Source: a virus
DNA length: 64,000 nucleotides
Reading direction: 5' to 3' (one strand)
Virus record (IMG/VR): IMGVR_UViG_3300048837_000984
Coordinates: 129,695-193,694 of that record
This document shows positions 1-64,000 of this stretch, piece by piece. Within the stretch, counting starts at the first letter, position 1, and each line of letters begins with the position of its first letter. The notes under the pieces are model-generated. The model was not told where the DNA came from. It worked only from the letters and a program-made list of their open reading frames with translations, and did no database searches. A program made the position numbers and the translations under genes.

Positions 1-646
1 CAAAGGTGTGGATGAACTCGCCCACCTCCAGGCCGGTCACCTGGGCCAGCAGGTGCGTCAACGTGGCATAGCAAGCGATGTTGTACGGCACCCCCAGAAA
101 CAGATCGGCCGAGCGCTGGTACAGCTGGCACGAAAGCCGGCCCTCGGTCACGTCGTACTGCGACATCGTGTGGCAAGCCGGCGGCGCGACCTCCGGCATG
201 TCCGCTGGGTTCCATGCTGTCAGAATCAGGCGACGACCCGCTCCCGAACGCGGGTCGGCCTTGACGGCATGAATGCCCTCGATAAGTTTCGCGATCTGAT
301 CGACCTGCCCCTGCGGGCCTTCCCAGCGACGCCACTGCTTGCCGTAAACCGGACCAAGTTCGCCCGTCTCCGGATGAGCCCACTCATCCCAGATGGTCAC
401 CCCCCGGGCGCGCAGATCGTTGTTATTTGTGGAGCCCTCGAGGAACCAGAGCAGTTCCTCGACGATGTAACGAAAGTGGATCTTCTTGGTAGTGACGAGC
501 GGGAAGCCGTCCTGAAGGTCGAATCGCATCTGCCGACCGAAAACGGCCCGCGTGCGCAAATCCTGCCCGTCGGCCGTGCGACCGCGCTGAAACTTCAGCG
601 TGCCGTTGGTCATCACATCGGCCAGCAGGTCGAGATACTGTTTCAA
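1..646 (-). CDS. thyA: Thymidylate synthase (5' part; runs off the window start)
   Basis: My translation of the minus strand from TTG at 646 (GGAG upstream): [11 protein letters not shown]...[20 protein letters not shown]...ELLWFL...[10 protein letters not shown]...[10 protein letters not shown]...PPACH...[22 protein letters not shown]...FIHTF. Absent from the ORF track because there is no stop in the window. Confidence 0.97.
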
Positions 647-658
647 CGAACTCTCCGT

Positions 659-1561
659 TCAAATAAGCTCTTTTCGACAATCGACACAAACCCCTTCCAT
701 CGTCTCTGGATCGGACCAGCTCTGCTTCTTGCATCGACTACAGATAACCTGAACGAAGTTCCGAGCGTGACAAGCGGCACTGCACTGCTCCCAACCCACC
801 GGACAGTGGTGGCACATGATCTGCAGGTTGTAGGGGCAAGTAAACCCTACACGCTGTCTACGCTTCTGGATCGTCTGGTTCCACTTCACGAAAGCTGGCG
901 GACAGCGAATGTCCCTGGCATCGAACGTCGGTTGGTCTCGAAACGTTTCCTTCAGGACTTTCGCTACAAACCTGAACCGGCCGATTTCCCGTATATCGTG
1001 AAGCGGCAGGTTCAGTTTGCCGTTAGCGCCTCCGTAGCTGTACCGGTTAGCGTCAAACGCGCTAAACCCGAGAGTCCGCCGATAGTGTCTGACCATGACG
1101 TCTGACCAGAACCGTTCAACGAGCTTGCCGGCTGGAAAACCGGCCAAGAAGCGGAACACGATAATGGCACCGCTTCTTGTCTTGATGCCCGGTTTCTTTG
1201 ACTTGAGTGTCTTTGGCCAGACAGACTCAACTCGGATAGGCGCCCACTCCTCTTCCAGCTGTCTGGTCCAGACCGGAACAGGGATACCTTTCTTCAGTCT
1301 GGGGAGGTTGCCGGCAAGACGCCAGGCAAGGTCCTCAGCCAGCTTTTCCGATAGCTCGACACCGAGGATGTTCTTGATTGAGTCCGAGATAGCGGACTCT
1401 GGGACTTCCTTAGGAAGGACTTCCTTGATTCTGGAAACCAGTTCAAGGAAGTCCTGCCCGGAAAACTTGTTGCCTATGTCTCCAAGCATCACCTCGTCTG
1501 TGAGCTTCTGCCGGAGTGTGATGATCTTGGCTAGATTGAATGTGGGTAGCTTTTTAGCCAT
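659..1561 (-). CDS. Hypothetical protein (300 aa), Cys-rich C-terminus
   Basis: ORF tightly packed between neighbours; several CxxC-like pairs near the C-terminus; no family recognised. Confidence 0.75.
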   Translation of the reverse strand: MAKKLPTFNLAKIITLRQKLTDEVMLGDIGNKFSGQDFLELVSRIKEVLPKEVPESAISDSIKNILGVELSEKLAEDLAWRLAGNLPRLKKGIPVPVWTRQLEEEWAPIRVESVWPKTLKSKKPGIKTRSGAIIVFRFLAGFPAGKLVERFWSDVMVRHYRRTLGFSAFDANRYSYGGANGKLNLPLHDIREIGRFRFVAKVLKETFRDQPTFDARDIRCPPAFVKWNQTIQKRRQRVGFTCPYNLQIMCHHCPVGWEQCSAACHARNFVQVICSRCKKQSWSDPETMEGVCVDCRKELI

Positions 1562-1562
1562 C

Positions 1563-2330
1563 TCAGACCAGCTGAGCTTCAGCTTCCTTTTTCTTTGCCA
1601 CGATCTTTTTGGCTTCGTGCAGGTCGTTGAGGAGAGCAGTCAGGCTCGCGATAGCTGCCTGAGCCCGCTCGATATCGTCCTCTAGCCGATGTTCGACTTG
1701 CTCGTCGACTTTATCTGCCGGCAGGTCATAAGCATCGGACAAGATCCCATGACCTTCAGCAGCCCAGATCGCGTCGTTGTTTCTTAGTAGAACTGTCAGG
1801 ACTTTTGACAAGTTGTCGAGTTTCCCTGTCAGCGAGCAAGGAACTTTGACCGGTCGGCCAGTCTTGCCGCTCGCTCCCTTGGGATATCGTTCTCGGATCA
1901 GTTCGCCCAGGGCAGCTGGAGTTAAATCTTCATCGACAATTCGGTCGATCAGCATCTCTCGGTCGTCAGCCGGGACTTCTAGCAGGTAAAGGACGTGGTT
2001 CCAGATAATCGGCTTCTTAGTCTTCGACAGCCGCGATTCCGTCAGAACTCCCAGCATCTCCTCACTGAACTCATTGTGAAAACGCAGGATCTTTCGAGCG
2101 TAGTCCTTCGTGTAACCGACCACGGCGTTGATCTTGCCGACCGGGTCATCGCCGTACTTGCCCGTAGTATCTGCGTAGACCTGGTTGATCTCCTTCCCGA
2201 TAAGCCACTTGCGTTTCAGCGTTGACGATGCGTCCATGGCCAGCTGCACACGGATCCTCTTGACAGCTTCCTGCAGCGCAGGCGGCATCTTGTCCACGAC
2301 CTTCGCGATCTCTACTGGTGACGGTTCCAC
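1563..2330 (-). CDS. DUF1016 N-terminal-like (YhcG-N) helical protein
   Basis: Probable GTG start at 2330 after AGGAGA; KWLIGKEI...KYG...KILRFHNEF...IIWNHVLYLL...LTPAALGELI resembles the DUF1016_N pattern (YWxIGxxI...YG...LSWSHY...WSxRxL). Confidence 0.55.
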   Translation of the reverse strand: MEPSPVEIAKVVDKMPPALQEAVKRIRVQLAMDASSTLKRKWLIGKEINQVYADTTGKYGDDPVGKINAVVGYTKDYARKILRFHNEFSEEMLGVLTESRLSKTKKPIIWNHVLYLLEVPADDREMLIDRIVDEDLTPAALGELIRERYPKGASGKTGRPVKVPCSLTGKLDNLSKVLTVLLRNNDAIWAAEGHGILSDAYDLPADKVDEQVEHRLEDDIERAQAAIASLTALLNDLHEAKKIVAKKKEAEAQLV

Positions 2331-2340
2331 GGCAATTCTC

Positions 2341-3432
2341 CTAGTAACGTCCGGCCAGGATGCGGTATGCAGCCTGTTCGACGCGTTCCCGTTGCGGAAT
2401 GGAAAGTTGTTTGGCTTGGTTACCGAGACTGTTATACAGGTCGACCAGAGACCGGTCTTCCCAAGCAGCTGGTGGCACTGCTTCAAGTCCAGCATAGACA
2501 GCCTTATTGTCACTCCCGCACAGAACGCAGGAATGAACGGCCTTCTGGGCTACCGTATGACCGACGCCCAGCTTCTTTAAGCGCAGACTGACCTTTTCCA
2601 TCTTCTCGGCCTGCCTTGAGAACGACTCGGCTGGAGCGAAGATACGACTGTCTTCCATGGCTTGGAAAAAGTCCTCATACGATCCAGAGTTTGTCGAGTC
2701 GTCAATCTTTTGAAGGAGCCTCTGTAGCTTGGCTTCGAAGGAGTTACCCCGATGCGGGACTTTATTTTTAAGTCCCATCGGCTGGATTGCTGCCGTCCAC
2801 GTTTTGTCGCGAAAAATGGCGCCGGCAGCACGTATGCTGCTAGCGCCAGCTTCGTTGTTTGAAAAGTGGTAACCGGCGTAGTAGAGGTCGTTACCGAAAG
2901 AAAAACTGGGGTGTTGTCTCCTGTACCGAAGCATCAACCAGCGACCGACGATCACGGCACCCAAGAATATTACGCCATGGTGTTGTACGGCAAAAGATAT
3001 CCTTTTGTGCAGCTCCTCGCTCGGCAGCCACCGATAACCAGAACCTACTATACCGTCAACTACCCCAGTCGATTCGTCAATAATTAGCTTCTTCCCGTAA
3101 AGCCTGTCGAACCTTGCCCTTAGGATATTTCTCAGCGAAGAAACAGCGATTGACAGACTTTGAGAAGATTCGTCAGTCAGCAAGTCGTTGACGACCCTGT
3201 GTAAACCTGAACAGGTTCCCTGACAGAGCTGGTAGAGAGCCCAGTCAGAGAACCTGTACCCATCAGCCTCTGTTCTGCCTGTGTCGTCGATCAGAACTTC
3301 CCTTACATCCCCTATCGCAACCAGATTCGAGTTCTTGTGGATCCTCTCGAGTTCTTTCTGGAAGGCGTCGAGGCCGGAAGAGTTGAACTTGTGGACCTTA
3401 GGCGTAACAGATAGCGATCTCATGGCGACCAC
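2341..3432 (-). CDS. Hypothetical protein, possibly DUF932-like
   Basis: 363-aa ORF; WALYQLC...GIVGSGYRWL...FSNNEAGASSI loosely resembles DUF932 (QLC...AVVSxxY...NSExG). Confidence 0.5.
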   Translation of the reverse strand: MVAMRSLSVTPKVHKFNSSGLDAFQKELERIHKNSNLVAIGDVREVLIDDTGRTEADGYRFSDWALYQLCQGTCSGLHRVVNDLLTDESSQSLSIAVSSLRNILRARFDRLYGKKLIIDESTGVVDGIVGSGYRWLPSEELHKRISFAVQHHGVIFLGAVIVGRWLMLRYRRQHPSFSFGNDLYYAGYHFSNNEAGASSIRAAGAIFRDKTWTAAIQPMGLKNKVPHRGNSFEAKLQRLLQKIDDSTNSGSYEDFFQAMEDSRIFAPAESFSRQAEKMEKVSLRLKKLGVGHTVAQKAVHSCVLCGSDNKAVYAGLEAVPPAAWEDRSLVDLYNSLGNQAKQLSIPQRERVEQAAYRILAGRY

Positions 3433-3977
3433 CCCAGCCGGTCAAGGAAGTAACTGAACGGCTGGATACCGAGACGTCGCCCTTCTTCATTCGCGACAGA
3501 AATGGCGGCATCTCGAGCAGAGGCGTCGTCGTGGACGATCCACAACGAGCCCTTGGCTCCGGAGTTAAGCCACTCGAACACAACCCCAACAGGTTGGTCC
3601 TCTTCGGTCCAGCTACCGGGAACTAGATCTTGAAACCGATTGTACGCCCTGAACAAAGCCAGGGACGCGTGGCGTTTGGGGTTGGCTAGCTTGTCAATGG
3701 TCATATCGTGCGCGAAAGGGACGGGCCTTATCACCAGCCAAACAGGGAAACTGTTGTACCGATCGTGAAAGGCATGAAATGTCAGCCTGTGTCGCCCGGT
3801 TGTTTCAGCGACGCCGCGAACAAGGCTGGTTTGAATGTCCTTCAAACCGTAATGCTTCAACAGGAAGGCAACTCCTCTCTTCTCGAAACGAGCAAACGCC
3901 GGTTCGCGCCTGTTAGCGAATCCTTCGCTCCGGGTATAGGCATCCACAGCATCGTCAAGAGGAAACTCACTGCTCAT
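3420..3977 (-). CDS. Hypothetical protein
   Basis: Likely start MSSEFP at 3977 overlapping the recA stop; no recognised motif. Confidence 0.65.
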   Translation of the reverse strand: MSSEFPLDDAVDAYTRSEGFANRREPAFARFEKRGVAFLLKHYGLKDIQTSLVRGVAETTGRHRLTFHAFHDRYNSFPVWLVIRPVPFAHDMTIDKLANPKRHASLALFRAYNRFQDLVPGSWTEEDQPVGVVFEWLNSGAKGSLWIVHDDASARDAAISVANEEGRRLGIQPFSYFLDRLGWSP

Positions 3978-5316
3978 CTGGGACTCCAGCAGTGCTCTTG
4001 TGACTGGCCTCGGCGATTCTCGCCAGCAAGGCACGGTAATCGAACCCAGGGCGATACATGAAACGTCTACGGATGCCCAGCACAGGATACAGGGCATCTC
4101 TCAGTGAAGGGTTCTTCTGAAGCTCTTGCTCCAGGAGGGCACCCATCTCCCTGGCCGAGATCTTTTCCTTTTCGGAAATGCCCAGGGTCTTACTCCAGCA
4201 ATACCTCCGGTCAACTTTCTCGATGTGAAGGACGTCAGCCAGCAGACGGGACTGAGTTGTTTTCTCCTTCAGCAGTGAAACGACAATATCGACAGAAGCC
4301 GAGTCCCAGTCGAAGAACGTTCGCTGGGGGTAGATCATGACTGTCTTCTCTTCTCCACTCTCGTCGTCAAAGACGGTCTTTTCGACCTGCTCGGAGAAGT
4401 CCGTGTACCAGAGCATCTCCACGTCTACAAAGGAGTGCGGTGCCGCTGAGTTCTTCATGATGCAGATACGCAACTCAATGCCGTCAACAACATTACCGTC
4501 TTCAACCCGCTTCAGTTGCGAAGACTTGGTTGTCGGATTGACGGAAGAGACGCGGCGCATCTCTATCTCAGTCGTCTCGTGAAACTTGAGGCTGTACCCA
4601 CCCGCAATGTTTCGGACGTTGGTGCCCTGCTGGGTCTTGCCGATCTTTAAATGGTTGGTGCCGATGACTGAGAACGGGTACTCGTCGATCTCCTTGGTCA
4701 GAACTCGAACGTAATCGTTTAGCATGCCCGCGGTTACAGCGTAGTGCCGCTCAGGAATGCCTTCGGCAACCAGGCGGTCATATTCCTTCTCATCGATAGC
4801 TGCCATGAGGCTGTCGATCGTAAAGCACACCGGTGCGATGCGACCGAACCCCTTCTCTTTTCCAGACCCATCCATCAACGTCTTGAACGTCTGGATCCAG
4901 TTGTTGAGCGCAGAGTTCCAACCATCCATGGTCTTGCACTTCTGGTAGTTGGCTGCCTTGTAATCGTAGTTCAGGATAGACCAGAACAGCTCTGGCGCTG
5001 GTTTGAACTCAGTATCCAATAGGATGCCCTTGCCCTTACAAAGGCGGTGCCAGCGAAGGATCTCATAAGAGAAAGCTGACTTGCAGCTCTCTTGCTCCCC
5101 GACGAGCATGGTGAACCTACCCAAGGGCCACCCCTCCTGCTGGAGTAGGTACCGCACAGCCAGAGACGGAACTGGCAGGCAGATTAGTAGCTGTTCAGCT
5201 TCAGACCCCGCAAAGATCTGGCCACTGTACCGTTTCTTGTTCTGCGACGTTGCTGAATCGAACATCTCGTCGATCGAGCTGGTGTCGAGCGTAGCTTGTT
5301 GCTTCTTTCTAGCCAT
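3967..5316 (-). CDS. recA: RecA/UvsX-like recombinase
   Basis: Walker A variant LVGEQESCKS, LLDTE, Walker B FTIDSLMA, VIGTNHLK, GGYSLKF; start moved to MARKKQ (5316) because a terminator occupies 5321-5352. Confidence 0.85.
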   Translation of the reverse strand: MARKKQQATLDTSSIDEMFDSATSQNKKRYSGQIFAGSEAEQLLICLPVPSLAVRYLLQQEGWPLGRFTMLVGEQESCKSAFSYEILRWHRLCKGKGILLDTEFKPAPELFWSILNYDYKAANYQKCKTMDGWNSALNNWIQTFKTLMDGSGKEKGFGRIAPVCFTIDSLMAAIDEKEYDRLVAEGIPERHYAVTAGMLNDYVRVLTKEIDEYPFSVIGTNHLKIGKTQQGTNVRNIAGGYSLKFHETTEIEMRRVSSVNPTTKSSQLKRVEDGNVVDGIELRICIMKNSAAPHSFVDVEMLWYTDFSEQVEKTVFDDESGEEKTVMIYPQRTFFDWDSASVDIVVSLLKEKTTQSRLLADVLHIEKVDRRYCWSKTLGISEKEKISAREMGALLEQELQKNPSLRDALYPVLGIRRRFMYRPGFDYRALLARIAEASHKSTAGVPDEQ

Positions 5317-5320
5317 AACA

Positions 5321-5352
5321 AAAACAAACCAGCCGGCCTTTCGACCGGCTGG
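5321..5352 (-). terminator. Rho-independent terminator
   Basis: Minus strand CCAGCCGG-TCGAAAGG-CCGGCTGG followed by TTTGTTTTT, just after the 5365 stop. Confidence 0.85.
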
Positions 5353-5364
5353 CCTCACCTATGG

Positions 5365-6795
5365 TTACTTCTTTTTCTTCAAGAGCGCCGCAACATCATA
5401 AGCGGGGACCGGTTCCTCGCTCGCCTTGTCGAACATCTTCTCGAGGTTCTCGTCAGAGACGATCTCGTCGTCGCCGATGTCGACGTCCGGTACGACACTG
5501 TCACTGGTGCTTGAAGACATCGCTTGCCACAGCTGCGACATGTCACCCGTCTGCGAAGGGACAACGGGCGTGTTCAGCGTCGGCGTGGACTGCACTGGCT
5601 TCTGTGCCGGCTTCTGCACTGAGGCAGCCGGAACACCACCGAACGGGTTCATGCCCGACGGGGGCTGGACCACCTGGCCAAAGGCCGTCTGGTTACCGCC
5701 TTGCTGCTGTCCTGGGACCGTCCCAGGTACCGGAGCAGAGACAGCTTCCACCGACTTCTTCCGCACGTCCTCCGAGATCCAGTTTGGATAGTCGTGAAAG
5801 GCGTACACGATCGCAGAGGCAGGGAAGGCCTGCCCCAGGATGTGCGCCTGTTCCTCGTAGGTTGGGAAGAACAGAACATCTTCCCAGTCCCGCCACTTGT
5901 CCGCAACGGTGGCCATCATGTCGGCCGAGATCACCGGACTAGCCCCAGAAGCGTTATCCGAGATGTAGATCCCGAAACCGTTTTCCGAGCTGCCACGGGT
6001 CTGGTTGGCATTCGGTGCAGCGCCGAAAGAACCACCCACAGGTGCCGCTGCATACTTCTGCCGCGGGTCATAACCTTTCTGGAAGAAGTGGATGAACCTG
6101 CCTCCAGTCAGGGACACCGGATCTCCGTAGACGTAGCGCTTCTCGAAGTCCGGATCCTCACCGTCCCAGTCGGCCCGTTCCTCGTTAAGCATCGCCACCA
6201 GGTCTTGGCCGACGGCAGAGCTCAGCGCGAGAATACAGGGTTTGTTGTTACCCAGGCCGATCGGGTCGAAACCGTTACCAGCGGTCGGCTTGCTGTTATG
6301 CACACCCAGGCAACCCTGGATGAGGAAACACTCAGAGGGACGCTTGAGTGACTGCCCCTTGGCGGTGTTCTTGCTGGTGATCAGATACCACTCAGGTTTG
6401 GCCGTCATCGCCTTGCACGCCGCATTGATTGCGTTGTACAGGATCCCGAGTGGAGTCGAATTTCGGTCGTAAGAGTAATCCGTCGCCTCAGCCGGAGCCA
6501 GCAGGAACGTGACCGCGGGGTCACCGACCTGCCATGCGCAGTCGTAACGCCGAATCCAGTTGCCGAAGCAGTCGTCTTCAGCCCACCGGTAAGGATAGAC
6601 CTGGCTGCGGTTCTCGTAGTCGAGAGACGGATACGGACGAAAGATAGTTTCCGTCCCGTTCCAGGACGGTTTCTTGACAATGACACCAGACCCGCTCTTC
6701 ACGATGCGCAGCCGGGTGTCGTCGAAACGAGTGGACTGACCGTGCTTGTTGAAGTCGTAAGCCGGTCGATTCGTTGGTCGATTTCTAGAAGACAT
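5365..6795 (-). CDS. Putative single-stranded DNA-binding protein
   Basis: Lies between the polymerase and RecA; N-terminal TIFRPYP, low-complexity linker and acidic C-terminal tail. Assignment rests on synteny and composition only. Confidence 0.45.
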   Translation of the reverse strand: MSSRNRPTNRPAYDFNKHGQSTRFDDTRLRIVKSGSGVIVKKPSWNGTETIFRPYPSLDYENRSQVYPYRWAEDDCFGNWIRRYDCAWQVGDPAVTFLLAPAEATDYSYDRNSTPLGILYNAINAACKAMTAKPEWYLITSKNTAKGQSLKRPSECFLIQGCLGVHNSKPTAGNGFDPIGLGNNKPCILALSSAVGQDLVAMLNEERADWDGEDPDFEKRYVYGDPVSLTGGRFIHFFQKGYDPRQKYAAAPVGGSFGAAPNANQTRGSSENGFGIYISDNASGASPVISADMMATVADKWRDWEDVLFFPTYEEQAHILGQAFPASAIVYAFHDYPNWISEDVRKKSVEAVSAPVPGTVPGQQQGGNQTAFGQVVQPPSGMNPFGGVPAASVQKPAQKPVQSTPTLNTPVVPSQTGDMSQLWQAMSSSTSDSVVPDVDIGDDEIVSDENLEKMFDKASEEPVPAYDVAALLKKKK

Positions 6796-6881
6796 TGTTA
6801 AACCTTAGATCGAAGTTTCGTTAGAAAAAGCGCCTATAGATATTTAGCTAAAGACCGACTGTGTTTGTGCCAGCCACCTCC

Positions 6882-9800
6882 TTACTTCAGGTATTTCTCG
6901 GGGATACCGAGTTTCAGTCCTTCCTGCTTGTCGATAGGAACACCCCAGTTCAAGTACAGGCCGTGTTCGACCGGCATATAGATTGGGTCTCGGCCTGGAG
7001 TTCGCCTCCCAGACAGGTCGCACTGGTACATAGGAATCCCAGACATGACGCGATGAAGGAAACCCGGATTGCCTGGGTCGCCTAGAAACCATTCCAGGCA
7101 GTCGGGTCGGACCTCGAACATGATGGCATCATGAATCTGAAGAATCAACCGATACTTCAGTCCACTAGCGTCACGGCGATCTGGTGCCCAGTAGAACTTA
7201 TCCAGTGCCCGACTTACAAGGTCAGCAACGGCAGATTGGATGGGAAAGTTTCCGGCCTGCCGCTGCATTTCAGCCACAACCTTTTGGTCGGTAGACGGTT
7301 GGAAGCGTCGAGAGCGTCCGTAACAGTTGCGGAGCCAGCCCGGGTCGACGACCCGCTGCTGACAATTCCCGAAGAAGGTTTCCAGCTCAGGATACAGGTG
7401 AAAGATCGTAGACCGGATGTTACCTACCTGCTCTGGCGTAGCTGTAATGCCCTCTTCCTCGATGGCACGCATGACAGCCTCGTCACCCCTGCCATAAGCA
7501 AGGCCGAACATTAACGTATTGTGGTTTGAAAGACCGTTGACCACCAGATGGTGGTTTCCACTTTCGACATCGTAGACTTCGTGATCGCCGACATCCTCTA
7601 CAGAGGAAACACGAACGAAACGGCCACGCAGGGCAAGAAGGTTCCGTAAATGCTCTGCTGAGGCTACAACCGTCGTCGGTAAGTCAGCCGGCAGCGCAGC
7701 AACGATCTCTGCCAGACGGCTCCGGTTGAGCCGGACACGGCTGTTAGTCCGTAAGCACTCGCGACACTTTTCCCGAGCCCGACCCTGGAGGTACGGAAAC
7801 ACGGTCTTTAAGTGATCGAGCTGGTTCGGATACACACTGACATCGGCGCTATACCCCGTGGCAGTCGCACACCTATCTCGCTTACTGGCCGTCACGAAGC
7901 CTACGTCGCTGAGGAATCGAGCTTGAGACCTCCTCGACACAGTAACAGTCCAGTAAACGCCGTCGCAGTCCTTTCTCCTTTCAGATCGAAGACGAGAAGC
8001 TATGCCGAGACCATCAAGAAGAATCTGCACGTCACGAGCCAGGGCAGAACTGCTGCTTGAATACTGGATGAGGAAACCGTTCCCATTGCGTTTGGCGGTG
8101 CCGTCACCCTCGAACAACCACCGCAAAAAGGTTCGGACCAGCCTGTTTGGCCACTGAAACACGAAATCAGGAACGATTCGGTCCGCAGACAGTCCCGGAC
8201 AGATTATCCTCAGCCAGTCACACAGCTGGTTTGAAGCTACCAAGAAAGATCGTTGCCGCTGGCAACCCGGCAGAAACCTGGTTGCTACCTTCAGCCGGTG
8301 ACCGAATAGTCGGCGCAGCAGAGCCTCACTTGCCTCAGCAAACGACGGGTCTTTCTCTTCAGCGAGGCTGACAGAAAACGTACTGCTGGTTTTGCCTTTC
8401 AGTAAGCAACCCTCCGAAACATGAAGACCCAGAAAAGCCGCCCAGTCTTCCGTGAAGTGCTCCGGCACCTCGATCGGGCTCAAGTTCGATCGGTAACTGT
8501 CCGCCGCGGGCCAAAGCTTGAACGGCGGGTCCTCGTTGTCGCGACCAGAGTCAACGTCAACTGCGTAACCGTCGTAAACGATAGCCCAGTCGCCGACACG
8601 AATGTCTGCCGACCTAACCCAGACTAATCTACCCTTGTCGTCGACAGAACGGAACCGGTGCTCCACTGTACCAGTCACACTATGGCCGTCAGCCGTCGTC
8701 ACGCGAATACACGGCGAGGCTGGACCCCGGTACAAACCTTTCAACGGAGTCGGTCCCTCGTCGGTCACGAGGGTTAGATCGCCGTCGAACCGTTCTTGAG
8801 TGTCTGCGTCTAGGTGACCACACAGCTCCTCTACCCGAACCCAGCCACGTGACGTCAAAAGACGCGAACCAGCCACAACGCACTTGGCGACATCGCGGAG
8901 TTTAGCCTTTCCAGCCGCCTTCAGCCAGAACTTGAGTGGCGGCAGAGGATCGCCCACGGACAGGCCTAGATCTTTCGGATCCTTACCGAGGACCTTGGCG
9001 CCCTCAGCCAACACTTTCTCGTTCTCGATGGTCAGTCGGAAGGCCTGTACCGTTACCGTACTGTGAATGTCGTACTTGCGTGGATCTTTGTCGTCCAGCT
9101 CAGCACGCATACAGTGGTCGACCATCGCGGCGGAACCAGACTGCAACGCCATGACCGCCAGCTCAGCGCCGATGTAGTCAGCTTCCACTCCGACCCACCC
9201 AGGTGAAGCACAGAGCATCGACCGAAGAGGGTACTGGTAGTCGTCACCGAGGATCTTCTTGTAGTCGGCTTCACGGCGTTTGCTGTTGCCGGTAACGGAA
9301 ATCTTTCCGTTTCGACGAAAGATAACGAACTCTGACGGTACGGTTACACAGTAGACCAGATCGTCCCAGGGGACCTCCTTTTTGGTTAGACTTTTCGTTT
9401 GGGAGTAATCGCGGCGTCGGTGTAGCGAAGGAATATCAACGCAGTAGTGCGTACTGGATTTGGGGTTTCTATTCCAGTACTCGCGCATCCTTGCCCGCCA
9501 GCCGGATAGACACCAGAGAATCTGGATCCAGTCAGCGTTTTCCTTGTCGCTGGAACTGTACTCAGTCTTCCTTGTCCACAGGCCGTCCCAGAAAAGAACT
9601 TCCTCTGCGATAAGATCCAGAGTAGCTCGATCGAAGTCCAATAGCCAAGGACCGAACTTCTTGTCCGGCATACGTTTCTTGGCCCAGACAGCCCACGGGT
9701 CGTTAGCTCCGACGTAAACGCTAGTGACGCCCGTCCCCCTCTCCGATGTGCGAAATTTCGCCCCAAGACGACCCAGGACGCCAGTCAGGGACTCGATTTT

Positions 9801-12527
9801 CCTCTCCTTGGAAAACGAAAACACGATCCCTCCGCCAGAGACATAAGAGCCGTCAGCCTGAACAGCGCACAGCCACTTAACTTCGTCCTCAGACAGGGAG
9901 ACAACGCCACCGCCATAAATGCCAGCGTGAACCCACCTAAAGTCTCCTGATCTTGGGTTGATATCTTCTGCGTTGACGATAAGAGCCTTGTACGTCTTCC
10001 GTGAACGGAGAAGGCATCTGTGATTGCTTGTAACGAACAGGTCTATCTGGTCGTTACCCAAGATGTGCTGCATGTTGCCGCGGTATCGCTGAACCTGGAG
10101 CTCTGGTTTGACAAAGTCTACAGTCCTGTTCGTTGTCCAGTACTGGGCGACCTCGTCCCTTTCGGTCAGGTCTTTGAGCTTTATAAACCCTCTCCTCGTA
10201 AGAATCTCGGTATCACCGTCAGCTGAAAGATTCTGAACCGGTGGCCTCGCCGACTTCGCTCGTCCAGTTTCTGCGGTCTGAAACAGGTGCGTGCGAATTC
10301 GGTTGTCGCTGTGGAGCCACGTCACCAGGCCCTTCTCGAACTCCTCCTCCCCATTGTCATCCGTTTCCGGCTCAAAATTGTCGTCGTTATGGTCGCGAAC
10401 CTTCGGCGGACACACGACCTTCGACAGCACTGCTCGCACGAACCGAATGTTCCGAAGCAACTCTACGATACGCCGAGCCTTCTGCTGCTGCTCCGTCTCC
10501 GTAGGCATGTTGGCCAGAAAGATGCCCAGAACTTCTTTCGAGGTAGAAGGACTGAACAGGTGCTCCTCACCTCTTCGACGAATCTGCTCCCAGTCCTTGC
10601 TTGGTTTTCCTGAACTAACGATGGGTTGAAGACAGAGGTTGACAGCGTCCGGTTTCGACAACTTGACATACGCGTTTGTCTCCTTGTCTCGCTTGCCGTT
10701 GTGCTTGTAACCGAAAAGAAGCTCACGGCACTGCGGGGTGCTGTTGGGATTGAAGTTTGGCCAGTTGATCTCCCGGCGAAGTTTTGTAAGTAGCTTGTCC
10801 TCGACCTTGGCGTAGGAAACGGCCAACTCAGACGACTTCTCTTTGTCAAAATAGACACCCGTCATTTCCATCTCTAGAAACGCTGGGCTAGCACGCATGG
10901 CAACCCAGAACGCCTTGCGGGCATCGTTGCCGTACATGTCGCTGTCCAGGAGACCTCCCGGCTTGTTCAGCAACTCGAACAGCTCTCGAGTACCCGCGGC
11001 GTCCCATCCGGCGTAAGACTTGTGGTTGACCTCGCCGTCGTCGCCCATGAGGATATCGTCCGGACAGTCGCCGTAGCCCTCGAGGTCTTTCTCCTTTATT
11101 TTTCGTTCCGAGCAATAATCCTTTTTCCAGAGGATAAGGTCTCGATCCCATCTCGGGATCCCACAGTACTGGTTGCACAGGACTTCCAGCTTGTACCCAG
11201 AAGGCCCAGCCACTTCCTGGACAGAATGGACCGCCAGCATCGTATCGAAGCCGCCCGCGGTTCTGGTCTTCTGCCAGCCAAACAGGCGCTCACGGCCGTC
11301 CGGGTCTTCATCATGATCCGGAGCCGTGAACTGGTTCATGAGCGCTTCGCCAAGAACCGGGTCGAAGCTGTTGATCCACGGTAAGTCAGCACGAAGGTTG
11401 TGCCCGATGATGCGGACTTTATTATTGTGTTCCGCCATCAACAGTCGCCGCAGTGGCTCCCTGGCCGCGTCGATGCCCGGACAGAAGGCCGTTTTTCCTC
11501 CTTGGTGCCGAAGGACGACGATGTAGGCGTGGCCTGGCTTATGGCTGAACTGGATCATCCGAAGCCAGGCTCCGGGCTCTGTTGGGTACTCTCCATGCCA
11601 CTCAGAGTCGAGTGCGATGCAGTTACCCTCAGGGTCAGAAAGTATGTCGTCCACAACCCGGTCGAGATGGCGCCGGGTGTAGATCTTTTCCAGTTTCAGT
11701 TTGCGATCTTCAACTTCCGAGCCGTTGATGGCATCGACGAACTGCTGCACGCCAGATAGCAGGGAAGGGTACTGATCGACACTTCTTGCCACGACCGCAG
11801 GATGAATGCAAGTCATGACCTTGTAGCCAGACTCCTCCGTCGAGCCGTCCGGGTTGAAGTAGGTAACGGACTGTTCGAAAACACGGCCCTGGGTTGTCGT
11901 GACGCCACCAACCGAGCCCAGAACAGCCTCGGAGGCCTCGTTGCCCAGGCACAGGATGAACTTGGGCCGGACAATGTTGATTTCCTGCCACAGAATAGGC
12001 AAGCAGTTGACGATCCACTTCTTGGGGAGTCGTATCGACGCGGGATCCACGTTCGCGTGCTTGACAACGTTCGTCACGTACCAGTAGTCCGTGTCGTCGA
12101 CGCCGCACTCCTCCAAGGCGCGCCGAAAGATATCGCCAGAAGGGCCGACGAAGTTTCGGCACTGCTGGAGTTCTTCTCGGCCGGGCCACTTACCGACAAC
12201 CATGATCTCGGCCGGACGCGGTCCGGGGTGACCGTTGGACCCCCAGATGTGCCCTGGCACGAAAGTAGCCTGGATGGGCTGACCCTTCAGCAGGACATTC
12301 AGGCGAAAGTCAGGTTGGTAGAGAGCCTCACGATAAAGCTTCTCAAGAACCGGCCCGCTCTTGAGAAGCTTCATGGGCTTGTCTTTCTTGTCAATCTTAG
12401 GCGCTTCGTCACCCAGGTTCATTGCCTCCGCAATGAAGTCTTCCCCAGGGATCGGCAAAAAGCTGGACGTAAGAGGCGAAAATGGAAGCAGATCCAGCTC
12501 TTCTTGCGAATAACGTAACCAACTCAT
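6882..12527 (-). CDS. polA: Family A DNA polymerase with N-terminal UDG-like domain, 3'-5' exonuclease and two inteins
   Basis: UDG4-like VVGKWPG...FVGPSG...YVTNVVK...HPA; ExoI ALDSEW, ExoII GHNLRAD, ExoIII YAGWDA; motif A EADYIGAEL; motif B AK/TLMFGLAYG; motif C QIHDAIMFE. Confidence 0.95.
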   Translation of the reverse strand: MSWLRYSQEELDLLPFSPLTSSFLPIPGEDFIAEAMNLGDEAPKIDKKDKPMKLLKSGPVLEKLYREALYQPDFRLNVLLKGQPIQATFVPGHIWGSNGHPGPRPAEIMVVGKWPGREELQQCRNFVGPSGDIFRRALEECGVDDTDYWYVTNVVKHANVDPASIRLPKKWIVNCLPILWQEINIVRPKFILCLGNEASEAVLGSVGGVTTTQGRVFEQSVTYFNPDGSTEESGYKVMTCIHPAVVARSVDQYPSLLSGVQQFVDAINGSEVEDRKLKLEKIYTRRHLDRVVDDILSDPEGNCIALDSEWHGEYPTEPGAWLRMIQFSHKPGHAYIVVLRHQGGKTAFCPGIDAAREPLRRLLMAEHNNKVRIIGHNLRADLPWINSFDPVLGEALMNQFTAPDHDEDPDGRERLFGWQKTRTAGGFDTMLAVHSVQEVAGPSGYKLEVLCNQYCGIPRWDRDLILWKKDYCSERKIKEKDLEGYGDCPDDILMGDDGEVNHKSYAGWDAAGTRELFELLNKPGGLLDSDMYGNDARKAFWVAMRASPAFLEMEMTGVYFDKEKSSELAVSYAKVEDKLLTKLRREINWPNFNPNSTPQCRELLFGYKHNGKRDKETNAYVKLSKPDAVNLCLQPIVSSGKPSKDWEQIRRRGEEHLFSPSTSKEVLGIFLANMPTETEQQQKARRIVELLRNIRFVRAVLSKVVCPPKVRDHNDDNFEPETDDNGEEEFEKGLVTWLHSDNRIRTHLFQTAETGRAKSARPPVQNLSADGDTEILTRRGFIKLKDLTERDEVAQYWTTNRTVDFVKPELQVQRYRGNMQHILGNDQIDLFVTSNHRCLLRSRKTYKALIVNAEDINPRSGDFRWVHAGIYGGGVVSLSEDEVKWLCAVQADGSYVSGGGIVFSFSKERKIESLTGVLGRLGAKFRTSERGTGVTSVYVGANDPWAVWAKKRMPDKKFGPWLLDFDRATLDLIAEEVLFWDGLWTRKTEYSSSDKENADWIQILWCLSGWRARMREYWNRNPKSSTHYCVDIPSLHRRRDYSQTKSLTKKEVPWDDLVYCVTVPSEFVIFRRNGKISVTGNSKRREADYKKILGDDYQYPLRSMLCASPGWVGVEADYIGAELAVMALQSGSAAMVDHCMRAELDDKDPRKYDIHSTVTVQAFRLTIENEKVLAEGAKVLGKDPKDLGLSVGDPLPPLKFWLKAAGKAKLRDVAKCVVAGSRLLTSRGWVRVEELCGHLDADTQERFDGDLTLVTDEGPTPLKGLYRGPASPCIRVTTADGHSVTGTVEHRFRSVDDKGRLVWVRSADIRVGDWAIVYDGYAVDVDSGRDNEDPPFKLWPAADSYRSNLSPIEVPEHFTEDWAAFLGLHVSEGCLLKGKTSSTFSVSLAEEKDPSFAEASEALLRRLFGHRLKVATRFLPGCQRQRSFLVASNQLCDWLRIICPGLSADRIVPDFVFQWPNRLVRTFLRWLFEGDGTAKRNGNGFLIQYSSSSSALARDVQILLDGLGIASRLRSERRKDCDGVYWTVTVSRRSQARFLSDVGFVTASKRDRCATATGYSADVSVYPNQLDHLKTVFPYLQGRAREKCRECLRTNSRVRLNRSRLAEIVAALPADLPTTVVASAEHLRNLLALRGRFVRVSSVEDVGDHEVYDVESGNHHLVVNGLSNHNTLMFGLAYGRGDEAVMRAIEEEGITATPEQVGNIRSTIFHLYPELETFFGNCQQRVVDPGWLRNCYGRSRRFQPSTDQKVVAEMQRQAGNFPIQSAVADLVSRALDKFYWAPDRRDASGLKYRLILQIHDAIMFEVRPDCLEWFLGDPGNPGFLHRVMSGIPMYQCDLSGRRTPGRDPIYMPVEHGLYLNWGVPIDKQEGLKLGIPEKYLK
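7518..8882 (-). mobile_element. Intein 2 in polA (455 aa, Cys1...HN, +1 Thr) with LAGLIDADG endonuclease
   Basis: Removing CVVAGSRLLT...VVNGLSNHN restores motif B RDVAK/TLMFGLAYG; FLGLHVSEG and FLRWLFEGDG motifs. Confidence 0.92.
9285..10226 (-). mobile_element. Intein 1 in polA (314 aa, Ser1 start, ends TGN, +1 Ser) with LAGLIDADG-like endonuclease
   Basis: Removing SADGDTEILT...RRNGKISVTGN restores RPPVQNL/SKRRE (the PNLQNIP-equivalent region); WLCAVQADG and VLFWDG motifs. Confidence 0.88.
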
Positions 12528-13561
12528 GTCGTCTCCAGGATAACTCCCTGACGGTAGGCTTCAGAGAAAACAAAGTTTCGAAGGTCAGCGGTAGCCATAT
12601 CACCAGGGTCAGACCCAGTTAGCTCCACCAAAGCCACTTGAAGCGACGCCTTGCCGCAATTTCGAAGGATGTCGTAAATCCCGACGCCATCATCAGAAGC
12701 GTCAGGATCCAGAAGTACTACAACCCTATCCCAGTTAGCGGTTATCAGCTGCAACTGCGTTGACGAAGCTTTATGTCCGAGGATGGAAACAGCTTCTGGC
12801 CCGAACCGCCACACGTCAGTTGGGCCTTCGGTTAGGACGACGAACTTTCGACTCCTGGCAACATCGAAGTTGTACAAGAGGGCCTTCTTCTTGACCTTCG
12901 GTGTCGTCCAGTACTTAACCACGCTCTTCAGTGGCGGTGTGCCGACATACCGTGCCTGCCACGCCTTCATCTTTCCGTGCATGAAGAGAGGTATGATAAT
13001 CCGATCTCTCGCTATCCGGTAACGATTCTCAGCGCTAGTGCAGTACTTGACGCCCAGCGCGGACGACAGAACACTAACTGGGAAGTTTCTCGACTCCAGA
13101 TACTGTACAGCCGGATGGTCGGATGGTAACGAGTCTATCGGTACGACTTCACCAGGCCAATCTACTTGATCTGGCGTCTCAAGAATCTCTTCGTGGTTGC
13201 GGACCAGTTCGTCGTCAGTCGGAGGTAGCGTATCATCGTAGACCATGTCGAACAACTTTCGTTGTCGCTCGTAGGTCTGTAAACAGTTTTCGTTGTAGCA
13301 GATGCAGAGCCACAGGTTTCGTGTCCCAGTTTCAGGATGTTTGTAGCCCCACAAGTGGTTGATCCACAGTCGGTGCCTGGTGTCGGTACAGAACGGACAG
13401 TTGACCCGATAAGCCTCACCACGCTCCCTAACCTGAAGAGACTTCCGGTCTCCATCCTGCGAGACCCGCGCAACCATCTCTTCGTTTTCATTAGCAACCA
13501 CGACGCCACCAAGCCTGCGGATCCGATTGAGTCGTCGATAAAGGTCTGGACGTAAGTGCAT
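12524..13561 (-). CDS. DNA primase (Zn finger + Toprim)
   Basis: CPFC...H...CYNENC zinc finger; Toprim VVLTEGPTDV and LLDPDASDDG; ATGA overlap with polA. Confidence 0.88.
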   Translation of the reverse strand: MHLRPDLYRRLNRIRRLGGVVVANENEEMVARVSQDGDRKSLQVRERGEAYRVNCPFCTDTRHRLWINHLWGYKHPETGTRNLWLCICYNENCLQTYERQRKLFDMVYDDTLPPTDDELVRNHEEILETPDQVDWPGEVVPIDSLPSDHPAVQYLESRNFPVSVLSSALGVKYCTSAENRYRIARDRIIIPLFMHGKMKAWQARYVGTPPLKSVVKYWTTPKVKKKALLYNFDVARSRKFVVLTEGPTDVWRFGPEAVSILGHKASSTQLQLITANWDRVVVLLDPDASDDGVGIYDILRNCGKASLQVALVELTGSDPGDMATADLRNFVFSEAYRQGVILETT

Positions 13562-13562
13562 G

Positions 13563-15308
13563 TCAGTTGTCCAGTTCGATGGATTTCTTCTTGGGTTTCT
13601 TGGGAATAGACGGACCTAGAACGGGGTCGATATCCTCCTCGCTTTGAACGACTTTCTTTGTATTCTGGTCGACGGCGATGGTCGCCATGACCTTGCTTGT
13701 CTGTGCCATGAAGGAAGAGGCTTCCGTGACAGAGACGAACTTGCCCTGGAGTTCGTCGAAGAAGAAGTCCTTGCTGGCATCCACCATGGTCGAGAAGGCG
13801 CCGTCGATCCTCAGGACGGCTGGAGTAGGAATACCCGCGCGACGAGCCTTTGTGCAGGTCATCGACAGGCAACGAGAAACGTCCTCTGGTACACCCATCT
13901 GGAAACTGAACCAGAGGTTCTCTGCGAAGTTCTTCGCTTCGGCTGCATCCGAATGGTGCTGCTTCGACGACGGAGACCTTTTGTTCTGCGCAGCTGCCAG
14001 CTGATGCATGACCCACACAGGGCAAGAAAAGGGCGACGCGATCAGTCGACGACATTCGTCGCCAAAGTTTCCGACCAGGTGTCGTAACCGGTCATGAGGC
14101 AGGTTGTTGGCGTTCATGTAACGCCGAGAGCAGAGGCCGGCGTAGTCAATCACGACGACGCCAATCGACTGCCCTTTCGTCCAGGTTGCCAGGATCTGCG
14201 CGATCTCTTGAACATAGCCGGTCCCGCGCTTTGGACTGTCTGGCGGGCCGGACATATCCACGAGATGGATGTAGTTCTCGTAAAGTGAAAGGCCTTTCAA
14301 CCGTTCCTGTTCACCGAGAAACGTCCCGGACTCGATCTTTTCTTTGAACCGGTCGCTCTCGTACGGTTTCGGTCCTTTCGCCGTCGAAGAAAGTTTGGAC
14401 ATGTCAAACTCCTGCAACTCCGTCCACGGGATGGAGCACAGGTGAGACCACGACCGGACCCGAATTTCTTCCTCCCCTGCTTCGTAATGGAAAAGATAAC
14501 TGTGACGAGGCTCGTACGTCTTCCCCTGCATGGCGAGAAGGTTCTTCTGCATCACCTGGGCCACAGCCGTTTGGGTTGCAATCTGTACACCCAGAACCGT
14601 CTTGCCCGAGCCATAAGCGCCCAGAATCCCGTACACCTCACCGTCGGCCTGACCACCACCGAGCATCTTGTCCAGAAATTCGACGCCCGTGGAGAACTTC
14701 TTCTGCGGTTTTGGTTGCCAGCCGCTGGGAGCTAACTCCCGCACCGGATTCACGTTAACCGAGTTGAATGACGATGATAGCTCGATGTGATGCTGAAGGA
14801 TCGCTGGCAGGTTCTTGACGGATCGATTACCGCTGTCGGCAAGCGCCCGTCGCAAAGGTAGTTGGACGCCTCTCTCGTCCAAGAACTTCGACAGGTAGAC
14901 TCTGGAATACTTCGGATTGAGCTCCACCTCATCCGAAGTATATATCCAGGGAATTAAGCCCTGGGCCTTTGGCTCGTCGCTAAACAGCTGGTCAACGTAC
15001 TCGTCGATGATCTCGTCCGAGTTGTTCTCGACGTAGGTCCGTACCTCAGTTTCGACGAGAGTACGGACCTTCTTTGGGTCCTCGAAAAGGAAGGCACTGT
15101 TGTCCCCGTTGTCCTTGACGAGACGTTGGACAACCCTCCAGAGAACCCGATAATGGGGCTCTGAGGCGGCATGGAAGTGCTCTGGTTTCAGGTGGAAGTA
15201 GGCTGCAGCGAACAGCTCAGGAACCCGGAGCGTATCGCGCAAGATACAATCTATCTGTGCTTCAGAGACCGGATCATCGGTCTGTGGGTGCAGCATGTTG
15301 TTAGCCAC
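13563..15308 (-). CDS. dnaB: DnaB-like replicative helicase
   Basis: Walker A GILGAYGSGKT, FHYE, VVVIDYAGL, VMHQL; adjacent to the primase. Confidence 0.88.
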   Translation of the reverse strand: MANNMLHPQTDDPVSEAQIDCILRDTLRVPELFAAAYFHLKPEHFHAASEPHYRVLWRVVQRLVKDNGDNSAFLFEDPKKVRTLVETEVRTYVENNSDEIIDEYVDQLFSDEPKAQGLIPWIYTSDEVELNPKYSRVYLSKFLDERGVQLPLRRALADSGNRSVKNLPAILQHHIELSSSFNSVNVNPVRELAPSGWQPKPQKKFSTGVEFLDKMLGGGQADGEVYGILGAYGSGKTVLGVQIATQTAVAQVMQKNLLAMQGKTYEPRHSYLFHYEAGEEEIRVRSWSHLCSIPWTELQEFDMSKLSSTAKGPKPYESDRFKEKIESGTFLGEQERLKGLSLYENYIHLVDMSGPPDSPKRGTGYVQEIAQILATWTKGQSIGVVVIDYAGLCSRRYMNANNLPHDRLRHLVGNFGDECRRLIASPFSCPVWVMHQLAAAQNKRSPSSKQHHSDAAEAKNFAENLWFSFQMGVPEDVSRCLSMTCTKARRAGIPTPAVLRIDGAFSTMVDASKDFFFDELQGKFVSVTEASSFMAQTSKVMATIAVDQNTKKVVQSEEDIDPVLGPSIPKKPKKKSIELDN

Positions 15309-15333
15309 GTTAGTCTCCCAGTTGTTTCGACAG

Positions 15334-15933
15334 TTACGGCAAAGATATCCCTATCTCGTCGTAGAGATTCTTCTGTAGTGAATACTGGGCAGACCCAGCT
15401 GCTCGGTATTTTTCTGCCAGGTCCGGTTGATTGGTTTCGACGGCCAGGATGTATCGCATCAGCGGCGATATCTGTGACCCAGGGGACAGGATCACAGATT
15501 TCCAGATCTTCTTGTCATCCCAGTCGGTCGTTACCTGCAGCTCGAAATACTGCGTCAAGGCATACCTTCTCTCGCAGTCCATGCTGATCTTGAGTTCTTG
15601 CTTCTTCCTTTCCGCGTAGTCGTAGGACAGCGATATCGCCCGTTCCGAGATGATCTGTTCAGGTCCCGGGGCATCTGCCGTATCGCAGAAGTCGAACAAA
15701 GAGTTTATTACAGATTCCGGATCGAGGCCCTTGGCCTTGAATATTTTGGCAGCCTTCAGCCAGAAGTTGGCGTGACGGGCGCCACGACTGTCAGTACCGC
15801 CGTCCCACCGAGCCATGGCTTTCTTACTGCTGCCCCAGTCAGAGGGAAATCCAGTACGTAGCGAATCGTGGGCTCGGCGGTACTTGATGTAGATAGCCCG
15901 TATGGCGTTAGCCAGGACGTTTGTATCGGACAT
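15334..15933 (-). CDS. Hypothetical protein in the replication cluster
   Basis: 199-aa ORF packed between the two helicases. Confidence 0.7.
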   Translation of the reverse strand: MSDTNVLANAIRAIYIKYRRAHDSLRTGFPSDWGSSKKAMARWDGGTDSRGARHANFWLKAAKIFKAKGLDPESVINSLFDFCDTADAPGPEQIISERAISLSYDYAERKKQELKISMDCERRYALTQYFELQVTTDWDDKKIWKSVILSPGSQISPLMRYILAVETNQPDLAEKYRAAGSAQYSLQKNLYDEIGISLP

Positions 15934-15935
15934 GG

Positions 15936-17459
15936 CTACACCTTTCTGAACAACTTCGACTCTGGTGTAAACACCTCCCCAGCGGGGCCGGCATATTGCG
16001 ACCAGCCCATGTCCCTATAATGCTTGACTCGCTTCTTGGCCCGCTGAGACGTCGCATGGTCGAACTGGTCGAAAAAGTCACAGACAATCCCGACGTTCTT
16101 GCCGCCACTACTGTGGGTCCGGGAAACACGACCCGGAGCCTGAACGTCCATGATTTCGCTAGCTCCCGCATCGGCTCGAATCAGAGCCGTTAGCTGAGTC
16201 GGGTCAATCCCCACAGCCCACACATTGGTGGTGATAACCTTCTTCAGCTCTCCAGCCTCGAAGGCCTTCCGATTCTCTTCCATCCGCTCGGACGTCATGA
16301 GCGGTTCGCCCGCCGGCAACAGTCCGTGCTTGATGTAGGCAATTCGATCCTCCGGCTTCATGTTGGCGTAGATCAGAGTGTACTCCGGAAGGTGCTGGCG
16401 CAGGAACACAGCGTGCTCGATCGTCTCTACCAGAATCTGAACCTGTTCGTCTGGTCCGAACGTCCTCGCTTTCTGAGCAATGATCTTGTTTCTTTCGTCG
16501 TTCTGCCACAGCCCGTATCTCTTCTTTCTCGCCCCCTCCATGTTCTTGCACGGATTGGTCATCAGGCGAACGTCAGACCACTCAACCCGGATGGGAACAA
16601 CCAGACCCAGCTTCACAGCCTCGTCGTACGTTATGTGAAAGATCTTCGGTCCGAACACACTTTCCATACGTATGTCGGAACCGTCAGACCTTCCGGTCGG
16701 TGAGGCTGTAAAGGCAAAGTTTCGCGTATACAGGCTACTAACTAGGTACTTGCTGTACTTGTCGGAAAGGACCTCGTGCGCTTCGTCAACAAGCATGAAG
16801 TCCGCATCGAATGGGCAGTGATGGAGGCTGGCCAACGTGTAGACAGTAATACGGCCGAAGTTACGACTACCGTCTCCAACCAGGCCGATGTTCGGCAGCC
16901 ACTTGGACAAGAAGGTCTGGATCTTGTGCGCCAAGGACCTTCGCTTGGTGACGATGATAAACTTCGCCTTGGGATATAGGAGGCAAGTCATCGCAATCAT
17001 GACCATCTTGCCAAAGCCAGTAACTGCGTGAACCAGGCCACACGAGTTCTGGGCTATGGCTAACAGGCACTCTTCCTGTTTCTCCCGAAACTTGAACCTG
17101 GACGTCACCTCTTCAATATGCGGCTGAAAACAGCCCGGTCGCTCGCGCGGTGGATCCACGCTGCTGAACGTAAACGGCACCTGAAGGTCTGCCAAGATGC
17201 TCTTGATGCGTGGTAAGAAGCCAAACCCGCAGACGAAACGTCGGAGCTTGTCGTACCGGTACAGGTGCTTTCGTGTTGTCAGGATACGCCGCGGCGTTCC
17301 GTCAATGGACTCGGTATAGCGTCGCTGGCCGTACAGGTGTTCAATCTTGTCGTAGAAGAGAACCTCTTCCAGAGCGGTGCGTACCTTCCTTGGTAGCTCT
17401 CCGCCGTCGTGGCTGAGCTCAAGAATGTTCCCTGACTTGCGAATGAGAATGCTTGACAT
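15936..17459 (-). CDS. Superfamily 2 (UvsW-like) DNA helicase
   Basis: AVTGFGKM, DEAH, TASP, TTNVWAVGIDP, QAPGRVSR; likely start MSSIL at 17459. Confidence 0.9.
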   Translation of the reverse strand: MSSILIRKSGNILELSHDGGELPRKVRTALEEVLFYDKIEHLYGQRRYTESIDGTPRRILTTRKHLYRYDKLRRFVCGFGFLPRIKSILADLQVPFTFSSVDPPRERPGCFQPHIEEVTSRFKFREKQEECLLAIAQNSCGLVHAVTGFGKMVMIAMTCLLYPKAKFIIVTKRRSLAHKIQTFLSKWLPNIGLVGDGSRNFGRITVYTLASLHHCPFDADFMLVDEAHEVLSDKYSKYLVSSLYTRNFAFTASPTGRSDGSDIRMESVFGPKIFHITYDEAVKLGLVVPIRVEWSDVRLMTNPCKNMEGARKKRYGLWQNDERNKIIAQKARTFGPDEQVQILVETIEHAVFLRQHLPEYTLIYANMKPEDRIAYIKHGLLPAGEPLMTSERMEENRKAFEAGELKKVITTNVWAVGIDPTQLTALIRADAGASEIMDVQAPGRVSRTHSSGGKNVGIVCDFFDQFDHATSQRAKKRVKHYRDMGWSQYAGPAGEVFTPESKLFRKV

Positions 17460-17475
17460 AATTTTTAAGTCCGAA

Positions 17476-17501
17476 GACCGGGCCACCGAAATGGCCCGGT
17501 C
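17476..17501 (-). terminator. 10-bp hairpin with UUCG-containing loop (weak U-tail)
   Basis: GACCGGGCCA-TTTCGG-TGGCCCGGTC on the minus strand, intergenic. Confidence 0.6.
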
Positions 17502-17511
17502 AAAGGGTGTG

Positions 17512-17730
17512 TTAGCTTTGTTTGTTCACATGTTCAGTAAACTCTTCGAGGTCTTTCAGAAACTTGGGCCACTTGTCCAGAATGGCCCGGATGGTCTGGA
17601 TAGACGTCTCCCCATCACAGCATCTGAAGATGAAATGGACTTCACCTTCATCAGCCAGGTCGGAGATGTGGACAGTCATGCTAGCGTCTTCTTCGCCACA
17701 CAAGGGGCACGGCATGTAAACGTTCTGCAT
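17512..17730 (-). CDS. Small putative Zn-binding protein
   Basis: CPLC...CC; overlaps or abuts neighbouring ORFs. Confidence 0.6.
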   Translation of the reverse strand: MQNVYMPCPLCGEEDASMTVHISDLADEGEVHFIFRCCDGETSIQTIRAILDKWPKFLKDLEEFTEHVNKQS

Positions 17731-17731
17731 T

Positions 17732-18127
17732 TCAGACCTGCTCGTTCAGTAGAGTGATTTCTTTCGAGTTCAGCGGACTCAACAGAGCGTCCATCTTAAA
17801 GTGGATTGACCGGTAGGCCTGCCCCGCTCGTAATGCAGCGAAGATGCGGCACTGGTCGAACACCTGGCGACGACGCTGTGCCGCCATGATGCCCAGAATG
17901 TTGATCCACCACAGCCTCTTGCGGCGCTCGTCGAGAATACGACAGGCCCTGTTCCAGAGGCGGCACTCCACATCGATCTGACCGGAAGCGTAGTTTACAG
18001 GCTCCACAGCCGGCAAGCTAGCTGCAGCTTCGTGCAGTAAGTCTGTAAGCCAGTTCAGGTCAGGATGTGAAAAAAGTTTCGAGAAACTGGTCGCAAGCTT
18101 TTCCCAGGTAACTTCTTCGGTCGTCAA
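17732..18127 (-). CDS. Hypothetical protein
   Basis: 131-aa ORF with coupled start/stop junctions on both sides. Confidence 0.65.
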   Translation of the reverse strand: MTTEEVTWEKLATSFSKLFSHPDLNWLTDLLHEAAASLPAVEPVNYASGQIDVECRLWNRACRILDERRKRLWWINILGIMAAQRRRQVFDQCRIFAALRAGQAYRSIHFKMDALLSPLNSKEITLLNEQV

Positions 18128-19026
18128 CGTCTGCCTCCAAGGTAGGAGTTGAAAGCCTCTAGAGTTTCTGGCTCGGAGAAAAAATACTCCGGAACAAATA
18201 GCCGGCCTCTATGTGGTGGCATCGCCACCTCGTTCAGCCAGCAGAAACGGGTGTAGGCTAGAAAGGTCTTAGACACAGAAAGGTCTGCCGAGAAGCTAGC
18301 ACCTTTTCTATCCCACAGGCGCCAAAGAAACCGCCCAGCTGCCGAGTTGTCTGCTTCGGGGAGGTTCTTCCAGCAGTTCAGCACGTTCTCGTAGCGGCTG
18401 ATCGACGTGCTCTTTTCGTTACGCTCCCGCTTAGCCACAGTAACCGGACTGACGCCCAGGAACTGCTCCAGTCGAGACCCGCGGTTAGGGTGTCGTGGGT
18501 CTATGTACCACCTGGGGTCAAGAACCGTACCCAGGAGTCGACAGGCCGCTAACTCATCGAGATCAGCGACAAAGGTCAGGTACTTCCAGACCGAATGGCT
18601 CTGAGCCACGAGCAGGAAGTCAGCCAGGTCGAGACTGTCAGCAATCGCGGACGCGATGACGTAGCAGATGCGGTCGTCGTCCGTAAAATCGTGCCAACCA
18701 CCGAGGCTGGCAGGGACCGTCGCACCTCGTAGCTTGTAAAGGATCTGTTCCGGATCCTTCATCTCTTCTTTGGTGCAGAGAACGGGACTGCACACCTGGA
18801 GTCCCGCGATCTCGCCCTTCAGCCGCTTGTCAAAAAGGTCGACCAGGAGCCTAGCGTTCTCCCTGGACCCAATCACGCGACAGAGCTCCCCAGAAGAGAG
18901 CGACAGTAAGAAGCTTCGAACTTGTAGACCAGTCGAGTAAGGGAGACCGTTCCCTCTGAGACTCCAGACGACGCCAGAACTGTCGACGGTTATCTTTGTA
19001 CTGATTAGATCTTCCGTGGACTGCAC
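18124..19026 (-). CDS. Degenerate IS110 (Transposase_20)-like protein
   Basis: YLTFVADLDELAACRLLGTVLDPRWY...SRLEQFLGVSP resembles the IS110 C-terminal motif (LxxIPGIGxxxAxxLLxEIGDxxRF...xxLxxYxGLxP). Confidence 0.5.
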   Translation of the reverse strand: MQSTEDLISTKITVDSSGVVWSLRGNGLPYSTGLQVRSFLLSLSSGELCRVIGSRENARLLVDLFDKRLKGEIAGLQVCSPVLCTKEEMKDPEQILYKLRGATVPASLGGWHDFTDDDRICYVIASAIADSLDLADFLLVAQSHSVWKYLTFVADLDELAACRLLGTVLDPRWYIDPRHPNRGSRLEQFLGVSPVTVAKRERNEKSTSISRYENVLNCWKNLPEADNSAAGRFLWRLWDRKGASFSADLSVSKTFLAYTRFCWLNEVAMPPHRGRLFVPEYFFSEPETLEAFNSYLGGRR

Positions 19027-19044
19027 GTCTGGCCTCCAGTCTTT

Positions 19045-21156
19045 TCATGAACCAGGCAGCTCGATAACGTGATCGAATAAACTCGAGATTGCCTTTTCGT
19101 GAGTAACGATTACAACCTGCAGTCCGCTTGCGGCGGACAGTTCTCGAAGCTTCCGTACTGCCTTTTCGAGGCATAGAAGACTCCTCTCATCTAAGCCAGC
19201 TGTCGGCTCGTCAAGACACAGAAGTCCCAGGTCACCCGCAAACGCAGAGTTAACCGCGATGCGAAAGGCTAACGCAAAAACGGTCTTCTGGCCCCACGAC
19301 AACCGATTCACTGGCTGTACATTTCCGTTGTCGAATTTCACCTCAAACTGAAGGTTGGAAAGGATATCTGCACGCATGCCTGATTCGAAAAGGTCTAACG
19401 TCTCGTTCATGTCCTTCTTGAGCGTAGCCAGGTAGCTCTGGGTTACCAGCCTCGGAAGGTTGTCCCAGTGAAAGACCTTTCTGACTTCGGCGATGGTGTC
19501 ATTCGCCTTCTTTGCGTGATCAGCCTGTTTACTTGTCGCTAGACAGGCTTCTAGTTGCTCCTTTCTTGTAAAGAGTTGTTGTTCGAGAAACTTCTTGCGG
19601 TCATGAAGGTTACACAGAACCAAGAAATCGTTCTGCTTTCGAGCCAGAGTGTTGCGCGCCGTGTCGACATCTTGCTCGACCCCCAACTTGTCAAGTCTCG
19701 CCTGCTCCTTGTTTGCCAGGTCTTCGAACGCATCTGGATTCAAACCGCTTGCGCGAGCCCTCAGGCTCTCTACCTGCGACCGGATCTTCAACGCTTCGTT
19801 TTCGCGTCTATGGTGTTCGACCAACCTGGCCCGAACCACTTCTTCCGGTTCTGCAGGTGCTGATACAGCCGCGAAAGCATCTAGATCTTTCTTGAGCCAG
19901 GCAAGTCGATCGGACTCTGTTCGAAGCCTGTTAGTCCGGATGCTTTCTTCTCTGTCGTAGCAAACACATTGCTTGTAGAGGTAATCCAGCGCGATGAGTT
20001 GTCCGCTGAGCTCAGCAATCTTTTCTCGAGCAGCAAACCTATCTTCCTCATCAACAACCAAAACTGACCCACAAGAACTACACTCGTAAGTCCCGGCAAC
20101 AGCCTTCGCTTTGCGGTTCAGCGATTCGATTTCCTTGTTGGTCATCTCGATGCGAAACCGCACTGACGCCGGTTCATCAAAGTCAACCGGCCGATAAGTC
20201 GGCACACAAAGGTCTGCGAGCGTTGACTCAGTTGTAGCAATGGCTGTCTTGAGACGTGCCAGGTTAGCTGCATTGGCGTTGTACTGCTTCCAAAGCTCGA
20301 GAGTCTCTTGGTCCTTCGGGAAGTTCCTCTTGTATGATTCTGAAGCTGCGTCTAGAAGCGCTAGCTCGCCGGCAAGAGTGTCGGCCTCTGCGGTCAGTTT
20401 GTCTTTCTTCTGTCTGTCCTGGATTGCGGCTGCTCGAAGGTTAGCCACTGAACTTTTCAGGGTTTCTCGCTCTCGGTAGCTCTCGATAACCAGAAACGCT
20501 GGATCAGATTGGTAGTTCCAATCCCGATCAACAGAAGTTATTGCTGCGGTGTCTCGCTCAATAGACTCTAGCTCGCCCTGAATGGACGCAATCTCTCTCG
20601 ACAAAGATTCAACATCGCCAGTAACAGCCGGAACGTCGATGCGGACGTCAGCCAACTTGTCATACACCTTCTTGAGTCGGTCGACACCGAACAGTTGATG
20701 GAAGGCGTCAGCTCTCTCTGCGTCCTTCATCTTGACGAAGTCGAATATCTCGCCCTGGGCCACAAAAACATACTTCATAAGTGTCTGATCTGATACACCC
20801 AGAAGGTCGAACAGTTCCTTACGAATCTCACTGTCTTTGAACACAGTCTTGCCGCCTACAACAAGCTTCTGCTTCGACGGGCGGAGCAGACGTTCGATAA
20901 GAACAGGCTCTCCGTTGTGCTCGAAAGCCAGAGACACGCCTGCAGTATCTCCGGGTTTAGCAGCGTAGTTTACGTTTGACTCCTTGACACCTGAGTTGCG
21001 AGAGAAGTCGTTAGTTAGCGCCGCGACAATGCCGTTGAGCGTGTTGGACTTCCCAGCACCGTTGGGTCCAACGATGCAGTTGAGTTCTGGGTGGAACTCG
21101 ACGTCCACATCCCTTAGCTGACAGAAGTTACGGTAGGAAGCTTTTAACAGCCGCAT
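19045..21156 (-). CDS. sbcC: SbcC/Rad50-like (gp46-type) ATPase
   Basis: GPNGAGKS, Q-loop FVAQGE, coiled coils, zinc hook CSSC, signature LSWGQ, Walker B LLCLDEP, VIIVTH. Confidence 0.93.
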   Translation of the reverse strand: MRLLKASYRNFCQLRDVDVEFHPELNCIVGPNGAGKSNTLNGIVAALTNDFSRNSGVKESNVNYAAKPGDTAGVSLAFEHNGEPVLIERLLRPSKQKLVVGGKTVFKDSEIRKELFDLLGVSDQTLMKYVFVAQGEIFDFVKMKDAERADAFHQLFGVDRLKKVYDKLADVRIDVPAVTGDVESLSREIASIQGELESIERDTAAITSVDRDWNYQSDPAFLVIESYRERETLKSSVANLRAAAIQDRQKKDKLTAEADTLAGELALLDAASESYKRNFPKDQETLELWKQYNANAANLARLKTAIATTESTLADLCVPTYRPVDFDEPASVRFRIEMTNKEIESLNRKAKAVAGTYECSSCGSVLVVDEEDRFAAREKIAELSGQLIALDYLYKQCVCYDREESIRTNRLRTESDRLAWLKKDLDAFAAVSAPAEPEEVVRARLVEHHRRENEALKIRSQVESLRARASGLNPDAFEDLANKEQARLDKLGVEQDVDTARNTLARKQNDFLVLCNLHDRKKFLEQQLFTRKEQLEACLATSKQADHAKKANDTIAEVRKVFHWDNLPRLVTQSYLATLKKDMNETLDLFESGMRADILSNLQFEVKFDNGNVQPVNRLSWGQKTVFALAFRIAVNSAFAGDLGLLCLDEPTAGLDERSLLCLEKAVRKLRELSAASGLQVVIVTHEKAISSLFDHVIELPGS

Positions 21157-22249
21157 TCAGTGGACCTCCTTTTAGTCGGTCAACCACAGAAGAAACTGCA
21201 TCGTCGAGTCGATTGGCGAAGACAGCTTGAACAAGATCTGAGCAGACATCTCGAACCGCGCCCACAGCGGTAGCCTGCGTCAAGGCCTCCAGAGTCGCTG
21301 CTTCCACGGAATTGACCCCGACAAAGTACTCCTGTTCTTTCTCGACCTTCTCCTTGACCGGCTGAAGAACCAGAAAGGCTCGGTCCGAAACAACAGACTT
21401 AACCGCAGAGAAGACTTCGATTTCTGTCTTGTGGTTGATGCAGACAATGGGCTTGCGTATGGCTTCCGGTAGCTCCATTCTCGGCAACGATAAGAATGCG
21501 TCAAGTTCGCTGACGAGGAGAGAAATCTGGTCTGGATGCATCAGCTGTCGGTAGAAGAAGTGACGCGTAACGAGTGGGTGAGAAGAGACAGAAAGGTCTT
21601 CATACATCACAAAGAAGTACTTGTTCGGATCTTCCGACATTGACCGCAGACTGATGGAACCAGGACTTACTATTCTGGCCTGACGACCAGGCAGGTCAAC
21701 CACAGATGAGAAATGCTTGTGATAGTCACCAGTGATGATTGCCTTAACGTGCGGCACATCAGCGAACGAAGCCTGCGGATTAGCGACACTACCCATGATG
21801 TCGGCCCAGACCTGATGCGCCACGAGTACATCAGTAGTTGGCGGTATGTGCCTGAACTCTTCCTCAATGTTTTCCTTCCGTGTGAAGCTTAGACCATAGA
21901 ACGTTCGTCCGCCTATCTCGGCAGAACCGCGGTGTAGATTTACAGAGCCGCTGGCTATTCCCAGCCACGGCATGTGAGACATCTCGTGCTGACCTTCAAT
22001 GAAGTAAGTCTTTTGGTTCGTCCGCCGGTACAGGCCGGAAATCAGGCTCACAGCCTTGTGAACCGACATTGAGTCGGGCAAGCTGGAGTCGAACACATCT
22101 CCCGCCAAGATGACCGGAAGGTTCCTTGCCTCGGCGCAACGAAAGATCTGTTCCATCGAGAAGTAACTGTCGCCCTTGATACTGGCTCGGCCAGCCCAGG
22201 CACTGTGCCGCAGGTGACAGTCAGAGGATACCACAGCGATAGGCTTCAT
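21128..22249 (-). CDS. sbcD: SbcD/Mre11-like (gp47-type) nuclease
   Basis: Metallophosphoesterase motifs SDCH, GDVFD, GQHE, VAHQ, GDYH. Confidence 0.92.
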   Translation of the reverse strand: MKPIAVVSSDCHLRHSAWAGRASIKGDSYFSMEQIFRCAEARNLPVILAGDVFDSSLPDSMSVHKAVSLISGLYRRTNQKTYFIEGQHEMSHMPWLGIASGSVNLHRGSAEIGGRTFYGLSFTRKENIEEEFRHIPPTTDVLVAHQVWADIMGSVANPQASFADVPHVKAIITGDYHKHFSSVVDLPGRQARIVSPGSISLRSMSEDPNKYFFVMYEDLSVSSHPLVTRHFFYRQLMHPDQISLLVSELDAFLSLPRMELPEAIRKPIVCINHKTEIEVFSAVKSVVSDRAFLVLQPVKEKVEKEQEYFVGVNSVEAATLEALTQATAVGAVRDVCSDLVQAVFANRLDDAVSSVVDRLKGGPLNAAVKSFLP

Positions 22250-22260
22250 TTGACCCTCCG

Positions 22261-22288
22261 CAAGCTGGCTACCGAAGTAGCCAGCTTG
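22261..22288 (-). promoter_or_regulatory. 12-bp UUCG hairpin immediately 5' of the sbcD RBS
   Basis: CAAGCTGGCTAC-TTCG-GTAGCCAGCTTG then CGGAGG...ATG; no U-tail. Confidence 0.6.
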
Positions 22289-22294
22289 ATCGGT

Positions 22295-22528
22295 TTACTT
22301 GACTGAGACGGCATTCAGTTCGCCGTCCTCGAGCCAAACGATGTCGACAAACGAACCTTCGTTGTCAAAAATCTTGAGCCCGACGATTACGGGCTGGTCG
22401 GATACTCGATTGACCGTGACGGCGTACTTCTTGTAAACGAACGCTTCGGCCGTCCACCTGGATGACTTTCCCTTTACCAGGCGGCGAAACTTGTCGGCCA
22501 GGCCAACCTTTTCCTTAGCAGAAATCAA
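22295..22528 (-). CDS. Hypothetical protein
   Basis: 77-aa ORF preceded by GAGGGG. Confidence 0.6.
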   Translation of the reverse strand: MISAKEKVGLADKFRRLVKGKSSRWTAEAFVYKKYAVTVNRVSDQPVIVGLKIFDNEGSFVDIVWLEDGELNAVSVK

Positions 22529-22545
22529 GGGTAACCCCTCTACCT

Positions 22546-22571
22546 AAAGAAATAGACACCTTTCGGTGCCC
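22546..22571 (-). terminator. Rho-independent terminator (GAAA loop)
   Basis: GGGCACC-GAAA-GGTGTCT followed by ATTTCTTT; a 16-bp palindrome CCGGCCACGTGGCCGG lies at 22592-22607. Confidence 0.7.
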
Positions 22572-22624
22572 ACCGTAGCCACCCATTCTAGCCGGCCACG
22601 TGGCCGGTAGATAGGACGGCAAAG

Positions 22625-22819
22625 TCAGTCAGATGTGTTACTTGACCGCCGTGAACGGCCTCCGAAGAAAGATGAGAACTGATATTCTTTCGCCATCGGG
22701 CGATCGTACGCCCAGCTGAACCGATTACAGACATCGCAAATCCGATTGCCAACACCCTTCGACTTAAACTTTTTGTCGCACCGCAAGCACTTTCGCTCGG
22801 TCGTGGTCTGTCTTCCCAT
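22625..22819 (-). CDS. Small Zn-ribbon protein
   Basis: RKCLRCDKKFKSKGVGNRICDVC. Confidence 0.7.
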   Translation of the reverse strand: MGRQTTTERKCLRCDKKFKSKGVGNRICDVCNRFSWAYDRPMAKEYQFSSFFGGRSRRSSNTSD

Positions 22820-22821
22820 GC

Positions 22822-23412
22822 TTACTCCACCACGTTGACAGATACGGTAATGTCGCCCTCCGCCGACGACATTGAATAGGAGTTCCGGAGATCCTCGTGT
22901 GGAGGTACTCCAGCAAATGCACGACGACCGGCCATGACATAGATGTCAAACTTCAAGCCATCATCCGTCAAGACCAAGTCCAGGTAGCAAATCAGGGTCG
23001 GCTTCTTGGCGTGCGTGACCTGCTTGCGAAGCGGGATAAAGCCTTCCGGCTTATCTGCCAGGTTCGCCAAACAGGTAGCCTCGTTGAGCTCCTCTCTAGA
23101 CAGGGTAAAACAGAAATCGGCACCGGACTCGTTTGCGGGCTCGTCGGGCGTCAGGGACTTGATAACAGAAGCGACGTAGGTCGTGAAGGTGTCGCGCAGA
23201 TTCTTCTCCTCGACAGCGAGGCAAAGTAACCGGACAACCGATTCCGTCGAAAGGCCAGTATCTGCGGAGAACTTTCGAACAACAGTCGCGAACTGGTCGG
23301 GCTTCTTAATTTTTAAGTGCGGTGACAGGAATCCGCAGCAGACCATCAGCTGCCCTTCGGTGTCTACATCGCACCGACTGGCCAGCAGTGTCAGATTCTC
23401 ATTTGGGGTCAA
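22822..23412 (-). CDS. Hypothetical protein
   Basis: 196-aa ORF in a tightly packed run. Confidence 0.65.
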   Translation of the reverse strand: MTPNENLTLLASRCDVDTEGQLMVCCGFLSPHLKIKKPDQFATVVRKFSADTGLSTESVVRLLCLAVEEKNLRDTFTTYVASVIKSLTPDEPANESGADFCFTLSREELNEATCLANLADKPEGFIPLRKQVTHAKKPTLICYLDLVLTDDGLKFDIYVMAGRRAFAGVPPHEDLRNSYSMSSAEGDITVSVNVVE

Positions 23413-23587
23413 TGTTACCTCCCGGGTAAATTCGCAGCATGGGTAAAAGGGTCTCTTCGTGGTAACTGAGCCAGTAGACTTCGTCGTAAGTCGGGGCGCG
23501 CCCAGAGATAGATATCAGAATGATCTGTTTTCCGCGCCGGAACAGGCAGAAGTCATCCAGCGAAATCAGCAGTTCCAGTGTCTTCAA
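23399..23587 (-). CDS. Hypothetical protein
   Basis: 62-aa ORF overlapping both neighbours. Confidence 0.5.
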   Translation of the reverse strand: MKTLELLISLDDFCLFRRGKQIILISISGRAPTYDEVYWLSYHEETLLPMLRIYPGGNIDPK

Positions 23588-24389
23588 TTTTCCTATCCCG
23601 TAAAACGCCGTACCTGGCGGACATCCGAAAGTGAGGCGGACGGTCGTTCAGCATCTTAGCAAGACGGGCGATGTCGCAGTAGAACAGTTCCGCGGGGTAC
23701 CGCATCAGCTTGACAACCGCGCCAGATAACTCTCTCCTGGTCGGCTTCTCGTACCTCTTGCTACGCCAGCCGTGTTCTCGGAGTTTCTGCGGTATCCGCT
23801 TGAGGTTGTCCAGAACAGCAACCCTGGAACGGACTTCCCAACCATAGTCAGTAGGGGCCACCGATATGGATCGGAAGCCACCAAAGAAGGGGCGTCGGCG
23901 CTTGGTGAATACTTTGGCAACGGATGCGACCTCGCGAGCGCAAAACGACCACGGGTCCTCGTCGAACGCTAGGCAGTACTTCTTCGCGAAGATGTTCAAC
24001 GGAAAAATCGCGCAGTCGTCGTCGTTAACCAGCTGACTCGTCAGTCGGCAGACGTCTCGCCCATAGCACCAGGGGCAAACTTGACTGAAGCCGCAGAAAA
24101 AGCGTTTGAACTTGCGACTACCTTTGGTGAAATAAATCGGCTCCGGCGAACAGTTCAGGCACCGACCGAACCGCGTGGAGTCTTGTATAGCTGCGAATCC
24201 AGCCGAGCGAAGAGCGGTGAAACGACCGCGCCACCGCGTCAAAATAGCCCGGCCGCATTCGATCGTATTGAGCTGACCCTGACCGACGGCATAGAGGATC
24301 GGTCGGACAACAGCGAGCCTGGCTGTATGCGCCGACACAGAGGTTCGAAACGTAACAGCGTCTCGATAGGGCAATTTCTCGGTGGACAT
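23553..24389 (-). CDS. Rolling-circle Rep_1-like protein with degenerate HUH motif
   Basis: Start MSTEK after AGGAG; RCLNC...FCGFSQVCPWC, GGFRSISV...WEVRSRVAV, VKLMRYP, RMSARYGVLR follow the Rep_1 motif order. Confidence 0.55.
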   Translation of the reverse strand: MSTEKLPYRDAVTFRTSVSAHTARLAVVRPILYAVGQGQLNTIECGRAILTRWRGRFTALRSAGFAAIQDSTRFGRCLNCSPEPIYFTKGSRKFKRFFCGFSQVCPWCYGRDVCRLTSQLVNDDDCAIFPLNIFAKKYCLAFDEDPWSFCAREVASVAKVFTKRRRPFFGGFRSISVAPTDYGWEVRSRVAVLDNLKRIPQKLREHGWRSKRYEKPTRRELSGAVVKLMRYPAELFYCDIARLAKMLNDRPPHFRMSARYGVLRDRKIEDTGTADFAG

Positions 24390-24453
24390 AAGTCTCCTTG
24401 TGCAGAAAAAGCACAAGCCAAGGACGTAACAGCCACGACAGATGAGTTACAGA

Positions 24454-24844
24454 TGTGGGGCAGTTTATCCAAGCGATTTCGGGAACCCTATAGTAAACAC
24501 CCCTACAATTTACACCGTAATGTACGCCTTTACACATACACCACCTAGGATAAACACCCCCACGTTTTAGAAAGGCTGGTTTCAACAAAGATTACCGCAG
24601 TATACAGACATACACCGCGAAATGTAGGGGTGTTTATTCTAATGTGCTTGCAGGTTTTTTTGCCGTCTAAACTGTGGGGTTGTTTATCGTAGTAAAGATG
24701 CAGAATTTTGAGTAGATAAGCGCTGCGTGCGTAGGTCAGATACAGTAGCATGCTTGCATGCTACTGTATCTGAAATCTTTGGTCAAGACTAATTCGGCTG
24801 TTCTTCGGTCCCTGCCGTGTTTGTAAAAAACGTGGGGTACTTTA
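24454..24844. repeat. Six 14-bp iteron-like repeats (TAAACACCCCYACR-like) in both orientations
   Basis: 24454-67(-) TAAACTGCCCCACA; 24494-507(+) TAAACACCCCTACA; 24551-64(+) TAAACACCCCCACG; 24623-36(-) TAAACACCCCTACA; 24673-86(-) TAAACAACCCCACA; 24831-44(-) TAAAGTACCCCACG. Confidence 0.85.
24736..24773. repeat. Perfect 18-bp inverted repeat with 2-nt spacer
   Basis: TCAGATACAGTAGCATGC-TT-GCATGCTACTGTATCTGA. Confidence 0.95.
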
Positions 24845-24924
24845 ACCTAGCAGGTCTGTAAATCCAATATGTAGGTGCGTTATCCTATCTTTCTCTTCAA
24901 GAAAGAAGAGGTTAGCAATAATGA

Positions 24925-24964
24925 GGTATCCATCCTCCCAGCTCTAGTGGCTGGGATGGATACC
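24925..24964. repeat. Bulged hairpin (9+6 bp)
   Basis: GGTATCCAT-CCT-CCCAGC-TCTAGTG-GCTGGG-ATGGATACC. Confidence 0.8.
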
Positions 24965-25028
24965 AATTATTGGTGGCAAAGCCACAGTTAAGACAAAGAT
25001 GAAGACAACAATATGAAAAACAACTTTC

Positions 25029-25223
25029 TCAGACCTTGTCTTCTTTCAACTCAGCCAGCGAGCCACAGACAGCGGCAAGAAGTTCTTCAAGCTTTTCGAT
25101 GATCTTGTCCTTGTCAGGTTCAAGAACATGTCTGACGGTAAGCATCAAGGTGTGCCACTTCTCTTGCAGCGGCAACAAAGCTTCCTTGACGGGTGCGTTC
25201 TGTTGTTTGCTGGTCATCTTCAT
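25029..25223 (-). CDS. Small hypothetical protein
   Basis: 64-aa helical ORF. Confidence 0.55.
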   Translation of the reverse strand: MKMTSKQQNAPVKEALLPLQEKWHTLMLTVRHVLEPDKDKIIEKLEELLAAVCGSLAELKEDKV

Positions 25224-25502
25224 TTCTAAGGCCCTAGATTCGACGTATAAGCTCGATCAGCACACTTAGGTATGGAATCAGTCTTTCTCTCTTTGAAACG
25301 CTCTATAAGCGATCCTGGTGCGTTCTAGCGGCATGATACTTTGTTCAGATATGCTAGTCTGGTGTGGGTCAAAGCTTCAACACAACCGACGGCTAGATTC
25401 AGAGGTGTGCCTTTTCTGCGCCCAGGATGGCCCTAGAAACGCAAACAGACCCAGAAGGCGTATCTTTGCCTATCTGAGTCTGTCAGGAGCTTGCAGAGCG
25501 TT

Positions 25503-25730
25503 TTAGGCGGTCTTTGGCTGCTCGGTCTTGATCATCTTCTCGAGGCTCTTCTGGAGCTTGGAGAAGAAAGCGGATAGCTTCTTGTTGGTCTTGGTAGGCG
25601 TTTCAGATGAGACGAGAACTTCAGCTGCGGTCTGGTCAACCATGTTCTTGGTCGCCTCAAGGTTCTGAAGGCGCTTGGCTCGTGCCTTCTCTTGGGTCTC
25701 CAGGACCTTCTCAATCTTCTTGTCTGTCAC
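25503..25730 (-). CDS. Small Lys-rich hypothetical protein
   Basis: 75-aa ORF overlapping the Nudix gene end. Confidence 0.65.
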   Translation of the reverse strand: MTDKKIEKVLETQEKARAKRLQNLEATKNMVDQTAAEVLVSSETPTKTNKKLSAFFSKLQKSLEKMIKTEQPKTA

Positions 25731-26244
25731 TTCGATAGTCCTCCAGCAAGATCTTGCTCAGTTCACCTGTCGTGTTTCTTAACAGCATGTCCAGGATCAC
25801 TGGGTACGGTGTCCAGAAGAACTGCGCTGTCGATGGGTCTGTCGCGCCTGAAATCTGTCGCAGGCCTCTCAGGCTGATCCATTCCCAACCAGAACACTTA
25901 TCGGGCTCCTGAGCCTTCGGTTCGCCAGAAACGAGTTGGCTAACCATCCAGAAGGTAACAAAGCTACATCGTTCGGATTCCAGCGGAATCAGGTTGTGGT
26001 CTGTCACCCCGATCACTCCACGAGTGAACGTGTGTTCTAATTTAGTCGACATAACCTCAGCGTGTACAGAGGTTTCTTCCAAAACTTCCCGGATTGCGCA
26101 GCTTTGCAGCGTCTCGTTTTCTTCGACGATTCCTCCTGGGATTGCTCGAAGTCCTTTACCTCGACGACAGCTTGGACCCCGGGTACCGATGAGGAACTGG
26201 CCTTTGTTGTTGAAGATGAACACTCCGACTCCGGCTCGTTTCAA
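25711..26244 (-). CDS. Nudix hydrolase
   Basis: Nudix box GGIVEENETLQSCAIREVLEETS; GGAGG RBS before a TTG start. Confidence 0.92.
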   Translation of the reverse strand: MKRAGVGVFIFNNKGQFLIGTRGPSCRRGKGLRAIPGGIVEENETLQSCAIREVLEETSVHAEVMSTKLEHTFTRGVIGVTDHNLIPLESERCSFVTFWMVSQLVSGEPKAQEPDKCSGWEWISLRGLRQISGATDPSTAQFFWTPYPVILDMLLRNTTGELSKILLEDYRSDRQED

Positions 26245-26273
26245 GGTTGCGGACCTCCGTGTGACTGGTGTCG

Positions 26274-26288
26274 ACTTAATTTTTAAGT
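26274..26288. promoter_or_regulatory. Palindromic box ACTTAA-WWW-TTAAGT (perfect copy)
   Basis: Intergenic, between a hairpin and the Nudix RBS; near-copies at 2759, 17456, 23304, 39444 and 35627. Confidence 0.6.
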
Positions 26289-26294
26289 GCCAAC

Positions 26295-26322
26295 GAAGAA
26301 GGCCCCGATCGGGGCCTTCTTC
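26295..26322. terminator. Perfect 28-bp palindrome, probable (bidirectional) terminator
   Basis: GAAGAAGGCCCCGATCGGGGCCTTCTTC just after the dcd stop. Confidence 0.75.
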
Positions 26323-26334
26323 TGTTCTCGGTTG

Positions 26335-26916
26335 TTACTTGACCATCGGGAGCGTTATCCCGAATTGGTCCTGGTACTTGCCGGCCTTGTCGTTGTAAGT
26401 CCTTTTACACTGCTTGCTTGCAGCAAAGAACAGGACCTGAGCGATACCCTCTCCTGGGTAGATGATTACCGGAAGCGGTGTCGTATTGCTGAGCTCGATG
26501 GTCACCGTTCCGCGCCAAGCTGGTTCCAGAGGCGTGATATTCACCACTAGCCCCGCTCGCGCGTACGTCGACTTGCCCAGACAGATTGCCAACACGTTGT
26601 TTGGAATGACGAGAGACTCGACGCTTTCAGCCAGTGCAAACCCGTGTGGCGGTAGAACAAACTGCTTGCCGGGTTCCACCTCGATGTCGACGAAGGCCTT
26701 AGGGTCTACCCTCTTTGGGTCGATAGCAACGCTGTGGACCGGACTGAAGATCTTGAACTTTCTTCCGATCCGCAAATCGTAGCCGTAACTGCTGAGCCCG
26801 TACGAGATTGTACCTGGCGGACACGTTTCGATGAACGGGTCGATGAAAACGTGTTCCTTAATCTCGTAGTCAGCCAGAATGCCCATCGGCTCACTTTCAT
26901 CCAGTTCTTCGTTCAT
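26335..26916 (-). CDS. dcd: dCTP deaminase
   Basis: ISYGLSSYGYDLR, FALAESVE, GKSTYARAG, TPLEPAWRGTVTIELSN, GEGIAQVLF, GKYQDQ. Confidence 0.95.
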   Translation of the reverse strand: MNEELDESEPMGILADYEIKEHVFIDPFIETCPPGTISYGLSSYGYDLRIGRKFKIFSPVHSVAIDPKRVDPKAFVDIEVEPGKQFVLPPHGFALAESVESLVIPNNVLAICLGKSTYARAGLVVNITPLEPAWRGTVTIELSNTTPLPVIIYPGEGIAQVLFFAASKQCKRTYNDKAGKYQDQFGITLPMVK

Positions 26917-27697
26917 ACCTTCCTCTGGTCCTCCTAGTCTTGTCGGCGACTGGGTCCGTAAAACAGATTCGACACCTGTCACAGGTCAGGCCTTCCGTTA
27001 CACCGTTCTCAACGGGACACACCAGAGTCCCGTTGATCCGCTTGACGACGGTCCCTCTCACCTTACCGTCCCGGAAAAACAAGTCCACATCGTAGTCTGG
27101 GATATCGTCGTCGGCAACCTGCATGTAAGCCAGCCGAACTCGATTGGGAACTTCCGGTGGGTTTCCCGTATCTTTGTCGCAACTGAACCAGAGCTGGACG
27201 TGGTTCAGCTCGGCGATCTTCTTCAAGAGCGAAAACATCTCGAGGTCCTGCCAGGTCCTGGAGTAGAGCCAGACCCAAACATGCGGGATCTCTCTCAGGA
27301 TCTGGAACACCCTGTAGCCATAATCGGCGTTGTAGAAGTCACCAGAAACGTGCCAGCGGAGCAACGAGCCCGCGCTGTCGGCCAGAAGATTGACGATGAC
27401 GTCCTTGAAGTCTCGCCGGCCAGTCAGAGCCAGGTTCTTCCACAAGCGTTCCTTGACCGAATTTGTGGTGAAGAACCCCTTGTCGGCGTAGCAGAGACTG
27501 CGGCAGGTTTCTGTGCTGCCCTTCCAGCAGGTGTGGACGGCTGGAAGGCTGAAAGTGAAGACTCTTTTCCCGAGTTTGGTGTTGCCTGTCCCGATAAAGT
27601 CCGTTAGCTCACACTCCTCCGGTGGAGTGTTCATCAGCACCGTCAGCGGCATCCTCATCTTCGGGTTCCTCGATTTCCAGCTCGTGGTCGTGCTCAC
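26897..27697 (-). CDS. Gp88-like (radical-SAM-like) protein; start uncertain
   Basis: GNTKLG...FSLPA..TC(x7)C(x3)CYA...RWHVSGDF...YSR. Confidence 0.75.
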   Translation of the reverse strand: MSTTTSWKSRNPKMRMPLTVLMNTPPEECELTDFIGTGNTKLGKRVFTFSLPAVHTCWKGSTETCRSLCYADKGFFTTNSVKERLWKNLALTGRRDFKDVIVNLLADSAGSLLRWHVSGDFYNADYGYRVFQILREIPHVWVWLYSRTWQDLEMFSLLKKIAELNHVQLWFSCDKDTGNPPEVPNRVRLAYMQVADDDIPDYDVDLFFRDGKVRGTVVKRINGTLVCPVENGVTEGLTCDRCRICFTDPVADKTRRTRGRYERRTG

Positions 27698-28040
27698 CTT
27701 GGTCTTCTCGAACCATGTACCACTCTTCGGTCGTCACCTTCCCGGTAGTGAGGTCGTAGATGATGTCGTCGCCATAATCGGTACCGTCGCCGGCGCCGCC
27801 GTAGGAGTAAGCACTCCAGGCCCAACTCTCGATCTCGTCCTCGAGCTTCTGGAGCGCATTGTTGTGAGAAACGTCTTGACTTCCGTTCAGGACGTAGCCA
27901 ACGTCCGTAGTCGTGTCGATTTCTGTGCCGACGTTCAGCCAACCTTCGTCACTGACGCCTCTAAAGTTGAGAAAGATCTTCGAGACGCTCAGCCGTTTGG
28001 CTTCCTCGTAAATCTTCCTTGGCAACGGTTCAGGGTCCAT
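27609..28040 (-). CDS. DUF6878-like acidic protein
   Basis: IFLNFRGVSDEG...WSAYSYGGAGDG pattern; adjacent to the DUF6915-like gene. Confidence 0.55.
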   Translation of the reverse strand: MDPEPLPRKIYEEAKRLSVSKIFLNFRGVSDEGWLNVGTEIDTTTDVGYVLNGSQDVSHNNALQKLEDEIESWAWSAYSYGGAGDGTDYGDDIIYDLTTGKVTTEEWYMVREDQGEHDHELEIEEPEDEDAADGADEHSTGGV

Positions 28041-28392
28041 TTCCTTCCTCCAGTTCTGAAGACTTCTTGGCTACTCGTAACATCCACAGCTCAGGACCCT
28101 TCTTGAGAAGGTTGAGCCACGCCGCGGGTGTAGGCACAAACCCGCAGTCTTCTTCAATATGCTGTTCCGCGATCATCTTTACCGGGATGCGCTTCCCGTC
28201 GCTGTTGGTGATTGTGTGGCCGAACCGTTCTACAGCCCATTGGACACCCGCGGAGTGGTGCCTTAGAGCTCTGTGCGTCCAGTCGCCTGTGTACTGCTTG
28301 GTCTCATCGAACCAGTCATGTATCCGGACATAGTCGTCCGGATGCCCGCCGAACCTCTTTGCGCTCGACACCGCGTGGTACCATGGTGTCAC
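28030..28392 (-). CDS. DUF6915-like protein
   Basis: GTG start after GGAGG; PWYHAVSSAKRFGG...IHDWFDETK...HRALRHHSAG...IAEQHIEEDCG. Confidence 0.8.
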   Translation of the reverse strand: MTPWYHAVSSAKRFGGHPDDYVRIHDWFDETKQYTGDWTHRALRHHSAGVQWAVERFGHTITNSDGKRIPVKMIAEQHIEEDCGFVPTPAAWLNLLKKGPELWMLRVAKKSSELEEGNGP

Positions 28393-28415
28393 GGACTCGG
28401 TTCCTCCAAATGGTC

Positions 28416-28462
28416 GAACCCGCAACGGGACGGACGTGATTTGTCTGTTCCGTTGCGGGTTC
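28416..28462. repeat. 20-bp intergenic hairpin
   Basis: GAACCCGCAACGG-GACGGAC-GTGATTT-GTCTGTT-CCGTTGCGGGTTC. Confidence 0.85.
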
Positions 28463-28480
28463 TAGGGTTTGGCAAAGTAA

Positions 28481-29218
28481 CTAATTCTGCAGTGACGACC
28501 AGGCTTCTTCTAGAAGTCCTTCCGGGTAGGTGTTTACCAACCCGAACCTTGGGTCGCGGACCTGGTTAATACGGATGTCCCGTTGGCGACACATTCGACT
28601 AGCCCGGATTCCCAGTCGCTTGGCGTCGTTCAGTGATACCTCGTAACCGTTGACCTTCAGGAAGGCCAGGGCCGAGTAGTAGCCGAAGTTGCTTGTCTGG
28701 GTGTCCATAGCAGCCTGAGCCAGGTGCTCGACATCGTCGATCTTCTCTTCCAGTGAAGCCTGCTTGTCGGCCAGCTCCAGGATTGCTACCTCCTGGTCGT
28801 AGATCCTCTGGACCAGTTGCATCAGCGCCATCGTCTTGCTCATGCGCGACTCACCGCTCGCTGGCGCTGGGTATCGCCCGTGGCGCATGATGCTTGGGAT
28901 CACTTCCTTGGTGATCCACTTGCGGAACGGACGAGCCTGAGGCTTGTCGCTCCGGAGTAGAATTGTGTACAGTCCGGACTCGTTGATGAAGACTCTCGGC
29001 GGACCGCCAGCACCCTCATTCAGAGTGAGGGTGGTCTTTTCGTCGGCGTCCATCCGACTTGCGACCTGACTTGGATTGCCGATCTCCAGTACTGCACACA
29101 CATCCGCCAGACAGAACAGCGGCTCGTCCATCGTGCCTGCCGTGCGGATCTTCACTCCGCTGGTATTTATCGTCTCAGGGACGACTAACTCGAAACCCAG
29201 AGTCAAACTCGTACTCAC
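28481..29218 (-). CDS. BRO-N domain (antirepressor-like) DNA-binding protein
   Basis: PLFCLADVCAVLEI...FINESGLYTILLRSDKPQARPFRKWITKEVIPSI. Confidence 0.92.
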   Translation of the reverse strand: MSTSLTLGFELVVPETINTSGVKIRTAGTMDEPLFCLADVCAVLEIGNPSQVASRMDADEKTTLTLNEGAGGPPRVFINESGLYTILLRSDKPQARPFRKWITKEVIPSIMRHGRYPAPASGESRMSKTMALMQLVQRIYDQEVAILELADKQASLEEKIDDVEHLAQAAMDTQTSNFGYYSALAFLKVNGYEVSLNDAKRLGIRASRMCRQRDIRINQVRDPRFGLVNTYPEGLLEEAWSSLQN

Positions 29219-29272
29219 GATAACTTCTCCGTTAAGGATGTAAAAACCACAGTTGTTTGGCTGTCTCAGGTC

Positions 29273-29839
29273 TCAGACAAGATCTTCTACCTTTCTTGGT
29301 AAGACGTCTCGGAACAATTTGGCTGGCTGCGGGTCGAAATACGGAGTCGGCAGCAACTTGGCGAAGAAGTCTATGGACTCTGAAATGGTTTTGAACTTGC
29401 CTTCTAGGAACGGCTGGTGACCAGCCGTCTCGAAACTGGTATTGAACATCAGAGGAAGAATAGCCATTCGCCATGTATCTCTGAAGTTACCCGAGTCTTT
29501 ACGCGAAAATCCGTCGCAGTAACGACAGTAGAGGCAATAATTTCTGTAATCAGGGTTTCTGCAATACCAGAAGAACTGACTGTTAATGAAACTGCGTTGC
29601 GGCCAGTGATTCCATCGATACAGCCACCGCAAAGTATTCGATGTCTTCAGGTCACCCTGGTCTTCCAGGTAGTCTGAAATCACCAGGATCAGTCTCCAGT
29701 CTGGTTCCTTTCCATCTCGCTGCTCACACCAGGTGAGCGCTGGTACGTCTTCGAGTGAAAGCACAGCACGAAGCTCCAAAAAGAAAGCCACCCCAATTGA
29801 GGTGGCTTTCACTGTTTCAGATTCTGTCAAATCTCGCAA
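29273..29839 (-). CDS. Hypothetical protein with TIGR02996-like motif
   Basis: PDWRLILVISDYLEDQGD...LRW resembles PDDDxxRLVYADWLEExGD. Confidence 0.5.
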   Translation of the reverse strand: MRDLTESETVKATSIGVAFFLELRAVLSLEDVPALTWCEQRDGKEPDWRLILVISDYLEDQGDLKTSNTLRWLYRWNHWPQRSFINSQFFWYCRNPDYRNYCLYCRYCDGFSRKDSGNFRDTWRMAILPLMFNTSFETAGHQPFLEGKFKTISESIDFFAKLLPTPYFDPQPAKLFRDVLPRKVEDLV

Positions 29840-32800
29840 CCGTTAGCCGTACAGGCGTATGTCTGCGAGCTTACTGTCTGATCCTCCTTTTCGTAGTACC
29901 GGAGCTTGCTCCAGTCGATCTTCGGAAACGAAGCCTCGAGCCTGTTGTACTCCTCCTCAGTGATAGCCTCGTACGGCGGGAAGAACTCGCTGTACACACC
30001 ATTATCCTTCGGCAGGAACGAAATACCGCTGATACTGTCGAAGTTCTCGTAAACCCAGTTCCCAGATTCCATCCACTCATGGTCGTCGATGTAGACCGTG
30101 CAGGACACCGAGTGTTCGGCCCAGAACTTCTTCCAGGACATCCAGTTATTGAGCATGTCCAGGGCGGAGAAGTCGTCGACTACCGGTGCGCCCTCTGGCG
30201 ACTTGATCGGGAAGTCGAAGACGTTGAGGCTGGAATCGAGCGGATCCAGCCGGTGCGGAACGCCCGCGTCTACCAGCAGCCTGCTTACTGGACTAGCGGC
30301 ACTCTCTCGCACCCGACGGACATAGAACTTCGAGTAGCGCGCGTGAACACCACTGGAGCAGCCGAACAGCTGACTGGAATCACCCGACGGCTTCACACAG
30401 GTCAGCGCAGCTGGGTAGTTGATACCAAACCGTTTGGCGTAGGTGTCTGCGGTGGCCTCGACGACCTTGAACAGCCGCTGGAGAAGCTTGTCCTTGTCGG
30501 GAGCTCCGGGACGCAGCAGAGGACAGTCGACCTGGCCAGTGATATCGACACCCAGAAGACGTTCCTCCTCAGCGTTCTTCTTCCATTCTGGTCGGATGTA
30601 CCTGTAGTTGGTCAGAGTCGACTGCATCATGCCGAACAGCGTTGCCAGCTTGACCTTGTGTTCCAGCGTATCGACCGTATCATCTGGCCTTGCGATGGCG
30701 ATGGAAAGGTTGCAGAACGAGTGTGGCCGCAAAATTATCTCGGAACACTGCCCGGAAACTACGCCGTTAGCCAGCACCGTGTGCGTCTCTGGCTGGTTGA
30801 GACAGAAGACGTCGGAGACGCCGGCTGGTTCGACCGATGTTACCGTTGTTATGAACCTTTCCGGCTTCCGGCACTCGTGCCCCCTTTCTTGTAGAGTGTC
30901 TTCCAGTCTCTTAGCTTTACGACCGAACCAGGCGATTCGCTCTTGGAAACGGAGTGCGTTTGGTCGAGACAGGATCAGCTCGTAGTTGTCTACTTGCTGA
31001 TAGACCTTAGTTCCTCCGCGGCCATCAGGCATGGGTGCGCTTCCAGCCGGTCTTCGCAGGTAAAGCCTGGAAACGACGCCGAAGTTGCTGAGTAGGGCCT
31101 GAACATCCTCCAGCAGTGCCCGGTTACTCTGGTTGAGACGGAGCGAGACTGTTCTCGCCGCGCCCTTACCTGCCGCGTTGACTGTTCCGTCTGTATAGAA
31201 CAGTCCGGCCAGGTATCCCTGAACACACTCACGCGACCCTCGCCAGACGCACTCAGGAACCCGAGACTTGACGTCGACAACGTTCTCGATACCGGCGACG
31301 GCGTTTAGCCACCGAGCCAGTCGAACGCCACCAGTCCTAACCTTGTCGACGGTCGCGATCTGGTTCGTCCACACGACTTCGCCATAGTCACGACCACTGG
31401 TCGAAGAAACCGCACCGACCAGGTTGTTGACGTAACCGCCGATCCTTTCTGCGTCGACGAGGTTATCGCCCCACAGGTCAACGAACGCGGCGTACTGTCC
31501 GTGCGTCTTTACCTTGCATACGGTACCGTCTCCGGTCAGAAGCCCGAGAACAACCCCAGCGCCGTAATCGCCGAACGATCCCCACTTCCCTTCGTCGGAC
31601 TGGAGAAGGAGCGTATCGCCGGGTTCCAACTCAGACAGCTTCTTGCGTCCGTTTGTGGTTGGGAACTTGTGGTCAGCCGTACAGACAACGCGATGGCCGT
31701 GCGCCGTTCGCAGCTCGAAAACCGGCGCAGATCGCTGCGTCATCTCGACCTGGGTTGCTGCTCTGACCTGGGTGCCATAGGCCTTCGAGTCGAGAACATC
31801 ACCGTTCCCGGCGCGGGTGTCTGTGACGACGTCGACTGGGCTGCCAGACAGGAACAGGTCTCCGATGCGTAGCAGACCTTCGGTCGTACTCAGCCGCGTG
31901 TCAGGGTGGAAGCACGGATTAGTCCCGAAGACATAATTTTTATTTCTTCGGGCCGGCATGCACTTGAGGACGGCCTCCCGGTTGAAGATGCCACGCTCGC
32001 CAGAGTTGCTCTTGGCTAGAGACAACCACTCTTCCATGAAGTCGATCGACGGGGGTTTCTCCGTATACACAGCCGAGTTGTTGGCCATGTTCCGCCACTT
32101 GGCTCGGTTGTACCAGTCGCCAGACTTAGCTTCGCGCATCTCTTCGTCGTCGAGATCCGACAGGCTGATGGTGCTTGCCCGCCGCACACCACCTACCTGA
32201 ACGATCTTGGCAATCATGCAGGCAATATCGTGGCAGTCGATCGGACCCAGACGCTTACCGGCCTTGTTGCGCACAGTGTCGCGAACGAAGTTGAGCAGCG
32301 TTCGCAACGGCTCAGGACCGGAAGAACGCCCTCCCTTAGTTTTCAGCCTGGCTCCAGCAGGCCGAATGAGACTGTAGTCGTAGGTCACATCGTGCCCGTC
32401 GAACCAGCGCTCCATGCCGACACGAAGTGCCTCACACCAGCCTTCTGTGTCATCGCTGATAACGATCTTCTCTGCCGTTGCCTTCTTGGGCTTCTTGACC
32501 CGATGAAGGCGGTTGACGTAGTCACTTTCCACAGAGAAACCGAACCCAGAGCCCTGCATGAGGATGTAGAGCATCTCAGCGAATGACTTGATGTCAGCGA
32601 GAGGGCTATAGGAGCAGTTGCCAGTAACGATGCCATCAGCGAGAACGAAAGAGCGGTCTTCTTCGACTTCCAGACACCACACGTCTTCCGTTCGCTCGCC
32701 TTCGATTTCCCGAACAGAGTAATTCGAGCTTGGCGCATTTCCGAAAGCCTGGAGCAACCCAAAGCAAACCGTCTTGTCGCCTCTCTCGCCCAGATTTGTG

Positions 32801-34134
32801 GTACCTGTGATTTCCCGGACGTTGGTGATATATACACCGACAGCTGGAAAAGTTTCCTGCACGAAATCGATCACTTCCTGTCCCGTCACCTGAATGCCAG
32901 AAAAATCGTTCGGGCTTGAGGTAAGTCGGTTGGTATTTTTGTTACCATCCGCGTCCAAAAACCCACGAACGAAGGCGCGAACCAGTCGTACCCCCTCGAC
33001 AGCTAACGACGGCAACTTTTTCAGGTAAGTTCCGGTGTAGACGATTGGCTCGCCAGAACACGACGGCGGATGACTGTGGTTGAAACCGAGTTCGGTGAAT
33101 CTTTCGAGGTACTTGGCCTTATCTCCACACAGCCTGACCATCGAGCTTCTGACCTCACCGCCTTTTTTAACCAGCGTACCGTCACCATACGTGAATCCGT
33201 ATGCCCAGTACAGCTTCTCGTCGGGTGGGGCAGCATCATACGACCAGGCTGCAAAGGGTGCTGGTGGCGTAATTAACCGGTCTCTCGTGCCGAGGTTTGT
33301 CGTTTCCGTACCGTCGCACTTAAGCCATCGGTGGTTAGCTGTAGCCCACACAGTCCTTCGTGTTTTAGACCGGCCGAAGGTAATCTTCCGTAGCGTGTCG
33401 GTCCCGTAGTTACGGACTACAGCCTCTCGCCAGTTACCGGTGTGAGACAGAACCGTAACTTTGTCCCCGTCTTGAAAATCGGCGAACGTACGGACGCCTC
33501 TGTCTGTAATAAAAGCCGTCTCGCGGCTCAGACAGTTGAAAGCCGCAACGTGACATCTGTTCAGCGCCGGTCCTGCCATCTGCAGGACACGCAACGCCGG
33601 TGAGACTCGCAGGGCGTAGAACTCGTCCTGAAGCTCGTTCCACTCCCGCTCTTCCAGCTTGATGTGCTTGACAGACTTGAAGAAACGCATGACCCGGTCG
33701 ACAGACTCTTTCCAGGTCTCTCTCCGGCCAAGCTCGTCGCTCCACCGGGCAAACTTGGAGACCAGCTGGTAACGCTGGATTGGTGACTCGAAGACCTTGT
33801 CATCGTCAGCGAAGAGAATCCTTTCCTCTGGTGACACAGCACTGGCTTCCCGCATCAGGCGACGTTCTTCTCGATACAGCGTGTAGTGTTCGGCTGCTGC
33901 GTAGGAAGAGGCTGCCCACAGCTGCTGAATGACCAGTTGCTGAATCTCTTCGATAGAGACGCGCGCAGTCTTTCTTTTCTTGAGGATCGCTTCGACCCTC
34001 TCGGCAATATCCCGACTTCCAGACTGAACATCGGTTTCGCTTGCGTTCACCTGCGTGAGGCAACGTTCAACCGCATGGACGATCTTGGCGGAATCGAAAG
34101 CTTCCACCCGACCGTCCCTCTTGAGAACTTCCAT
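29827..34134 (-). CDS. nrdJ: Class II (B12-dependent) ribonucleotide reductase with ATP cone and two inteins
   Basis: ATP cone VLKRDGRVEAFD; AFN/CSY; GGVRRASTI; TNP/CSEI; CNLS; TCVKPSG; C-terminal CTANGCEI. Confidence 0.94.
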   Translation of the reverse strand: MEVLKRDGRVEAFDSAKIVHAVERCLTQVNASETDVQSGSRDIAERVEAILKKRKTARVSIEEIQQLVIQQLWAASSYAAAEHYTLYREERRLMREASAVSPEERILFADDDKVFESPIQRYQLVSKFARWSDELGRRETWKESVDRVMRFFKSVKHIKLEEREWNELQDEFYALRVSPALRVLQMAGPALNRCHVAAFNCLSRETAFITDRGVRTFADFQDGDKVTVLSHTGNWREAVVRNYGTDTLRKITFGRSKTRRTVWATANHRWLKCDGTETTNLGTRDRLITPPAPFAAWSYDAAPPDEKLYWAYGFTYGDGTLVKKGGEVRSSMVRLCGDKAKYLERFTELGFNHSHPPSCSGEPIVYTGTYLKKLPSLAVEGVRLVRAFVRGFLDADGNKNTNRLTSSPNDFSGIQVTGQEVIDFVQETFPAVGVYITNVREITGTTNLGERGDKTVCFGLLQAFGNAPSSNYSVREIEGERTEDVWCLEVEEDRSFVLADGIVTGNCSYSPLADIKSFAEMLYILMQGSGFGFSVESDYVNRLHRVKKPKKATAEKIVISDDTEGWCEALRVGMERWFDGHDVTYDYSLIRPAGARLKTKGGRSSGPEPLRTLLNFVRDTVRNKAGKRLGPIDCHDIACMIAKIVQVGGVRRASTISLSDLDDEEMREAKSGDWYNRAKWRNMANNSAVYTEKPPSIDFMEEWLSLAKSNSGERGIFNREAVLKCMPARRNKNYVFGTNPCFHPDTRLSTTEGLLRIGDLFLSGSPVDVVTDTRAGNGDVLDSKAYGTQVRAATQVEMTQRSAPVFELRTAHGHRVVCTADHKFPTTNGRKKLSELEPGDTLLLQSDEGKWGSFGDYGAGVVLGLLTGDGTVCKVKTHGQYAAFVDLWGDNLVDAERIGGYVNNLVGAVSSTSGRDYGEVVWTNQIATVDKVRTGGVRLARWLNAVAGIENVVDVKSRVPECVWRGSRECVQGYLAGLFYTDGTVNAAGKGAARTVSLRLNQSNRALLEDVQALLSNFGVVSRLYLRRPAGSAPMPDGRGGTKVYQQVDNYELILSRPNALRFQERIAWFGRKAKRLEDTLQERGHECRKPERFITTVTSVEPAGVSDVFCLNQPETHTVLANGVVSGQCSEIILRPHSFCNLSIAIARPDDTVDTLEHKVKLATLFGMMQSTLTNYRYIRPEWKKNAEEERLLGVDITGQVDCPLLRPGAPDKDKLLQRLFKVVEATADTYAKRFGINYPAALTCVKPSGDSSQLFGCSSGVHARYSKFYVRRVRESAASPVSRLLVDAGVPHRLDPLDSSLNVFDFPIKSPEGAPVVDDFSALDMLNNWMSWKKFWAEHSVSCTVYIDDHEWMESGNWVYENFDSISGISFLPKDNGVYSEFFPPYEAITEEEYNRLEASFPKIDWSKLRYYEKEDQTVSSQTYACTANGCEI
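30748..31914 (-). mobile_element. RNR intein 2 (389 aa, Cys1...SGQ, +1 Cys) with LAGLIDADG endonuclease
   Basis: CFHPDTRLST...ANGVVSGQ; VLGLLTGDG and YLAGLFYTDG motifs; removal restores TNP/CSEI. Confidence 0.92.
32617..33534 (-). mobile_element. RNR intein 1 (306 aa, Cys1...TGN, +1 Cys) with LAGLIDADG endonuclease
   Basis: CLSRETAFIT...ADGIVTGN; WAYGFTYGDG and FVRGFLDADG motifs. Confidence 0.92.
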
Positions 34135-34188
34135 CAGAAACTCCGTAATGGCTATGTATCCGAGCAGAGTCGGATATTACTTAAAGCT

Positions 34189-34644
34189 CTAACTCTTAAC
34201 AAGCTGGTCGGCGGTACACCTTTCTTTGCAGACCATCTCGTAACCGTCCAGATCTCCGAAGTGTCTCCGGCTCACGCCCACAGCCCTGAAGCCGTAGTTA
34301 CGCAAGAAGAGCTGGAAATCTAGAAAGTCTTCCGGCACTACACAGCGGACTGGTTTCACCTTCCGGCGAGAGCATGAAGGGAAAAGCCGACTGATGAGGC
34401 GGCTACCGACTCCCTGGTTGCGATGTTTTTCATCGACGGCAATGTAGGTCAGGCGAATGTCATCCTCATCAACGTCCCAGAAAGCGAACCCGATGAGTTC
34501 ACCTTCGTCGTTGTCGTAAGCGACGCCAACAGTGTTTAGCTGCTTCATCCAGGTCAGGATCTCAGAGGCTTCCAGCCCCGTTTCCGTCTGTTGAGATATC
34601 TTGACGATGGAGTGTAGATCTCTGGAAGTTATCCACCGGATCAT
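34189..34644 (-). CDS. GNAT (RimI-like) acetyltransferase
   Basis: Start MIRW after GGAGG; IAVDEKHRNQGVGSRL acetyl-CoA motif; QLFLRNYGF. Confidence 0.88.
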   Translation of the reverse strand: MIRWITSRDLHSIVKISQQTETGLEASEILTWMKQLNTVGVAYDNDEGELIGFAFWDVDEDDIRLTYIAVDEKHRNQGVGSRLISRLFPSCSRRKVKPVRCVVPEDFLDFQLFLRNYGFRAVGVSRRHFGDLDGYEMVCKERCTADQLVKS

Positions 34645-35281
34645 TTTCTTGCCCTCCATGATTGAAGTCGTAAACACTGTAGCCAGGTGGGACACCGACT
34701 GAGCTCATAGCTTTGGCTGACTTAGCCGAGGCTTCCCGCATGGCTAACCTGCTGTTTCCAGCCAGGTAGTCTGCGAGAATGTTGAGCCCTGTCTTGCTGC
34801 GTCCCAGCCAGTGCCAATAGAACCTGTACCCACGATCGCAGAACGAGTCGATAGCTGCCCAGATCTCTCGGTTGGCCTTGCGGTTGTACTCTCCATTCCC
34901 TTGCTTGGCCGTTATCTCCGAGTCGGTAACGATGTGAATGGTAAGGACCTTGTTGTGATCTAACATCCTGAGGTCGTGAAGGCGTTTTTTGCCGGGACCG
35001 TTGGCGTACCAAAGCATGGCTTGCAGATAGGGAATGAGTTCAGCCAGGTTGTTTGTACCGTGACTGAACCCACCGTTGAAACACTTCCTGAGACTGGACT
35101 TACGCTCGTGGAGAATCGAAGACCAACCGCAAGGCTCACCCCAGGCTGTCCCAGACCCGTCACCAACGATCGCCACGTCCCATTGCGTTACCCCGAGCGA
35201 TTTGAGAACTTCGTCAAGAGCCACCTGCAGGAGGGGGTCCGCTTGCTTCTGTGGCTTTCTTGAGCTCTTCGTCCTTTTCAC
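34562..35281 (-). CDS. rnhA: Ribonuclease HI-like protein
   Basis: IVGDGS...TNNLAEL...IVTDSE...WHWL...NILADYLA (D-E-D-D catalytic set). Confidence 0.85.
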   Translation of the reverse strand: MKRTKSSRKPQKQADPLLQVALDEVLKSLGVTQWDVAIVGDGSGTAWGEPCGWSSILHERKSSLRKCFNGGFSHGTNNLAELIPYLQAMLWYANGPGKKRLHDLRMLDHNKVLTIHIVTDSEITAKQGNGEYNRKANREIWAAIDSFCDRGYRFYWHWLGRSKTGLNILADYLAGNSRLAMREASAKSAKAMSSVGVPPGYSVYDFNHGGQENDPVDNFQRSTLHRQDISTDGNGAGSL

Positions 35282-35573
35282 GGAGTTGCCTCCTCAGGTC
35301 TTCGAGCTGTTTCTGGAAAACTTGGCTGACAAATTTCCCGTTCACGAACGACACCAGCTTCTGAAGCTGCTCGGAAACGCTTCCGATGAGCTTAGGGTTC
35401 AGCGGGTCGTCACCTTCACGGGTGACAATCGTCCCGAACGGGAATTCAGCTTGCCCGACTTTCCAGGAAATTGCCACCGAGATTGCAGCTGGCTCCCCGT
35501 ATCGAGCCAGAATCGCTTGAGCGGCTTCCTGAATCTCGGAAATTACCAGCTCAGAAACCATCTTCGCGCTCAT
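35214..35573 (-). CDS. Hypothetical protein
   Basis: 119-aa ORF with a coiled-coil-like C-terminus. Confidence 0.65.
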   Translation of the reverse strand: MSAKMVSELVISEIQEAAQAILARYGEPAAISVAISWKVGQAEFPFGTIVTREGDDPLNPKLIGSVSEQLQKLVSFVNGKFVSQVFQKQLEDLRRQLREKDEELKKATEASGPPPAGGS

Positions 35574-35841
35574 CGTACAGGACCTCGAAAAGGTGAACTG
35601 CTGTCAACCAGGTCGCCAGACTGCAGACAAAAAAATTAAGTGGCCAGACCCAGTACAGCAAGTTCACCAGGAAAGAGAAATAAACACCGAGGCAGGCCGG
35701 ACAACTTATCGCATATTTCAGCAAGCCGTCGGGCCATGCCTCGACCCAGGCACGCCACGGTGCAAACAAACGCTCTCGAAACCATAGCCGCAAGAGGGCC
35801 AAGATCCCTAGAACAACGACTGTCAGATCAGTGACGTTCAT
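35551..35841 (-). CDS. DUF1360-like membrane protein
   Basis: Hydrophobic segments and AISCPACLGVY (the LxCPxCxxVW pattern). Confidence 0.65.
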   Translation of the reverse strand: MNVTDLTVVVLGILALLRLWFRERLFAPWRAWVEAWPDGLLKYAISCPACLGVYFSFLVNLLYWVWPLNFFVCSLATWLTAVHLFEVLYDEREDGF

Positions 35842-36034
35842 CCTGAGTAGACCGCTTTGCCAGAGCGTTACAGAACACCAGGCCGAAGAACCATGCTATC
35901 AGAATGGGTCCGATGAAAGTCATCGCTTTCCACCCCAGGAGAATGAATAACAGCGCCGCGATCTGCAGCAGACCGCTACTAACGCTGTAGAAGAATCCCT
36001 CGACCCGGTTGCTCGAATCGGACATAATAGGCAC
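35828..36034 (-). CDS. Small two-TM membrane protein
   Basis: Two hydrophobic stretches followed by a charged tail. Confidence 0.6.
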   Translation of the reverse strand: MPIMSDSSNRVEGFFYSVSSGLLQIAALLFILLGWKAMTFIGPILIAWFFGLVFCNALAKRSTQDERH

Positions 36035-36082
36035 CTTGAGAGTCTTTCTCAGTTATTCGAGTCGCCACTGTGTGGATGACTC

Positions 36083-36244
36083 TTACCGTGGGCCGTTCAG
36101 TAGAGACAGAACGGCCCGGAAAATATGGCACACCATTCCAGCGAGAGTCTGGATGACGAGCCACAACAACTCGATAACCGTACAAGCCAGGTCCTCGAGC
36201 CAATCTAGCCCGTTACCTGACTCCGGTTCTTCGAAGTTAGTCAA
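36083..36244 (-). CDS. Small hydrophobic protein (53 aa, not in the ORF track)
   Basis: AGGAG 7 nt before TTG; MTNFEEPESGNGLDWLEDLACTVIELLWLVIQTLAGMVCHIFRAVLSLLNGPR*. Confidence 0.5.
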   Translation of the reverse strand: MTNFEEPESGNGLDWLEDLACTVIELLWLVIQTLAGMVCHIFRAVLSLLNGPR

Positions 36245-36246
36245 GG

Positions 36247-38106
36247 ATGACTCCTGTGGAATCAGAAAATGACAGCATGGCCAGACTGGAGAAGTTCTGT
36301 CAGGCCATACGAAGCAACGAAATACGCACCCTAGTTCCGCTCCTGCCGTTGGTTTTCAATCTTAACGACAGGCCTTACTGTTTGCGCGACCATCCGCCAT
36401 TTGAGCCAGTGTTTCAGTCACGACTGGCACGACGGTTGTTGTTGAAGAGCGGTCGACAGGTCAGCAAGTCGACGTCTCTAGCAGCCCGCGGAATTATCCT
36501 TTCTGTTGCGATACCTCACTTCTCGACCCTTTACATCACACCACTCTACGAACAGATCCGTCGATTCTCTACGCAGTACGTTCGACCATTTATCGAGCGC
36601 TCGCCGGTCAAAGACATGTGGGTCGACAGCGGCACCGAGAACAGCGTCTTGATGAAGTCGTTCAAGAACTACTCCAAGATGATTTTCTCGTTTGCCTACC
36701 TGGATGCTGATCGTGTCCGCGGTATTTCTGCACACCAGATGTGTATCGACGAGTGCCAGGACATCGATCGAAACCTGATCCCGGTTATCGCCGAATCGAT
36801 GTCGGCTTCCAGCTGGCGTCTACAGTTCTTCACAGGTACACCCAAAACGCTGGATAACACGATCGAAGGCCTGTGGGATCAGTCTAGCCAGGCAGAGTGG
36901 GCCATCCCGTGCCCATCCTGCAAGCGGCTGAACATCCCGCGTATGGGCTACGATCTGGAAAAGATGATCGGACCGGTACACGACGGCATCGGGCCTAGGG
37001 AGCCCTTCAAGATCCGCGGCAAGCGAACGCCAAAGGCCGGCGTCCCTGCAACCATCTGCGCCTCTTCATCGTGTCGGCACTGGATTGACCCCAGAGACGG
37101 TCGCTGGATTCACAAGCACCCAGATCGCCGCTGGACGTTTCCTGGCTACCACGTGCCGCAGATTATTCTGCCCATGCACTGTGAAGATCAGGAACGTTGG
37201 GGTGAGCTGGTTGCCAAACAGAACGGCTCCTTCAACTACACAGCAGCCAAGTTCTTCAACGAAGTCCTCGGGGAAAGCTATGACGTCGGCAGCAAGCTTA
37301 TCAGCAAGACAGAAATAGAGCAGGCTTGCGTCTTGCCGTGGCAGAACAAACCGAAGGACCCTTACGAGCAGATCGGTCTATCTCGGAACTACGACCTGAT
37401 TATCATGGGAGTCGACTGGGGCGGTGGCGGTGAGGACGAGGTGTCCTTTACGACCGTTGCGATTCTCGGCTGGCGCGCCAGCGGGCAGATCGACGTTATC
37501 TTCGGCGAACGGCTCCTTACGCCACACGACCAGCTCGGCGAGGCCAACCGCATTCTGAACCTGTTCAACGCCTTCGGTTGCCACTTCATGGCGCATGACT
37601 ACAACGGCGCCGGTTCTGGTCGAGAGACGATCATGGTCCAGGCCGGTATGCCTGCGGAAAGAATCATTCCCATCGTGTATTACCGTTCGGCTGCCGCTAA
37701 CATGATGGTCCACAAACCTGGTGTGGAGCAGCACCCCAGAGCCTACTGGCAGTTGGATAAGGCTCGAAGCTTGGTTACACTGTGTCAGGCAATCAAGCTA
37801 GGCGTTATTCGGTTCTTCGCTTACGACCACAAGGGCGACGAAGACAGGGGACTTCTGCACGACCTCCTGGCTCTGGTCGAGAACAAGGTAGAAACAGCCC
37901 GCGGCCCAGACATCTACACAGTCCAGCGCAACCCCATGCTGACAGACGATTTCGCTCACTCCGTCAACTTCGCCGCCTGCTCTATCTGGCACAGAATGCA
38001 GGCGTGGCCCGATCTGGCCTCACTAGCTGGCATTCAGATGAGCTTGTCGCAGATGCAAGCCATGTACCCGGAAGCCGACTACTACGGTTACTTAGGGACG
38101 CCATAG
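36247..38106 (+). CDS. terL: Terminase large subunit (GpA-like)
   Basis: KSGRQVSKST Walker A, IDECQD Walker B, TGTPK, WAIPCPSC, nuclease GVDWGGG and terminal DDFAHS. Confidence 0.88.
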   Translation: MTPVESENDSMARLEKFCQAIRSNEIRTLVPLLPLVFNLNDRPYCLRDHPPFEPVFQSRLARRLLLKSGRQVSKSTSLAARGIILSVAIPHFSTLYITPLYEQIRRFSTQYVRPFIERSPVKDMWVDSGTENSVLMKSFKNYSKMIFSFAYLDADRVRGISAHQMCIDECQDIDRNLIPVIAESMSASSWRLQFFTGTPKTLDNTIEGLWDQSSQAEWAIPCPSCKRLNIPRMGYDLEKMIGPVHDGIGPREPFKIRGKRTPKAGVPATICASSSCRHWIDPRDGRWIHKHPDRRWTFPGYHVPQIILPMHCEDQERWGELVAKQNGSFNYTAAKFFNEVLGESYDVGSKLISKTEIEQACVLPWQNKPKDPYEQIGLSRNYDLIIMGVDWGGGGEDEVSFTTVAILGWRASGQIDVIFGERLLTPHDQLGEANRILNLFNAFGCHFMAHDYNGAGSGRETIMVQAGMPAERIIPIVYYRSAAANMMVHKPGVEQHPRAYWQLDKARSLVTLCQAIKLGVIRFFAYDHKGDEDRGLLHDLLALVENKVETARGPDIYTVQRNPMLTDDFAHSVNFAACSIWHRMQAWPDLASLAGIQMSLSQMQAMYPEADYYGYLGTP

Positions 38107-40608
38107 GTCTGGGCGCTTAATGGCCTTCTTTTCCCACAGCCACATGGGGATTTTTATACTGCCGCGGTTGGTAGCATCCCTGGCGCGTCTTGTCCGCGTC
38201 AGGTAGTGCTCTACCTTGTCGGCATTCAGCAGCGGTAAGCCCATACTCAAGAAGACGTCGTTGATCTTGAGTGAAACGTAGATGCCGTCTTCCTTGGCCT
38301 TGAGCAAGTCGGAAAGTCCTTCCCTCCGATCTCGCTCAAGGGCGCGGAGGATCCCGAAGAAGGCTTCAGGAACGTCTGGGCGTCGGATAGCTCTTGTAGA
38401 CCTGGTCACGGTAACACCGGAACCACCTACCGACTGCAGCCAGTCCGAGAACAGATTTCGGATACGGTGAAGCCAATTTCCCCTCGTCATGTTTGCAGAG
38501 AACTTCACGTCATGCTGCAGAACGTAGTGGAGAAAGTTCGGGATGACGTACGGGATGTTCTCCAGCACGGCGGGAAATCGCTTAATGTGTTTGTGCCAGC
38601 TGTGAGGTATGCCAGCCTGGTTGGCGCGCCAGATCTCTGCCTCCAGCTCCGTAGCGCCGAAGACAACCAGGTTTCTTTCCGTCGTCGGTTCTTTTTTCAG
38701 CTGTCTGGTTGTGACTACAGATGGCCATCCGTCTTCGGATACTTTGCCGGTACACCCGACAGCCTCAACAATTCTTCTGGCAGCCTCCTCGTGGTTCAAG
38801 ACCAGTATTCGACAAGGCTTGAAACCGAACACGGGGGCGAGCAAGTTGTGACAAACGCTGATGACCAGGGACACGACGAACGGGTCCTTCAGCAGCCGAA
38901 CATGGGTCGGAAAGGTTGGACGCGGTCTAGGCGACAGGTTCTTACGTTTGTCGGTAGATGTCGTAACGATCCGACCGCGGTTATCGATGAAGTAGCCTCG
39001 AAAAGCAAAGACCTGGCTGTCCTCGTGCCAGCCGCGGGTTTCTAGATCCTGAACAACCCGAATACAGCTAAGCCGCTTGGCGACGTCCAAAGCATATGCT
39101 TCAGCCTTGTTGCTGTAGAACGGCAAAACGCCGCCATTCTCCCTGGCCACGTGGTTTGCCAGCCAGAGAAGAGGTTTGCTCTCTAGCCGCTCAGCGGGCG
39201 CTAGAAAGTCAATCCGCTTGTCTCCGTGCCTAACCGTGCCGCTGTACTGTCTGACGCCTGTCTCATCAGAGTAAACCATGCGGTCGATTTCAAACGGGAT
39301 TGTCGAGACCAGCTCGTTTGTTTTCTCCAGCTCCCAGCCTCGAGACGTCTCGACAACAACCTTGTCACCGATCTCCACTCGACGATGCATCTTGCAGGAG
39401 GCGTAAACCCTGGCGAACCTTTCTCGGTACTCTGGTCTGGCGTAATTAAAAATTAAGTCCGCGTCGCCAGAGTCCAGCTTGATAACGTTGCAGAGGTGAG
39501 CCAGCTCGTCGTCCGTAAAGAGGTACATGTACTTGCCAACTGACTCGTACCACGGAAGGGATATTCGAGCCACTGTATCGAGCCAGACGTTCAATCCCCA
39601 TTGCCGGATGTAGGCTAGCCCGTTGGTGACGCCGGTAGGAAAGGCTACCCGAGCGTTAACAGCTCTGGCATGCAAGATCAAGCTGCAACTGAGCTTGTCA
39701 CCCCACAACGTGATCGGACGCCCTCGACTTCCCTCTCGAAGGAACGGTGGTGGTGGCCCATCTGGCACTACACCGACGCACGGCAACGGTTTCTTCTGAC
39801 CCGGATTGTTCAGGTAAACGATCTGGACCTTAAGGGCCAAAATAGGATCCACGAAGCCAAAGATCGTGTCGCCAAACCGTTCCGAGGTCTCTTCCATCGT
39901 CTCCAGCATGAGCAAGCCAGAGAACTTGTCTTCCGGCCTTGTTGCGCCAACTTCTCGCCAGACAACGTGTTGACCGGAAATTAGAAGGAGGCCAGAGATT
40001 CTTCCTGGCAAATCGTGAAATGGGGATACCCAGGCCTGTCGCCAGTCCTTCCGACCAGCTCCGGTGAACATCGCCGGGTAGTCGGTAATGTTGGTCCAAA
40101 TAACCCTTTCGATCTCCTTGTTGCCTGCGACACCTACAAAACGACCACCCCTTTCGCGCCACTGAATCATGTTGCGGCTTGACGTGCCCATGAACATGTC
40201 GAAGTACGGGCTTAAGTCCGAGTTGGCTCGAACATCGTTTTCCTTAGCCCGCCGCCAAAATTCGTTGAGTTTCCTCCGGTCGTGAATCCGTTTCTCGGTG
40301 TAGATCTTCAGCTTCCGATCGTTTGCCCGCTCCGGAGGCAGGATACCGTAGTTGATCAGACGCTTGCCGGCTGTCTCAGGTGTCACTCGCCACACGTGTG
40401 CGGCTAATTCCAGCAGGCAGCCGCTGTTTAGACAGGTCGGACAGTGGTACCATTGTGAGTGGCCTGTGGTATCCTGATAAATGGTCATAACCCCTTGTAC
40501 GCACAAAGGACACTGACATGTACAGGGGAGGGTTTTGACGTCAAATTTCAGTCCCAGGACGTCCATCAGGCTCGTCCACTGAATGTACCGGCTTATCGGA
40601 GGCACCAT
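38092..40608 (-). CDS. Primase-like Zn-finger protein with apparently inactive catalytic domains (start may be 40566)
   Basis: CQCPLC...YHCPTC then LLELAAHVW; no Toprim EGxxD, no DxD and no Walker A seen. Confidence 0.55.
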   Translation of the reverse strand: MVPPISRYIQWTSLMDVLGLKFDVKTLPCTCQCPLCVQGVMTIYQDTTGHSQWYHCPTCLNSGCLLELAAHVWRVTPETAGKRLINYGILPPERANDRKLKIYTEKRIHDRRKLNEFWRRAKENDVRANSDLSPYFDMFMGTSSRNMIQWRERGGRFVGVAGNKEIERVIWTNITDYPAMFTGAGRKDWRQAWVSPFHDLPGRISGLLLISGQHVVWREVGATRPEDKFSGLLMLETMEETSERFGDTIFGFVDPILALKVQIVYLNNPGQKKPLPCVGVVPDGPPPPFLREGSRGRPITLWGDKLSCSLILHARAVNARVAFPTGVTNGLAYIRQWGLNVWLDTVARISLPWYESVGKYMYLFTDDELAHLCNVIKLDSGDADLIFNYARPEYRERFARVYASCKMHRRVEIGDKVVVETSRGWELEKTNELVSTIPFEIDRMVYSDETGVRQYSGTVRHGDKRIDFLAPAERLESKPLLWLANHVARENGGVLPFYSNKAEAYALDVAKRLSCIRVVQDLETRGWHEDSQVFAFRGYFIDNRGRIVTTSTDKRKNLSPRPRPTFPTHVRLLKDPFVVSLVISVCHNLLAPVFGFKPCRILVLNHEEAARRIVEAVGCTGKVSEDGWPSVVTTRQLKKEPTTERNLVVFGATELEAEIWRANQAGIPHSWHKHIKRFPAVLENIPYVIPNFLHYVLQHDVKFSANMTRGNWLHRIRNLFSDWLQSVGGSGVTVTRSTRAIRRPDVPEAFFGILRALERDRREGLSDLLKAKEDGIYVSLKINDVFLSMGLPLLNADKVEHYLTRTRRARDATNRGSIKIPMWLWEKKAIKRPDLWRP

Positions 40609-41779
40609 GGATCAGTCTCGTGATCTGAACGGACAACAACTCTACCGGATCGTTCGGACATTCCCCGCTCCGGAGTTCGTAAAGACTGCGTCCACCGTCG
40701 AGTTGTGCGGGGAAAAGCTTGGCAGTCATATGTACGCGGACCCTGTCCGACGCCTTTTCCCTTGCCACACCCCAGCTGCGACCTGGACCAGCGCAGCTTT
40801 CTTTCTTACGAAGAAGGCTGACTTTTCACCGGAAGACCAGAGAGCGATCGAAGATCGTCTGTCCTATTTTGGCAACTTCCACCAGATTGGGAAGCAAATT
40901 CACGACCTTCACGAGAAAGCGGCGGCGCTCAAGCCCAAAGAGGCGACCATCTCGGACGACGACTTTGCGATCGTCATCAAAGAGCGAGACGGTACTGTGA
41001 CCCGCAAGTATCCGATCCGCAACGGGATGGAAATCAAAGCGGCCACAGACTACCTGCACAAGTACCGGGACGAAATGCCGTTTCGGGTTCGACAGGAGAT
41101 CGCTGAAAAGATTCTCCAGAAGGCGGCTTCCCTGGGCGTCACCCTGGGAGACTCGGCTGATTTCGTTGAGAAGCAAGCTGGCTACGGTGCCTGCTCAGCC
41201 AAGGACTGTGCCTCACTGATCACCGGGCGTGTAATCGCTAGCCGTAAGGGGCCTGGACCGGATGGTGAGCTCCAGCTAGAGATGCTCAAGCTGGCCAAGA
41301 TCATTCTGGAAAAGCCATCGCAGCTGCGACAGTCTGGCAGCCTATACAAGGTAGCGGAGATCATCGACAACTTCGACCGTAACAACCGGCTTCAGGAATA
41401 CGGTCCGGCCTTCCCTCGCCTGGAAGACGTCCTCTTTGGCGTCACCCGAGAGAAAATGGCTTCGGTGTCGAAGGACTACACAACGACCATCACGGGAAGC
41501 ATCTACCGACTAGAGGATCTGGAACGCGTCAAGCTGGCCGAGGTGCAAGCCTGGTTTGGCGAAGACATAGCTGAATCGGTTACCTCAGACGGCTTGCGTG
41601 TTGATAGCGAAAAAGCAGCGGAGGTACTCCCCACGCTTCCGCGTGGGGATGCTGAGCTCTTTGACCGTATGATGTCGGATTTAGGCCTTCAACCTGCGGC
41701 CAAAGAGGCTTCGCACTACACTACTGGTCTCAGCCGCGACTTCCTGAAGGAACTAGCGAAGCTGCACCAGCCTGGTTGA
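40607..41779 (+). CDS. Hypothetical virion/head-region protein with two DUF6582-like units
   Basis: GGAGG RBS; RLFPCHTPAATWTSAAFF and RKYPIRNGMEIKAATDYL. Confidence 0.6.
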   Translation: MDQSRDLNGQQLYRIVRTFPAPEFVKTASTVELCGEKLGSHMYADPVRRLFPCHTPAATWTSAAFFLTKKADFSPEDQRAIEDRLSYFGNFHQIGKQIHDLHEKAAALKPKEATISDDDFAIVIKERDGTVTRKYPIRNGMEIKAATDYLHKYRDEMPFRVRQEIAEKILQKAASLGVTLGDSADFVEKQAGYGACSAKDCASLITGRVIASRKGPGPDGELQLEMLKLAKIILEKPSQLRQSGSLYKVAEIIDNFDRNNRLQEYGPAFPRLEDVLFGVTREKMASVSKDYTTTITGSIYRLEDLERVKLAEVQAWFGEDIAESVTSDGLRVDSEKAAEVLPTLPRGDAELFDRMMSDLGLQPAAKEASHYTTGLSRDFLKELAKLHQPG

Positions 41780-42092
41780 TAATCAGATCTGTCTTCTTCT
41801 GCCACCAGCCGGAGGCCTCAGGTTCTCCGGCTGGACAATTCGCCAGATAATCCTCTACCACGCTCTTCTCGAACGCCAGAGCTTCGTCCCGACGCCAGAA
41901 CGGGCCGAACACCTGTTGACAGCCGAGAGGACTGATGTCGACATACCAGCTTCCGCCGTCACCCGGCTCCACGTAGCTGGCCCTGGTCGTCGTTTGCTCC
42001 CCAAGCTCCATGAGAGCCTCAGCCACATCGTCTTCGTAGACGAAACGAACCACGTCATTTTCGACGAACACTCGCACGGTTTCGGCTGACAT
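41730..42092 (-). CDS. Small protein of the AAA/DUF1257/DUF2997 module
   Basis: VRFVYEDD...TRASYVEP...WYVDISP...GPFWRRDEALAFE. Confidence 0.7.
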   Translation of the reverse strand: MSAETVRVFVENDVVRFVYEDDVAEALMELGEQTTTRASYVEPGDGGSWYVDISPLGCQQVFGPFWRRDEALAFEKSVVEDYLANCPAGEPEASGWWQKKTDLIINQAGAASLVPSGSRG

Positions 42093-42249
42093 TCTGGAAG
42101 TACTCCTGCTTCCGAGTAGATTTCGTAACCTTACCGAGAGCTTCCTCTAGAGACCGAGTAAGCTCTTCGCAGGTCGAACCCTTCACGCCGTTGACCTCGA
42201 CAGAGACGTCACCGTTCTCGTCGATCTCGACCACCACTTCCTCAACCAT
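42055..42249 (-). CDS. DUF2997 protein
   Basis: VEIDENGDVSVEVNGVKGSTCEELTRSLEEALG. Confidence 0.9.
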   Translation of the reverse strand: MVEEVVVEIDENGDVSVEVNGVKGSTCEELTRSLEEALGKVTKSTRKQEYFQNVSRNRASVRRK

Positions 42250-42709
42250 TGCCGGTCCTCCGGAACGAGATAACGGTCTTCCCGTTCGCCTTTACTGTGT
42301 TGTGGTGGTGAAAGCCCTTAGCCTTCAGCTTGTCGAGCTGTTTCTCGACGACCTTCTCAGCATAGGCTGACTTGATTTTCTCGCACCCCTTTCCCACCGC
42401 GGTCTCGATTGCTTTACCAGGCCCCCAGAAATCGTAGGTCAGAGTAAAACCGTCGCCAGAAGGGTGTTTTAGGACCCCGATTTCGTAACCACACCCGGGA
42501 ACCCCGATAACGTGTTCGCACTTGCCATAGTCCTCCGTGGCGATGCCGTGCTTGAACGCGGCGTCCTCGCCGTGGTAGTCATTTACCCAGCGGCCATACC
42601 AGGCGAACTTGGTCTTGCCTTCGATGAAGGTAAGACCAAGTTCGGTAACGGCCTCCTTCAGACTGTCGAGATCCTTTATCTGGACCTCGATCGCGCGGAC
42701 GTGAGACAT
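42242..42709 (-). CDS. DUF1257 (Ycf35-like) protein
   Basis: MSHVRAIEVQIKDLDSLKEAVTELG...YEIG...FTLTYDFW...AYAEKVV; GGAGG RBS. Confidence 0.85.
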   Translation of the reverse strand: MSHVRAIEVQIKDLDSLKEAVTELGLTFIEGKTKFAWYGRWVNDYHGEDAAFKHGIATEDYGKCEHVIGVPGCGYEIGVLKHPSGDGFTLTYDFWGPGKAIETAVGKGCEKIKSAYAEKVVEKQLDKLKAKGFHHHNTVKANGKTVISFRRTGNG

Positions 42710-42753
42710 ACAGACCTCCAGAGTGGGGCCAAAAGGCCCCACTCAATCAACCG

Positions 42754-43080
42754 TTATTCGGGCACAACGTACTTCCGATTGATACCGAAGCCACCGACGT
42801 ACTGCAAGGCTCCGTCCTTGACCATGAAGTAGATGGCATCCTGGATAATCGACCGCTTGCCCAGTTCGATCTTGTCCGTAAGTGAGTACTCAAGGACTTT
42901 CTTTACGCCCTTGTGACGTCGAGCCCTGTAAGCGTACTTCTTTTCGAAACGCTCCAGGGCTCGCTCTTTCGTTATCATGTCTCGAACAAGTTCGAGAATC
43001 TCGGCAGTCGTCGTGGCTTCTCCCCTTTCCTTAATGTAAGCCACGATCTTGCGCCGATACACCACTTGCTTGTGTTTCAC
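42754..43080 (-). CDS. Basic, possibly winged-helix protein
   Basis: IVAYIKERGEATTTAEILELV...; 108 aa. Confidence 0.55.
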   Translation of the reverse strand: MKHKQVVYRRKIVAYIKERGEATTTAEILELVRDMITKERALERFEKKYAYRARRHKGVKKVLEYSLTDKIELGKRSIIQDAIYFMVKDGALQYVGGFGINRKYVVPE

Positions 43081-44099
43081 TCCACGGCCTCCAAGATGTC
43101 ATTCGGCTGGATCAACTCCAGCTCGATTGCCCGCTTGAGAATCGTGATGAACGCCCGAGCTGCCGCAGCCTTGTCCTCGGCCGAAGACATACCGACGTTC
43201 GAGGCCGTTCGAGCACGAACCAGAGACTCGGTGAGACCGTTCACCTTGCGGAGAAACTTCTGCCGGTTCGTCAGTGAACCAGTCGTCTTGGTTTTGGTGC
43301 GCTCCCGGGTAGCCGCCATTTCAGCCCGGATAGCGTCCAGGGCCATCAAGGCCGAAGCCTGATCCGGGGCATCCTGGACCCGCTGCACGATACCGGGCAG
43401 ATCTTCGCCGACTGGCTTGAACTCACAGATCAGTCGGGCCAGCTTGACCGTCACCGGGGTGTTGACCCGGCTTCCAGCCTGGACCTTAGCCAGGGCGTGA
43501 ATGTGGTCGTGCGTCAGGCGGAACCGCGCGACGTCGACGCCTTCCTTGAGGACCAGCTGAGTGATGTTGCGCCGCTCTCGGTATTCCAACAGACTCGACC
43601 GAGAGATCTGTACCGTGGCAGATGCGTCCGTGACGCTCAGACCCTGCTCATCGACCAGCTGAGAAGCGTAGATGCACCGCTCTTCGAAAGACACATCTCG
43701 CCCGTGGTTCAGGTTGAAAGCCATGGGCAGCTCTGCCACCGTCCGGTCGTCATCGCACTCGATAACGTAAGCCCGGATGGTCGCCAGCTTGAGAATCTTG
43801 GCCATCTCCGTCCGGTGATATCCGCTCAGGATGACTGGCTTCTTCCCCTTGCGGATGTTGACGACCGGATACGGGAACCGGTTCTCGTGGTGGATGGCCC
43901 CGTCAACCATCTGGTCGACGTACTTCTGGTCGATACGACCGCCCAGAACTCGCCCGTTGTTGACCGTGGAAAAGTCGATGTCCGAAATCTTGACGTCGCG
44001 GACTTCCGCCGCAACCCCGTACTTTGCCATGACGCTCAGCGCGCCATCGTCAGGAATCCACAGGTCGTTACCGTTGACCTTCTTGCTCGCCTTCGACAT
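43077..44099 (-). CDS. ParB/Srx-like domain protein with HTH
   Basis: VKISDIDF...PVILSGYHRTE...NLNHG...LSVTDASATVQIS. Confidence 0.8.
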   Translation of the reverse strand: MSKASKKVNGNDLWIPDDGALSVMAKYGVAAEVRDVKISDIDFSTVNNGRVLGGRIDQKYVDQMVDGAIHHENRFPYPVVNIRKGKKPVILSGYHRTEMAKILKLATIRAYVIECDDDRTVAELPMAFNLNHGRDVSFEERCIYASQLVDEQGLSVTDASATVQISRSSLLEYRERRNITQLVLKEGVDVARFRLTHDHIHALAKVQAGSRVNTPVTVKLARLICEFKPVGEDLPGIVQRVQDAPDQASALMALDAIRAEMAATRERTKTKTTGSLTNRQKFLRKVNGLTESLVRARTASNVGMSSAEDKAAAARAFITILKRAIELELIQPNDILEAVE

Positions 44100-44100
44100 A

Positions 44101-45015
44101 TCAGATCTCCACACTGCGCTTTGGTCGTTGATTGAAAACTTCCGCGTTCTTGACGTCCTCGACAAACAGTCGAAGAGTCTTCACCAGTCCGGATGCGACG
44201 TCGCGAGAACCCTTACGATTGTCGTCGTTCAGGTCCTTGTGACCGACTTCGAGAAGATTCCGGGCACTCCGGATCTTCTCTTTAACTTCAGGAGACGTGA
44301 CGAAGCCGAAAGACTCCATCTTCTCCAGCGCCAACTTGACCGCGGTCAGGTTACTTTCCTTGACAACCCCCTTGGTATCGATACGCTCGGTAAGAGTCGA
44401 AACCGCTTGCTTCAGTTCCTCCTCCATCGAACTAGCGATGACCTTGGCAGTCTCCTTGACCAGGCTCTGGACCTCGCGGACAATCTCACTGGCGTACTGA
44501 ACCGCTTCCTCTCCGCTCAGTTTGTTTTCGCCGTGAGATAGAGGGAGCACGTAGCGTTTCGCTAAAAAACACTCTCGAAGAGCCGCCTCACTTTTTGGTA
44601 GATATTCTCGGATCTCCCGAAATTGGTGCTCTGTGTAAGCATTCTGAATGCTCTGAACAATTTCATCCCATTGAGATACGAACTCCTCAACCGCCGTCGC
44701 GAATTGCGTCTTGATGAGCATATCCGTGAGGTTGAAATACTCGACAGCCTTCGTAGCTGCGACCGCGCTGATCCCGTCGATCGGAAACGGTAGCGAGAAC
44801 CTTCGAAGGAGACCTCTGAGTTCGGATTCGATAGATGAGAATCTCTTGTGCCACTTGTCAGGTAGCAACTTCCAGCGCGGGTTAGTCACGTTCGATTCGG
44901 CCACTTCCTCGCCAGAGACCTGGACTGAAGCGTTCCGAACCTTTCTCTGACCACGCCACCACTGGATTTTCAAATTAACCAGAACAACTGACCGATCAGT
45001 CTGGTTCTGCGTCAT
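44101..45015 (-). CDS. DUF3150-like protein
   Basis: VNLKIQWWRGQRK...WKLLP...LRRFSLPF, helical C-terminus; module context. Confidence 0.6.
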   Translation of the reverse strand: MTQNQTDRSVVLVNLKIQWWRGQRKVRNASVQVSGEEVAESNVTNPRWKLLPDKWHKRFSSIESELRGLLRRFSLPFPIDGISAVAATKAVEYFNLTDMLIKTQFATAVEEFVSQWDEIVQSIQNAYTEHQFREIREYLPKSEAALRECFLAKRYVLPLSHGENKLSGEEAVQYASEIVREVQSLVKETAKVIASSMEEELKQAVSTLTERIDTKGVVKESNLTAVKLALEKMESFGFVTSPEVKEKIRSARNLLEVGHKDLNDDNRKGSRDVASGLVKTLRLFVEDVKNAEVFNQRPKRSVEI

Positions 45016-45394
45016 CTCCTTCCTCTCCTTTGGTTATCCCCTCGAAGAGAGCCTCGACAACGTCGTCGAGTTCGTCCACGGTAGGAGGCCCGTCTGGCCA
45101 GGTGTCGAACACACCGTCTTCGGTCATGTCCTTCAACTCGGCTTTGACCGCAGAGATGCCGAGCTGAACTATGCGGAACATCCTTGAGTTGAACTGCTCC
45201 TGTTCCTTGTCCGCTTCCTCGACGGAAATGTCGTTAATGCTGACAACGGGGCTAATGCCCCACACCCCCTGGTTCAGCAGGTTGGCCTCTTCTCCAGCTG
45301 CTATGGCTTCCTCGACAGTGGCAAAGACCTGGTTGTCCTTGTTGACAACGAAGTCGAAGCCGTTGTGAGGATCGCCGATGAGGATGATGTACAT
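44996..45394 (-). CDS. Acidic hypothetical protein
   Basis: 132-aa ORF overlapping both neighbours. Confidence 0.65.
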   Translation of the reverse strand: MYIILIGDPHNGFDFVVNKDNQVFATVEEAIAAGEEANLLNQGVWGISPVVSINDISVEEADKEQEQFNSRMFRIVQLGISAVKAELKDMTEDGVFDTWPDGPPTVDELDDVVEALFEGITKGEEGDDAEPD

Positions 45395-47223
45395 TAGTTG
45401 TCTCCGGGATTGATATGGGCCTGTCGGCCCTGTCGTTGGCTCGTGAACTGTGGCTTAGCCAAGCTCACTGGGGTAGCGTTGTTCTGACAGAAGTCCATGA
45501 TAGCCTGGACACTCTTTGCTGCCAGCTTGTAAACAGGCGAAATAGTTTTGTGGGCCTGCAGGACGTCATCCAGGGTAGGCTGCAGTTCTCGCCGCTGTAC
45601 GAAGGCTCTGCGCACGGACATGATGCAGATCTGTTCCAGCTCCGCACCAGTGAACTGGTTCGTACTGTCTACAATGACCTTCTTGTCTGCCGCCTTGAAA
45701 GTCGAAAAGCTTGCGCCGTTCTTCTTCATGTGGATGGTCAGAATCTCTTCCCGTTCCTGTGCAGATGGGAAGTCCGTGTAGAACGTTGCGTCGAGCCGAC
45801 CGGTTCGGATTGACTCGACAGGTACTACCATCTTGCCAGTCACTGGGTCGGCCAGCTTGTTCATGGTCATGATAACGAACGCATCGCTATTCTCGTTCGC
45901 CATCCAGGACAGGAGTCGACCGAAGACCCGAAGGCTGACGCCACTGTCTCCGCTACCCTCGTCAATGCCGCCGAAAGCCTTGTCTGCCTCGTCGATCAGG
46001 ACCACGCATGGACCTTGCGACTTGATGCGCTTCAAGGCCAGGCGCTGCCTCGTCTCGGACTCACCGACGATCCCGGCGAATACGCTGGAGAAGTCGTATT
46101 TGATGAGGGGTATCCGCATCGCCTTGGCTGTCGCCATGGCGACTGTACTTTTCCCAGTCCCGGCGATCCCCAGCAGGAGAACGCCCTTGGGCTTGCGTAG
46201 ACCGACCTTGGCCGCTTCCTCGGAGTAGCAGACCTTGCACTCCTCTACAAAATTGAGATAGTTCCTGTAGCCGCCGATATCCTGCATGGAGGCGATGCTC
46301 TCAGCGTCGATATATTCCAGAACATCGTCGTTCTTGAACGTAGCGGCCTTTTGGCGGTTGATAGTCGTTACCGCCTCAGGTGGAAAGCCGCGGTGACGGA
46401 CACCGCACAGGTAAAGAGCGTTGTTGGCTTCCGTACTGGTTAAGCCTCGAAGAGCTCGAACGATCTCGTATTTGGTGGCCTCGTCTGGTGGCTCGATGTT
46501 TCCGACAAACCCGTTTGAGGTCAGGACTTCTTCGAGCTCCTTACGAAGCTGCGCCTCGGAAGGGTTCTCGAACTCCAAGCTGGCACAACAGTGCTTGATG
46601 TCCCCTGGAATACTCCACTCTGGCTGCATCAGCACGATTGGCCGCTTGAAAGAGGACGACACCAGAAGGTTGTTCTCGAACAGGTACCGAATCACTCGCT
46701 GGCACCGGGGATCCACGTCAGCCACATATCGGTGAATATCGTGGAACACGAAGATGCACCGCTTCGGGAACCGGGACGGGTCTGTGTCGATTGTCGACAG
46801 CAGCGCCTCGTAGGGATCCCCGACACAGGCGCCCTTCTCCAGGCCGGCAAAGCCACTTACGACGTCATAGGTTACGACCGAGTATCCGAAGGCTGACAGC
46901 AGATTCTCGATGCTGGAAACAAGATCCCGATACTTTGGCTGGTCGATAGAAGCTGCCCGGTCCAGGATCTTGATCATTAGAGGCGCGTCAACGGTCAAGA
47001 CTGAGCCGGAAAACATTTCCTCGGCGGACTCGTCTAGCGATACCAGGCTAGCCTTAAACTCGCTGATGTCGATGTTGGCTGGCGTAAGGTCGACGGTCTT
47101 CTTGTTAGCGAGAAGCCAACCAGAGCGGCGGATCTCGTCCACCGCTCTGGTCTCTTCGGTTGTGTTGATATTGAGGATTGCGTAGCCGGCTTTGACGTGT
47201 TCAGTGAAATTCTGAATGAACAT
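45394..47223 (-). CDS. Ycf46-like AAA+ ATPase
   Basis: Degenerate N-terminal AAA domain (TTEETR, FHDIH), then KGVLLLGIAGTGKS, IDEADK, IRTGRLD. Confidence 0.9.
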   Translation of the reverse strand: MFIQNFTEHVKAGYAILNINTTEETRAVDEIRRSGWLLANKKTVDLTPANIDISEFKASLVSLDESAEEMFSGSVLTVDAPLMIKILDRAASIDQPKYRDLVSSIENLLSAFGYSVVTYDVVSGFAGLEKGACVGDPYEALLSTIDTDPSRFPKRCIFVFHDIHRYVADVDPRCQRVIRYLFENNLLVSSSFKRPIVLMQPEWSIPGDIKHCCASLEFENPSEAQLRKELEEVLTSNGFVGNIEPPDEATKYEIVRALRGLTSTEANNALYLCGVRHRGFPPEAVTTINRQKAATFKNDDVLEYIDAESIASMQDIGGYRNYLNFVEECKVCYSEEAAKVGLRKPKGVLLLGIAGTGKSTVAMATAKAMRIPLIKYDFSSVFAGIVGESETRQRLALKRIKSQGPCVVLIDEADKAFGGIDEGSGDSGVSLRVFGRLLSWMANENSDAFVIMTMNKLADPVTGKMVVPVESIRTGRLDATFYTDFPSAQEREEILTIHMKKNGASFSTFKAADKKVIVDSTNQFTGAELEQICIMSVRRAFVQRRELQPTLDDVLQAHKTISPVYKLAAKSVQAIMDFCQNNATPVSLAKPQFTSQRQGRQAHINPGDN

Positions 47224-47225
47224 TC

Positions 47226-47921
47226 TTACCCCAGTCCCACCTCTTGCGCGTCCTTCAGCTTCTGTAAAGCCCCGGACACAAACCGTTTCATCGATTCTGT
47301 GTTGGCGTTCTTCAACCCAGCCTTCGACAGCTGGTTGACCAGAGCGAGCATTCGCCCGGTCACGATGGCGTTGATTGTTTCGGTTTTCGAAGTCTCCATG
47401 TCGAACATCGCGTTGAACATGACCGGATCGTCGGAGAAGTCGTACTGGACCCGGTCGACAAGCTTGTTGTCCCGAGTAGCGATCCGCAACACATCCGGAG
47501 GCGTGATGATACCCTCAGCGTCCAGGACCTTACCCATAAACGCTGTAATCTCTTCGTTAAACGGGTTTTCTGTTTCCGGCGGAGACAGGAGAAGCGCTTC
47601 GGTCACTCCCCAGGCGATATCGTCGGAGTCTGGTAGAGCCAGAATGTCGCTAGGAACGCTGTTGCCGGAGAGGATAACGCATAGCCTGGCAAAGTCGACT
47701 ACGCTCAGGAAGAAGCTGTTTGTAGTCAGGATGGCGATTGCCGCCATCAGACGCTCGAAGTTCTCTCGCGGAATCTCCAGACCGTTGTCTTCCTCGATTT
47801 GGATTTCAATGGCCAGAGGCTCCCAGGACAGCGCTTCACTGCCGTAGGCGTCCAGGAACATCGCGACCAGAGTGGTCGCGAACATGCTAGGATCTTTCCA
47901 GAGCTGATTTCCTTTGAACAT
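47226..47921 (-). CDS. Hypothetical protein
   Basis: 231-aa acidic ORF. Confidence 0.75.
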   Translation of the reverse strand: MFKGNQLWKDPSMFATTLVAMFLDAYGSEALSWEPLAIEIQIEEDNGLEIPRENFERLMAAIAILTTNSFFLSVVDFARLCVILSGNSVPSDILALPDSDDIAWGVTEALLLSPPETENPFNEEITAFMGKVLDAEGIITPPDVLRIATRDNKLVDRVQYDFSDDPVMFNAMFDMETSKTETINAIVTGRMLALVNQLSKAGLKNANTESMKRFVSGALQKLKDAQEVGLG

Positions 47922-48366
47922 CGGCGCTTTCCTTCCGTCGTTGCAGGGAGTCGAGCTTGCGTTTGGCCTGCAAAGCCAGTGCGCCGATATTATAAGTGAT
48001 TACTTCGACAGGGGCTTCGTTCAAAGTTGGCCGGTGATCCCCGCTTGCCAGACAGAGAAAGCCGTCCCGACCGGACAGAACGGCATAACTGCGATCAAGG
48101 ATGGCCAGTTGCATTATCACTGTTTCTTTGTCCGGCTGGAACTCGCAGCCGAACTTGACCAGATCGTCGACATAATTATTAAGTAGCAGGTCGACGGCTT
48201 CGGGAGAGATAGGCGACGACGAGGACAGCAAAGCAGCAAGCCAGACGAAGATAGACTCCCCAAAGCCCAGAGCCTCTTCATCCGTTCTCTTTAGCTGTCG
48301 CCACAGCTTTCGGATTGCTAGTGGAGACAGCTTCGGAAATAACTTTGCTGCCTCGTCGCGGGTCAT
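47887..48366 (-). CDS. Hypothetical protein
   Basis: 159-aa ORF with coupled junctions. Confidence 0.7.
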   Translation of the reverse strand: MTRDEAAKLFPKLSPLAIRKLWRQLKRTDEEALGFGESIFVWLAALLSSSSPISPEAVDLLLNNYVDDLVKFGCEFQPDKETVIMQLAILDRSYAVLSGRDGFLCLASGDHRPTLNEAPVEVITYNIGALALQAKRKLDSLQRRKESADVQRKSALERS

Positions 48367-48677
48367 ATCGCACCAAGACCAGAGTTCATCTCGTAAGTAC
48401 AGTGCCAGCCGGCTGTCTTCTCGTGACCGCGGAGAAGGTCAGCTGTGGTTTGACCGGCCTCGTTAACCGGAGTTGGCGTCCGATCCAGGCCGAAGCCACG
48501 AACAGCGAAGCCGTTCTTGATGGCTTCTTCCTGTGCCTTAGCTCTCGCCGCCTTGGACAGAAGACTTTCTCGGTTACGCGCCTTGAGGACCACGACAGCA
48601 TTGCAGGTGTCGACTCGCTTGAACGAGACCACCTCGAACTCGCTAGTATCTGCCGCCTTGTTGAAGTCGATCGACAT
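48363..48677 (-). CDS. Hypothetical protein (104 aa from MSIDFNK)
   Basis: GGTGGTG RBS-like sequence before ATG at 48677; the longer 48845 start would run through structured RNA. Confidence 0.65.
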   Translation of the reverse strand: MSIDFNKAADTSEFEVVSFKRVDTCNAVVVLKARNRESLLSKAARAKAQEEAIKNGFAVRGFGLDRTPTPVNEAGQTTADLLRGHEKTAGWHCTYEMNSGLGAI

Positions 48678-48699
48678 TTCACCACCCATAGTTAAAGAT

Positions 48700-49492
48700 A
48701 AGGGCCGGAAAGGCTTAATATCTAAAATACCAACCCCACTACCGCACGTCAGTAGAAAAGATAGAGAGCTACGTATGTAGCACTCCACCCAATCGACTGA
48801 CTGTGCGGTAGTGAGGTTGTGATGTATTTGCCCTTTTCCGGTCATCCGGTTGGCGGGCTGCCTGTCCTTTTGTACGGTAGACTAACCGCCAGGGATTATC
48901 TGTTAACCCTGGATCTTGTCCGGTCTATCCGGACTACGCGGGTCCAGTGCGGGGCCGCTACCCCTTCGCACCGCTGGCAGGCAAGATACATCCTCCACAA
49001 GCTGCCAGTCCTGTGGAGACTTGAGTGTCGGGCAGCATCGGGTTGCTAGGCCGATGCTGCACTCTCGCAACCTTAGTGGCAATAAGGCCTGCCGAGCCGG
49101 CTTTTTCTCTGGGAGCCACCCAGGCGGTTAAGCTTTACCGCAGCTGTCTTTACAGGGTCCCCCCTGGCCGTAAAGACAGAAACCGAGAACTTTTAACGCA
49201 GTTACTATGCGGACTGTTACGGAAGTTCTACCGGAGCTCTGTCACCCAGACAGAGATGGCCGTGTTTTCTGGAACACGGAAAGAGACGCAGGCCAGCGCT
49301 GCGTCGCGCTTCCGGGTCGGTCGAGCGCGAACTCGACCGACCCGGTAATTAGCTGTTGCCAGCTATTTTCAGGTGACGACTGGAAACGATCCAGCCGCCA
49401 CCCGGTCCCCCGGACACGCGTTGACACGCTCTCAGGTCTGGGAGTCAGAAACCTAAGGGCGTATCACCTTTAATTGACGCGTTTTTGGTGAG
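48700..49492 (-). ncRNA. Candidate large structured non-coding RNA (~800 nt)
   Basis: No credible ORF; roughly 20 consecutive helices including 14-bp (49312-49345), 13-bp (49372-49402) and 17-bp (48731-48819) stems, three clear GNRA loops, minus-strand G-U wobbles and a pseudoknot. Confidence 0.8.
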
Positions 49493-49495
49493 TTT

Positions 49496-49756
49496 TTAGG
49501 TGAGTGTGACGTCTCGGCCGTTTGGTAAAAATACGCGGATGGCCTCGACCTTGAGAAGAGTCTTGAGCGTCTGGATTCCTTCGGTGGTGAGAGCTGCTGT
49601 GGCTGACTTGATGAAGTCGTAGTCGGGTGCAATGGTTATCTTGCCGCAGCAGCCCGACTTCTTTATCGTCTTTCCGAAGAAAGGGAAGACCTTCCGGACC
49701 TCCCGCTTCTTGGCTAGAGACTTGATAGCCTGGTTATCCAGGAAGAGGCTTCGCAT
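49496..49756 (-). CDS. Small basic hypothetical protein
   Basis: 86 aa, contains SGCCG. Confidence 0.7.
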   Translation of the reverse strand: MRSLFLDNQAIKSLAKKREVRKVFPFFGKTIKKSGCCGKITIAPDYDFIKSATAALTTEGIQTLKTLLKVEAIRVFLPNGRDVTLT

Positions 49757-49759
49757 GAC

Positions 49760-50158
49760 TTACTGACCCGCTGTGTATATCTCTGGCGGACTCAGCCGGT
49801 CAGAGATGTTGAGTGTCTCAATGAGCTGATCGACGTCAGCCTTGATTGCCGACCAACCCTCGTCAGCGTCAGCCAAGGTCTCGTAGAACAATGAAACACT
49901 ATCAGTCCGATAGTAGATGCCGACCGTTGAGTCATAGCTGGTTGGGAGTGTATTCATCTCGACCGGCGTGCATATTCCTTCGTAAATGACTTCTATGTCT
50001 TCAGCGTCGTCGCTAAGTGTCAGGACACGTACACGGAAGACCCGGTCATCGATGTTATTGCCATCCGACGCGGAAACAACCAGACGGTAACCAGTTACTG
50101 AGGTACTGGTGTCTGGGACCGTACTGGATCGGGTGAGCTTCAGAGTTCGACTAGCCAT
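49760..50158 (-). CDS. Hypothetical (probable virion) protein
   Basis: 132-aa beta-rich ORF in the tail region. Confidence 0.7.
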   Translation of the reverse strand: MASRTLKLTRSSTVPDTSTSVTGYRLVVSASDGNNIDDRVFRVRVLTLSDDAEDIEVIYEGICTPVEMNTLPTSYDSTVGIYYRTDSVSLFYETLADADEGWSAIKADVDQLIETLNISDRLSPPEIYTAGQ

Positions 50159-50212
50159 GCATGCCTCAAGAAGTTTTGGTACCCATCGGGGCTTATGGGC
50201 GCCTGGTTGCGA

Positions 50213-50734
50213 TTACCCGTCAAGCCAGTCATCGTCCCATTCAGCGAACGGATTTTCCATCATCACCGGGTTAGGGTCTAATAGTTCGGCCGTCTCGATC
50301 TCTTCTATCACAGCTTGCACAGCCTCTTCCCATGTCCGGTTGCGGAGCCGTGGTGGAGTCGGCATCCCCGCAGCCTGGAGCGAGTCGGCCACCTGATTGC
50401 ACCACGCCCGCGTTTCCACCAGCGACTTGTAAAGCACGCGAATAACCACTTTGAGACGTTCGGATTGCGTGTCAGTTGCTGCGAGTGATTCCACGAGCCG
50501 CTCGCGTTTGATCTGCGTCGGCGTCCGCGTGTCAACGTGGTCCGCGATCACTCTTGTCGCGACACCTGGATCGGTTCCGTCAGGCAGACGGAAGATTAGA
50601 CGATCTTGTCCCGCGTAGATCGGCTTCAGTTCGCCTGGAAACTGTGGAACACCAGCTGCGATCAACTCTGTCTTGAGTCGACCGAAGTGCAGTTGCTTCA
50701 GAGGAACGTTTACCTCGATCACGCTACACCTCAT
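50213..50734 (-). CDS. Hypothetical tail-fibre-associated protein
   Basis: ATGA overlap with the tail fibre stop. Confidence 0.65.
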   Translation of the reverse strand: MRCSVIEVNVPLKQLHFGRLKTELIAAGVPQFPGELKPIYAGQDRLIFRLPDGTDPGVATRVIADHVDTRTPTQIKRERLVESLAATDTQSERLKVVIRVLYKSLVETRAWCNQVADSLQAAGMPTPPRLRNRTWEEAVQAVIEEIETAELLDPNPVMMENPFAEWDDDWLDG

Positions 50735-52650
50735 GTCTTGATGATGAAGTAGACCGCAGCCCATGGTTGCATATTGTTGTGGGCTGCCCCGCCACCCGTT
50801 GACGAAGACGTTACGAATGCTCCAGGAGGATCCGTACCGAAGTTGAGCTGAGGATAAGCAACGCCACCGCTGTCGCCGTCGTAGAAGACGTTGTGGGTGT
50901 GGGCGGGCATTTCACTCTCGACCAGGGTGTGGGTCTCGCTGCCGCCGGTCTGACCCAGTGTGCGTGCGGTCAAGCCTGAGCCGGTACCCACACCGATGGG
51001 GGCGCGGCCTTGCAGGTCTGGGACGTTGAAGGTGGTGGAGCCATTGCCAGCTCCCCAGGTGGTACCAACGACAGCAAAGAGATCAGCGTAAGTAGTTCGA
51101 GATACAGCAGAACCGTCACACAAAAGCCACCCTGACGGAATGCTTCCCAACGTGCCGCCAAACATCTGAATGGATCCTGCCGGTATAGCGCGAGCCCATT
51201 CGGGAGCACTGCCAGTTCCTCTTGTCGTCAAAACATATCCGTTAGTTCCCGCCGCAAGCCTTGTCCAGTCCGACGCCCCGCGATAAAGGATGTCACACGT
51301 TGCAACCGAACCAACCATATCCAGAACTTGAGTCAGCGTACACTCTTCAACATCACCGGCGCCGGCTGTTCTACGTCCCAGGACACGCGACGTAGTTGAG
51401 ACGTTTTGCATTTTGGCGTAGGTCACCGCGTCGTTATCGATTGTCCAAACTGTCCCGCCACTGCTAACTGTGATGTCACCCTTGTCACCGTCACTTACAC
51501 TTACGCTAGATATAGCGTCGAGCGTTCCACCTATGAAAGTCAATCCAGAGCCTATAGTAACTGCACTCCACGTGTCAGCACCTGAGCGGTAGTAGATCGT
51601 GTCTGTCCCGCTTAGAGCCTCCAGAGCGGCTAGATCGTTAGCGAGTGCCAGCGTCATGTTGCCGGATGTCGTGACCGGAGATCCGCTGACTGAAATGCCT
51701 GCCGCAGGAGCGGTGATGCCGACGCTGGTAACGGTGCCAGATCCGCCGGTAGCCGTAAGCGTTCCGCTGCTAAACGATAATCCCGTGCCAACGGTAACCG
51801 CTGTCCATGTGCTGTCCGCAGATCGATAGTAGATCGTGTTTGTTCCAGTCAACCCCTCCAGAGCGGCAAGGTCGTCAGCTAGAGCAAAGGTCCACACACC
51901 AGAGCTGGTGACTGGGTTTGTTCCGGATATGGTTAGACCGGCGCCGGGCTCTATATAACCGATACTCGTTACTGTGCCAGATCCGCCACCTCCGCCGCCG
52001 GCCGTAACCGCTTCAAGGATGTTGTTGATCTTCAGGTAGAAAGTAGCTTGCCCTTGCGTAGCAGCGTCTAGATCGTCGCCACTGGAGGTTGCTCTGACCT
52101 CAAGATCAACCGCAGAGCCGTAGCTAAAGATGTAAGCGTAAGGCGAATTGTAGTTGTAAGTGACGCCATCACTAGGCGCAGAGTTTACTTGTCTGGTGTT
52201 GCCCCAGGCGTTACCGTTGATGTATAGCTCAAGTTCGTAGTAGCTGATTGATCCGCCACTGAACGACTGCGTATGGTGAATCGCCATGGCTTCGACGAAG
52301 CCACCCGGGGCCAGGTCATCTATCTTGAAAAAGCTCTCTACGCCAGCTGTAGCGAAGTCTGCGTAGTCAACGTCGTACTTGACCCACTGAACTCCACCAG
52401 TCTGGGTACCGTCTGGCGACGTAAAGTTAACCAGGACTGTTCCAGACACTGGCTCAGATATGGAAAAACCGTCGTCCTGGTCGAACTGGATCTTGGCGAC
52501 GGACGTGTAGGACGGTGTCCCATCCTTCTCTTCAACCGTCAACGCAGTTCCGCTAGAGGCTGGGTCATAGGTCGTCGGACACGCCCCCACAACGCTCAGT
52601 TCAGGCGGGTCGACGGTTGCAACGACCATGTTGGTGCAGGTTTTGGCCAC
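50731..52650 (-). CDS. Tail fibre protein with C-terminal tail-collar domain
   Basis: G/S/T-rich repeats; IPAGSIQMFGG..IPSGWLLCDGSAVSRTTYADLFAVVGTTWGAGNGSTTFNVPDLQGR. Confidence 0.9.
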   Translation of the reverse strand: MAKTCTNMVVATVDPPELSVVGACPTTYDPASSGTALTVEEKDGTPSYTSVAKIQFDQDDGFSISEPVSGTVLVNFTSPDGTQTGGVQWVKYDVDYADFATAGVESFFKIDDLAPGGFVEAMAIHHTQSFSGGSISYYELELYINGNAWGNTRQVNSAPSDGVTYNYNSPYAYIFSYGSAVDLEVRATSSGDDLDAATQGQATFYLKINNILEAVTAGGGGGGSGTVTSIGYIEPGAGLTISGTNPVTSSGVWTFALADDLAALEGLTGTNTIYYRSADSTWTAVTVGTGLSFSSGTLTATGGSGTVTSVGITAPAAGISVSGSPVTTSGNMTLALANDLAALEALSGTDTIYYRSGADTWSAVTIGSGLTFIGGTLDAISSVSVSDGDKGDITVSSGGTVWTIDNDAVTYAKMQNVSTTSRVLGRRTAGAGDVEECTLTQVLDMVGSVATCDILYRGASDWTRLAAGTNGYVLTTRGTGSAPEWARAIPAGSIQMFGGTLGSIPSGWLLCDGSAVSRTTYADLFAVVGTTWGAGNGSTTFNVPDLQGRAPIGVGTGSGLTARTLGQTGGSETHTLVESEMPAHTHNVFYDGDSGGVAYPQLNFGTDPPGAFVTSSSTGGGAAHNNMQPWAAVYFIIKT

Positions 52651-52652
52651 TG

Positions 52653-53486
52653 TTATCCCTCATCTGGCAGTACGGACAACTTGGCCGAGTAAGTCGTTGC
52701 GTTTCCTGGCGACTGCGACCGGACCTTGACAACGTAAGACACGTAAGGTGGCCGAGCTGTGTCAACGTTAGCGGATGGGTCTAGCTTGTAACTGGCGCCG
52801 AAAGCGACGTTGTTCTCCTGGTTGGCGCTGGTACCGAAGGCGTCGGTTACTTCTTCCCGAACAGTCAGGCCGTTGGCGCCACCGGTATTCTTAACCGTGC
52901 CAACTCCAATTACTCCGTTAGTAATCGACTGCGTGAATACGGTAACATCGCTGTCTGTGCTAGTGCCTGAGCCAGAAGACAACGCCGTCCCACGATACTC
53001 TCTCGTTTGTGGGCAAACCCAGATCTTGTTCGATGGTCCAGCAAACAGGACCATAATGGCAATCGCTGGCTTGGTATCAACAACCTCGCCGGCGTCAGCG
53101 TTGGACAGCCAGTAAGGCCCGTAAACGAGAGCACCGCCCAGGGCGTTACTGATGTCTAGTTCGACAGCGCCGGCCAGCAATATGTCCCCGAGCGTGCTGT
53201 TCGTCTTGGAATAACAGATACCTACCACCCGCTCTTTGGCTGTACCATCCGCCAGGGCCTGCTCGTAGCGGCTGTTAGAGGTGTTGTAGTAGACCGGCTG
53301 CCCTACCAGAACTGTGGATTCCAGTGTAGCGCTTCTATCGAAGATAGCCTGGCTGGCTGCCGTGTCGTCCAGAACCGTCTTCAGGAACTGGATGTTTTCC
53401 TGGAGCTGATTGATGGGTCGGTTGGTGATGCTGGCGTTAACGGCTTCGCCGTCGGCAATCACGTCGATAACGTCCCTGTAAGCCAC
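52653..53486 (-). CDS. Tail/baseplate-associated structural protein
   Basis: Beta-rich; located between baseplate and fibre genes. Confidence 0.6.
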   Translation of the reverse strand: MAYRDVIDVIADGEAVNASITNRPINQLQENIQFLKTVLDDTAASQAIFDRSATLESTVLVGQPVYYNTSNSRYEQALADGTAKERVVGICYSKTNSTLGDILLAGAVELDISNALGGALVYGPYWLSNADAGEVVDTKPAIAIMVLFAGPSNKIWVCPQTREYRGTALSSGSGTSTDSDVTVFTQSITNGVIGVGTVKNTGGANGLTVREEVTDAFGTSANQENNVAFGASYKLDPSANVDTARPPYVSYVVKVRSQSPGNATTYSAKLSVLPDEG

Positions 53487-53501
53487 ACCGCACCTCCAGG
53501 A

Positions 53502-54896
53502 TTATTCGATAGAACCGGCGTCATCGAGCATGACTGTGGACGAACCGCCTGAATTTTCAATATACAGGATAACCGCGCTATGCGGCGGTATCAACTTGCG
53601 CAGCAGTGCCAGGTTACTGAACGGAAGCGCGTCTTCTCCGACCTGGTCGGTCTTTATCTTCACGACGTAACAGTTGTGTCGAAAGACGTTCTCGAATAAG
53701 AACCGCAAAGGGTTGATAGTTGCTGGCAAGTTGGTGCTATTTGGTTCTTCCGTTGGGTTGTCTCTGACGTCCAGGCAGTCTGCCATCGTCACACCGGCCG
53801 CTATCCCTTTGGTGTGCATCTCGTCAAAGAAAGCGGTCACATCTGCCGCCGCACCATCCAGCGTCCAGGCTACTCGCAGTTTTCCGGTTACAACGCTGGT
53901 CGTGATCGCCACTTCTTCGTTTGCAAAACCCAAGGTACCTGTAACAGCAGAGGACAGAAACCCGCCATCTAGGTCAATCTGGTCGATTTCCTCTGCAGTC
54001 GGATAGGATCCGCTGTTTGGCGCATATACCTTGAGCGTGTCGTCGAGCCATTCGCCAGGTGACAGCGAGTCACCCACACTGACCAGCAAAGTACTGTCTG
54101 GGTTAACTTCGTAGACGTTCTTGTCCGTGATGACCTGACGTCGTCCGGTCGACTCGTAGATAACCTCAACTGTCTCGTAATCCTTGGCGAGCGGGGTGTC
54201 ACATACGGCGGATAGGATCTCGTTGATGGTCAAGTCACTGGTACCGCCGACGATGCTGTCCAGGAATCCGTTCACGGCGTTTCGGAAGGATTCTGTTGAG
54301 GCCCCAGACAGCTTCACTGCTGCGCCGTAGAGGTCCTGAACCCAGGTTCGGGTAAGGTCGACTTCGTACAGCCACAAAATAATAAAGTCCCGACCGTCTT
54401 CAGTCTCGACGGCAAAGCCACCGTCGAACGGGTCTTCTGCGAACAAAATCCGGCTATTTTCTGCGTCCAGGAACACGTCGAGTCCGTTAACCAGGATGGT
54501 TGTCGGCGTTACGATCTGGTCGCAGATGAAATGGAAGTTCTCCAGGTCTGTGTCGGCTGGGTAGTTGACGCTCCTGTCCTTGGGTCTGCCATACAAAACC
54601 GTTTCCCCGGTTGTCGGCTGACTTCCGTAAACGTATCCGGATCCGTAACTGACCGCGTCAGCGTACGAGAGTTCGTCCTGGTAGATCTTGAGGCTGTGCC
54701 AGCGGACGCGACGAGCGAGAGGAACAGTAAACCGCGACTGGGACTCTACGAGCGTCTCGAGGTCACGGAAGTTTCGGACTTCTAGCTCAGATTTGGCACG
54801 AAGAATGGCTGAAATGAGCTCCTTGTCGTCGTGGAGCTCGGTCCAGTAGTTGCCTAGAAGTTCGGCTAAGGCATTCGGGTCTTCTAGCTTGTTCAT
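53502..54896 (-). CDS. Baseplate wedge-like structural protein
   Basis: 464-aa acidic ORF ending LLRKLIPPHSAV (the baseplate wedge-type xxxPAH pattern). Confidence 0.55.
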   Translation of the reverse strand: MNKLEDPNALAELLGNYWTELHDDKELISAILRAKSELEVRNFRDLETLVESQSRFTVPLARRVRWHSLKIYQDELSYADAVSYGSGYVYGSQPTTGETVLYGRPKDRSVNYPADTDLENFHFICDQIVTPTTILVNGLDVFLDAENSRILFAEDPFDGGFAVETEDGRDFIILWLYEVDLTRTWVQDLYGAAVKLSGASTESFRNAVNGFLDSIVGGTSDLTINEILSAVCDTPLAKDYETVEVIYESTGRRQVITDKNVYEVNPDSTLLVSVGDSLSPGEWLDDTLKVYAPNSGSYPTAEEIDQIDLDGGFLSSAVTGTLGFANEEVAITTSVVTGKLRVAWTLDGAAADVTAFFDEMHTKGIAAGVTMADCLDVRDNPTEEPNSTNLPATINPLRFLFENVFRHNCYVVKIKTDQVGEDALPFSNLALLRKLIPPHSAVILYIENSGGSSTVMLDDAGSIE

Positions 54897-54902
54897 CTTG
54901 CC

Positions 54903-54939
54903 CTCGCTTTGAGATACGTCTAGTTTATCTCAAAGCGAG
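54903..54939. repeat. 14-bp perfect hairpin just upstream of the 54896 start
   Basis: CTCGCTTTGAGATA-CGTCTAGTT-TATCTCAAAGCGAG. Confidence 0.9.
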
Positions 54940-54967
54940 TGCGAACGACACAACGCTGTGTCTCGTG

Positions 54968-55339
54968 TCAGGCCCGAATCTCGGCGACCTCAAAAGGCGT
55001 CAAAGATTCGATTGGGCTAGCACCAGCCGCAGCCGCAAAGAACTGCCCGCGGCGGCGGTAAGCTGCTAGGCGGGCTTTTGTAAACTGCTTGACCTTGTGC
55101 CTGTGGGTCACGATACCCCACACGTTGAGCCACCAGATCTTCTCGCCCTGTTCGAGCAGCATTTTCTCAGCGCGGTTCCAGAGAGCTATCTCAGCTGCTT
55201 GTCCGTTGCTGGGGAACCCGGGAGGTAGGTTTTCGGCATCCAGACTTTTAGCTGCGTCATTCAGGAGATCCAGCAGCCACTTCAGCAGCAACGGGGCCAA
55301 GAACTCGATCAAAATTGCAGCCAGGCTAACCCAGGACAT
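54968..55339 (-). CDS. Hypothetical protein with hydrophobic N-terminus
   Basis: MSWVSLAAILIEFLAPLLLKWLL; AGGAG RBS. Confidence 0.7.
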   Translation of the reverse strand: MSWVSLAAILIEFLAPLLLKWLLDLLNDAAKSLDAENLPPGFPSNGQAAEIALWNRAEKMLLEQGEKIWWLNVWGIVTHRHKVKQFTKARLAAYRRRGQFFAAAAGASPIESLTPFEVAEIRA

Positions 55340-55352
55340 CTGTGCTCCTTAC

Positions 55353-55380
55353 AGAAAGAGACCCGCCAGCCGGCGGGTCT
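55353..55380 (-). terminator. Rho-independent terminator
   Basis: AGACCCGCC-GGCT-GGCGGGTCT followed by CTTTCT. Confidence 0.7.
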
Positions 55381-55387
55381 TGTTGTG

Positions 55388-55732
55388 TTACTTGTCGCTG
55401 AGAAGCTCTAGAGCCAGCTTGTAGAGGCTCTCGATGAGAGTCTTCCAGGGGAACGCGATCGCAGCCACCACAGGTGTCTGTGCATTGACCTGGTGCTCGA
55501 GATTGGTCTGCAGCGTCTCCAGAAGAGAGCCCAGAGGAGCTGCCTCGAACGATCCGACTGGAGTCGGGTGGGTGGTCACGTTGTCCAGACCGTATCCGAT
55601 GACGGTCCATACAGCGTTCAGCAGACAGTGCAGGTCAGCTTTGTTTCGTCCGGTAACGTGGTCGACCAGAACGGTCACCGCGGACAGGACCTGCGGTAGC
55701 GCTGGATAGGGGTAGTTCACGGCTTTCTCCAT
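55388..55732 (-). CDS. Hypothetical protein
   Basis: 114-aa ORF with amphipathic ends. Confidence 0.7.
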   Translation of the reverse strand: MEKAVNYPYPALPQVLSAVTVLVDHVTGRNKADLHCLLNAVWTVIGYGLDNVTTHPTPVGSFEAAPLGSLLETLQTNLEHQVNAQTPVVAAIAFPWKTLIESLYKLALELLSDK

Positions 55733-55752
55733 AGGTAAAGGGTCTCTCGCTA

Positions 55753-56391
55753 CTATATTCCGGCAGTCTCACCCTCGTCAAGGACCGAGCGGATCCGATC
55801 AACCACGAGTTGTACGTCTATTTCCGTCTTTCTTGAAAAGTTCGTAGTTCGGTAACTGCCAACGGAAATATAGATAAGCTCCGAATCCACCACACCGAGG
55901 TAGTACATCTGGCTGAACAGAACACCCTCACTCTCGTAATAAGCCTTTAGACGCGAATCGTTGGGCATCTTTTCAGTCACCTTGCTTACGACGCCCTGCG
56001 CCAGCATCTCTTTCAGCATAGCCACATAGTCAGCGTCCACGCTTAAAGCGAAGTCGAATTTCTGGAGCGGGTCTTGTTTCTCTTTGTCGCTAGTCCAGCC
56101 ATCGATCGCTCGGACTGTGTAGGGTTTTCCAGGTACTGGGACTCCGCCACAGTTATGTCCTCGGAAAAGGACAACTCTCTGGACCTCTTCAATGTCGCGG
56201 ACAGACTCAACCAGGGCCAGAAATTTAGCGACGCGGCTGATGTGTGTAAGGTAGCTCTTTCGTCGCATGTTGTTAGTAACAGACCTGAACCAGGTCGTTA
56301 CGACTTCTCTCAAGCCAGTGAAAACTATAGTTATCAAGCTAACCAGGCCTAGCGACAGGGCGGTTAGGACAGCTGCTTGCCATGTTTCCAT
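55753..56391 (-). CDS. N-terminally anchored membrane protein (holin-like candidate)
   Basis: One N-terminal TM segment plus a soluble domain; AGGAG RBS. Confidence 0.55.
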   Translation of the reverse strand: METWQAAVLTALSLGLVSLITIVFTGLREVVTTWFRSVTNNMRRKSYLTHISRVAKFLALVESVRDIEEVQRVVLFRGHNCGGVPVPGKPYTVRAIDGWTSDKEKQDPLQKFDFALSVDADYVAMLKEMLAQGVVSKVTEKMPNDSRLKAYYESEGVLFSQMYYLGVVDSELIYISVGSYRTTNFSRKTEIDVQLVVDRIRSVLDEGETAGI

Positions 56392-56467
56392 TGGCTCCTC
56401 CGTGGCCAGTATCAGCTAAACTGTAGCAATCTAACTGGTTTAGCGACGAATCCGTGGCCACGGTACG

Positions 56468-56986
56468 TTACAGAGGCCTCGGCTCGTCCTTGAACTTCTC
56501 GGTAATACGGCTCTCCAGACTCGGATACGATCGAATTCTGTTCTCTATCTGTTTGGCTGTCTGAAGCATGCAGTTGCATACTCCTATCGACACCTTGTTG
56601 ACATCGACGTTCTCGAATATGGCGTCACAGTATTCCCACTCGTGGTCCATTCGCAGTATGGCCAGGGTTTGGGTGATGTAGTCGATGGCGGCACCTTCAG
56701 ATAAACGATCAAGCGCGTATGTGTGTTCCAGGACCACCTCCTTTACGGACGTGTCTACCATCTCACGACGGACGCAATTTACAAAGCGTACCGCTGGTAT
56801 GGCGGCAGCGGCGAGTACGAGAGCTATAGCCGAGACCCAGTACATACCTTCCCAAGCCGCGGTTACGGAGAGACCCAGAAGAAGTCCACTGGCTGCAACC
56901 AGCGTACTGACTACAAGCCAGAAGAAGACCCGTGGAATGTCTCGCACGTTTTTGTCCATCGCAAAGCCCCTTAAGTGACGCATCAC
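56468..56986 (-). CDS. Two-TM membrane protein
   Basis: VFFWLVVSTLVAASGLLLGLSV and YWVSAIALVLAAAAI. Confidence 0.65.
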   Translation of the reverse strand: MMRHLRGFAMDKNVRDIPRVFFWLVVSTLVAASGLLLGLSVTAAWEGMYWVSAIALVLAAAAIPAVRFVNCVRREMVDTSVKEVVLEHTYALDRLSEGAAIDYITQTLAILRMDHEWEYCDAIFENVDVNKVSIGVCNCMLQTAKQIENRIRSYPSLESRITEKFKDEPRPL

Positions 56987-57044
56987 GGGGTCCCTCCATA
57001 CTAATAAACGTTTTACCGATTATCTACCGGGGCGAAGCGGTAAT

Positions 57045-57070
57045 GAAAAATGGGAGCCGCACGGGCTCCC
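57045..57070 (-). terminator. Rho-independent terminator
   Basis: GGGAGCC-CGTGC-GGCTCCC followed by ATTTTTC. Confidence 0.8.
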
Positions 57071-57082
57071 TGGGAATCAGCG

Positions 57083-57322
57083 TCAGCCACCTGGCGGACA
57101 CCACGGAACTGCCTGCGGGGCATAGATAGGGGCAGGATAGACCACCTGCGGGTAGACCACCGGAGCCGGGGGCACCCACGTCGGCGGCAGCGAGCCGATA
57201 CGGTAGATCACCTGTACAGGTTCCTCTTTGGGAACGTCATCCACAATCGGCAAAACCGTCTGAGGAGGACAAGGAGCCTGCGGAGGGGCAGATAGAATCA
57301 GCAGTAAGGTCATTGTCAGCAC
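57083..57322 (-). CDS. Small Pro-rich protein with hydrophobic N-terminus
   Basis: GGAGG then GTG; MLTMTLLLILSAPPQAPCPPQ...YPAPIYAP. Confidence 0.6.
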   Translation of the reverse strand: MLTMTLLLILSAPPQAPCPPQTVLPIVDDVPKEEPVQVIYRIGSLPPTWVPPAPVVYPQVVYPAPIYAPQAVPWCPPGG

Positions 57323-57332
57323 GAGAGCCTCC

Positions 57333-58181
57333 TTACGCAGCCACGACGGTTCGCGTGCAGATTGCACCGTTGGGGATGGCCCGATTACCTTGAAGAACTG
57401 CCAGACCGAATCGCCCCCAGTTCTTCCAGCTGTTCAGGATTAACAAGCCAAAAGATCCGGCTTCAACCTGAACGATGCGCAGAGCACATACCGAATGTCC
57501 CCACCAGTTGAAGTCGACAGCACATGGCTGGTTACCGAACAGGGCTGTGGCGACCTGGTCGAAGGCCAGGTTCTGGTAGTAGACCGGACGCGTCAAGTCT
57601 ACCCAGTCTTCTACGATGCGGTACTTCTTCATGTTCTCGCGAAGGGCTGGCGTGTCGTAGGCGAGGTTGCGGGAGTGGAGTGGCCACTGCCCTGGACCGT
57701 TGCCCTCTTCAGCATAGCCCACCCTTCTCCCGAATTCGGCGGACAGCCCGCACCAGCCGCCCTCGTCAACGCCTCGCTTGATGATTGCAGCTACCGAATG
57801 GGGGTTGAGTCGGACCAATGGCTGATTGTCTCGCAGGCGTGAAATCATGACCGTGTGTCCGGTCGAGTACGCCCAGCAGTACCCGTGACCATTCTGGTCC
57901 AGGCAGGTGAACCGAGGCTGATTGCCAGAGGCACCCAAGTAGATGTGCTCCAGAGAAGCTTGCTGCTCTTGCTGTTCCTGGCACCTGGCAGCCCACTCCG
58001 AGCGAGGGATCACCTTCATTTCGCTCGGGGGAGCAAACATCTCTTCAGGATATAGGTTGTAGTCCCGTTCGACATATCCACGACCGAAGACGTTCCCATT
58101 CTCATCCTTGACGTTGAACAGGTCATCTACCGGCGTACTATCGTCAATGAGTGGAATTCCGTTCCACATCTTGTAAGCCAT
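57333..58181 (-). CDS. Papain-like (C1) cysteine peptidase
   Basis: DQNGHGYCWAYS (Q/C), WWGHSV (H), LILNSW (N). Confidence 0.88.
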   Translation of the reverse strand: MAYKMWNGIPLIDDSTPVDDLFNVKDENGNVFGRGYVERDYNLYPEEMFAPPSEMKVIPRSEWAARCQEQQEQQASLEHIYLGASGNQPRFTCLDQNGHGYCWAYSTGHTVMISRLRDNQPLVRLNPHSVAAIIKRGVDEGGWCGLSAEFGRRVGYAEEGNGPGQWPLHSRNLAYDTPALRENMKKYRIVEDWVDLTRPVYYQNLAFDQVATALFGNQPCAVDFNWWGHSVCALRIVQVEAGSFGLLILNSWKNWGRFGLAVLQGNRAIPNGAICTRTVVAA

Positions 58182-58915
58182 TACTCGCCTCCGTATTTTT
58201 TCAGGAGCTTGATAGTTTCGTCCACGGTACCCGGTAGCGGCCCTTCGAAGCCCGTCTTACCGTTAGAGATGACGATCCAGGGGATCGATTTACGGTCTCG
58301 ATTCATAGCTTTTGCCCAGACAGCACCAGCGCCCGAAGCGTCGACGTCTTTGTCCCAGATGCGCCATTCCTTGGTTTTGTTGTCGGAGCCGACAACGCAC
58401 TTCTGATCTAGGTAGTCTCGAACCTTCTTGCTGAATAGCACTGAAGACTGCTCTTTGGGCAGCTCGCCAACGGTTGCAGTTTCGTAAACCATCAGCACAC
58501 GGAATCCGGCCTCCGGAATTGGAGCAGGATTGTCCGGATCTGGCGTCGGACCCGGCTCTGGGCCGGGTTCCGGTCCTGGATCAGGGGCGTTACCTACGAC
58601 GACAGTCTTTCGCAGGATGCTGGGGACGGATGCCCCGTCCTTATCCACAGTGATTGCGATGAGAAGAATTTCGTACTTGCCGGGTGGAGCAACAAAAATG
58701 AGCTCCGGGTTTCGTTTGTCGGTGGCCAGGTCAACCTTCGCAAAAGGCTGGACGTCCCACACAACGTTAGCCTTACCTTCTAGGCCGTCAATCTTCTGGC
58801 GAACCAACTTGTACGGCTCGACCTTATCTGGTCCGACGATTGTCGGGTCGGCTGTGACAAGTCCGACCACGCAGGCCAGAATTGCCAGAGCACGGAACAG
58901 GATGCCAGTTTTCAA
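58181..58915 (-). CDS. Signal-peptide protein with Pro linker and thioredoxin-like C-terminal domain
   Basis: MKTGILFRALAILACVVGLVTA signal; PDPGPEPGPEP linker; IPWIVISNG...GPLP. Confidence 0.7.
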   Translation of the reverse strand: MKTGILFRALAILACVVGLVTADPTIVGPDKVEPYKLVRQKIDGLEGKANVVWDVQPFAKVDLATDKRNPELIFVAPPGKYEILLIAITVDKDGASVPSILRKTVVVGNAPDPGPEPGPEPGPTPDPDNPAPIPEAGFRVLMVYETATVGELPKEQSSVLFSKKVRDYLDQKCVVGSDNKTKEWRIWDKDVDASGAGAVWAKAMNRDRKSIPWIVISNGKTGFEGPLPGTVDETIKLLKKYGGE

Positions 58916-58956
58916 CGTTATTCTCCTTTTTCTGTGTACAGTTGTCGATTGTAACC

Positions 58957-60618
58957 TTACAGGTTCGGGGTGTCGACCGTCGTGACTGTTATCGCGACGT
59001 CACTCGGCTGGCAAAGCAAAGCAACGGTTCTGCCAGTTGTCATGTCTGCGGGCGCGTCTGGAATGGTCAACAAGGTGCTGCTCCGAACAATACTCTCCGA
59101 CCCGGATGGTTTTCGCACCCTGCCCAACATGTCGATACTCGTCACGCTCACAAGACCGGTCGGAATCAGCGTGTGCATCAGGTTCGACAGGAAAGAAGCC
59201 GATAGCGAACCTGCAAACCCAAGACCGTTGATAGCATCCGAGACCGCCTGCTGCATCGAAGCTGTGCTTGGCGCTGTAATACCTGCCTTGATATTAGCCG
59301 TTAAGCTGATGGACAGAAAACAGGGAACCGCAGCCTTCACACAAATATCACTCATGGTCGGACGAACCGACCGCTGGGTCAGGTAGGCTTGCAGTTCCAA
59401 CACCAGGGGCATGTGGCGAACAACAACGTTGTAACTCTTCGTGGAGACGCCAGTCGTTAGACTTGTTGCGTCGGTCACCGTGTCTGTAAACGTCACGGTG
59501 CTGGTCTGGAAGTTGGTGTACACAGCCTCAGTAGCTGACGTAATGTCTGGGATAAACTCGTGGTCGTCGTCTTCGGTCAGACTGTATGATCGCGTTTCCG
59601 TGAGAACGCTGTAGCCGGCTGCAGTGGCGTCCGAAGTCGTTAGCTGGATCTTCTCGATCTCGTAGTAACCCGGAGCCTCATCTCGGGTAACACTGAATTG
59701 CCAGGTGCCAACCGCTCCAACCTTTGACAGCAAGGTGGCTGTCTTGGCCAGCGTTGTCGTCTTCCAACCCAGCTGGCTAATCAGGTACAGATCGACCCGA
59801 CCGCCGAGAGAGCCTGGCCAGATCGAGTGCTGGTCTCGCAGCATCTCCGCGTCGCCAAACCCGATGATCGACAAAGAAATTATGTCGGCGAAGTCTTCCT
59901 GGGCTCGAATCATGGATTCAATGGTGACTCGGTTGGACCAAGCTCGAACTCCCACTCCGGCTTCGACACGCGCAATTAGCGCTGCGTTCGTTTCGTCGTC
60001 GACGCCGCCGGTGAAGTCAGCAGCCGCATAGGCTTTGACAAAAGCCGGAATAACCGCCTCCGTCGTTGCGGTTGCTGCCCGCTTGGCGTTGCTGGCCGTA
60101 CCAACAGCTGATGCTGTGACAGCCACGTTGAAGCCCCATCGCCCAGCCTCCATGGCTGTCAGCAGGCGGTCGTTGTCGGTCAGAACCAAGCCAGAGCTTG
60201 TCCGACCCATGTAGGCTTCGTCTGTCGTGTAGTCCAGATCGTTGATCGTGAAAACCGTACCGGCTGGGATGACGACAGGCTGTAACGCGCTAAAAACCAG
60301 AGTCAGGTTGCCGGTAGCGTACGTCCCCGCTTTTCGGCTAATCAGGTAATTCGAAGCCAGGCGATCAACCACATCCGTGTCCGCTCCAGCGGGGTCGTCG
60401 ACCACGGCTTGGACAGAACTGGAGTCTTGAACTAGCTCAATGTTTCTGTTGTTTACCGCAGACAGAACTGCTGACGGTTGCAGAACAAGGTCGTGGACTA
60501 CCCCCCGCTTCAGGTCAACTTCAGCGTTGTACTCCTGAACGATAGTCTTGTTGAGCTCTTTCTGCTGATCGACTTCAGCCTGCGTGAGGTCGGTAAGGCT
60601 GGTAACTGAGACAGTCAT
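58957..60618 (-). CDS. Baseplate J-like protein
   Basis: ATGNLTLVFS...IPAGTVF...ASAVGTASN...FTGGVDDETNAALIAR. Confidence 0.85.
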   Translation of the reverse strand: MTVSVTSLTDLTQAEVDQQKELNKTIVQEYNAEVDLKRGVVHDLVLQPSAVLSAVNNRNIELVQDSSSVQAVVDDPAGADTDVVDRLASNYLISRKAGTYATGNLTLVFSALQPVVIPAGTVFTINDLDYTTDEAYMGRTSSGLVLTDNDRLLTAMEAGRWGFNVAVTASAVGTASNAKRAATATTEAVIPAFVKAYAAADFTGGVDDETNAALIARVEAGVGVRAWSNRVTIESMIRAQEDFADIISLSIIGFGDAEMLRDQHSIWPGSLGGRVDLYLISQLGWKTTTLAKTATLLSKVGAVGTWQFSVTRDEAPGYYEIEKIQLTTSDATAAGYSVLTETRSYSLTEDDDHEFIPDITSATEAVYTNFQTSTVTFTDTVTDATSLTTGVSTKSYNVVVRHMPLVLELQAYLTQRSVRPTMSDICVKAAVPCFLSISLTANIKAGITAPSTASMQQAVSDAINGLGFAGSLSASFLSNLMHTLIPTGLVSVTSIDMLGRVRKPSGSESIVRSSTLLTIPDAPADMTTGRTVALLCQPSDVAITVTTVDTPNL

Positions 60619-61064
60619 CAGAATTCTCCCTTGCGTAGGCTGAACTGAATCGGAACTCGAACTCCGATCGACTCTCCCAGCTTGTTATTGATTTTTATGT
60701 CCAGACGAAGCGAACCGTTCATCACGGTTAACTTCTGAAGGTACGCTGCACCGAACCGCTCGCTGTTGTCGTCAGTTGCCAACTCTTCTTTGGCCAGGCT
60801 AGACGCAACATCGACAGAAGCCGCGGTAAAAGCAGCAAAGACGTCTGCCTCAGATACAGCACCGCCGTCAACAATCAGCGGCATGAATGTACTGCCCTCC
60901 GTCGCCATGTAGGGTATTGAGCCGCGGCGCGTCATCAGCTTCAAGAGATAACGCTGAGCTAGCTTCTGTATGCCCGTAACAGTGTCGCCGCTGCTGATCT
61001 CGTCAGCCAGCCTGTTGACATATTCGGTACCAGACTTTCGGTAAGCAGCGACGTCGTAGCTCAT
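60618..61064 (-). CDS. Baseplate wedge gp25-like protein
   Basis: Start MSYDV (ATGA overlap); TGIQKLAQRYLLKLMTRRGS...EGS. Confidence 0.75.
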   Translation of the reverse strand: MSYDVAAYRKSGTEYVNRLADEISSGDTVTGIQKLAQRYLLKLMTRRGSIPYMATEGSTFMPLIVDGGAVSEADVFAAFTAASVDVASSLAKEELATDDNSERFGAAYLQKLTVMNGSLRLDIKINNKLGESIGVRVPIQFSLRKGEF

Positions 61065-61483
61065 CGAGACCCCGAGGCGACAAGGTTCTGGGCGTAGAAG
61101 AACACGTTTCCAACCGGACCGTTGGTGTACGAGTGGCCAGCGCGACGAGCCGCGGCGTGGATCTTGTTGCGGACCGATGACGAGTACCGCAAGCGGATGG
61201 CCCGTTCCTGGGTCGAAAGGTAGTCGGCCTGAACTCGACAGGCCATCTCGTCGCCTACCGAGCCACCGTTGATCAGCACATCTTGGTACTGACTGCTGAG
61301 ATCTTCTCGCGAGTAACACAGGACAAAAGCCGTCGGGTCTAACGGGTTGCCAGTAAACCCAGACGGCAGCATCCAAACTCGGGTGTCGTCATTGAGTGTC
61401 GCGGCAGCAAGTGCTTCTGCATCCGCAAGCAGATAAGCCAGCTGGTCTGAGAAGTTACCGTCGGCGTAAATCGGCATTTGCAA
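61061..61483 (-). CDS. Hypothetical baseplate-region protein
   Basis: 140-aa ORF coupled to the gp25-like gene. Confidence 0.65.
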   Translation of the reverse strand: MQMPIYADGNFSDQLAYLLADAEALAAATLNDDTRVWMLPSGFTGNPLDPTAFVLCYSREDLSSQYQDVLINGGSVGDEMACRVQADYLSTQERAIRLRYSSSVRNKIHAAARRAGHSYTNGPVGNVFFYAQNLVASGSR

Positions 61484-61488
61484 CTCCT

Positions 61489-62235
61489 TTAGAGCAGCGG
61501 CGAATCCATGTCCTGCTTGAGATCAAGCCTAGACTGTATTCTAGCCGCTCGCTGGCTAACAGCACCAGCAGACAAACCTAGTGCCGAGGCGATCTGCTGC
61601 TTGCTGAGCTTCTTCCGGCCATACAGGCCTAGCGTGTGAGCCAGGATCAACTGATCCACCGGTTGCAGGTCGTGATAGATGAAGTCAACCCAGGTGTCGT
61701 CGTTGTTGTCCTTGACTGCCGGACTCATCTGTACCAACCCGTCGTCCGTCTGGATGGCTGAAAGAGACCCCTCCGACATGCCGGGTTGGGCCTGTCGAAT
61801 GTACCCTAGACGCTTCAAAGACATCCCAGCCTCTTCAGCGATCTCTTGATCGGACGGCAACCGACCCAGTCGATCGTGGAGCTCGTTTTCAGCGCTCTTA
61901 GCTCGTCCCAGCTCGATAGCGACTCGTTCCGGGATGCTGATGATCTGGCTCTCTTGTACCGAAGCACGGCGAAGGCCCTGTAGATTGGACATTAGATGTG
62001 TCCGCAGCTTGGCCTTCTTAGAGTCGTACTTCTTCAGAGCTTCCAGGGTCAGAAGCTTGGCCTTGGTGCGCAAGTTAGGGCTCGGCTTGGCTCCACCGTA
62101 GGTTCTAACCGCAGAGTCGACAACAGGTGTCAGAGCCTTCAACAGATCGCTTGTCGAAGCCGGGTCCTGTCTCTCTTGCCAGAGCTTGTAAGGCTCGGAG
62201 TATTCGTCCTCCAGATAGTCAAAGTCAAAGCTCAT
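61489..62235 (-). CDS. Sigma-70 family RNA polymerase sigma factor
   Basis: Region 2 (EALKKYD...LRTH), region 3 LGRLPSDQEIAEEAGMS, region 4 HTH LSKQQIASALGLSAGAVSQR. Confidence 0.9.
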   Translation of the reverse strand: MSFDFDYLEDEYSEPYKLWQERQDPASTSDLLKALTPVVDSAVRTYGGAKPSPNLRTKAKLLTLEALKKYDSKKAKLRTHLMSNLQGLRRASVQESQIISIPERVAIELGRAKSAENELHDRLGRLPSDQEIAEEAGMSLKRLGYIRQAQPGMSEGSLSAIQTDDGLVQMSPAVKDNNDDTWVDFIYHDLQPVDQLILAHTLGLYGRKKLSKQQIASALGLSAGAVSQRAARIQSRLDLKQDMDSPLL

Positions 62236-63992
62236 AACGCCTCCTCGACCTCCTGTTCTTCGCCGAATACTCCGTTGTCTGCCGGTATAAACTCAGCGAA
62301 CGGTAGAAGCGGTGCTCCGGCCCAGGGGTAAGTCCAGAGTGGGTGGTCGGCAATCGACGTACTGTCGAGCTGGTTCTCTAGCTCGTTTCTCACATGCGAT
62401 ATCATCATGCTTGTACCGGCGTGGTTACTCTCAGCATCGAAGGTCGTTGTTAAGCGAATAACCGACCCATAGACTGGAGCAACAGACGCCAGGAATCCAA
62501 GCGAGTTCGCAACGAACTTCTCTTCCGACAATATAACCTGAACAGTCGAGCCGGGTGCGATATCGAATCGCGGCCGACCGGTCACAGTGCAGGTCCTTGT
62601 TTGAAGTATCTCGTTGATGTACATCACCCGAGCGAAACCATCGAGCATGTTCTTGGCTCGGGCCTGCTCGACCTCAACGCTCGACATCGTTGGAGCCGGA
62701 CCAGATCCAGGAAACATCGCACTGCCACCAGGACCGAATGGGTTTGCGGATTGCACACCGGTCAGGGAATTGGCCATAACCCGGGACAACCATGGCGGTC
62801 CGCTTTTGAACTGTATGACTCCAGTCGGAAAGTCGGGGTTCTCGTAGTAACCACCCAGAGACGGCGGGGCCATGTTGACCGGAGCAAAGGCTCCGGCACC
62901 TGAAGCGATGCCTGTAAACAGACCCATACCTCGTAACGGCCTAGAAGTAGCGTCGTTGATAGTTATCGTGTCGTAGTCTTCAGCATAAACTGTCTGCCAG
63001 AAAGACCTTAAACCCGGGATGAACGGGACAACCAGGGCTCTGTCAATCATTGGCACTACGGAGAACAAGAAACTTCCGGAGAACTCGTAAGTTAGCTTAT
63101 CCCACATAGTCACACTACTGGAAGCATCGAACGTCTCGTTGCTTATATCTTCCGTGATTGCGCGGCTGATCGCTCCGGCGTTGGCGGCATCGTCGAGACG
63201 CAGTTTCAGAGGAACACCGAAGTTGTATTCGTCTTCGAACAGCGGCTCAAATCGAGAAAGAGCCCCACGAGCCTCGGAGTTGGTTCTCTGGCCTGGTTGA
63301 ATGCCGAGCTCTTGAACCGCAAGCATATCTTGTTCAGTTAGCTTCCGCAGAAAGCCCAGGATCCCTTGCTCCGCGTTGATGCCAGCCCACATGTCTGTTT
63401 CCAGGATGGTGGGAGAAAACGCGCCAGCTCCCATGGCAGAAGACACCAAAGCAGTGGCGCCAAGTTGTTGCGCACCTGCACCAAGGATAAGTCCAGCTGG
63501 GTTGTAATAGTGAGCTGGGTTGGTGACATGGCTCGACTGGGACAGCGCCGACGAGAAGTTCAATGCCCCGAGCCAGTGCTGAACCGTTACAACGAACCCA
63601 GCCCCACCAGCCTGGAAGGAACTTTGCTTTTGAAAGCCTTGATTGGTAAGGAGGCCCTCGAAGATGACAAACGGGCCAGCGGGCCAGCTCACCAGGGGAC
63701 GCCCAACCGAAGTAGAGAATTCGATCGCCTCCAACCAGACCTGAATCGGCACACCGCTTCGCAAGCTGCCAATAATGTGGTGGAAGCTTGCAACCGTACC
63801 TGTTGTGGCTTCACGCCCGATAGCCAGCTTCAAGTTGCAGGTAGGTATCTCGTTCAACCCAAACGATATCTCAGCTGCAGACACATCGATACCGACCGGC
63901 AAAAAACTAACCACACCGTTTTCGTAGACGGTCGGGTAGTAGAGGACAGCCCACAGCTTGAACTTGGTAAAGTTCCAGTTGAAAACAGCCAT
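62232..63992 (-). CDS. Probable baseplate hub/tail structural protein
   Basis: 586 aa; C-terminal TCTVTGRPRFDIAPGSTVQV resembles hub/late-control-D ends; position in the tail module. Confidence 0.55.
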   Translation of the reverse strand: MAVFNWNFTKFKLWAVLYYPTVYENGVVSFLPVGIDVSAAEISFGLNEIPTCNLKLAIGREATTGTVASFHHIIGSLRSGVPIQVWLEAIEFSTSVGRPLVSWPAGPFVIFEGLLTNQGFQKQSSFQAGGAGFVVTVQHWLGALNFSSALSQSSHVTNPAHYYNPAGLILGAGAQQLGATALVSSAMGAGAFSPTILETDMWAGINAEQGILGFLRKLTEQDMLAVQELGIQPGQRTNSEARGALSRFEPLFEDEYNFGVPLKLRLDDAANAGAISRAITEDISNETFDASSSVTMWDKLTYEFSGSFLFSVVPMIDRALVVPFIPGLRSFWQTVYAEDYDTITINDATSRPLRGMGLFTGIASGAGAFAPVNMAPPSLGGYYENPDFPTGVIQFKSGPPWLSRVMANSLTGVQSANPFGPGGSAMFPGSGPAPTMSSVEVEQARAKNMLDGFARVMYINEILQTRTCTVTGRPRFDIAPGSTVQVILSEEKFVANSLGFLASVAPVYGSVIRLTTTFDAESNHAGTSMMISHVRNELENQLDSTSIADHPLWTYPWAGAPLLPFAEFIPADNGVFGEEQEVEEAL

Positions 63993-64000
63993 TACGTCCT

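Follow-up and report, generated by a model that had tools for sequence, protein, structure and literature searches.

The window, a 64-kb stretch of viral DNA, comprises bases 129695-193694 of the IMG/VR virus record IMGVR_UViG_3300048837_000984, which is 193,694 bp long and has a 127-bp terminal overlap. It contains a structured element that lies between g86 and g104, and the genes around this element are all on the minus strand. In the order of transcription, these genes are:

58957-60618, minus strand: baseplate wedge gene, upstream of the element
50731-52650, minus strand: tail-fibre gene with a Collar domain, upstream of the element
directly on the upstream side of the element, minus strand: small genes g183 and g132, followed by g86
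49496-49756, minus strand: g86, a small conserved gene from the ORF list, with its stop codon TAA at 49496-49498
48363-48677, minus strand: g104, the first downstream gene, from the ORF list and synteny, with its ATG at 48677 and homologues of 90-103 aa
downstream of g104, minus strand: g159 and then g231 (47226-47921)
45394-47223, minus strand: AAA ATPase gene, downstream of g231
43077-44165, minus strand: ParB-like gene, downstream of the AAA ATPase gene

The initial annotation had bounded the element by the g86 stop codon and the g104 start codon, and both boundaries are right, with one database gene call putting the g104 start four codons earlier. The GC content of the interval (0.56-0.58) is near that of its neighbourhood. 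The element had also been placed among late genes, which holds for the upstream side with its baseplate and tail-fibre genes, but not for the downstream side, where small unknown genes, the AAA ATPase gene and the ParB-like gene lie. With tail genes upstream and ATPase and ParB genes downstream, the element is on a module border and not inside a run of late genes. The AAA ATPase has matches in cultured phages only below 35% identity. ARAGORN found no tRNA within the 64-kb window, and the two tRNAs of the genome are more than 70 kb from the element. A tRNA with a 4-base anticodon (cata), to which ARAGORN assigned no identity, is at G000:C1:101511-101585 (minus strand), and a normal tRNA-Met is at 107457-107528 of the same genome.

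The interval 48678-49495 has no credible ORF, in agreement with the initial annotation. The ORF list shows no ATG ORF with a Shine-Dalgarno sequence in it, and the eight longest ORFs from both of its strands have no significant Pfam or PHROG match. Searches with tblastn and six-frame HMMs found no trace in the element of the proteins carried at this position by related phages (see below), and a remnant of a relative's cargo gene was rejected on this ground.

The strong folding that had been proposed for the interval is borne out. The minus strand of the 818-nt interval folds at -392.8 kcal/mol, against -289.5 +/- 6.7 kcal/mol for 20 dinucleotide shuffles (z = -15.5), and a separate set of 12 shuffles gives z = -24. 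The plus strand also folds well (z = -12.0). Among the 968 non-overlapping 200-nt windows of the genome, the two whose structure most exceeds what their GC content predicts fall in this interval (z = -5.3 and -5.0). More over-structured 200-nt windows are found at G000:C1:93200-94700 and 57800-58200, both on the minus strand (z = -3.3 to -4.2), and the first ~500 nt of the 94.7-kb region are free of ORFs bearing a Shine-Dalgarno sequence. The stems named in the initial annotation were all recovered from the sequence, the MFE structure and the repeat search, and its 7-bp stems are also part of the MFE structure. The predicted parts of the element are:

48724-49467, minus strand: predicted ORF-free RNA of ~744 nt with roughly 17-20 hairpins, from the fold, the z-scores, the genome-wide outlier position, and the lack of a coding signal or an Rfam family
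49372-49402, minus strand: 13-bp hairpin with G.U pairs that are A.C mismatches on the other strand (MFE structure and mismatch census)
49351-49366, minus strand: 6-bp hairpin capped by the GNRA tetraloop GCAA (MFE structures)
49312-49345, minus strand: perfect 14-bp hairpin with arms 49312-25/49332-45 (inverted-repeat search)
49144-53/49170-79: 10-bp stem (repeat search)
49124-49141, minus strand: 5-bp hairpin whose 8-nt loop contains the self-complementary AAGCUU (49130-49135)
49032-41/49051-60: 10-bp stem (repeat search)
48974-49018, minus strand: candidate H-type pseudoknot, loop CUGGCAG (49008-02) against CUGCCAG (48980-74), with perfect 7-nt complementarity
48730-48821, minus strand: long 3' hairpin of ~35 bp with internal loops, 92 nt, a candidate terminator or 3'-end protector (MFE fold and repeat search); the arms of this 3' domain are 48731-47/48803-19

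The pseudoknot loop has a flank-shuffle p of about 0.016, with six loops tested, and a palindrome within a loop, such as AAGCUU, is within what chance would give (about 0.3 expected). By our estimate, the long-range complementarities of 12-17 nt do not exceed chance level. The repeat search found no repeated motifs, iterons or repeated units in the element, and a repeat family or MITE-like element was rejected accordingly. Only two terminator-like hairpins are present in the element, no more than in shuffles.

Several cues bear on the strand of the structure. In helices built from Watson-Crick pairs only and read in the minus sense, the 1x1 transition mismatches are G.U in six cases versus A.C in one (p about 0.06). 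Folding of the sense strand is favoured over that of the antisense by 24 kcal/mol, of which composition gives ~9, leaving ~15. In nine stretches that follow the promoter-like motif P1 (described below), from this phage and eight relatives, GNRA loops account for 5 of 13 tetraloops in sense versus 1 of 15 in antisense, where the chance rate is 1 in 32, and the sense strand is the more stable one in six of the nine. Each of these cues is modest and none is strong alone, but jointly they favour structure at the RNA level on the strand of the genes. The G.U-type mismatches, the GNRA loops and the folding energy make the minus strand the best reading, as first suggested.

g231 has 88 homologues in metagenomes, the best with 55% identity, and with their alignment 80 loci were retrieved on phage contigs, many of which measure 190-230 kb. 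Iterative HMM searches found the g86 family in 74 of the 81 stretches searched, always followed by a variable slot, and gave the conserved order g132-g86-slot-(g104)-g159-g231. From g86 to the next conserved gene the slot measures 43 nt to ~950 nt, and is longer where extra genes are inserted. In this phage, the element fills the slot and is flanked by two motifs:

49463-49501, minus strand: P1, a two-block promoter-like motif with 52 distinct instances in related loci, gapless and with fixed spacing
48718-48729, minus strand: U-rich tract UAUUUU plus the boundary motif TTTAGATAT (consensus TTTTTAGCTAT), which recurs in the genome and in relatives

The P1 consensus, from the 52 distinct loci and directly after the g86 stop, is GCTAAATT, 15 nt of A-rich sequence, GGCATATTA, NN and TG. 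In this phage P1 reads CTAAAAA, CGTCAATTA, AGGTG from 49501 to 49463, with the upstream CTAAAAA block overlapping the g86 stop, a -10-like block CAATTA at 49476-49471, and the conserved TG at 49466-49465. Its conservation and position make P1 a candidate promoter, from which transcription would start at about 49465-49468. The RNA had been suggested to be processed from the late transcript; this need not apply, given a family-conserved promoter-like motif at the 5' end of the element. P1 recurs at four further sites of the same genome, where an ORF in the same orientation and with a Shine-Dalgarno sequence follows 40-70 nt downstream. A compact cassette of promoter, small ORF and terminator is found at two of these sites, one coding for a membrane-like protein of 46 aa and the other for a Cys-rich one of 63 aa, and P1 at the remaining two precedes ORFs of 77 and ~97 aa. 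The cassettes, at G000:C1:20300-20660 (plus strand) and 50460-50900 (minus strand), consist of a P1-type motif, a 5' hairpin, the small ORF, and a hairpin with TTTTTAGCTAT. The 63-aa ORF of the 50460-50900 cassette has a CxxCxxCxxC motif, and this cassette is among the most structured spots of the genome. Of the ~57 relatives with a recognisable P1, ~45 have downstream of it a leader of 50-70 nt that contains a 5' hairpin, and then an ORF. Inside the element there is neither an internal P1 nor a full boundary motif.

The TTTTTAGCTAT-type motif has ten sites in the genome of this phage, seven of which have the T run directly after a GC hairpin stem. Besides 48718-48726 of the window, sites include genome positions 19473, 50502, 52183, 57760, 116241 and 123678 on the minus strand and 20608 and 108081 on the plus strand. 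The motif often lies 9-12 nt before a Shine-Dalgarno sequence and start codon, and it closes the slot in the clade-B relatives, which are nearest in slot organisation. A terminator tail, a short phage promoter and an RNA processing site are all possible readings of the motif. A simple terminator scan did not call the base stem of the long 3' hairpin (48730-48821). In some relatives, the U run does not directly follow the hairpin that precedes the boundary motif, so P1 transcripts may read through into g104, which would favour a leader role.

The content of the slot differs widely between relatives. Thirty loci have a conserved 124-aa ORF with a Shine-Dalgarno sequence. The slot gaps of 35 clade-A relatives, which have conserved islands, were considered as homologous RNAs and rejected, since these gaps contain the conserved 124-aa ORF, surrounded by pieces of promoter and terminator. 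The closest relative, L085 (53% identity in g231), has a ~200-nt structured leader and an unrelated 100-aa ORF. Three relatives have a tRNA in the slot downstream of P1 (L066:3953-4025, L076:3810-3881 and L078:3934-4005), two of them together with an ORF. In L029 (745-1638), the cargo protein belongs to DUF1559 and bears a pilin-like N-terminal methylation motif. The DUF1559 family is expanded in Planctomycetota, and this cargo may hint at a Planctomycetota host range for part of the phage family. Only a ~75-nt RNA of two hairpins lies between P1 and g104 in L056, L064, L065 and L081.

ORF-free structured units also occur in the slots of other relatives. The 162-kb relative L008 has an unrelated ORF-free or ORF-poor stretch of ~570-600 nt (3427-4046; z = -10.5) with two GAAA-capped hairpins, a candidate second orphan RNA. 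L006 and L077 have ORF-free structured units of ~400-510 nt (z = -8.5 for the whole gap in L006), L011 has one with z = -7.0, and L010 is a similar case. The units of L008, L006, L077, L010 and L011 are unlike the present element in sequence and mostly unlike each other. A different insert, conserved, GC-rich and strongly paired, occupies the first 130-200 nt after the g86 stop, before P1, in many clade-A relatives (L012, L015, L016, L020, L021, L028, L031, L036, L037 and L052). This insert begins with CCGCACCTGCCACG and could represent either a terminator complex or a small structured RNA of its own.

With unrelated cargo in each lineage, the hypervariable slot resembles a moron site in its behaviour, and among its RNA-only cargos the element is the longest. 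Phage morons are independent promoter-gene-terminator units between conserved genes, such as bor and lom of lambda. The element resembles them in its own promoter-like and terminator-like signals, as read from the sequence, in its conserved flanks g86 and g104, and in a slot that is variably filled even between close relatives; the same promoter type also precedes small-ORF cassettes in this genome. It differs from them in that its cargo is an ORF-free structured RNA and not a protein gene.

No known RNA family accounts for the element. A cmscan of the whole 64-kb window with 4227 Rfam covariance models gave no match at gathering scores, including none to OLE, raiA, HEARO/omega RNA, group I and II introns, RNase P, tmRNA, 6S, small ribozymes or riboswitches. 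The GOLLD and ROOL models run over 48300-49900 with permissive filters found nothing at E<=10, and the suggestion of a divergent member of either class fails at both thresholds. The permissive cmscan at E<=10 returned five sub-threshold hairpin look-alikes, namely symR (27.9 bits, with a cut-off of 61), three miRNA models and one snoRNA model; the symR and miRNA matches were rejected as simply hairpins.

Searches for homologues were equally negative. At the syntenic position in related phages, where the initial annotation proposed to look for them, nhmmer and blastn found none in the 80 loci. blastn against 50,697 phage records gave no homologue, BLAST against 26 related phage genomes (17 of them at least 90% complete) gave only chance matches of at most 26 nt, and a covariance model built from the 5' 171 nt of the element as its single sequence matched nothing but that sequence. 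Exact-pattern scans with 20-22-mers of the element had no matches in viral contigs, 36 in metagenomes (all by chance, within GC-rich coding sequence) and two in a genome collection (both by chance). Across syntenic loci, related genomes, phage records and pattern scans, the element is thus an orphan RNA. The same position in relatives holds unrelated and often protein-coding cargo, which indicates an orphan cargo RNA and not a conserved RNA class. The idea of a large phage non-coding RNA therefore stays plausible for an interval that is ORF-free and exceptionally structured, but as an orphan in a variable slot and not as GOLLD or ROOL.

Other phage systems share some features with the element. 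The lambda PR'-6S RNA-tR' unit and StxS of Stx phages are transcripts of ~75-200 nt that depend on the Q antiterminator. They have in common with the present locus a conserved promoter or promoter-like motif, a non-coding transcript (here predicted), an end hairpin just upstream of an operon, and a region that also takes in tRNAs and accessory genes, whereas the predicted unit here is ~745 nt. The intercistronic RNase III processing hairpins of T7 are single, with ~60 nt per junction. They too are stable sense-strand hairpins between phage genes, and they define RNA ends, whereas here there is an array of ~20 and any cleavage is hypothetical. GOLLD and ROOL are large ornate RNAs of phages and prophages, 600-800 nt long and ORF-free, with many helices and an accessory character, and are often near tRNA islands (10.1101/2024.12.08.627333). 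The element is likewise phage-borne, ORF-free and in the same size range with many predicted helices, and three relatives have a tRNA in the same slot. Unlike GOLLD and ROOL, it has no covariance-model match, not even to the universally conserved 3' domain of GOLLD, and no conserved core in common with any other sequence. Its stems are longer and more perfect, and, unlike for GOLLD, no tRNA adjoins it. A catalogue of structured RNAs from IMG/VR admitted only motifs with covariation and at least three matching regions, and these are 67 nt long on average (PMC10690425). The element likewise is intergenic and structured and comes from an uncultured phage in a database of this kind, but under such rules a 745-nt orphan would not be captured.

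The element is real and striking, and its genomic setting is well defined. Its sequence and predicted fold suggest that it is probably a large non-coding RNA. The reading preferred here, although tentatively, is that of a discrete ORF-free RNA of ~745 nt that is transcribed from P1, ends at the 3' hairpin, acts as an RNA and constitutes accessory cargo. P1 (49501-49463) would start minus-strand transcription near 49466, and the transcript, lacking a translatable ORF, would fold into ~17-20 hairpins, most of them long and GC-rich and some closed by GNRA loops, with one candidate pseudoknot besides. It would end, by termination or processing, at the 3' hairpin and the U-rich TTTAGATAT boundary (48821-48718), before g104. 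The product would be a discrete, nuclease-resistant RNA that acts as RNA and not as message, and may have an accessory role in host interaction, for example by serving as scaffold or decoy for a factor that binds RNA or dsRNA. The accessory role is suggested by the slot itself, which holds small accessory genes, tRNAs and other hairpin RNAs in relatives. We infer the transcription, the RNA ends and any action in trans. Several points count against the accessory RNA: it is an orphan; many of its stems are long and perfect, which is atypical of old conserved non-coding RNAs and typical of young or simple hairpin elements; the strand cues are modest; P1 transcripts may read through into g104, as the hairpin geometry of some relatives suggests; and the 3' hairpin was not called by the terminator scan.

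The main rival is a structured cis-acting 5' leader, or an insulator at the module border, of the g104-g159-g231-ATPase operon, with P1 as the operon promoter and no role in trans; this is possible, although on the whole unlikely. Such a leader could block Rho or RNases, provide RNase III or RNase E sites, or act through promoter-proximal termination relieved by antitermination, of the lambda PR'-tR' type. P1 is kept in the four relatives where only the ~75-nt hairpin RNA precedes g104, and in these 6-9 nt separate the stem from the U run, so that termination should be weak. The prevalence among relatives of P1 before an mRNA with a short 5' hairpin leader, the exact position of the element between the tail-fibre and the ATPase/ParB modules on the same strand, and the frequent occurrence of the boundary motif directly before a Shine-Dalgarno sequence also fit a leader. 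However, 745 nt and 17-20 hairpins are far beyond what stabilisation or insulation needs, since ~60 nt suffices in most relatives. In this phage the U-rich tract adjoins the 3' hairpin, as in a terminator, and the two terminator-like hairpins of the element do not exceed the shuffles. Decidedly unlikely is non-functional debris of a recombination hot spot, in which 5' hairpins, terminators and inverted duplications stayed behind as cassettes were repeatedly gained and lost, and are transcribed only incidentally. A hypervariable slot, unrelated content in the closest relative and the orphan status of the RNA are as this would predict, and the long perfect stems suggest a recent origin. In addition, degenerate boundary-like pieces follow two internal hairpins, by our reading: UGAAAAUAGCUGG after the 13-bp stem and UCUUUCC after GACGCAG/CUGCGUC. 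Yet the z-score of -15.5 across 800 nt is hard to obtain by accident, and the sense-strand enrichment of GNRA loops and the G.U bias of the transition mismatches also speak against debris. The element shows no enrichment of terminator-like hairpins and contains no internal P1 or complete boundary motif, and ORF-free structured units have been kept here in several independent lineages.

A role at the DNA level, with hairpins extruded from single-stranded DNA for replication priming, recombination or packaging, appears improbable. Both strands beat their shuffles, as is the case for inverted repeats in DNA, but at this place neither does the GC skew turn nor do the genes change strand, and a replication origin was rejected because no skew signal is found at the element. 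The palindromes are all different, without repeated motifs or iterons, so a protein would find no shared site in them; the G.U and GNRA cues of the sense strand indicate RNA, and the flanks are expression signals and not AT-rich unwinding DNA. That the element encodes one or more missed small proteins is very improbable. The other P1 cassettes of the genome do code for proteins of 46 to ~97 aa, and the interval has three ORFs of 31-34 aa that start with GTG or TTG and have weak Shine-Dalgarno-like sequences, as well as an in-frame ATG at 48845 that could lengthen g104 to 160 aa. On the other side, its ATG ORFs lack a Shine-Dalgarno sequence, the candidate ORFs are buried in stable stems, and no ORF has a significant match in Pfam or PHROG. 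The extension of g104 would cross the 35-bp hairpin, and the g104 homologues (90-103 aa) align to the short form only.

A wider proposition is that large phages of this family repeatedly evolve lineage-specific giant RNAs, which would be 400-750-nt arrays of hairpins, some GNRA-capped, under a conserved promoter in an accessory slot, and would represent new, fast-evolving RNA effectors. This is speculative and rather unlikely. If true, the effectors could be, for example, decoys for host RNases or for defences that sense dsRNA or RNA, or self-assembling particles; self-assembly could here use the palindromic AAGCUU loop and the 48974-49018 pseudoknot. Since each is an orphan, such giant RNAs would be invisible to discovery based on covariation. 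GOLLD and ROOL are among the least understood RNAs, and to our knowledge the large structured RNAs of phages, these two included, have been found only through conservation. The present element is RNA-only cargo of GOLLD/ROOL size, extremely structured, under a conserved promoter-like motif, and unique to one phage. Should orphans of this kind be functional, surveys that rely on covariation are systematically blind to a class of fast-evolving phage RNAs. The P1 motif, the cargo and the boundary motif define a slot that is a concrete place to seek orphan RNAs, and P1 and the boundary motif are candidate expression signals for an uncultured phage family with genomes of ~190-230 kb.
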